Source: a virus (lineage: Duplodnaviria; Caudoviricetes). Taken from it: DNA of 28,437 nt. This document shows positions 1-28,437 of the stretch, piece by piece. A program made the translations under genes and the position numbers. The notes beneath the pieces are model-generated. The model did not search any database. It was not told the origin of the DNA and saw nothing but the letters and a program-made list of their open reading frames with translations. Within the stretch, counting starts at the first letter, position 1. Each line of letters opens with the position of its first letter. The DNA is taken from positions 1-28,437 of the IMG/VR virus record IMGVR_UViG_3300032143_000014; one strand, given 5' to 3'.

Positions 1-639
1 TACAATGCTATTGCGTTTTCTGGGCCTATTGCTGTTTTTGTCAGTGTGTTTCTCATCTATCCACTCGGACAGTCATCTTGGTTCTTTGCGCCGTCGTTTG
101 GCGTTGCTGCGATTTTTAGGTTCCTCTTATTCCTACAAGGTTTCCATAACTGGACGCTCAACCCCTTTCATATGATGGGAGTTGCTGGTATACTGGGAGG
201 GGCACTGCTCTGTGCTATTCACGGAGCAACTGTAGAAAACACTTTATTTGAAGACAGTGAACAAGCAAACACTTTCAAAGCATTTGAGCCTACGCAAGAA
301 GAAGAGACTTATTCAATGGTTACTGCGAACCGATTCTGGTCGCAAATCTTTGGTATCGCGTTTAGCAATAAGCGTTGGTTACATTTCTTTATGCTATTTG
401 TTCCTGTCATGGGTCTTTGGACCGCTTCTATTGGTATTATTGGTCTTGCTTTTAATTTGAGAGCATATGACTTTGTATCTCAGGAGATTCGTGCTGCTGA
501 AGATCCGGAATTTGAGAGCTTCTACACGAAAAATATTTTGCTCAATGAAGGACTTCGTGCTTGGATGGCACCAGCAGACCAACCACATGAGAACTTTATC
601 TTCCCCGAAGAAGTATTGCCAAGAGGTAATGCACTATAA
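1..639 (+). CDS. psbD: Photosystem II D2 protein, 5'-truncated by the window edge (phage auxiliary metabolic gene)
   Basis: Frame is open from base 1 ([34 protein letters not shown]...). Contains [31 protein letters not shown] and the C-terminus [10 protein letters not shown], all diagnostic of D2. Confidence 0.99.
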
Positions 640-655
640 GTTCATAACTAATTAA

Positions 656-793
656 ATGATTTCGTCCACAACTCCATATAAACTCGCGGAGATTATCAGA
701 GATACGTGGTACAATCTTTATACACCAACCAAGTACAATCAAATTCATAAAAAACTTATACTTAAAGAGAAACCAAAAAATGAACAAGTATAA
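656..793 (+). CDS. Small hypothetical protein (45 aa), not in the ORF track
   Basis: ATG 656 to TAA 793 gives MISSTTPYKLAEIIRDTWYNLYTPTKYNQIHKKLILKEKPKNEQV. It fills the gap after psbD and overlaps the next start. It resembles small ORFs I recall after cyanophage psbD (unverified). Confidence 0.65.
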   Translation: MISSTTPYKLAEIIRDTWYNLYTPTKYNQIHKKLILKEKPKNEQV

Positions 794-1073
794 TACTGAA
801 GATTACTTTTCTGTCCTTAATAAAAATACCGGAAGAAAAATTGTAGATTGCGGTGATGAAAATGATGCACTACTAATGATTTCTTTTGATCCTGCTAATC
901 GCACTTATAGTAGAAATAAGTTTCTGATGGGACCAGTTTTTGATATTGAAATGCCCAAGATACTTCCAACCACAAATATTGCAGTATCTAATGTTAGGGA
1001 ATATGCTCCTCGCCAGGAACAACTCCCACAAATCAAACTCCCAGACAGACAGCAAGAACCATTCAAATGTTAA
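780..1073 (+). CDS. Hypothetical protein (97 aa)
   Basis: ATG-started ORF in the tightly packed + strand run; no recognisable motif. Confidence 0.7.
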   Translation: MNKYNTEDYFSVLNKNTGRKIVDCGDENDALLMISFDPANRTYSRNKFLMGPVFDIEMPKILPTTNIAVSNVREYAPRQEQLPQIKLPDRQQEPFKC

Positions 1074-1081
1074 TCTAAATA
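1074..1081 (+). promoter_or_regulatory. Possible T4-type late promoter (TCTAAATA)
   Basis: TAAATA core lies in the short intergenic gap, 20 nt before the HNH ATG at 1102. Confidence 0.5.
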
Positions 1082-1101
1082 TTCATAAGTCGCAAATACT
1101 T

Positions 1102-1473
1102 ATGGTTCCTCCACACTCCTTCAAGGACTATTTGTTTAATCTTCAAGCAACAAATAAATCAGAAGCGAAACGAATGTGGAGGGCAAATATAAAAGACCAC
1201 TGGGAACACAAGTGTGCTTATTGTGGGTCAGAAGAAAACATTACACTCGATCACATTCTTCCACAATGCAAAGGTGGACTTGATGTTAAAACAAATATAG
1301 TTGCTTGTTGTCACTCCTGTAACCAATCCAAAGGACACACCCATTGGGAAGATTGGTTCTTCACACAAGAATTTTTTACAGAAGAAAAACTATATAAACT
1401 ATATGAGTGGATAAGACCAGAAAAATCTCAAGACTTATACATTTATAGACCCAGAAGAAGCAACGCAAGTTAG
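1102..1473 (+). CDS. HNH endonuclease (McrA/HNH_5-like, Zn-binding)
   Basis: CAYCG...TLDHILPQCKGGLDVKTNIVACCHSCNQSKG. ATG 1102 is preferred over TTG 940, which would overlap the upstream gene. Confidence 0.9.
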   Translation: MVPPHSFKDYLFNLQATNKSEAKRMWRANIKDHWEHKCAYCGSEENITLDHILPQCKGGLDVKTNIVACCHSCNQSKGHTHWEDWFFTQEFFTEEKLYKLYEWIRPEKSQDLYIYRPRRSNAS

Positions 1474-1477
1474 TATT

Positions 1478-1717
1478 ATGAAATTTACAATTTATTCAAA
1501 AGACGGTTGCCCATATTGCAACAAAGTAAAACAGGTGTTAGAATTATCAAACCTAGAGCACGTTGTCTATACACTTGGAGAACATTTTAATCGTGAAGAT
1601 TTTTATGCCGAGTTTGGAGAAGGTTCTACATTCCCCCAAGTTATTTTAAATGATGAGCAACAACTTGGTGGATGCACTGATACTGTCCGATATCTACAGG
1701 AGCAAAACATAGTATAA
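1478..1717 (+). CDS. nrdC: Glutaredoxin (NrdC-like)
   Basis: CPYC active site, TFPQV cis-Pro motif, GGCTD motif; 79 aa. Confidence 0.93.
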   Translation: MKFTIYSKDGCPYCNKVKQVLELSNLEHVVYTLGEHFNREDFYAEFGEGSTFPQVILNDEQQLGGCTDTVRYLQEQNIV

Positions 1718-2076
1718 TGGAATCAACCTTTCATGAAGTTTATTATGATGTGAAGCAAGCAATTGATCTTGCTTTTAAAGGTAAGTTTGTATTGAAATTT
1801 TATGATTATTTAAAAATTAAAGGAATTCTAAGAAGAGAAATAGAAGAATTTATTGAGAGTTCTACTGCAAGTGAAATCAGTAATCTTGTAATGGACCTTG
1901 ATGATTATCTTGAGGGTGGTGATGATAATGTTCACAAACAACTTCGTGAAGGATACGGACACATTTCCAAACCAGAAGTAAGAAAGATTCGAAATTATTT
2001 GTATTGTATTTTAGAAGATGCATGGAAGTATAGTCATGATAAACGACCAGGAAGACGAAAGAAGCAACCTAAATAA
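1717..2076 (+). CDS. Conserved cyanophage hypothetical protein (119 aa)
   Basis: TAATG overlap with glutaredoxin; contains QLREGYGHISKPEVRKIRNYL and a basic C-terminus. Confidence 0.8.
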   Translation: MESTFHEVYYDVKQAIDLAFKGKFVLKFYDYLKIKGILRREIEEFIESSTASEISNLVMDLDDYLEGGDDNVHKQLREGYGHISKPEVRKIRNYLYCILEDAWKYSHDKRPGRRKKQPK

Positions 2077-2260
2077 CTCAGAACCCGAGATCAATCGGGG
2101 TATTGAATTATTACTTAGAAATAAAAGGAGGAGAGAATCCGAACCAAAAACTTTTCAGGTGAAGTTTGGTAAAATGATTTCTCTCTTTCAACGAGAGTTT
2201 CATTTCTTTATAGAATTTCATTTTGATATTAGAAAAAATCAACTCTCTGGAGACGAATAA
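2036..2260 (+). CDS. Hypothetical protein (start uncertain: 2018, 2036 or later)
   Basis: Fills the gap between neighbours; TAATG overlap with the next gene. Confidence 0.6.
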   Translation: MINDQEDERSNLNNSEPEINRGIELLLRNKRRRESEPKTFQVKFGKMISLFQREFHFFIEFHFDIRKNQLSGDE

Positions 2261-2490
2261 TGGAACCAGCATATGTAGTAGCATTCAGTGTAATGTTCAC
2301 CTTGCTATTTTTTATGGTAGGAAGTATAATAGGTTGGTTAACCTATAGGCATGTATTAGAATCCAGACCTCCTTACCTACATCCAGAATTCTTTGATGAA
2401 AATGGTAATGTAATTCCCGACGAAATAGTAGCTGTACACTTTGAAAACGATTATGACTATGACGACAACGAAGACGAAGACAACGATTGA
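2260..2490 (+). CDS. Small membrane protein with acidic tail
   Basis: N-terminal hydrophobic helix (VVAFSVMFTLLFFMVGSIIGWL), HPEFFDENGN motif, D/E-rich C-terminus; GGAGA upstream. Confidence 0.8.
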   Translation: MEPAYVVAFSVMFTLLFFMVGSIIGWLTYRHVLESRPPYLHPEFFDENGNVIPDEIVAVHFENDYDYDDNEDEDND

Positions 2491-3025
2491 AAAACCAATT
2501 GAAATTCTTCCAACAAATCCTTTTGTGTTTGAAATTTTAGAACTTGCTTCAAAACAAAGAAGTAATGCTAAAAAAGTAGAAGTTCTAAAAACTTATGAAC
2601 ATGATTCACTTAAAGCAATTTTAATTTGGAATTTTGATTCCACTGTAATTTCGGTTCTTCCACCAGGAGAGGTTCCTTATGGAGATGTAAAGGATCAAAA
2701 TGTTTACTCTGGATCTCTCTCAGACAATCTTTCAAAAGAAGCTGCTGGTGGAGAATCCGCAACTGTTCAAGATCTTCAAGGAAGGGGACGTACATCTCTT
2801 CGCAGAGAGTATCAAAACCTTTATCACTTTGTGAAAGGTGGAAATGATACACTTTCAACAATTCGCAGAGAGATGATGTTTATTAATGTTCTTCAAGGAC
2901 TTCATCCAAAAGAAGCACAACTATTAATTCTCACAAAAGATAAGAAACTTACAGATAATTACAAGGTAACTTTTGAAAATGTAAAGGAAGCTTTTCCTGA
3001 TATTCAGTGGGGCAATCGTTCATGA
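2453..3025 (+). CDS. Conserved T4-like phage hypothetical protein
   Basis: ILIWNFD..VISVLPPGEVPY and IRREMMFINVLQGLHPKEAQLLILTKDKKL; likely start ATG 2453 or 2459. Confidence 0.8.
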   Translation: MTMTTTKTKTTIEKPIEILPTNPFVFEILELASKQRSNAKKVEVLKTYEHDSLKAILIWNFDSTVISVLPPGEVPYGDVKDQNVYSGSLSDNLSKEAAGGESATVQDLQGRGRTSLRREYQNLYHFVKGGNDTLSTIRREMMFINVLQGLHPKEAQLLILTKDKKLTDNYKVTFENVKEAFPDIQWGNRS

Positions 3026-3372
3026 CTACTGCGACACCAGAGAGACCACAGAAAAAGAAAGTGGAAGAAAACAAAAAAGAAGAGAAACCGATTTCTTCCA
3101 ATGAATATGGATGTGAAATTCTTCTTGAAAAAACAACCATTGAAAAATCTAAAGACCCATCCTTTCCAGATGATGCATACTTAATTTGGTATGTTGTGAA
3201 TGAAGAAACTCATATTGATTTAACTAGATCTGGGAAAAAATCTGATTTGTTTGACTTCTATTATGATATGTACGGTTCAGGGGCAGTTCAGAAAATTGAG
3301 TTTGGTTATGGAAGAATCAGTTCAAGAATGTGGGGATATAAACAACCAGAAAAGAAACGGAAAGGAAAATGA
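3022..3372 (+). CDS. Conserved cyanophage hypothetical protein
   Basis: ATGA overlap at 3022-3025; contains DLFDFYYDMYG...IEFGYGRI. Confidence 0.75.
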   Translation: MTTATPERPQKKKVEENKKEEKPISSNEYGCEILLEKTTIEKSKDPSFPDDAYLIWYVVNEETHIDLTRSGKKSDLFDFYYDMYGSGAVQKIEFGYGRISSRMWGYKQPEKKRKGK

Positions 3373-3674
3373 GTGTTGAACTTTTTAAGGCACAAATAAA
3401 TTCTCTTATCAGAGAAGAAATTCAAGAGATCATTAATGATTATGTGGATTCGGAAGAAGAAACAAAAAAAAGTGGTCTTGGATTTGTCCCTAATGATGAT
3501 GAAAAAGAATTAAAAATAAATATTTCTAATAATGAAATAGATAAACTTCTCAAACAATATAAAAAAATTAAAAAATATAAAAAATCATCACTCTATACAA
3601 TTAAAACAATGGACGGAACAGAAACAATTATAAGTTCATTGATCAAAGAAGCAGAGAATAATTCTCTAGATTAA
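3369..3674 (+). CDS. Hypothetical protein (101 aa, very AT-rich)
   Basis: ATGA overlap upstream, TAATG overlap downstream, AAGGA RBS. Confidence 0.7.
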   Translation: MSVELFKAQINSLIREEIQEIINDYVDSEEETKKSGLGFVPNDDEKELKINISNNEIDKLLKQYKKIKKYKKSSLYTIKTMDGTETIISSLIKEAENNSLD

Positions 3675-4000
3675 TGGGTAAACATTATTTACTAAATCTT
3701 TATGGATGCTCGTATGTTCTTTTGAATGATGAGTATTGTCTTATAGATTTATTAGAATATGCAGCAATCACAAGTGGATCTACTGTAATACAAACAATTT
3801 CAAAAAAGTTTAATCCTCAAGGAGTTACTGTTGTTTGTCTATTAGCAGAAAGTCATATAAGCATTCATACCTGGCCAGAAGAAGGTAGAGCAGCAGTGGA
3901 TGTTTATACTTGTGGGGACTCAAATCCTAAAATTGGATGTGACATTATTATTCAACAACTTTGTGCAACCGATCATAAACTGACTTATATTGAGAGATAA
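3674..4000 (+). CDS. speD: S-adenosylmethionine decarboxylase proenzyme (pyruvoyl-dependent, class 1b)
   Basis: MGKHYL N-terminus, FNPQGVT, LLAE^SHISIHTWPE autocleavage motif, DVYTCG. Confidence 0.93.
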   Translation: MGKHYLLNLYGCSYVLLNDEYCLIDLLEYAAITSGSTVIQTISKKFNPQGVTVVCLLAESHISIHTWPEEGRAAVDVYTCGDSNPKIGCDIIIQQLCATDHKLTYIER

Positions 4001-4018
4001 ATTGTACCAACTGTTACA

Positions 4019-4047
4019 TTGACTTCTCTCTTTTTTTTGTGTATAAT
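4019..4047 (+). promoter_or_regulatory. Sigma70-type early promoter
   Basis: TTGACT (4019-4024), 17-nt spacer, TATAAT (4042-4047); intergenic, 23 nt before ATG 4071. Confidence 0.8.
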
Positions 4048-4070
4048 TACTTGTGATAGGTTTTTTAACT

Positions 4071-4229
4071 ATGAATAAAGAGAAACTTAAATTGATCGTG
4101 CGTAATCTTGAATTATTGGTTGATTCTCTAAAAGCAGAAATTTATTCTGATGTAGGTGCTTATAAGTACGAAGAAATATTATCACATCTTACTGACTACG
4201 ATGAAATTTTTGAGGACGATGATGATTGA
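4071..4229 (+). CDS. Small acidic hypothetical protein (52 aa), not in the ORF track
   Basis: ATG 4071 to TGA 4229 gives [52 protein letters not shown]. It directly follows the promoter and overlaps the thyX start. Confidence 0.8.
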
Positions 4230-4938
4230 AAATGCAGAATTTAAATTTATGAAATCAGAAGTAAAACTTTTAACAGTAACTCCAAATGCTGAAAGGCATA
4301 TGGCATATTGTGCAAGGGTAAGTAATCCAGAAAATCAACAGAATACTAAATTTGCTGGACTGCTAAAGTATTGTATTGAACATCAACATTGGAGTATCTT
4401 TGAGCAGGCAACGATGACTGTGGAGATTAATACTTCTCGTGGTATTGCTGCTCAAATTTTACGTCATAGATCGTTCACATATCAAGAATTTTCACAACGA
4501 TATGCTGATGTGAATTGGTTAGAAAAAGAGATTCCTCTTCCAGAACTGCGTCGTCAGGATGATAAGAATCGTCAGAACTCCATTAATGATCTTGAAGAAG
4601 AAAATGTATTTGTCATGAATAAGATGATTCAAGACCTCTTCCGTGACGCTCAAGACGTATATAACTTCCTCCTGACACAAGGTGTGGCAAAGGAGTGTGC
4701 AAGGTTCGTCCTGCCCCTTGCAACCCCCACACGACTCTATATGACGGGCTCTGTGCGGTCCTGGATACATTACATCAATCTTCGTTCTTCTCACGGAACA
4801 CAGAAGGAACATATGGAAATCGCAGAAGCAGTTCGTTGTATTTTTACTTGCGAGTTTCCTGCTGTATCGGAAGCACTTGGTTGGACTCGTGAGAATTGTC
4901 CTGAATGTGTGGATGCACTTTCTATTACTCTCGAATAA
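4219..4938 (+). CDS. thyX: Flavin-dependent thymidylate synthase
   Basis: [20 protein letters not shown] signature, [15 protein letters not shown]. Start is at ATG 4219/4222 or a later Met. Confidence 0.96.
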
Positions 4939-4941
4939 ATA
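4934..4941 (+). promoter_or_regulatory. T4-type late promoter (AATAAATA)
   Basis: Overlaps the thyX stop; followed by a GGAGA RBS and the TTG start at 4968. Confidence 0.65.
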
Positions 4942-4967
4942 CTCTTACATACTATGGAGAACTAAAT

Positions 4968-5216
4968 TTGGCAACTTATCCCGTTTATAATAAAGTTACA
5001 GGTGAACATAAGGAAGTTGTTCTGAGTGTTCATGCCTGGGAACAATGGAAAGAGGATAACTCTGATTGGGATCGTGATTGGTCCGACCCATCAACTTGCC
5101 CTGCGTCTGGAGAACTGGGTGAAATTTATGATAAACTTAAAAAATCTCATCCTGGATGGAATGATGTGCTTCACCGGGCATCAAAAGTTCCTGGATCTAA
5201 TGTAAAACCGGTTTAA
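4968..5216 (+). CDS. Conserved cyanophage protein upstream of phoH (FmdB-like N-terminus), TTG start
   Basis: GGAGA at 4956-4960, TTG at 4968, giving MATYPVYNKVTGEHKEV...HPGWNDVLHRASKVPGS. The MxTY start is typical of this family. Confidence 0.75.
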   Translation: MATYPVYNKVTGEHKEVVLSVHAWEQWKEDNSDWDRDWSDPSTCPASGELGEIYDKLKKSHPGWNDVLHRASKVPGSNVKPV

Positions 5217-5222
5217 ACTTAT

Positions 5223-5975
5223 ATGTCACGAAGAAGAAGAGACGAACAACCAATTGGGGTTGGATTGACTGCTAGACAAATGAAGCGCAAGAAGCCAATC
5301 AATCAAGATATAATGAGAGTGATTGAACCTCTTACAAAGAATCAAGAAATACTTTTTGATTCTTATAAAGAAAATCAAAATCTTGTTGCATATGGGTGTG
5401 CTGGTACAGGTAAAACTTTTATTACCCTTTATAATGCTCTTAGAGATGTTTTAGATGAGAGAACACCATATGAAAAAATTTATATAGTTCGTTCACTTGT
5501 TGCTACTAGAGAAATTGGTTTTCTTCCTGGTGATCACGAAGACAAATCCTCTCTTTACCAAATTCCTTATAAGAATATGGTAAAGTATATGTTTGAGTTG
5601 CCTGATGAAGCGTCTTTTGAAATGCTTTATGGTAACCTTAAAACTCAAGGAACAATTAGTTTTTGGAGTACTTCTTTTATTAGGGGAACTACTTTAGATA
5701 AATCAATCATTATTGTAGATGAATTTCAAAATTTAAATTTCCACGAACTTGATTCTATCATTACTCGTGTTGGTGAAGATTCTAAAATTATGTTCTGTGG
5801 TGATGCCACACAATCTGACTTGGTAAAGACAAATGAAAAGAATGGTATCATTGATTTTATGAGAATACTAAGAGTAATGCCATCAATTGATATTGTTGAA
5901 TTTGGTGTAGATGATATTGTAAGGTCTGGATTTGTTAAAGAATATATTATTGCAAAAATGGAAATCGGTGTATGA
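5223..5975 (+). CDS. phoH: PhoH-family ATPase
   Basis: Walker A GCAGTGKT, REIGFLPGD, FIRGTTL, Walker B IIVDEFQN, GDATQSDL, DIVRSG. Confidence 0.97.
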   Translation: MSRRRRDEQPIGVGLTARQMKRKKPINQDIMRVIEPLTKNQEILFDSYKENQNLVAYGCAGTGKTFITLYNALRDVLDERTPYEKIYIVRSLVATREIGFLPGDHEDKSSLYQIPYKNMVKYMFELPDEASFEMLYGNLKTQGTISFWSTSFIRGTTLDKSIIIVDEFQNLNFHELDSIITRVGEDSKIMFCGDATQSDLVKTNEKNGIIDFMRILRVMPSIDIVEFGVDDIVRSGFVKEYIIAKMEIGV

Positions 5976-6655
5976 CATTTGTTCATCATAATTACTTGGG
6001 TGATCTTGAGTTAAATTGTAAGACTACAGAGAGTATTCGTTTGTACAACTTGCCAAGTGGTAAGTGGGTTCCTTCTATTACCTCTGTTACCTCTTTTTAT
6101 AATCGTGAGATTTTTGTTAAGTGGAGGAAGCGTGTAGGTCTTGAAGAGGCAAACCGGATTACAAAAAGAGCAACAGCAAGAGGAACTGATTTTCACCAAG
6201 TATGCCAGGACTATTTGGAGAATAAAGAACTTGTGTGGGAAACCTACCAACCCATATCAAAGTTTATGTTCTATCATGCGAAACCTTATCTGGATAAGAT
6301 AAATAATATTCATGCGATTGAACGCACACTCTACTCCGAGTATCTTGGACTTGCTGGACGAGTTGATTGTATTGGAGAGTACGAAGGAGAACTTGCCGTT
6401 ATAGACTTTAAGACTTCTGAAAAGATTAAGCCAGAAGAGTGGCTTGAAAACTACTTCGTTCAGGAAACATTCTATGCTGCTGCATACTATGAATTAACTG
6501 AGATTGTTCCTGTTAAATTAATTACCATTATGGTCACACCTGGTGGTGAAGTGAAGGTATTTGACAAAAGAAATAAAGGGGATTATATTAGGTTATTAGT
6601 TCGTTACATCAAAGAATTTGTACATCACAATACTGGGGCAACGAATGGAGAATGA
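5972..6655 (+). CDS. PD-(D/E)XK exonuclease
   Basis: PSITSV, RGTDFH, E...AGRVD...VIDFKTS, Q...YA motifs; standard position after phoH. Confidence 0.9.
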   Translation: MTFVHHNYLGDLELNCKTTESIRLYNLPSGKWVPSITSVTSFYNREIFVKWRKRVGLEEANRITKRATARGTDFHQVCQDYLENKELVWETYQPISKFMFYHAKPYLDKINNIHAIERTLYSEYLGLAGRVDCIGEYEGELAVIDFKTSEKIKPEEWLENYFVQETFYAAAYYELTEIVPVKLITIMVTPGGEVKVFDKRNKGDYIRLLVRYIKEFVHHNTGATNGE

Positions 6656-6902
6656 ACTAGAAAAGGTACTTGAAAGCAAATTCCTTTGTCCAACTAAGTT
6701 TGCTCAGGAGATTGAAACTCTTGTGCAAATTAATGTTGAAATGAATTATATTGATGCTATCGTTCATTTTTGTGAAAAAAATAGTATTGATTTAGAATCA
6801 GTTTCTAAACTTATTTCAAAACCATTAAAAGAAAAGATTAAGTGCGAAGCAACGGAACTTAATTTTCTTAAGAAAACTTCCCGTGCTAAATTAGTCTTTT
6901 AA
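6645..6902 (+). CDS. g33: Late transcription coactivator gp33
   Basis: FAQEIE...MNYIDAIVHFCEKNSID.ESV.KLISKPLKEKIKCEATELNFLK; synteny 33-59-32. Confidence 0.88.
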   Translation: MENELEKVLESKFLCPTKFAQEIETLVQINVEMNYIDAIVHFCEKNSIDLESVSKLISKPLKEKIKCEATELNFLKKTSRAKLVF

Positions 6903-6907
6903 TTTCA

Positions 6908-6935
6908 TTTTGGGGAGAAAAATTTCCCCCCAAAA
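6908..6935. other. Intergenic imperfect inverted repeat
   Basis: TTTTGGGGAGAAA-AA-TTTCCCCCCAAAA: 13-bp arms with one mismatch. Confidence 0.6.
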
Positions 6936-6958
6936 AATTACTTATATTACTCTTTTGA

Positions 6959-7555
6959 ATGATGCCCTTTGAATCCTATTGCCAATATCTTGCTCTGAAG
7001 AATCACTTTACTAAAGACACTTATGACTATCATAAGTATTGTGGTAAATCAAGAGCAACGATACAATCTTTCTACAAACGAAAGGATAGGATGTGGTTTG
7101 AAAAAGTATCAAGACAGAAAACAGATCAAGAAGTTATAGATTTCTTTGTAGCAAACTTTGCATCCTGCTCTGACCCAGAAACTCTTTGGATTGGTGATAT
7201 AATCAAAGAAGGAGAAGGAAGGTATAAGAGTTGGCAAAAAAAAATTCAATCACTATCATATCTTTTTAAGGAAGAATCTGAATATCTCTTTGGAGAGCAC
7301 AAATTTGAGGATGTATTTACCTGCAAAAAGGGACATCCAGTCGTTTTAAGGAAGTTCCTGAGAGGGAATATTAGTCTAGAAACACTAGTGATATATGATA
7401 GAATATTCCTGTTCGGGAACAAGTTTGATAAAAAATTAAAGGACCCTGTTTGGGAAACCGTCAGTCGCAGAATTAAAAAATATAGTCCATTCATAAATAT
7501 TGATGTATTTCATTTTCGTAAAATTTTGAAAGAAATTATTCTAGGAGAGCAATGA
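6959..7555 (+). CDS. g59: Helicase loader gp59
   Basis: YLALKNHFT...YDYHKYCGK, FYKRKDR.WFEK, ISLETLVI; synteny. Confidence 0.9.
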   Translation: MMPFESYCQYLALKNHFTKDTYDYHKYCGKSRATIQSFYKRKDRMWFEKVSRQKTDQEVIDFFVANFASCSDPETLWIGDIIKEGEGRYKSWQKKIQSLSYLFKEESEYLFGEHKFEDVFTCKKGHPVVLRKFLRGNISLETLVIYDRIFLFGNKFDKKLKDPVWETVSRRIKKYSPFINIDVFHFRKILKEIILGEQ

Positions 7556-7896
7556 GTTTTTTTAATTCTGAATTTGTCCGTGCAGAAATGGTTGAAATCT
7601 CAGAGATGCAAGAAGAAATTTATGGAAGTGTATTCCTATTTCCTTCTATGACAAAGAAAGATAAAATTGAGCATGTCATTCTTATGGAAAGACTTTTGAA
7701 TAAACAACAAATTCTTTACACACGTTTGAGTTTGTCTGATGATCCAGAAGCAAAAGAGATGAAACAAAAAATTTCTGACTCTACTCAACTGATGGGTCTT
7801 CCTGCTCATGTTGATATCAATGTTATCTTTAATAATATGACAAAAATGCTTGAGGTGATGAAACAACAAATTGACAAAATAGGTTCCGACCTGTAG
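7552..7896 (+). CDS. Conserved hypothetical protein (DUF1825-like)
   Basis: MSFFNSEFVRAE... and YTRLSLSDDPEAKEMK; ATGA overlap; GGAG RBS. Confidence 0.75.
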   Translation: MSFFNSEFVRAEMVEISEMQEEIYGSVFLFPSMTKKDKIEHVILMERLLNKQQILYTRLSLSDDPEAKEMKQKISDSTQLMGLPAHVDINVIFNNMTKMLEVMKQQIDKIGSDL

Positions 7897-7899
7897 AAT
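7871..7899 (+). promoter_or_regulatory. Sigma70-type early promoter for g32
   Basis: TTGACA (7871-7876), 17-nt spacer, TAGAAT (7894-7899); GAGGT RBS at 7934-7938. Confidence 0.8.
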
Positions 7900-7942
7900 A
7901 AAGAAGTACACAAAAGCCAAATCCTACAAATACGAGGTATAA

Positions 7943-8893
7943 ATGTCTAATTTCGCAAATCTAAAAAAGCAATCTTCTCTTGGTTCACTCACTGAAAAAC
8001 TAGTGAAGCAAGTAGAGAAAATGAGCACTACTTCCAGTGGTGCCGATGAACGTCTCTGGAAACCAGAGATGGATAAAACAGGTGTGGGTTCTGCAGTAAT
8101 CCGTTTTCTTCCTGCCCTTGATGGTGAAGAAGTTCCCTGGGTAAAACTATACACTCATGCATTTCAAGGAAATGGTGGATGGTATATTGAGAATAGTCTG
8201 ACTACTGTCGGTCAGAAAGATCCTGTTTCAGAACATAATCGTGAACTCTGGAATAGTGGTAATGAGAAAGATAAGGACACTGTTCGTAAACAGAAACGCA
8301 AACTCTCTTACTTCAGCAACATCTATGTAGTAAAAGATCCTACAAACCCTTCCAACGAAGGTAAAGTCTTCTTGTTCAAGTATGGTAAGAAAATCTTTGA
8401 TAAAATCCTGAATGCTATGCAACCAGAATTTGAAGATGAAACACCAATCAATCCATTTGATTTTTGGCAAGGTGCTAACTTTAAGATTAAGATTGTAAAG
8501 AAAGATGGTTATTGGAACTATGATAAGTCAGAGTTTGATCGTGTAAGTCCCTTGTTGGATGACGATGATGCTATGGAAGCAATCTGGAAGAAGGAGTATT
8601 CTCTAACTGCAATCACTGCACCAGATCAGTTTAAGTCCTATGAGGATCTTGAGCGTCGGATGAATATGGTTCTTGGTTTGAGTCATACTTCTTCTCCTAC
8701 ACAATCTCGTGCTGTGGTTGAGCAAGAAGATAAGTACGAATCTTACAATCAACCAGTCAATCGTGAGACTAAAGTTCTAGAAGAACTTGAACAGTCTTAT
8801 GCTCGTTCCAAATCTCCTACACTTCCTACAGTCACTGCTGCTGATGAAGATGAGGATGATGCCTTGCAATATTTTCAAAAACTGGCAGAGTAA
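7943..8893 (+). CDS. g32: Single-stranded DNA-binding protein gp32
   Basis: DERLWKP, AVIRFLPA, GWYIENSLTT, EGKVFLFKYGKKIFDKI, GANFKIKI, NYDKSEF; acidic C-terminus. Confidence 0.97.
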   Translation: MSNFANLKKQSSLGSLTEKLVKQVEKMSTTSSGADERLWKPEMDKTGVGSAVIRFLPALDGEEVPWVKLYTHAFQGNGGWYIENSLTTVGQKDPVSEHNRELWNSGNEKDKDTVRKQKRKLSYFSNIYVVKDPTNPSNEGKVFLFKYGKKIFDKILNAMQPEFEDETPINPFDFWQGANFKIKIVKKDGYWNYDKSEFDRVSPLLDDDDAMEAIWKKEYSLTAITAPDQFKSYEDLERRMNMVLGLSHTSSPTQSRAVVEQEDKYESYNQPVNRETKVLEELEQSYARSKSPTLPTVTAADEDEDDALQYFQKLAE

Positions 8894-9562
8894 TCAACTA
8901 TAGAGTTTGATATTATCTCCTGTTTTCAAGGATTCGCTCACAAACTGAGAGGATCCTTTTTTGTATTGCATAATTTCCTCCATATCATCAAAAACAATAT
9001 TTAAATATCTGGGTTTAAGTATGAAAATATTTCTCTTATCATTTTCTACTTTCTCTTCATACTCATAATTTGTAATTGGAGTTGCAAGATTTCCTGTAGT
9101 AACTTGTAAGTCTGTAAAGAAATCATAATAACTTACAGAATAAGAGGAGTCCACCTGAAGTCCTGCAGGAACAATTGTAACTCCTTGAGTGTTTTTAACT
9201 TCTATGGTTTCATAGTGATGAATACCATTGTAAAGAGTATTATAATCACCATACTTATCTAATACAAACCTATCAAAATCTGTTTGAGGTAATGGCCATT
9301 CTGATTGAATATTAAGAATGTTATTTGATAGAAGAATAACCCAATCCAATGAGGAGTCATCATAAACTTCAAATGCAACATTATCAGGACGATCATCTCC
9401 AACGATTTTATACTTCTCAAAGAAGGCAACATTCTGAAAGATGTCTTCTCTAATTTTTCCTTTCTTAAATAAGTTCTTTACACGAACATAATCTCCTATT
9501 TTAGAATCAGGAAGCCTGCTAACATAATTGAAATCTGGAACTCTTTGGAAATAACTTGACAT
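8894..9562 (-). CDS. g53: Baseplate wedge subunit gp53
   Basis: YFQRVPDFNY, DRPDNVA.EVY...LDWVILLSNNI...EWP (LysM-like), IHHYET, EEKVENDKRNI. Confidence 0.92.
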   Translation of the reverse strand: MSSYFQRVPDFNYVSRLPDSKIGDYVRVKNLFKKGKIREDIFQNVAFFEKYKIVGDDRPDNVAFEVYDDSSLDWVILLSNNILNIQSEWPLPQTDFDRFVLDKYGDYNTLYNGIHHYETIEVKNTQGVTIVPAGLQVDSSYSVSYYDFFTDLQVTTGNLATPITNYEYEEKVENDKRNIFILKPRYLNIVFDDMEEIMQYKKGSSQFVSESLKTGDNIKLYS

Positions 9563-9563
9563 T

Positions 9564-10919
9564 TTAGTAACCTATTCCTGTTAATTCATTATAATCATCA
9601 TTAAATATTGGCTCAAGTTCTGAAAACTGCATCGTAATTTGATAAGAAACCATTACACCATCATTAAAAGTTGCATATTGTCCTTCAGGAGTGTAGTTAG
9701 TAATTATATATTGTAGGGCACATTCTTTTATTCTACCTATGAATGGGTGATCATTACCACCTTGTCCCAAATGTAAATATTGAATACCAAAAGTATGCGG
9801 TGCTTTTAGGAATAAATTAGACTCTGTTCTAATTGCAGAACTTCCTCTCTTAAAGAAATTTAGAATTTTAATAATTTGTTCTGATTCTTTTTTACTTCTT
9901 GCTGCTAATTTAAAAGTAAAATTAAAAGGTCTTAATTGTGGTCCATTAAATAATAACTCTAGATTGGGATTTATAACAGTACCTTCTGCTCTTGATAATA
10001 TTGCAGCACTGTTCCCTCCAACTGCTGCTCCGGCAAATGCTGCACCGATTGCTCTTTTAGTTGCAGGATCATCTGCTCCTGCTTGAAATCCAGCTCCAAG
10101 TGTTTCTACTCCTTTTCCAATACCCTCTGTGATACCCGTGAAAGCAGCAGCTGCTAAACCAGCCTCAAGGGCATTCATAGGATTACTTGCCCAATCCATA
10201 GAATTTGTATCGGAAATGTTATTTGGAATTGGTAAAACAACACTTCCTAGTATAGTTCTTTCCTTAAAGTTTCCACCTACTGTACTTCCCCTATCTGACT
10301 TTCCTGCGGATTGTGTTGCACCAACTCCAGATGGTTTATATTTCAACATTGTAAATTTAATTACATCTTGTTTACTGCTTCTTATACCTTCGGGATATAC
10401 AAAATCACCAAAACTGTCGGTTTTTGTTCCTTCTCTTACGTTTCCAGATTCTGGTGGTCCTGCTGGAGCAGATCCACCAGATGTAGACCCAACTCCTGCC
10501 GTATTTGTACCAATTCCAGTAGCCGCCGCGACAGCTTGTGGAGTATTATTATTTACTTGTCCTGCAGGAACTCCTTGTAATGGAGCTCCCATAGATTGTT
10601 TAATATGATTATTTAAATTAACATTCAACATTGAGTTGCGATTTGCTAAACTTTTTTGCAAGTCAAGACCCGCAACAGGATTACCGTTTCCATCTTTTTT
10701 TAACACCCATATACCATCTGCACCTCTTGTTGCGACTTCTTTGACATTTCCAAGAATATTGATTCCTGTATCATGTAAACTTAAAGTTGCGGTAGCACTT
10801 CCTGGCACATATTTTCCATTAGCATCTGCTTCAACTTTAATTTTATTTGAAAGGAATAATTTTGTTCCGTCACCTGTTTTATATTCCTGTTTCACTACAG
10901 AAATTTCTCTGGCAGCCAT
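9564..10919 (-). CDS. g48: Baseplate tail-tube cap gp48
   Basis: VLPIPNNISD, INPNLELLFNGPQLRPFNFTFKL, FSELEPI; GAGGAGG RBS upstream of ATG 10919. Confidence 0.88.
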   Translation of the reverse strand: MAAREISVVKQEYKTGDGTKLFLSNKIKVEADANGKYVPGSATATLSLHDTGINILGNVKEVATRGADGIWVLKKDGNGNPVAGLDLQKSLANRNSMLNVNLNNHIKQSMGAPLQGVPAGQVNNNTPQAVAAATGIGTNTAGVGSTSGGSAPAGPPESGNVREGTKTDSFGDFVYPEGIRSSKQDVIKFTMLKYKPSGVGATQSAGKSDRGSTVGGNFKERTILGSVVLPIPNNISDTNSMDWASNPMNALEAGLAAAAFTGITEGIGKGVETLGAGFQAGADDPATKRAIGAAFAGAAVGGNSAAILSRAEGTVINPNLELLFNGPQLRPFNFTFKLAARSKKESEQIIKILNFFKRGSSAIRTESNLFLKAPHTFGIQYLHLGQGGNDHPFIGRIKECALQYIITNYTPEGQYATFNDGVMVSYQITMQFSELEPIFNDDYNELTGIGY

Positions 10920-10920
10920 A

Positions 10921-10983
10921 TCAGAAACCCTCCTCAATTACAAGAGAACTATTCATCCCAATTTTTTGTAGAGTATGAGACAT
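10921..10983 (-). CDS. Putative 20-aa leader ORF (MSHTLQKIGMNSSLVIEEGF)
   Basis: ATG at 10983, TGA ending at 10921; 1 nt from the g48 ATG; begins just after a late promoter. Confidence 0.4.
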   Translation of the reverse strand: MSHTLQKIGMNSSLVIEEGF

Positions 10984-10996
10984 TTATAAGGAGTTT

Positions 10997-11383
10997 TTAT
11001 TTATTTAGACGGAACTTTGCATAATTTATAGATATTAACTCATCAAGTTCTTCATATCTTACAACATGAAGTTTGCCTGCAACCTCTTCCCAAGTATATT
11101 GTCTTCCTTGTCTCCAATGAAAATTGATTGCCTTAAATCCCCATCTCTCTAATGAGGTGCAAGCAATTAAAGGGTGTTGGTCATACTCAATTTTTGGTGT
11201 CTTTGGATTATAAATGAACGTATAAAACTTTCCTGGTTCTGGATACAATACTTCTTCCTTTAATACATCTGTAATAATCAACATTAAATCTTCTGGATCT
11301 CGTGCTCCTTCTTCGTCAATTCTTTTTCTTAACTCTCTCATTCTTGGAGGAACACCAACATATTGTCCGAAACCTTCTGCCAT
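10997..11383 (-). CDS. gp2-like DNA end protector (short form)
   Basis: PGKFYTFIYNPKT...YDQHPLI...GFKAINFHW resembles the T4 gp2 core; adjacent to g4. Confidence 0.6.
   Translation of the reverse strand: MAEGFGQYVGVPPRMRELRKRIDEEGARDPEDLMLIITDVLKEEVLYPEPGKFYTFIYNPKTPKIEYDQHPLIACTSLERWGFKAINFHWRQGRQYTWEEVAGKLHVVRYEELDELISINYAKFRLNK
10998..11005 (-). promoter_or_regulatory. T4-type late promoter (AATAAATA, with overlapping CTAAATA)
   Basis: Minus strand reads CTAAATAAATAAAA across the stop of the upstream gene, ahead of g48/g53. Confidence 0.65.
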
Positions 11384-11826
11384 TATTTGATACCTAAATC
11401 ATTTTCCGTGATAATACGAAACCCAATCATATTATCTTTGCAAAATTCTTCTGCTGCTTGCCACTTTGCTTGATTGGTTACATATGTATAAACCTCATAG
11501 AGATATGATTTAGTTGTTCTTGCTCTAGGTTTTGGTTCCACTGTTTGTTTTTGTGGTTTGATTTCGATAATATATTTTTTAATCTCTCCAGATTGCTCTT
11601 TCACTTTGATAATAAAATCTGGAAAGTAAGTTCTTACTTTTTTCTTTACTGGATCGTAATATTTGATACGAATTTCCTCTGAACCCCACGCAATTATATT
11701 TTCATTTAGATCGCACCAATAACAGAATTTCCTTTCCCAACTACTTCTACAAACAATATTATTTGAGTCCCCAATATATTTTTGGGGGTATGATGGTTTA
11801 TATCTACTCTTTAAACTTTCTCCCAT
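11383..11826 (-). CDS. g4: Head completion nuclease gp4 (TnsA-like PD-(D/E)XK)
   Basis: PQKYIGD, RSSWERKF, WGSEE, YFPDF, IEIKP.KQT, NQAKW.AA, ITEND. Start is ATG 11826. Confidence 0.93.
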   Translation of the reverse strand: MGESLKSRYKPSYPQKYIGDSNNIVCRSSWERKFCYWCDLNENIIAWGSEEIRIKYYDPVKKKVRTYFPDFIIKVKEQSGEIKKYIIEIKPQKQTVEPKPRARTTKSYLYEVYTYVTNQAKWQAAEEFCKDNMIGFRIITENDLGIK

Positions 11827-11860
11827 TATCTCTACTACATAATATATAAAGATCAAAAAG

Positions 11861-11868
11861 TATTTATA
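11861..11868 (-). promoter_or_regulatory. Consensus T4 late promoter TATAAATA driving g4
   Basis: + strand TATTTATA at 11861-11868 in the 43-bp divergent intergenic region. Confidence 0.8.
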
Positions 11869-11869
11869 A

Positions 11870-12730
11870 ATGGCTAGTGTTACTCCCACTCCCAAAAAAA
11901 TAGCAGATATTAAACTTAACTTACTTCGTCCTGCACTTACCTCTCATTTTGCTGTTACAATTCCAAAACCAATTGGCGGTGACTTTGATAATTTTTTGAA
12001 ATATAATGGTGTTATTTTAAATCAGGGAAAGTTAAATTTAATGTGTTCAGAAGCAACTCTTCCTGGATCTAATTTAGCAACCTTTGAGATTAATGATAAT
12101 TTTCATGGTGTAACAGAAAGACATGCATATAGGAGAGTTTATGATGATCGTATTGATTTAACATTTTATGTTGATGCTGATAACTATCTTCCAATTAGAT
12201 ATTTTGAAACTTGGATGAAGTATATTGTAGACGAAAGTAGAGGAAAACAAACAGATAAAAATGCTGGATCGGAAGATAGGGAATATTTTTATAGAGTTAG
12301 GTATCCTGAGGGAACAAATGGATACACATCAGATGGTCTAACTGTTACAAAATTTGAAAGAGACTACACACAAACATTAGAATATAAGTTTATAAGATCT
12401 TTCCCAATTAGTATCAATTCAATGCCGGTTTCATACGATGCTTCTTCTTTACTTAAGTGTACAGTTTCTATGAGTTATATTAGATATGTTTTAATACAGG
12501 GATCTAATAAAGCAGAACCACAATCTACTACAAAATCTACTGGAGATCCTTCTAGCCCGAATTTTACTGCAACACCACAGCAACTTGCACAGATTAATAC
12601 TCAAGCATTCAATTCTAATATAGATTTAAGTAGTGTTACTGGAAATATCACTCCTGGTGGTGTTCCTTTTAATAGTGCTGGTGCTTCACAAATTGATTTT
12701 GCAACCGCAGCAAACTTAAACCTCTTCTAA
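11870..12730 (+). CDS. Tail tube initiator / tube-like protein (gp54/gp19 family)
   Basis: LMCSEATLPG, IDLTFYVD, YFETWM, FPISINSMPVSY...CTVSMSY tube-fold motifs; divergent from g4. Confidence 0.75.
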   Translation: MASVTPTPKKIADIKLNLLRPALTSHFAVTIPKPIGGDFDNFLKYNGVILNQGKLNLMCSEATLPGSNLATFEINDNFHGVTERHAYRRVYDDRIDLTFYVDADNYLPIRYFETWMKYIVDESRGKQTDKNAGSEDREYFYRVRYPEGTNGYTSDGLTVTKFERDYTQTLEYKFIRSFPISINSMPVSYDASSLLKCTVSMSYIRYVLIQGSNKAEPQSTTKSTGDPSSPNFTATPQQLAQINTQAFNSNIDLSSVTGNITPGGVPFNSAGASQIDFATAANLNLF

Positions 12731-12736
12731 AGACCT

Positions 12737-12744
12737 AATAAATA
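12737..12744 (+). promoter_or_regulatory. T4-type late promoter (AATAAATA)
   Basis: Intergenic, followed by an AGGA RBS and ATG 12772. Confidence 0.75.
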
Positions 12745-12771
12745 ATCATACTGAAATCATTATAGGATATT

Positions 12772-13491
12772 ATGCCTTTACCAAAAATTGCTACACCAAC
12801 ATATCAACTTGAATTGCCCTCAACTGAAGAGACTATTCAATACAGACCATTTCTAGTTAGAGAAGAAAAACTTTTAGTCATTGCTCTTGAGAGTGAAGAC
12901 ACAAAGCAAATTACCACCGCAATAAAAACAGTAATTAAAAACTGTATCATAACCAAGAATATTAAAGTAGAAACACTTCCTACTTTTGATATTGAATTCT
13001 TGTTCCTTAACATTCGTGGTAAGTCTGTTGGAGAAGAACTAGAAGTTAATATTATTTGCCCTGATGATGGTGAAACTCAAGTTCCTGTAAAAATAGTTCT
13101 TGATGATATTAAGGTTCAGAAAAACGAAACTCACGAGAAAAAAATTAAGATTGATAATTCAGTTATGATGGAAATGAAGTATCCATCACTGGATCAATTC
13201 ATTAAGAATAATTTTGATTTTGAGGGTGGAAATGCTATGGATCAATCTTTTGATCTTATTGCATCTTGCATTGATAAGATTTACACTACAGATGAAGTTT
13301 GGGTTACTTCTGATGTAACAAAAAAAGAAGTTACTGAATTTTTAGATTCAATGAATTCTTCTCAATTCAAAGACATTGAAAAGTTCTTTGAGACAATGCC
13401 TAAACTCTCCCATACCATCAAAGTTAAAAATCCAAAAACAGAAGTTGAAAGTGAAGTTGTTTTAGAAGGGTTAGCAAGTTTTTTCGCATAG
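12772..13491 (+). CDS. g26: Baseplate hub assembly chaperone gp26
   Basis: MPLPKI.TPTY.LELPS, YRPFLVREEK, FDIEFLFLNIRGKSVGE, FFETMPKL, LEGLASFF. Confidence 0.92.
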   Translation: MPLPKIATPTYQLELPSTEETIQYRPFLVREEKLLVIALESEDTKQITTAIKTVIKNCIITKNIKVETLPTFDIEFLFLNIRGKSVGEELEVNIICPDDGETQVPVKIVLDDIKVQKNETHEKKIKIDNSVMMEMKYPSLDQFIKNNFDFEGGNAMDQSFDLIASCIDKIYTTDEVWVTSDVTKKEVTEFLDSMNSSQFKDIEKFFETMPKLSHTIKVKNPKTEVESEVVLEGLASFFA

Positions 13492-13511
13492 GAATGGTCC
13501 ATATGGACCTT
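13464..13511 (+). promoter_or_regulatory. Putative -1 programmed ribosomal frameshift signal (g26/g51)
   Basis: AGAAGGG (13464-13470); T_TTT_TTC (13479-13485) in the g26 frame; hairpin GGTCC-ATAT-GGACC (13496-13509). The -1 frame is open into g51. Confidence 0.7.
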
Positions 13512-13682
13512 GAGAATTATTTTCGTCTGAACTTTTCTTTGATGCAGTATCATAAATATTCATTATGGGAAATTGAAAATATGATTCCCTGGGAAAGAGA
13601 TGTTTATGTTGGACTACTTCAGCAGCATCTTGAAGAGGAAGAGTTAAAACAAAAACAACAGATGAGCAATGCCCGATTCTAA
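13494..13682 (+). CDS. g51: gp51-like baseplate hub assembly catalyst (short; possibly the C-terminal part of a gp26 fusion)
   Basis: NYFRLNFSLMQYHKYSLWEIENMIPWERDVYV.LL motif. Confidence 0.88.
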   Translation: MVHMDLENYFRLNFSLMQYHKYSLWEIENMIPWERDVYVGLLQQHLEEEELKQKQQMSNARF

Positions 13683-15765
13683 CGATTTAAAAAATCTAGA
13701 TTCACAACTCAAAAAAACTTTACTCTCTGCGGAAAGTTTTAAGAAGGGAAGTTTTGTTGATTTTTCTAAAAATATTATCAATGTACAAAAAACAAATATA
13801 AGTCTTATTGGTAGTGTAAGACAACTTGTTGCATCGGTTGCTAACATAGAAAAGATTGCTAATAATAATTCTAGAAAAATTACAAGTCTTAAAAATATAT
13901 CAAAGAGTCAAAGCACAAGAATTAGTGGAGAAAATATCGGTGCTAAACTACCAGGAAGTTCAACATCAAATGTAGAAGATAGTATCACAAAGATTTCTGT
14001 ATCAGTATCTTCTATTGCAGCAATATTAGCAGGTAGAAAAAAAGCACTTGATAATACTACTGCTTTTGATAGAAGAAAAGCAGAACAAGAAAAAAGAGGA
14101 CTTGCTGAAGATAATTTAGAAAAGAAATTTGAAGGATTAAAGTCTGCTGCAGAACAAGTTATATCACCAGTTAAAAGCATACTTGATAGAATAATTGATT
14201 TCTTCGTAACAGTTTTTCTTGGAAGAGTTGTCTATAAACTATTAGGATGGTTTGGTGATAAAAAAAATGCTGATAAGGTAAAGGCAATTGGTAGATTTTT
14301 GGGAGATCACTGGCCCAAACTTCTAGCACTCTACTTAGTTTTTGGAAATGCTTTTGGAAGATTTGCTTTGGGATTAACCAAAGCAGTTGCATCAGGAGCA
14401 ATAAAACTTGGATTTGCGATTGCTAAACTTTTAGCTGCTAAAAAAGTTAAAGGTGCAATGGGTGCTGCTCGATTTTTAGGTGGAGGAAAAGGAAAACTTT
14501 TAGCAGGTGTATTAGGAACTGGTGCTGCTCTTGGTGGAGCATATGCAGTTACTCAAGGACTTAAGGGTAGTGGTGAAGATCAGAAAACACAAAAACTTTC
14601 TGGTGGTGGATATGTAAGGCCAAGATTTCCTGCATTTAAAGGTGGTGGATTTAACTTTAAGGGTATGCTTGGTGGAATGGGGGATATGTTCGGTGGATTT
14701 GTAAGTGGTGAAAAAGGAGTTGATAAAATACCTGCGATGTTAAGTGATGGTGAATTTGTGATGTCTGCGGGAGCAGTGCAGAAGTATGGTGTAGATACTC
14801 TTGAAACAATGAATGCTGCTGGAGGAGGAACAAATAAACCCAAGATGATAAGTGGAACTACTTATGCTGCTGGTGGAGGTGCGATTGGACGCACTGCAAC
14901 TTCCGTAAAACCAACTACACCGACCGCAAAACCATTGACTGCAAACACAAAACTTGCATATAATACTATGAAGTTGCAATTTCCAACAGCTAAACCTTAT
15001 CATATTGCAGGTGCTCTGGCAAACTTTGAGACGGAAGCACCTGGACTCAAACCAAACACATATCAAGATGGTGGAGGTCCTGGTAGAGGCATAGCACAAT
15101 GGGAAACACCAGGAAGGTGGGACACTGCTATGAAAAAATATGGACCAAGTATTATCAATAGTTTGCCGCTACAATTGGATTATGTAAAACACGAAATGGA
15201 TACTGGTAATCCAGATTCCGAAGGAAGTCCTCAACTTCCTTATGGTAGAAATACAAAAAGCACTTGGTTAAATTCAACAAATTTGATTGATGCAACTACG
15301 AATTTTATGAAAGCATATGAGGCTCCTGGAATACCTCATCTTGATAGAAGACTTGCAAATGCTAAAAACATAATGGCATCTATTAACAATTCCAATACTA
15401 AAGTTGGTTCCAGTAAACCAAAACCACAATCACAAAATGTATTTCAACAAATTGGGTCCTCTGTAGCATCTGGTGTTAAAAGTCTTTTTGGTCAACCTGC
15501 ACAGGCTAGTCCTATGCCTTATGAGAAAGGTGGATATGCACCAAAAAGTGCTAGACCAACCTCTCCAATCGGCAGTTCAAAATCAGTATCAAGACCAACA
15601 ATAAAACCATTAACATCACCAAAACCAAGAATCATGTATGTTCCAGCAACACCTTCTCAAGGTGGAGGAGGATATGGTGGTAGTGCATCTACATCGGTTC
15701 CAAGTTTCAGTGCAACAGCACCGGGTGGTAATGCAAAACAAAAAACTCTTGGTGTGACGAGATAA
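13669..15765 (+). CDS. Tape-measure-like / hub protein with phage tail lysozyme (Phage_lysozyme2-like) domain
   Basis: Helical N-terminus, Gly/Ala hydrophobic segment, DKIPAMLSDGEFVM motif seen in tape measures. Lysozyme-like region IAGALANFETE...GRGIAQWE...QLDYVKHE...YEAPG (~14950-15380). Confidence 0.75.
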   Translation: MPDSNDLKNLDSQLKKTLLSAESFKKGSFVDFSKNIINVQKTNISLIGSVRQLVASVANIEKIANNNSRKITSLKNISKSQSTRISGENIGAKLPGSSTSNVEDSITKISVSVSSIAAILAGRKKALDNTTAFDRRKAEQEKRGLAEDNLEKKFEGLKSAAEQVISPVKSILDRIIDFFVTVFLGRVVYKLLGWFGDKKNADKVKAIGRFLGDHWPKLLALYLVFGNAFGRFALGLTKAVASGAIKLGFAIAKLLAAKKVKGAMGAARFLGGGKGKLLAGVLGTGAALGGAYAVTQGLKGSGEDQKTQKLSGGGYVRPRFPAFKGGGFNFKGMLGGMGDMFGGFVSGEKGVDKIPAMLSDGEFVMSAGAVQKYGVDTLETMNAAGGGTNKPKMISGTTYAAGGGAIGRTATSVKPTTPTAKPLTANTKLAYNTMKLQFPTAKPYHIAGALANFETEAPGLKPNTYQDGGGPGRGIAQWETPGRWDTAMKKYGPSIINSLPLQLDYVKHEMDTGNPDSEGSPQLPYGRNTKSTWLNSTNLIDATTNFMKAYEAPGIPHLDRRLANAKNIMASINNSNTKVGSSKPKPQSQNVFQQIGSSVASGVKSLFGQPAQASPMPYEKGGYAPKSARPTSPIGSSKSVSRPTIKPLTSPKPRIMYVPATPSQGGGGYGGSASTSVPSFSATAPGGNAKQKTLGVTR

Positions 15766-15770
15766 AATAA

Positions 15771-18671
15771 ATGGCAATCAACGCAGATAAACTTTTAAAT
15801 AAATCATCAGCAAGACTTGCGATGCAAAAAGCACAGCAAGACAAGATGGTTGGTGGTGGATCTGCTAATATTGTTTTATCAAAAAAATCAATTAAAGGTA
15901 TAGAGGGTATTAAAATAAATGTTATTAAAATAGAAAATATTCTTAAGGGTTCACTTGCACTAGACAAAAAACAACTTGATGATAAAAAGAAAGCAACAAG
16001 TGGAAAGAGAAGGGAGAATATAGAAACAAAATTAGAAACAAAACCAAATGCAGAAAGTGGTAAAGTAAAGATGCCATCTGCTCCAAGAATGGGTATTTTA
16101 GATTTTATTAAAAATTTTATTGGCAATGTTCTTCTGGGATACTTTGCAGTTAGATTGATTAAACATCTTCCAAAAATAATGCCCATCGTTAAATTTTTGG
16201 GCAATGCTGCAGATTTTATTATTGATGTTGGAGGAAAACTCTTAAATGGGTTAGTGACTTTTGTTCAAAAGGGACAAGAAGCACATGATAAAACTCGTGG
16301 ATTTATTAAAAATCTTGGTGGAGAAAACTTTGCAAAAGGATTTGATAAGTTTATAGGTGCAATTGATACTGCACTATTCTTAACAACTGTTCTTGCTGGT
16401 TCCATGGCTATGGAGGCCATGTCTGGTGGAGGAGGAGGTGGTCCTGGTGGTGGAGGTTTAAGAGTTGGTGGTAAGGGAGCAGGAAGAGTCAATACTGCTG
16501 TTGCCAGAAGGTATGCTGATAGATTTGGAAGAGATGCTGCACTTAAAAAATTTGGAGAGGAAGGTGTCAAGTCTTTGGGTGGAAAATATGCAAGGTCTGG
16601 GGCAACAAATCTTGCAAGAAATGCACTTGTTGGGGTTGCTGGTAAAGGTGGAGCAAAAATGGTTCTTGGATTTGCAAGACCTCTACTAAAAAGACTTCCT
16701 ATTATTGGAGCACTAATTGATTTTGGACTTTCGGTTGCTCTTGGAGAAGACCCAGGAAGAGCAGCATTTAAAGCAATTGGTGCAGGACTTCTTGGAACTG
16801 TTGGTGCTGCAATAGGATCACTTGCTTTTGGTTTTGGTGGAATTGTTGGTGGTATTCTTGGGAGTATTGGTGGCGATGCACTTGGTGGAGCACTTTATGA
16901 TACGTTCTTTGGTGGTAAAAAACCACAACAGAAAGGCAAAGTTCAAGGAAGAGCAGGTGGTGGTGTTACAAGAGGTGGTAGATCTCAAGGTAGAGCAAGA
17001 AGAACAATCTCAAAAGGAAAATATAAAAGAGTATTAGCACCACAAAAACCATTAAAAACTGAATTCAAAGATAAAGAAGTTAAAAAGAGAACAGAAGAAC
17101 TTGATAAAACAAAATACTTTGGACCAATTTTAGCAGTTAGTTCAAAGATTATGAACAAAGAAGAACCAACAGATAGGGACTATCAAAATGTTGGACTTGG
17201 AATAAATCTTTTAATTACTAAAGGTATTCAGGATAAACAACTGAAAGGTGGTATTGTTGCTGCATTTGCAAATGGCGGACTTGTTGACCCCGATGTGTTA
17301 TCTGCAGCAGAGACTGGTGGTGATATTAGCAACTGGGTAGCAAAAACATTCCGTGGAGAAATTGAGAGTAATGCTGAAAAGACTTTGAGAATGATGAAAG
17401 AAAAGAGAGATGAGAAAGAAAAAAAAGTACCATCAACAACACCTACTCCTGATGAATTTGAGATTGGACCAGCAGGAACAAGTGGAGATAAACTTACAAT
17501 GGCTAGAAATTTGATGAGAGATTTGGGATTAACAGCAGATCAATCTGCAGGTATTGTTGGAAATATGGCTGCTGAATCTGGTGTTGAAAACGCAAGAGTT
17601 CAAAACAGTCCTCCAGGAACAAAGGGAGTACTTAAAGTTGATGGTAAAACTGGGTATGGAATAGTACAGTGGACATCTATGGGACGGCAGCAATCCCTTG
17701 CTGATTATGCAAAATCTAAAGGTGCTGATTTAAGCAAACCACTTTCAATGGATATTGAGTATCAGTTTTTTCTTAAGGAATTTAAAGGTGAATATGGTCA
17801 TGTCTTGAGTCAAATAAAACAAGCACGAGATGTAAAAACTGCATCAACTATTTTTATGCAACAATATGAAGTTCCTGCAGGACATAAAACAGAAGCAAAA
17901 ATAATGGAAAGATATAATATGTCTAAACCAATTTATGATAAACTTGCGAAAGGTGAAGGAAGAGCAACAGAAGGTCCTGGAACTTACATAGATTCTCCAA
18001 CTAATATTGGAGCAAGTAATATTGTTCAATATATTACCGGAGACACAAACTATAAAGGAGATGGAAAACAATTTTATTATGATCGTGCTGGGCATGGATT
18101 GACCGGAAATTATCATGACCATATTGCCTTTAAAACTATAGCAGATAAAGAAAAAACAAAAAGAGCGTTAGGTGCAGCAAATATTCAAATTGGAAGTGAG
18201 TATAGACAAGGAGACCCTGGATATCATGGTAAAAATTTGGCATTTGATGTTCCAGGTAATCAATGGGGAGGTTCCGGTGCAATTGGACAAAAAGAATTTG
18301 CTGGATCTAAAAAGGTAAGGCAAATTTTAGGAATAGGAGCATTTGCAAAAGGTGGTAGAATTCATAAACCAATCATTGCTTTAATAGGTGAGAAAGGTTC
18401 AGAGTTTGTATTTGATGCTGACACTACCCGCGGGTTAGATAAACTTGCTCCTCAACTTTTAGAAAAATTAAACTTTGCATCAACTAAACCACAACTTGCA
18501 AGTATTCTTCAGTCATATGCTTCTTATGATACAATGTCTCCACAAACAATCGTTGTTCAATCTCCAAGTGCTGCAAGTGGTAGTAGAAATAAAAATAGTT
18601 CCGGTGGAGGTGTTACAGTCATACCGATTCCTGTAGATAACTTTACAGAAATTCTTGCCATGATTGGTTAA
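15771..18671 (+). CDS. Second tape-measure-like protein with Phage_lysozyme2-like domain and putative Zn peptidase
   Basis: Glycine-zipper hydrophobic segment; SAGIVGNMAAESG...GYGIVQWT...YEVPAG (~17490-17950); HDH and H-x6-D motifs; GEKGSEFV motif. Confidence 0.75.
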   Translation: MAINADKLLNKSSARLAMQKAQQDKMVGGGSANIVLSKKSIKGIEGIKINVIKIENILKGSLALDKKQLDDKKKATSGKRRENIETKLETKPNAESGKVKMPSAPRMGILDFIKNFIGNVLLGYFAVRLIKHLPKIMPIVKFLGNAADFIIDVGGKLLNGLVTFVQKGQEAHDKTRGFIKNLGGENFAKGFDKFIGAIDTALFLTTVLAGSMAMEAMSGGGGGGPGGGGLRVGGKGAGRVNTAVARRYADRFGRDAALKKFGEEGVKSLGGKYARSGATNLARNALVGVAGKGGAKMVLGFARPLLKRLPIIGALIDFGLSVALGEDPGRAAFKAIGAGLLGTVGAAIGSLAFGFGGIVGGILGSIGGDALGGALYDTFFGGKKPQQKGKVQGRAGGGVTRGGRSQGRARRTISKGKYKRVLAPQKPLKTEFKDKEVKKRTEELDKTKYFGPILAVSSKIMNKEEPTDRDYQNVGLGINLLITKGIQDKQLKGGIVAAFANGGLVDPDVLSAAETGGDISNWVAKTFRGEIESNAEKTLRMMKEKRDEKEKKVPSTTPTPDEFEIGPAGTSGDKLTMARNLMRDLGLTADQSAGIVGNMAAESGVENARVQNSPPGTKGVLKVDGKTGYGIVQWTSMGRQQSLADYAKSKGADLSKPLSMDIEYQFFLKEFKGEYGHVLSQIKQARDVKTASTIFMQQYEVPAGHKTEAKIMERYNMSKPIYDKLAKGEGRATEGPGTYIDSPTNIGASNIVQYITGDTNYKGDGKQFYYDRAGHGLTGNYHDHIAFKTIADKEKTKRALGAANIQIGSEYRQGDPGYHGKNLAFDVPGNQWGGSGAIGQKEFAGSKKVRQILGIGAFAKGGRIHKPIIALIGEKGSEFVFDADTTRGLDKLAPQLLEKLNFASTKPQLASILQSYASYDTMSPQTIVVQSPSAASGSRNKNSSGGGVTVIPIPVDNFTEILAMIG

Positions 18672-18694
18672 ATAGAAATAAGAGGTAATAACAA

Positions 18695-20038
18695 ATGGCA
18701 AATCAGATAACATCAAAAGGAGCAGAATCATCTTTTATTGATAAGATTGATATTGTTTCTAATAAAGATCAAAGAAAGAATGTAAGTGTTGCTGGCGGCA
18801 CAATTCTTTTGATGTATTATGAAAGTATTCTACAAGATTCGGTAAGAGCAACTGTAACTTTTGCAGATACTGGAAATTCAATTGATGGTAAGACTGTAAT
18901 TGAAGGATTGCCAATGGTCGGACAAGAAAAAGTTTCTCTTAAGTTTACGGATAACAATAAGAAAACTTTAAATTTAGTTTTGTATGTAAATAAAGTTACT
19001 CCTCTTGTGAATGAAACAAATAAATCTATGGTTCAAATAGACCTTTCATCTAAAGAGTTTATTATGAATGAAAAGGTAAGATTGAATACAAGATTTGATG
19101 GAAGAATATCAGCACATATTAAAAAAATATTAATAGATCAAAATTATTTGGGAACAGAAAAAAAAGTTGATATAGAAGAAACTTCTAATAATTATAATTT
19201 TATTGGAAATAATAAAAAACCTTATTATGCAATGAACTGGTTATCTAAAAAAGCAGTTCCAGATCTACCTAATGCAAAAGGAAATTCTGCTGGGTATCTT
19301 TTCTTTGAAACATCAGAGGGATTTAAATTTAAGTCAATAGACTCTTTCTTTGCTCAAGAATCAAAAAAATCTATTATCTATAATCAAACTCCAGATTCAA
19401 GAGGTGTTAATATTCCTGCTGGATATGATATAAAAGCACTTGAGTATTCAAAAGATAATCGTGTTGATGTGCAAGACAAACTTAAAATGGGAGCATTCTC
19501 TACAAGAACAGTTCTGTTTGATCCATTTAATTGTTACTATGAAGTGATTACTCCAAATGCAAAAGAAAAGGAAGCATCATTAAAACTTGGTGGTAAGGAA
19601 CTACCTGTATTAAATCCAGAGTTTAATAAAGAAGGAGCAAATAAAGAGTTTACAAGAACTCAATATATGCTTCTTGATAAAGGAACACTACCTACAGGAG
19701 ATTCAAAAGAACAAATTAAGAAATCAACAGAACAAAACTTTGATGCGAAAAATATTTTAAGTCAATCTACTATGAGATATAATCAATTATTTACATCTAA
19801 AGTTGAAGTTACAATACCTGGAGATTTTTCTTTACACGCAGGAGATGCTGTTCGTATGGGCGTTCCACCTGAAGATACAAAGAAAAGTGATGAGATAAAC
19901 AAGCACGACAGTGGTCTATATATTATAGCAGATTTATGTCATTATATTTCACCAAAAGAAACTTATACAAAATTGATTTTAGTAAGAGATTCTGTAGGAA
20001 AAACAGGTAGTAATACCTCTGGTAAGATACCATTATGA
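18695..20038 (+). CDS. Baseplate hub protein (gp27/gpD-like)
   Basis: YYESIL, GYLFFETSEGFKFKSIDS, IPGDFSLHAGD, SGLYIIADLCH...TKLILVRDS; lies just before g5; GAGGT RBS and GTTAAATA upstream. Confidence 0.65.
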   Translation: MANQITSKGAESSFIDKIDIVSNKDQRKNVSVAGGTILLMYYESILQDSVRATVTFADTGNSIDGKTVIEGLPMVGQEKVSLKFTDNNKKTLNLVLYVNKVTPLVNETNKSMVQIDLSSKEFIMNEKVRLNTRFDGRISAHIKKILIDQNYLGTEKKVDIEETSNNYNFIGNNKKPYYAMNWLSKKAVPDLPNAKGNSAGYLFFETSEGFKFKSIDSFFAQESKKSIIYNQTPDSRGVNIPAGYDIKALEYSKDNRVDVQDKLKMGAFSTRTVLFDPFNCYYEVITPNAKEKEASLKLGGKELPVLNPEFNKEGANKEFTRTQYMLLDKGTLPTGDSKEQIKKSTEQNFDAKNILSQSTMRYNQLFTSKVEVTIPGDFSLHAGDAVRMGVPPEDTKKSDEINKHDSGLYIIADLCHYISPKETYTKLILVRDSVGKTGSNTSGKIPL

Positions 20039-20073
20039 TAAACAAATATAAAATATATGAGGTTTAATAATTA

Positions 20074-22206
20074 ATGGAAGGGGGAGCTCTTTTTAATTCA
20101 GGTTTTCTTGGTGCTAGTTTTAACTGGTGGATTGGTCAGGTTGCTCCCGACTCAACTTGGCGTGATAATATTTCACCCGGAAAGATTGAGAGCCCGAAAG
20201 AAATCCCTGGGTGGGGATACCGATATAAGGTTCGTATTATAGGTCTTCATGATCAAGGAGAAACTGAAATAGCATCAGATCAACTGCCATGGGCACAGGT
20301 AATGTATCCTGTGACTGCTGGTGGTGGTCAAGCATCTTCAGGACAAACACCAAATATCCGACAAGGAAATATGGTGTTTGGTTTCTTTTTGGATGGTCAA
20401 GAGCAACAAGTTCCTGTGATTATGGGAGTGCTTGGTAACAATGCACAAACTGCTCTTGCAACAAAAATTGGTGATAATAAAGTAACCAATGCTCAGGCAG
20501 GAAGTATTGCAGTAAGTGGTTATGCAGAACCTGCTGTTGGAACTAAAGACAAAAATCTTAAAGCACCTGACCAAGGACTTGCAATTACTAAGCCAGGGGT
20601 AGATCCTTCACCAGCAGCTGTAGCAGTGCCTGGAGCAACTATTGAAACTACTACTTCTGTTCATGGACAATCTGCCATGGACCAGAAGATGGATGCTGTT
20701 CTTAAGAAAAAAGTTGTAATGTTAAGTCCTTGCGATCTTCCTGGTTCTGTAATGAAAGGAATGCAGACTGAGATTGGAAGTCTTACAACTGAAATTGATA
20801 AAGTTCTAAAGGCAAAGCAAAGTTATTTGGATGCAGTTTCTCAAATTAAATCTTTGAGTGGTGGGGGAGGATTATTAAATCAAATTAGTGGTATAAGTGG
20901 AGCATTGGGACAACTTGGAGGTGTAACAGGTCAAATTGGTGGAGTATTGGGACAAGTTGGTGGAATAGTAGGTCAGGTTCAAGGTATAGCAGGACAAGTT
21001 GGTAGCATAGCAGGAGGAAGAGGTGGTATAGCAGGAGCATTAGGACAAGTTCAAGGCATAGCAGGTCAAATCGGAGGTGTAACAAATCAAATTAGCGGAG
21101 CACTGGGACAAGTTCAAGGTGTAGCAGGAGGTATTAGTGGTATAGCAGGAGGTATTAGTGGTATAGCAGGAGGTATTAGTGGTATAGCAGGAGGTATTAG
21201 TGGTATAGCAGGAGGTATTAGTGGCATTGGTGATATACCAGGAGCTCTTGGAGGTATTGGTGATCTTTTAGGTCAGGTTGATGATAGTGCTAAAAAAATT
21301 GAATCTTTAATGGAAAAATATGCACCTAAACTTGCAAAGAAGATGAAAGTTGTTATGAATAAAATTGGTGAGTTCACTTCAAAAACAATTAATAAAATAC
21401 TTGGACCCTTAGGTGATTTACTATTTCCAAATCAAAGATTTGAATTTCTTAATATGAAATTAAAGATCAATGAGAAACTCAAATGTCTTTTTAGTAAACT
21501 TGCTAATGGTTTAGGTAAAAAAATATTAGATGCTTTAAAAAATCTTTTTGGTAATGAAAAAAGTAAACCATCTGCAAATTCATCACCAACTTCACCAACA
21601 GGCACCGCACCTCTTGTTCCTATGTGTTCTGTTGAACAACTAACAGGTGAAATACTTGGATCAAGTATGGGAGATATTAATAAGTCTGCTGAAGAAATAA
21701 CTCAATCTGTTGGAACATTTATGCAAGATAGTCAATCAGGACTCTCTGTAGTTGGAAAAATTGGTAATATAGCAGGTCAGATTGGTGGTATCGCAGGTCA
21801 AGTTAGTGGAATAGTAGATACTGTTGGTGGAATATCGGGTCAAATTGGTGGTTTATTGGGAGGTTTTGGTAATCTTAAATTGGGTGATATAAAGTTCCCT
21901 GACATTGGTAAAAGTATTAAAGAAGCACTTTCTTTTGAAAATATTACTTTAAATCTTTTTGGATGTGATTCCAAACCTAATTGTCCTGCAACAGATGCTT
22001 ATACTTTAGACACTGGTGGTGAAGCTGTACCTGATCCAAACAAAGCTGAAGTGGGTAAGAAAGCAGGAGATGTTGCAGCAGATTATTTAAAATCTACAAC
22101 AGACTCGTTGTTGGAGGGTGTTGGGGCATCTTCTTTTGATACATCAAAGTTAACAAGAAACTTTGATGTTCCAAAACTACCACCTATACCAGCAACAATT
22201 GGATAA
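20074..22206 (+). CDS. g5: gp5 N-terminal part (OB-fold) with Gly-rich repeat insert; no lysozyme domain seen
   Basis: WWIGQV, RYKVRIIGLH, LPWAQVMYP, VFGFFLDG...QVPVIMGVL are the gp5 OB-fold motifs. Confidence 0.85.
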   Translation: MEGGALFNSGFLGASFNWWIGQVAPDSTWRDNISPGKIESPKEIPGWGYRYKVRIIGLHDQGETEIASDQLPWAQVMYPVTAGGGQASSGQTPNIRQGNMVFGFFLDGQEQQVPVIMGVLGNNAQTALATKIGDNKVTNAQAGSIAVSGYAEPAVGTKDKNLKAPDQGLAITKPGVDPSPAAVAVPGATIETTTSVHGQSAMDQKMDAVLKKKVVMLSPCDLPGSVMKGMQTEIGSLTTEIDKVLKAKQSYLDAVSQIKSLSGGGGLLNQISGISGALGQLGGVTGQIGGVLGQVGGIVGQVQGIAGQVGSIAGGRGGIAGALGQVQGIAGQIGGVTNQISGALGQVQGVAGGISGIAGGISGIAGGISGIAGGISGIAGGISGIGDIPGALGGIGDLLGQVDDSAKKIESLMEKYAPKLAKKMKVVMNKIGEFTSKTINKILGPLGDLLFPNQRFEFLNMKLKINEKLKCLFSKLANGLGKKILDALKNLFGNEKSKPSANSSPTSPTGTAPLVPMCSVEQLTGEILGSSMGDINKSAEEITQSVGTFMQDSQSGLSVVGKIGNIAGQIGGIAGQVSGIVDTVGGISGQIGGLLGGFGNLKLGDIKFPDIGKSIKEALSFENITLNLFGCDSKPNCPATDAYTLDTGGEAVPDPNKAEVGKKAGDVAADYLKSTTDSLLEGVGASSFDTSKLTRNFDVPKLPPIPATIG
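21122..21224 (+). repeat. Exact 21-bp tandem repeat, about 4.9 copies, encoding (GISGIAG)n
   Basis: Unit TAGCAGGAGGTATTAGTGGTA at 21122, 21143, 21164, 21185, plus 19 of 21 nt at 21206. Confidence 0.97.
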
Positions 22207-22215
22207 AAAAAACAT

Positions 22216-23502
22216 ATGACACTTAATGTATTTGGACCACTAACAAAAGAGGATATTAAAGTATCATATATTGATCCTTCTTTGGGGTTGGTTAGTGATG
22301 TTTCAATTGTTCAGGCAAATCAATATGTGCTTACAAATCCAGCAACAACTTTTATTTTTCAAGGTGGAAATAAAAAATTTCGATATTTAGATATTACTGA
22401 AGTTAATAAGTTAACTTCTAATGATTTACTTTCCACAGACGCTTGTGGTGGTGCTGCTCAACAAACAGAGTGTGGTCCTCCAGTAATAGAAATTTCTGGT
22501 GGAAATGGAATTGGTGCAGCAGGAAATCCAATTATAGGAACTGATGGAGCACTTCTTGCAGTGGACATTGTGAGTGGTGGTTATGGTTATCAATACCCAC
22601 CACTTGTTACTGCAAAAGATCATTGCAATAATGGAGCAGGTGCAACACTCATTCCAGTTCTGAGTGAAGATATTCTTAATACTAGTGGAACACCATCCAT
22701 TTTTACTAATGAACTTATTCCGGGACAAGTTGGACCAAGAGAAGTTAGTGGTAAAGGTGTTGTGATAGAAATAGTTGTGACTGATCCTGGTAATGGGTAC
22801 TTATCTCCAACTCCACCAATTTCTCCAATTGGAGTTCTACCAACTCCCACAAATCCTCCTAGTGGTGCTCCAACAGGTATTAATGCAACATTCCTACCAC
22901 AATTTGAAGTTGTTAGAGATCCAATTGTAATAGATCCTCAAAGACTTTTACAGGTTACGGATCTTGTTGGTCTCAGACAAACTGGATATGTAAACGGAAG
23001 ATCTTATTATGGGTCTGTTTACTATGATAATGGTATTCGTTATGCAGGTTTCTATCAAACTGCTGGAGAACCAGTAAGAGTATATGATACTTTGAGAGAA
23101 AGTATTACTCAACAAGCTACGACTCCACCCTCTGCAATCCCAAGACAAGGAACTGATACGGGAAATAATGGATCAGAACTTATTATTCCAGGAACAATTC
23201 AATCAACGTTAAATAGTAATAGTATTATTGGTGCAGGAGATATTTCCACACCATTAGTTCCTTTTATTACAGAACCAACTCCAGGATCACTTTATCCAGT
23301 ATCTTTGAGATTAAAACGTGTTCTTGTGGAAGATGAAGGAATTAATTATAATGTAACGGATAAAATAAGAATAACTCCAAGTAATGGTGCCATTCTTGAA
23401 CCAATCTTTGGATCTTTTGGAAGAGTAATTAAAGTTGCTGTTATTGATCCAGGTTTTGGATTCACGGACTACCCAACAATTGAAATGTATACACCCCTTT
23501 AA
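22216..23502 (+). CDS. Baseplate/virion structural protein (gp5-associated middle part)
   Basis: Repeated beta modules (VDIVSGGYGY..PP, VVTDPGNGY, VEDEGINY, VIDPGFGFTDYPTI) typical of cyanophage virion proteins. Confidence 0.65.
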   Translation: MTLNVFGPLTKEDIKVSYIDPSLGLVSDVSIVQANQYVLTNPATTFIFQGGNKKFRYLDITEVNKLTSNDLLSTDACGGAAQQTECGPPVIEISGGNGIGAAGNPIIGTDGALLAVDIVSGGYGYQYPPLVTAKDHCNNGAGATLIPVLSEDILNTSGTPSIFTNELIPGQVGPREVSGKGVVIEIVVTDPGNGYLSPTPPISPIGVLPTPTNPPSGAPTGINATFLPQFEVVRDPIVIDPQRLLQVTDLVGLRQTGYVNGRSYYGSVYYDNGIRYAGFYQTAGEPVRVYDTLRESITQQATTPPSAIPRQGTDTGNNGSELIIPGTIQSTLNSNSIIGAGDISTPLVPFITEPTPGSLYPVSLRLKRVLVEDEGINYNVTDKIRITPSNGAILEPIFGSFGRVIKVAVIDPGFGFTDYPTIEMYTPL

Positions 23503-23511
23503 AAAAATTAT

Positions 23512-24117
23512 ATGGCAAATCCTGCTAGAACCAGACTTGGTAAAACTGCAAAGAAGAATTATGATGCTACTAATGCAGGAAATAGGCATGGATCAATTTC
23601 TTTCGGGCACATTTCTGCTGATGGCGCAGTCACTTCTGATGTTTGTATTCAAGCATCTGATGGAAGACATGGAATTCGTTTAGAAAAAGATGGTCCAAGA
23701 AAAGGATGTACTCAAATTACTGGACCTGGAAGAGTTGCAATCCAATCTGGAGAGGACAGGCAAGAAGCAGAAGATACTCTATTCATTAATGCATTAAATG
23801 GAAACATTTGTATTATTGCATCTAATGGCAAAATTAGAATGCAGGCAACTGATATAGAACTCATTACAAATGGTGAAGGTGGAAGTAAGGGAAATATCCG
23901 ATTGAAAGCAAGTGAAAATATTGAACTTGATGCAGACAATAAGGTTCTTATTAATGCAAAGGGAATGTATAAACTTGCAACAGCAGGAGTAGCAGAAATC
24001 TGTGCAAATAGTGCTATGACAATCTATTCATCAGTTATTCGTGGAGTCACTGATGCTGTTGCAAATAGGGACTCAAAGGTTGGTGGTCAATCATATCAAC
24101 AAAGTCAAGTAGTGTAG
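23512..24117 (+). CDS. gp5 C-terminal-like beta-helix spike segment
   Basis: Periodic beta strands (LFINALNGNICIIASNGKIRMQATDIEL...GNIRLKASENIELDA); synteny. Confidence 0.6.
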   Translation: MANPARTRLGKTAKKNYDATNAGNRHGSISFGHISADGAVTSDVCIQASDGRHGIRLEKDGPRKGCTQITGPGRVAIQSGEDRQEAEDTLFINALNGNICIIASNGKIRMQATDIELITNGEGGSKGNIRLKASENIELDADNKVLINAKGMYKLATAGVAEICANSAMTIYSSVIRGVTDAVANRDSKVGGQSYQQSQVV

Positions 24118-24127
24118 GAGAAAACTC

Positions 24128-24925
24128 ATGGCATTTTTATTAGACGATGCTGCATTTGGTGGACAATTGATGGTTGGTGCAGGACAACCAGCAGCAATTG
24201 GTGTCGGACCAGGTAGTAAAGTTAGAGGCTCTGCATTTGTAGAAGCACCAATGCAAGTAGGAAAAGCAGGTGCTTTTAATTCTGCTGAAGCAACATTAAT
24301 GGTTGGTCAAACTGATAATGTAGATTGTAACAGTCCAAATAGATCTCTTTATGTAAAAGGAGATGTAAAAATTGAGGGAGATAAAAGAACACCAAATGCC
24401 TTACATATTACGGGGGCACATTCTACTGTTCTTCAAGTTGATGGAAATGTTGTTGGAAGTAAAAATATTAAGGCACAGAGGGAAGTTTATTCTAATGGTG
24501 GAGCACATAGACTTTCGGCAAAGAAAAACTTTGACATTCCTCACCCAACAAAAGAAGGTTGGAGATTAACTCATAGTTGTGTAGAAGGTCCGGAAGCGGC
24601 AGTGTATGTTCGTGGAAAATTAATAAATACAAATATAATTAAACTTCCCAAATACTGGGAAAAACTTGTGGACCCTGATACAATTACTGTTTCAATTACA
24701 CCAATTGGTTCTCATCAGAATATTTTTGTAAAAAGATTTGATACCACAGAAATTATATTAGAATCTACAGAAAATATTCCTATACATTGTTTTTATCATA
24801 TATTTGGTGAAAGAATAGATACTGAAAGATTAATAGTAGAATATGAGGGAGATATTGAAGATTATCCCGGAGATAATTCTGAAAGATCGATTGCTGGATA
24901 TCACTACGATAAAAAGGTAATTTAA
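24128..24925 (+). CDS. Short spike/fibre protein with C-terminal intramolecular-chaperone-like domain
   Basis: KNFDIPHPTKEGWRLTHSCVEGPEAAVYVRG...LPKYWEKLVD...ITPIG...GERID, a domain found at fibre C-termini; AGGAG RBS. Confidence 0.65.
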   Translation: MAFLLDDAAFGGQLMVGAGQPAAIGVGPGSKVRGSAFVEAPMQVGKAGAFNSAEATLMVGQTDNVDCNSPNRSLYVKGDVKIEGDKRTPNALHITGAHSTVLQVDGNVVGSKNIKAQREVYSNGGAHRLSAKKNFDIPHPTKEGWRLTHSCVEGPEAAVYVRGKLINTNIIKLPKYWEKLVDPDTITVSITPIGSHQNIFVKRFDTTEIILESTENIPIHCFYHIFGERIDTERLIVEYEGDIEDYPGDNSERSIAGYHYDKKVI

Positions 24926-24928
24926 AAA

Positions 24929-27900
24929 ATGGCAGGATTTACTACTTTTGCTTATTCAAAAAAATATTTTGTTTCACAGGAAATAGAATTTATACCCGAA
25001 TCTGAAATAGATCCTGAATTTGGTGAAGGATATAAGGCGCCCCAAGATTTAATTAGATTACTTGCTGATAATGTTGGAATTGGAACCACTAATATTACAA
25101 CAGCACGTCAAGAACTTGATGTATATGGAACTGCAATAGTTAGTGGTCGTGTTGGAATTGCAACCACTCAACCAAGAGAAGAATTTGATGTAATTGGAAC
25201 TGTAATAGTTAGTGACAGTGTTGGTATAGGAACCACTCAACCAAGAGAAGAACTTGATGTAATTGGAACTGTAATAGTTAGTGAAAGTGTTGGTATTGGG
25301 ACAACAATTCCAGAATCGGGAATCATTGGTCTTAATACTGATACTCAAGGAAAATTAAGGCTTAATGTTGATGGAACAATTTCAATTTCAAGAAACATTT
25401 ATGATTCTTCTGGATCTCCTGGAGTAAATGGTGCATTTTTAAATCGTGATGCAAATGGAATTCGTTGGGTTACTTTTACACCAAATTTTAGTGAAGGTAT
25501 TTTTATTCAAGATGATGGGACATATATTCCTGTTGTTGGTGCCGCACAATCTTTCACAGTTTTAAATTTTAAAGAAATTAATAGTCTTGGTACAGGAACT
25601 ACAACAATAACACCTATACCAAATCCAGATAATCCAACACTTATTGCAGATATTCGAACTCAAGATTTTTGGGGATATACTGCTGGTGGTGATATCTACA
25701 GAATGACCAAGGTTGGTATTCAAAATAATAATCCATCTACCACCCTTGATATTACTGGAACTCTTCATGCAACTCAAGACGTTACTTTTGATAGTACCCT
25801 AGATGTAGATGGTGATACAACACTTAATAGCACTTTAGATGTTGACTTAGGGACAACACTTAATAGTACCCTAGATGTTGATGGTGATACGACACTTAAT
25901 AGTACCCTAGATGTTGATGGCGCCACAACACTTAATAGTACCCTAGATGTTGATGGTGCTACAACTTTAGGAGTCACGACAGCAACAAACCTAACATCAC
26001 AACAACTTAATGTCTCTGGTATTACTACTTCATCAATACTTCAAGTTGGAATTGCTGGTACAGTCATTACAACCACCGGAATTGGTTCTGTTGGTATTGG
26101 AACCATCCTTCCATCTATAGGATTAGATATTGCAAAAGATGTACTATTACAAAAAGCATTATACGACTCAAATCGAAATGTAGGATATAAAACAGAATTT
26201 TATAAAACTCCAAGAACAGTATTAGGTCAAGTTGGAGTTAACACTGCCGGTGAAGTCATTAGTGATAGATTTTTTGATGCAGCAAATTTAATAAGACTTA
26301 ATCTTGATTTTATTGCCACAGAAGCAGTAGGATTTATTACAAGTACCGATTATAAGAATCCTGCGTTTATAGTACCAACAACATCCCAAGATTGTAGAGA
26401 TGATATTAAAGATATTTTAAAAGCAATTACACTTGATATTACAAAGGGAGGAAATTCCAAATCTGTTGGTGCTGGGATTTCTTACTACAATGGATCATCA
26501 CTTATTCATATCACAGGAAATGATTCAAATGGATATAGCATTAAAGAAGCAACAATAGTTGCGATTACAACTGCCGCACAAATTTCACAAAGAGTAATTA
26601 ATAATACTACATTAATAAAATCATACCAAAGTGGTATCAGTAGTATTCGTCAAATCAAAGATTTAACTATACAGAATGATGCCTCTGTCGGTTCTAATTC
26701 AAACCCTGCAGGATGCGCTAACGTAGTTTCTGCTATTTTTGTTACCGCAGGAATTGTAACCACAATTATTGGTAGTGGTCCAGGCGCTGCACCACCAGTC
26801 ACACAACCAAATGGAAAAACAGTTTGGGTTCCACCGGGAACAGATGTAAGAAACTTGGTCTTTGTGAATAAGTATGGTAACGATGATAATGGAGGAAGAA
26901 CTGAAGGAGATGCAAAATTAACGATTGCAGCAGCTGCTGCAGTTGCTGAATCCGGTGATACTATTATGGTTCGTTCTGGTGTTTATTATGAAAATAATCC
27001 AATTGGTTTAAGAACCGATGTCTCTATAACAGGTCAAGACTTGCGTTTGGTGACTGTAGTTCCTCAAAATAGTGGTAAAGATGTATTTCATGTTCGTCGA
27101 GGATGTTTAATAGAAAATTTAAACTTTGCCTGTGATACCGGACAATCTAATCCTGGTGGTGCTGCAGTTGCATTTCCTCCTACAGATCCCGCAAAATTTG
27201 CAGTATCTGGATTTATTGCATCAGGACCAGCGACAGAAGGAACATCTGGAAGATGGAGAAGTCCTTATGTTAGGAACTGTACCAACTTTATGAGTAAAAG
27301 TATTGGTATGAAGATTGATGGAGATCATGCAACTGCTTCTACGATTGGTGCAGATTTAAAATCAATGGTATGTGATTCATTCACTCAATATAATGAAGCA
27401 GGTATTGGAGTTTCACTTACAAATAATGGATATGCTCAATTAGTTTCAATTTTTACAATTAATTGTGATATAGGAATTTTTGCTGGAAGTGGTGGGCAAT
27501 GTGACCTAACTAACTCTAACTCGTCATTTGGTAATTTTGGTCTTGTTGCAGTTGGTTTAGGTTCCATAGAATTTACAGGTAAAGTTAATACTACAACAAC
27601 TTCTGAAACAGACATTATTATATTTAAAGAAGTGGAGGATGGGAGTGGAAATGTGAGAAGACCTTATGATGGTCAAGCACTGTGGTTTAAAATAGATCTT
27701 GCGAATTATAGCACTGGTCAGGTAGGAATTATTACAGCACCTTTACAGCAGTTAAAAAGTATTACTGTTGTAAATGGTGGGTCTGGATTTAGTCAAGCAG
27801 CTCCACCAGATATTACTATCTTTGATACTAATACACTTGATACTTTACCATTAGGTCCAGAAGGAATTGTCGCAGAAGTTTCACCAACAATTAGTGATTC

Positions 27901-28417
27901 TGGAGCAATTACTTCTGTTGATGTTATAAACAATGGTAGAAATTACCTATCATCTCAACCTATTGGAGTTAGAGTTAACGGAATTTCTACAAATGATATA
28001 GTTGCAGTAATGGAACCAATTTTTTATACTGTTGGTGCTGCAACATCAACCACACCAGTCACTGGTATTACAACTGTTACTTTAAATCAATTCCTTCCTT
28101 ATCTTGTGTATGCGAACGATGAGATTGAAATGAGAAGAATTAGTCGTATTCTTACAAGCGGACATTCATTTGAGTATATTGGTACAGGTACAGATATAAA
28201 TACTTCAACCCCTTTAAAGGGTGCTGTACCTATTAAAGAAAACGAAATTGTATTTAGAGATGGTGGGCAAATACCATTTACAAGCACTGATCAGCAAGGC
28301 AATTTCAATATTGGTGAAGGTATTCAAATTAATCAACAAACATCAACAATTACAGGAAGGGATTTTAGTAAGGCAATACAAGCAGAAGTTACACCACTCA
28401 TACTTGCGTTAAGATAA
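24929..28417 (+). CDS. Tail fibre / receptor-binding protein with pectin-lyase-like beta-helix
   Basis: VGIGTT repeats and 12-aa repeats; VFVNKYGNDDNGG...LTIAAA...GDTIMVRSGVYYE..P beta-helix cap; SPYVRNCTNF, DSFTQYNEAGIG. Confidence 0.8.
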   Translation: MAGFTTFAYSKKYFVSQEIEFIPESEIDPEFGEGYKAPQDLIRLLADNVGIGTTNITTARQELDVYGTAIVSGRVGIATTQPREEFDVIGTVIVSDSVGIGTTQPREELDVIGTVIVSESVGIGTTIPESGIIGLNTDTQGKLRLNVDGTISISRNIYDSSGSPGVNGAFLNRDANGIRWVTFTPNFSEGIFIQDDGTYIPVVGAAQSFTVLNFKEINSLGTGTTTITPIPNPDNPTLIADIRTQDFWGYTAGGDIYRMTKVGIQNNNPSTTLDITGTLHATQDVTFDSTLDVDGDTTLNSTLDVDLGTTLNSTLDVDGDTTLNSTLDVDGATTLNSTLDVDGATTLGVTTATNLTSQQLNVSGITTSSILQVGIAGTVITTTGIGSVGIGTILPSIGLDIAKDVLLQKALYDSNRNVGYKTEFYKTPRTVLGQVGVNTAGEVISDRFFDAANLIRLNLDFIATEAVGFITSTDYKNPAFIVPTTSQDCRDDIKDILKAITLDITKGGNSKSVGAGISYYNGSSLIHITGNDSNGYSIKEATIVAITTAAQISQRVINNTTLIKSYQSGISSIRQIKDLTIQNDASVGSNSNPAGCANVVSAIFVTAGIVTTIIGSGPGAAPPVTQPNGKTVWVPPGTDVRNLVFVNKYGNDDNGGRTEGDAKLTIAAAAAVAESGDTIMVRSGVYYENNPIGLRTDVSITGQDLRLVTVVPQNSGKDVFHVRRGCLIENLNFACDTGQSNPGGAAVAFPPTDPAKFAVSGFIASGPATEGTSGRWRSPYVRNCTNFMSKSIGMKIDGDHATASTIGADLKSMVCDSFTQYNEAGIGVSLTNNGYAQLVSIFTINCDIGIFAGSGGQCDLTNSNSSFGNFGLVAVGLGSIEFTGKVNTTTTSETDIIIFKEVEDGSGNVRRPYDGQALWFKIDLANYSTGQVGIITAPLQQLKSITVVNGGSGFSQAAPPDITIFDTNTLDTLPLGPEGIVAEVSPTISDSGAITSVDVINNGRNYLSSQPIGVRVNGISTNDIVAVMEPIFYTVGAATSTTPVTGITTVTLNQFLPYLVYANDEIEMRRISRILTSGHSFEYIGTGTDINTSTPLKGAVPIKENEIVFRDGGQIPFTSTDQQGNFNIGEGIQINQQTSTITGRDFSKAIQAEVTPLILALR
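25073..25310 (+). repeat. 69-bp (23-aa) tandem repeat VGIxTTQPREExDVIGTVIVSxS
   Basis: Units start at 25073 (diverged, 78 nt), 25151, 25220 and 25289 (partial). Confidence 0.9.
25793..25968 (+). repeat. 36-bp (12-aa) tandem repeat STLDVDGxTTLN, 5 copies
   Basis: Units start at 25793, 25829, 25865, 25901 and 25937. Confidence 0.95.
28195..28202 (+). promoter_or_regulatory. Consensus T4 late promoter TATAAATA inside the fibre gene 3' end
   Basis: Exact match, about 215 nt upstream of the next start codon. Confidence 0.5.
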
Positions 28418-28418
28418 G

Positions 28419-28437
28419 ATGGCAATTGCACCAGTTA
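28419..28437 (+). CDS. Start of the next gene (MAIAPV...), truncated by the window edge
   Basis: ATG lies 1 nt after the fibre stop codon. Confidence 0.55.

Follow-up and report, generated by a model that had tools for sequence, protein, structure and literature searches.

Gene 26 and the short 'g51' frame as a likely frameshifted pair at the tail-chaperone locus of a T4-like phage related to cyanophages

In T4-like cyanophages g26 is followed by a short frame, 'g51', that may be a gene in its own right or the end of a longer gp26 reached when ribosomes change frame, and a viral record of 28,437 bases (the window, by which we mean the whole stretch of DNA analysed; estimated to be 14% complete) raises this question anew. 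Among cultured phages, those of Synechococcus come nearest to its gp26 (82.6% identity), and on such nearest cultured matches rests its presumed identity as a cyanophage; most of its best DNA matches come from lake and freshwater metagenomes. The first-pass annotation had proposed that cyanophage 'g51' is a frameshift extension, not a stand-alone gene, and the comparative predictions made from this proposal support it at the level of sequence. Thus, a single gene, read in two ways, likely accounts for both g26 and the short frame. The preferred reading, to which we give a probability of about 0.88, is that a minority of ribosomes undergo a tandem -1 slip of two tRNA-Phe at U_UUU_UUC, aided by a Shine-Dalgarno-like (SD-like) site and a stem, which would provide short and long chaperones for tape-measure loading. 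If this is true, 'gp51', which is counted among the core genes of T4-like cyanophages, is no gene but a longer gp26's C-terminal domain, and the two poorly understood hub chaperones of T4 join the general tape-measure chaperone scheme, a step already taken by Vladimirov et al. 2022. To this the window locus adds breadth (326 representatives), controls, and candidate stimulators.

The g26 junction and its surroundings

The features of the locus are collected in Table 1. Gene order in the window (tail-tube-like gene, g26, extension, two long ORFs) is likened to the V-G-T-H order of lambda. As first annotated, the pair lies just before tape-measure-like genes, and in the window the placement between tail tube and tape measure is indeed found, with a weak tape-measure assignment, but it is not universal; a long ORF directly follows the pair in 105 of 160 representatives, and in others gp55, a terminator or gp5 follows instead (BUCT-ZZ01, PhiW-14, Kuttervirus). 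The consecutive long ORFs of the window (13669-15765 and 15771-18671) both have a lysozyme domain (PF18013) together with weak tape-measure matches, and either of the two could be the tape measure of the tail. Some 27 nt 5' of the g26 start, at 12737-12744, stands AATAAATA, which we take to resemble a T4-type late-promoter box, and TAAATA also occurs at the same place in loose ends of related contigs.

Table 1. Features of the g26 locus, in window coordinates
Feature	Position	Strand	Remarks
Tail-tube-like gene	11870..12730	+	PHROG45 E 1.4e-34, PF23849 E 3.4e-11; directly 5' of g26
g26, 239 aa, short form (TAC-N; presumed analogue of lambda gpG)	12772..13491	+	PF12322 E 1.7e-74; PHROG150 positions 5-232
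SD-like AGAAGGG over Glu-Gly codons	13464..13470	+	ends 8 nt before heptamer; likely 5' stimulator
Slippery heptamer T_TTT_TTC	13479..13485	+	in phase with g26 codons
-1 frame extension ('g51'), 65 codons after slip; predicted TAC-C domain	13485..13682	+	PHROG634 E 3.4e-29, PHROG150 positions 231-281
g26 stop TAG	13489..13491	+	third codon after P-site Phe codon; equal spacing in 303/326 representatives
5-bp palindromic hairpin GGTCCATATGGACC	13496..13509	+	10-nt spacer after heptamer; possible clade-specific 3' stimulator
Long tape-measure-like ORF with lysozyme domain	13669..15765	+	directly 3' of the pair; weak tape-measure PHROG matches (best E 5.2e-6), PF18013 E 2.2e-17

The gp26 of the window scores 250.6 bits against PF12322 (curated cut-off 24.5), and its gene ends in AGT TTT TTC GCA TAG. 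The -1 frame stays open between 13455 and a stop at 13680-13682, and a -1 slip on the heptamer gives a predicted product of 303 aa beside the 239-aa gp26; heptamer, phase, stop-free frame and predicted length all agree with the original annotation. According to the mechanism that we propose, most ribosomes would stop at TAG 13489 and release gp26, whereas a minority would slip back by one base on U_UUU_UUC, the two tRNA-Phe re-pairing in tandem from UUU/UUC to UUU/UUU, and would go on to make the long form. The heptamer alone is a weak signal, since 45 in-phase X_XXY_YYZ sites occur in the 7185 codons of 18 long plus-strand ORFs of the window, yet of these 45 only that at 13479-13485 leads into a long frame, of 67 codons against 22 for the runner-up, and sits at a gene end. 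The second codon of the extension (13488-13490) encodes Ile, Leu or Val in nearly all 326 representatives described below and includes the first two bases of the g26 stop, a use that may account for the fixed position of the stop.

Conservation among relatives and rival explanations

Loci were gathered from IMG/VR, GTDB contigs, and annotated phage records, 529 sequences in all. The extension served as query in one scan only, the other scans using gp26 without its last residues; each large scan contributed the best 80 of up to 600 candidates, and the set is tilted to marine and freshwater relatives. In 527 sequences gp26 lies on the plus strand (two lack it), and of these 22 were truncated, two had no extension (one interrupted by Ns, the other the T4-group phage CC31), and 503 could be scored with an extension profile that was seeded with the window's -1 frame and those of 14 cultured phages and searched in all three frames. 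Clustering of 502 loci at 90, 70 and 50% gp26 identity left 326, 160 and 61 representatives, respectively, whose gp26 identity to the window reaches down to 21%. On 71 loci gp26 was found in bacterial and archaeal genome assemblies, mostly MAGs (e.g., NZ_RMVE01000006.1, 188 kb); these are probably phage contigs binned with cells, and one is in a Nonlabens isolate assembly.

Of the 503 scorable loci, 502 have their extension in the -1 frame, one has it in the +1 frame, and none has it in frame 0 or fused, a constancy that the first-pass annotation had predicted. The one +1 case, phage IME-SM1 (NC_054952.1, locus L167:1718-1726), has five T's; because 14 other Menderavirus records have one more base in this stretch, and Mendera, with six T's, reads GAT TTT TTC GGC TGA, it was rejected as a true exception and is likely a one-T homopolymer error of the record. 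IME-SM1, whose gp26 is annotated about 27 residues too long, was left out of later counts. Also set aside were natural gp26-extension fusions in cyanophage-like relatives. Among 22 candidate single-gene fusions in databases, 20 are in-frame proteins (P0121-P0140), most of them with gp26 sequence, but each is known from one contig only, the junction of several is garbled, and with none of the 503 scorable loci fused they are read as probable indel errors.

The register is equally constant. A conserved T_TTT_TTY had been predicted, and at 90% identity (n=326) the site is T_TTT_TTY in 310 representatives, T_TTT_TTR (TTA/TTG) in six, and N_NTT_TTY in ten; at 50% identity (n=61) the counts are 50, six and five, and without loci from the extension-query scan (n=284) they are 268, six and ten. 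In 304/326 codon 35 after the heptamer encodes a conserved Pro. The motif is kept in KVP40, PhiW-14, phiM7, Aeromonas Assk and Ah1, and BUCT-ZZ01, as well as in S-RIM2, Cr30, RHph_I34, Bakedbeans, and P-SSM2. The T run is conserved at synonymous sites: in-phase T_TTT is found at 316 of 326 junctions versus 12 of 333 internal Phe-Phe pairs of the same genes, for which TTC TTT is the commonest form, and the codon before the terminal Phe-Phe varies (Ser AGT or TCT, Asp GAT, Asn AAT, Thr ACT, Ala GCT, Gly) but has T as its last base. Kuttervirus, Miltonvirus, and Vibrio D506 have G_ATT_TTC, G_GTT_TTC or A_CTT_TTC, with the frame still -1; such N_NTT_TTY sites (10/326) are unable to re-pair fully in the P site, though the -1 frame is kept. 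In Ackermannviridae and kin (L330, L333, L340, L350, L352, L353, L356) an N_NTT_TTC site places an Ile, Val or Leu codon before TTC.

Conservation of the extension begins upstream of any fixed start, as predicted. From codon 4 on the residues are strongly retained (codon 4 Leu/Met 91%, His6 88%, Leu9 97%, Tyr12 86%, Phe17 95% of 326), with Met at codon 4 in only 35% and at codon 7 in 32%, and in 88/326 (29/61) representatives there is no ATG, GTG or TTG either upstream in the open frame or before codon 10. These figures bear on the foremost alternative, namely that g51 is a stand-alone small gene with a start at ATG 13494 or 13503 that is coupled to the g26 stop, and that the two proteins join after synthesis. 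Such coupling would suit ATG 13494 (62 aa), only 2 nt after the stop, as well as ATG 13503, which the first-pass annotation overlooked when it found no well-spaced SD for g51: this second start has AGGA 9 nt upstream and its equivalent is kept in all 113 of the closest distinct junctions. A start of the ATG/GTG/TTG type occurs within nine codons in 234/326 representatives, and GenBank records of cultured phages list a separate CDS. Nevertheless, the alternative leaves the fixed frame, the fixed register and the silent-site T run unexplained, in 88 of the 326 the conserved core is preceded by no common start (several records hence show no CDS), the equivalent of ATG 13494 is missing from 21 of the 113 closest junctions, and T4 gp51 is itself the covalent fusion, so that we consider a stand-alone g51 very improbable. 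Across the family no start within the second frame is conserved, whereas the clade of the window keeps an ATG at codon 7. Separate initiation too is possible in this clade, although initiation on top of the frameshift strikes us as rather unlikely overall. If the frameshift reading holds, the cultured-phage records consulted either annotate the extension as a separate CDS with a false start or miss it. In Kuttervirus rabagast, phiMAM1, and Aeromonas Assk and Ah1 (L329:1335-1502, L330, L164, L335) the -1 extension is conserved and no CDS is annotated, since no early start codon is present there.

A change of frame could also precede translation, if RNA polymerase were to add one U at the T run and so give rise to in-frame fusion mRNAs. 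The signal is a homopolymer and one added U leads to the same frame, but transcriptional slippage normally needs longer runs, and here the run usually counts six T's, Ackermannviridae and kin having only four or five. Moreover, the codon phase of the run is retained, and the SD-like bias described below lies at ribosome spacing. Contigs of two DNA and two RNA runs list no indel at the T run (record 23 of run X9 covers 13377-13800 gap-free), so the run is not an assembly error; for polymerase slippage the two RNA runs are weak counter-evidence, as contigs drop rare variants, and the RNA-run matches share 0.25-0.39 of their words with the window and are contigs of relatives. Taken together, we regard this explanation as extremely improbable. 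Least credible of all is that a conserved Phe-Phe C-terminus in AT-rich genomes brought the T run along as a side effect, with the -1 frame an inherited chance, for although T4 gp26 also ends in Phe-Phe and TTT makes up 72% of Phe codons in these genes (2613/3623), the contrast between junctions and internal pairs given above, the TTC TTT or TTC TTC of T4, CC31 and SQ17, which need no slip, and the six T's kept even in g26 genes with Phe-Leu endings speak against it.

T4 gp51 and other tail assembly chaperones

The reading of g26 and its extension as one slip-joined gene has a counterpart in T4 itself. T4 gp26 (208 aa) and gp51 (249 aa) both pass PF12322, and align with each other in BLASTP (20% identity, E 2e-6). 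As predicted, the fusion matches full-length T4 gp51: a profile of the 160 predicted slip products aligns with gp51 15-246 as one domain (E 7.6e-17 in a two-sequence search), with no gap at the junction, and when the profile is divided, the N-part matches 15-185 and the C-part, i.e. the extension, 209-246 (E 1.8e-8, again in a two-sequence search). PHROG634 is common to the window extension and T4 gp51, and the KVP40 record annotates a small ORF as resembling the C-terminal 40 residues of T4 gp51. T4 gp51 is thus a gp26-like domain plus extension, colinear with the predicted slip product. The difference lies in gene arrangement, for T4 has two divergently placed genes and no T run at the g26 end, whereas the window has one gene and a predicted slip. 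Indeed, g26 of T4, CC31 and SQ17 ends in TTC TTT or TTC TTC, followed by g25, with no slip site at the g26 end of these three T4-group phages. The group of T4 would accordingly have swapped the slip for two paralogous genes, 26 and 51. In the accessible text of a review on T4 (Leiman et al. 2010, PMC3004832) both products are classed as 'hub assembly chaperones', gp51 is described as needed for assembly and absent from the particle, and genetic support is cited for the presence of gp26 in the hub. In one Acinetobacter phage record gp51 is called a 'tape measure protein assembly chaperone'.

Structural comparison adds little more than a hint of a fold link to solved chaperones, and only through a model of low confidence. 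An in-frame database relative, P0122 (301 aa), served as proxy, and its model has a pLDDT of 58.2. With this model Foldseek gave no match in the PDB at E <= 0.001, and 2OB9, the tail assembly chaperone of HK97, came at rank 4 with E 0.85 and a probability of 0.25, the highest among the listed rows. A sequence search of the PDB gave nothing below E 0.12, and an Atlas structure search no usable match, while a structure search of a viral library with the same poor model returned gp26/gp51-like and unnamed proteins.

Pairs of this kind are familiar from lambda (gpG/gpGT) and P2 (gpE/gpE'), where TAC-N and TAC-NC proteins are made by -1 frameshift; Levin in 1993, Christie in 2002 and Xu in 2004 are said to have described the lambda G/GT, the P2 E/E' and the general TAC -1 frameshift. 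The window locus shares with them a short gene with a 3' slippery site, a -1 extension, and a position between tail-tube and tape-measure-like genes. It differs in that no sequence homology is shown, the likeness to the HK97 fold is not significant, and gp26, at about 240 aa, is larger than the HK97 chaperone chain (107 aa). In the lambda model the short chaperone coats the tape measure and the C-terminal portion of the long form recruits the tail tube, and by analogy gp26 would coat the tape measure and the C-terminal portion of the predicted 303-aa form would recruit the tail tube.

For T4-like phages, Vladimirov and colleagues reportedly found the frameshift conserved in several groups, with T4 said to use genes 26 and 51. 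The first-pass annotation knew of no such description for T4-like cyanophages; a TAC frameshift of T4-like phages was already proposed in print in 2022, and the uncultured phage of the window is a further instance. Tail-assembly-chaperone genes of these phages were identified by Vladimirov, Gautam and Davidson (2022, Virology 566:9-15, PMID 34826709, as cited in later papers). Citing this work, the available passages of two later papers name poly-T as a known -1 signal in 'TAC-N genes of T4-like phages' (PMC12846349) and describe some T4-like phages in which the frameshift is replaced by two separate genes, a short one and a long fusion (PMC10885494). According to the former, also as excerpted, Pakpunavirus/Vandenendeviridae and Andersonviridae have a TAC frameshift on GTTTTT. 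There too a myophage chaperone locus carries an unannotated -1 extension, inferred from conservation, with a poly-T signal, but the phage families are others and the motif is GTTTTT. The parts available of PMC12859696, PMC9603447 and PMC11526630 hold general statements or a reference to Vladimirov only and nothing specific, and that of PMC3121705 contains no discussion of a gp26 frameshift. No cyanophage-specific account and no experimental demonstration came up in a literature search whose coverage excluded most subscription journals. The slip itself has been published as a prediction; its control by stimulators may be new.

Candidate stimulators of slippage

Slippage would be stimulated by an SD-like site some 8-10 nt upstream of the heptamer and by a clade-varying stem that starts some 6-11 nt downstream. 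A comparable combination is known from E. coli dnaX, where SD and hairpin stimulate a -1 frameshift, the resemblance in the SD-like site holding at the family level; here, however, the site is a U-rich Phe-Phe site and not A_AAA_AAG, the slip lengthens the protein, and the stimulators are candidates. Both elements in the window were pointed out at the start, and both stand where they were placed, though neither keeps its full weight in this phage.

For the upstream element, pairing to an anti-SD motif is stronger than in synonymous recodings in 245/326 and 47/61 representatives, counts for which p-values are overstated because related sequences are not independent. The bias is limited to stretches whose end lies 1-5 codons upstream of the site (mean -0.7 to -1.3 kcal/mol), and 22 other offsets range from -0.3 to +0.7 kcal/mol. 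Codon choice follows the same pattern: Glu at -5 is GAG in 166/259 cases versus a background of 28%, and GAA GGT, the least SD-like pair, accounts for 63 of 156 internal Glu-Gly pairs but 8 of 258 at the junction. The SD-like site thus appears to be under selection, at the family level only, for in the phage of the window it is weak (-4.6 kcal/mol versus a family mean of -6.4).

On the downstream side, the first 57-nt stretch 3' of the site folds better than its controls (median z -1.54, 82% of 160), with excess 5'-arm pairing at nt 8-16 after the heptamer. This excess fades with distance (-0.29 by +31, +0.12 at +70), and stretches within g26 give -0.39 to +0.02. A single 3' RNA structure for the whole family was rejected, since no shared helix was found among the 306 in-register sequences, whose mutual information contained no helical pattern (best 7-bp excess 0.06). 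As to the palindrome of the window, it is the minimum free energy hairpin and more stable than in synonymous controls (-9.1 versus -3.8 +/- 2.0 kcal/mol), but its z of -0.77 against dinucleotide shuffles (13490-13530) is not significant, and all five pairs are present in 56/92 close relatives and only 62/306 family-wide. It was accordingly dropped as a general stimulator and retained as a possible clade-specific one.

Another stem was found elsewhere. In one clade (42 tips, support 0.986) a 10-bp stem joins nt 7-16 to nt 55-64 after the heptamer in 34 tips; pairing holds in 89.8% of cells, four pairs show changes on both sides, and the score is reached by 0/500 shuffles, with slid controls at 26-43%, figures to be read with the caution that stem and clade were selected from the data used to test them. 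The phage of the window is without this stem.

These elements may be combined into a broader proposal, plausible but held with less than even confidence, in which a dnaX-like SD within the Glu-Gly codons of gp26 and 3' stems built separately in each clade would set the ratio of short to long chaperone outside the group of T4, and Ackermannviridae and kin would slip on the non-canonical N_NTT_TTC. The stems would then include the 5-bp palindrome in the window, a hairpin at nt 6-16/26-36, and the covarying 10-bp stem, which closes a 38-nt loop. This last stem lies wholly within coding sequence, linking Leu-Ser/Cys-His codons to Leu/Met-Ala-Gln codons.
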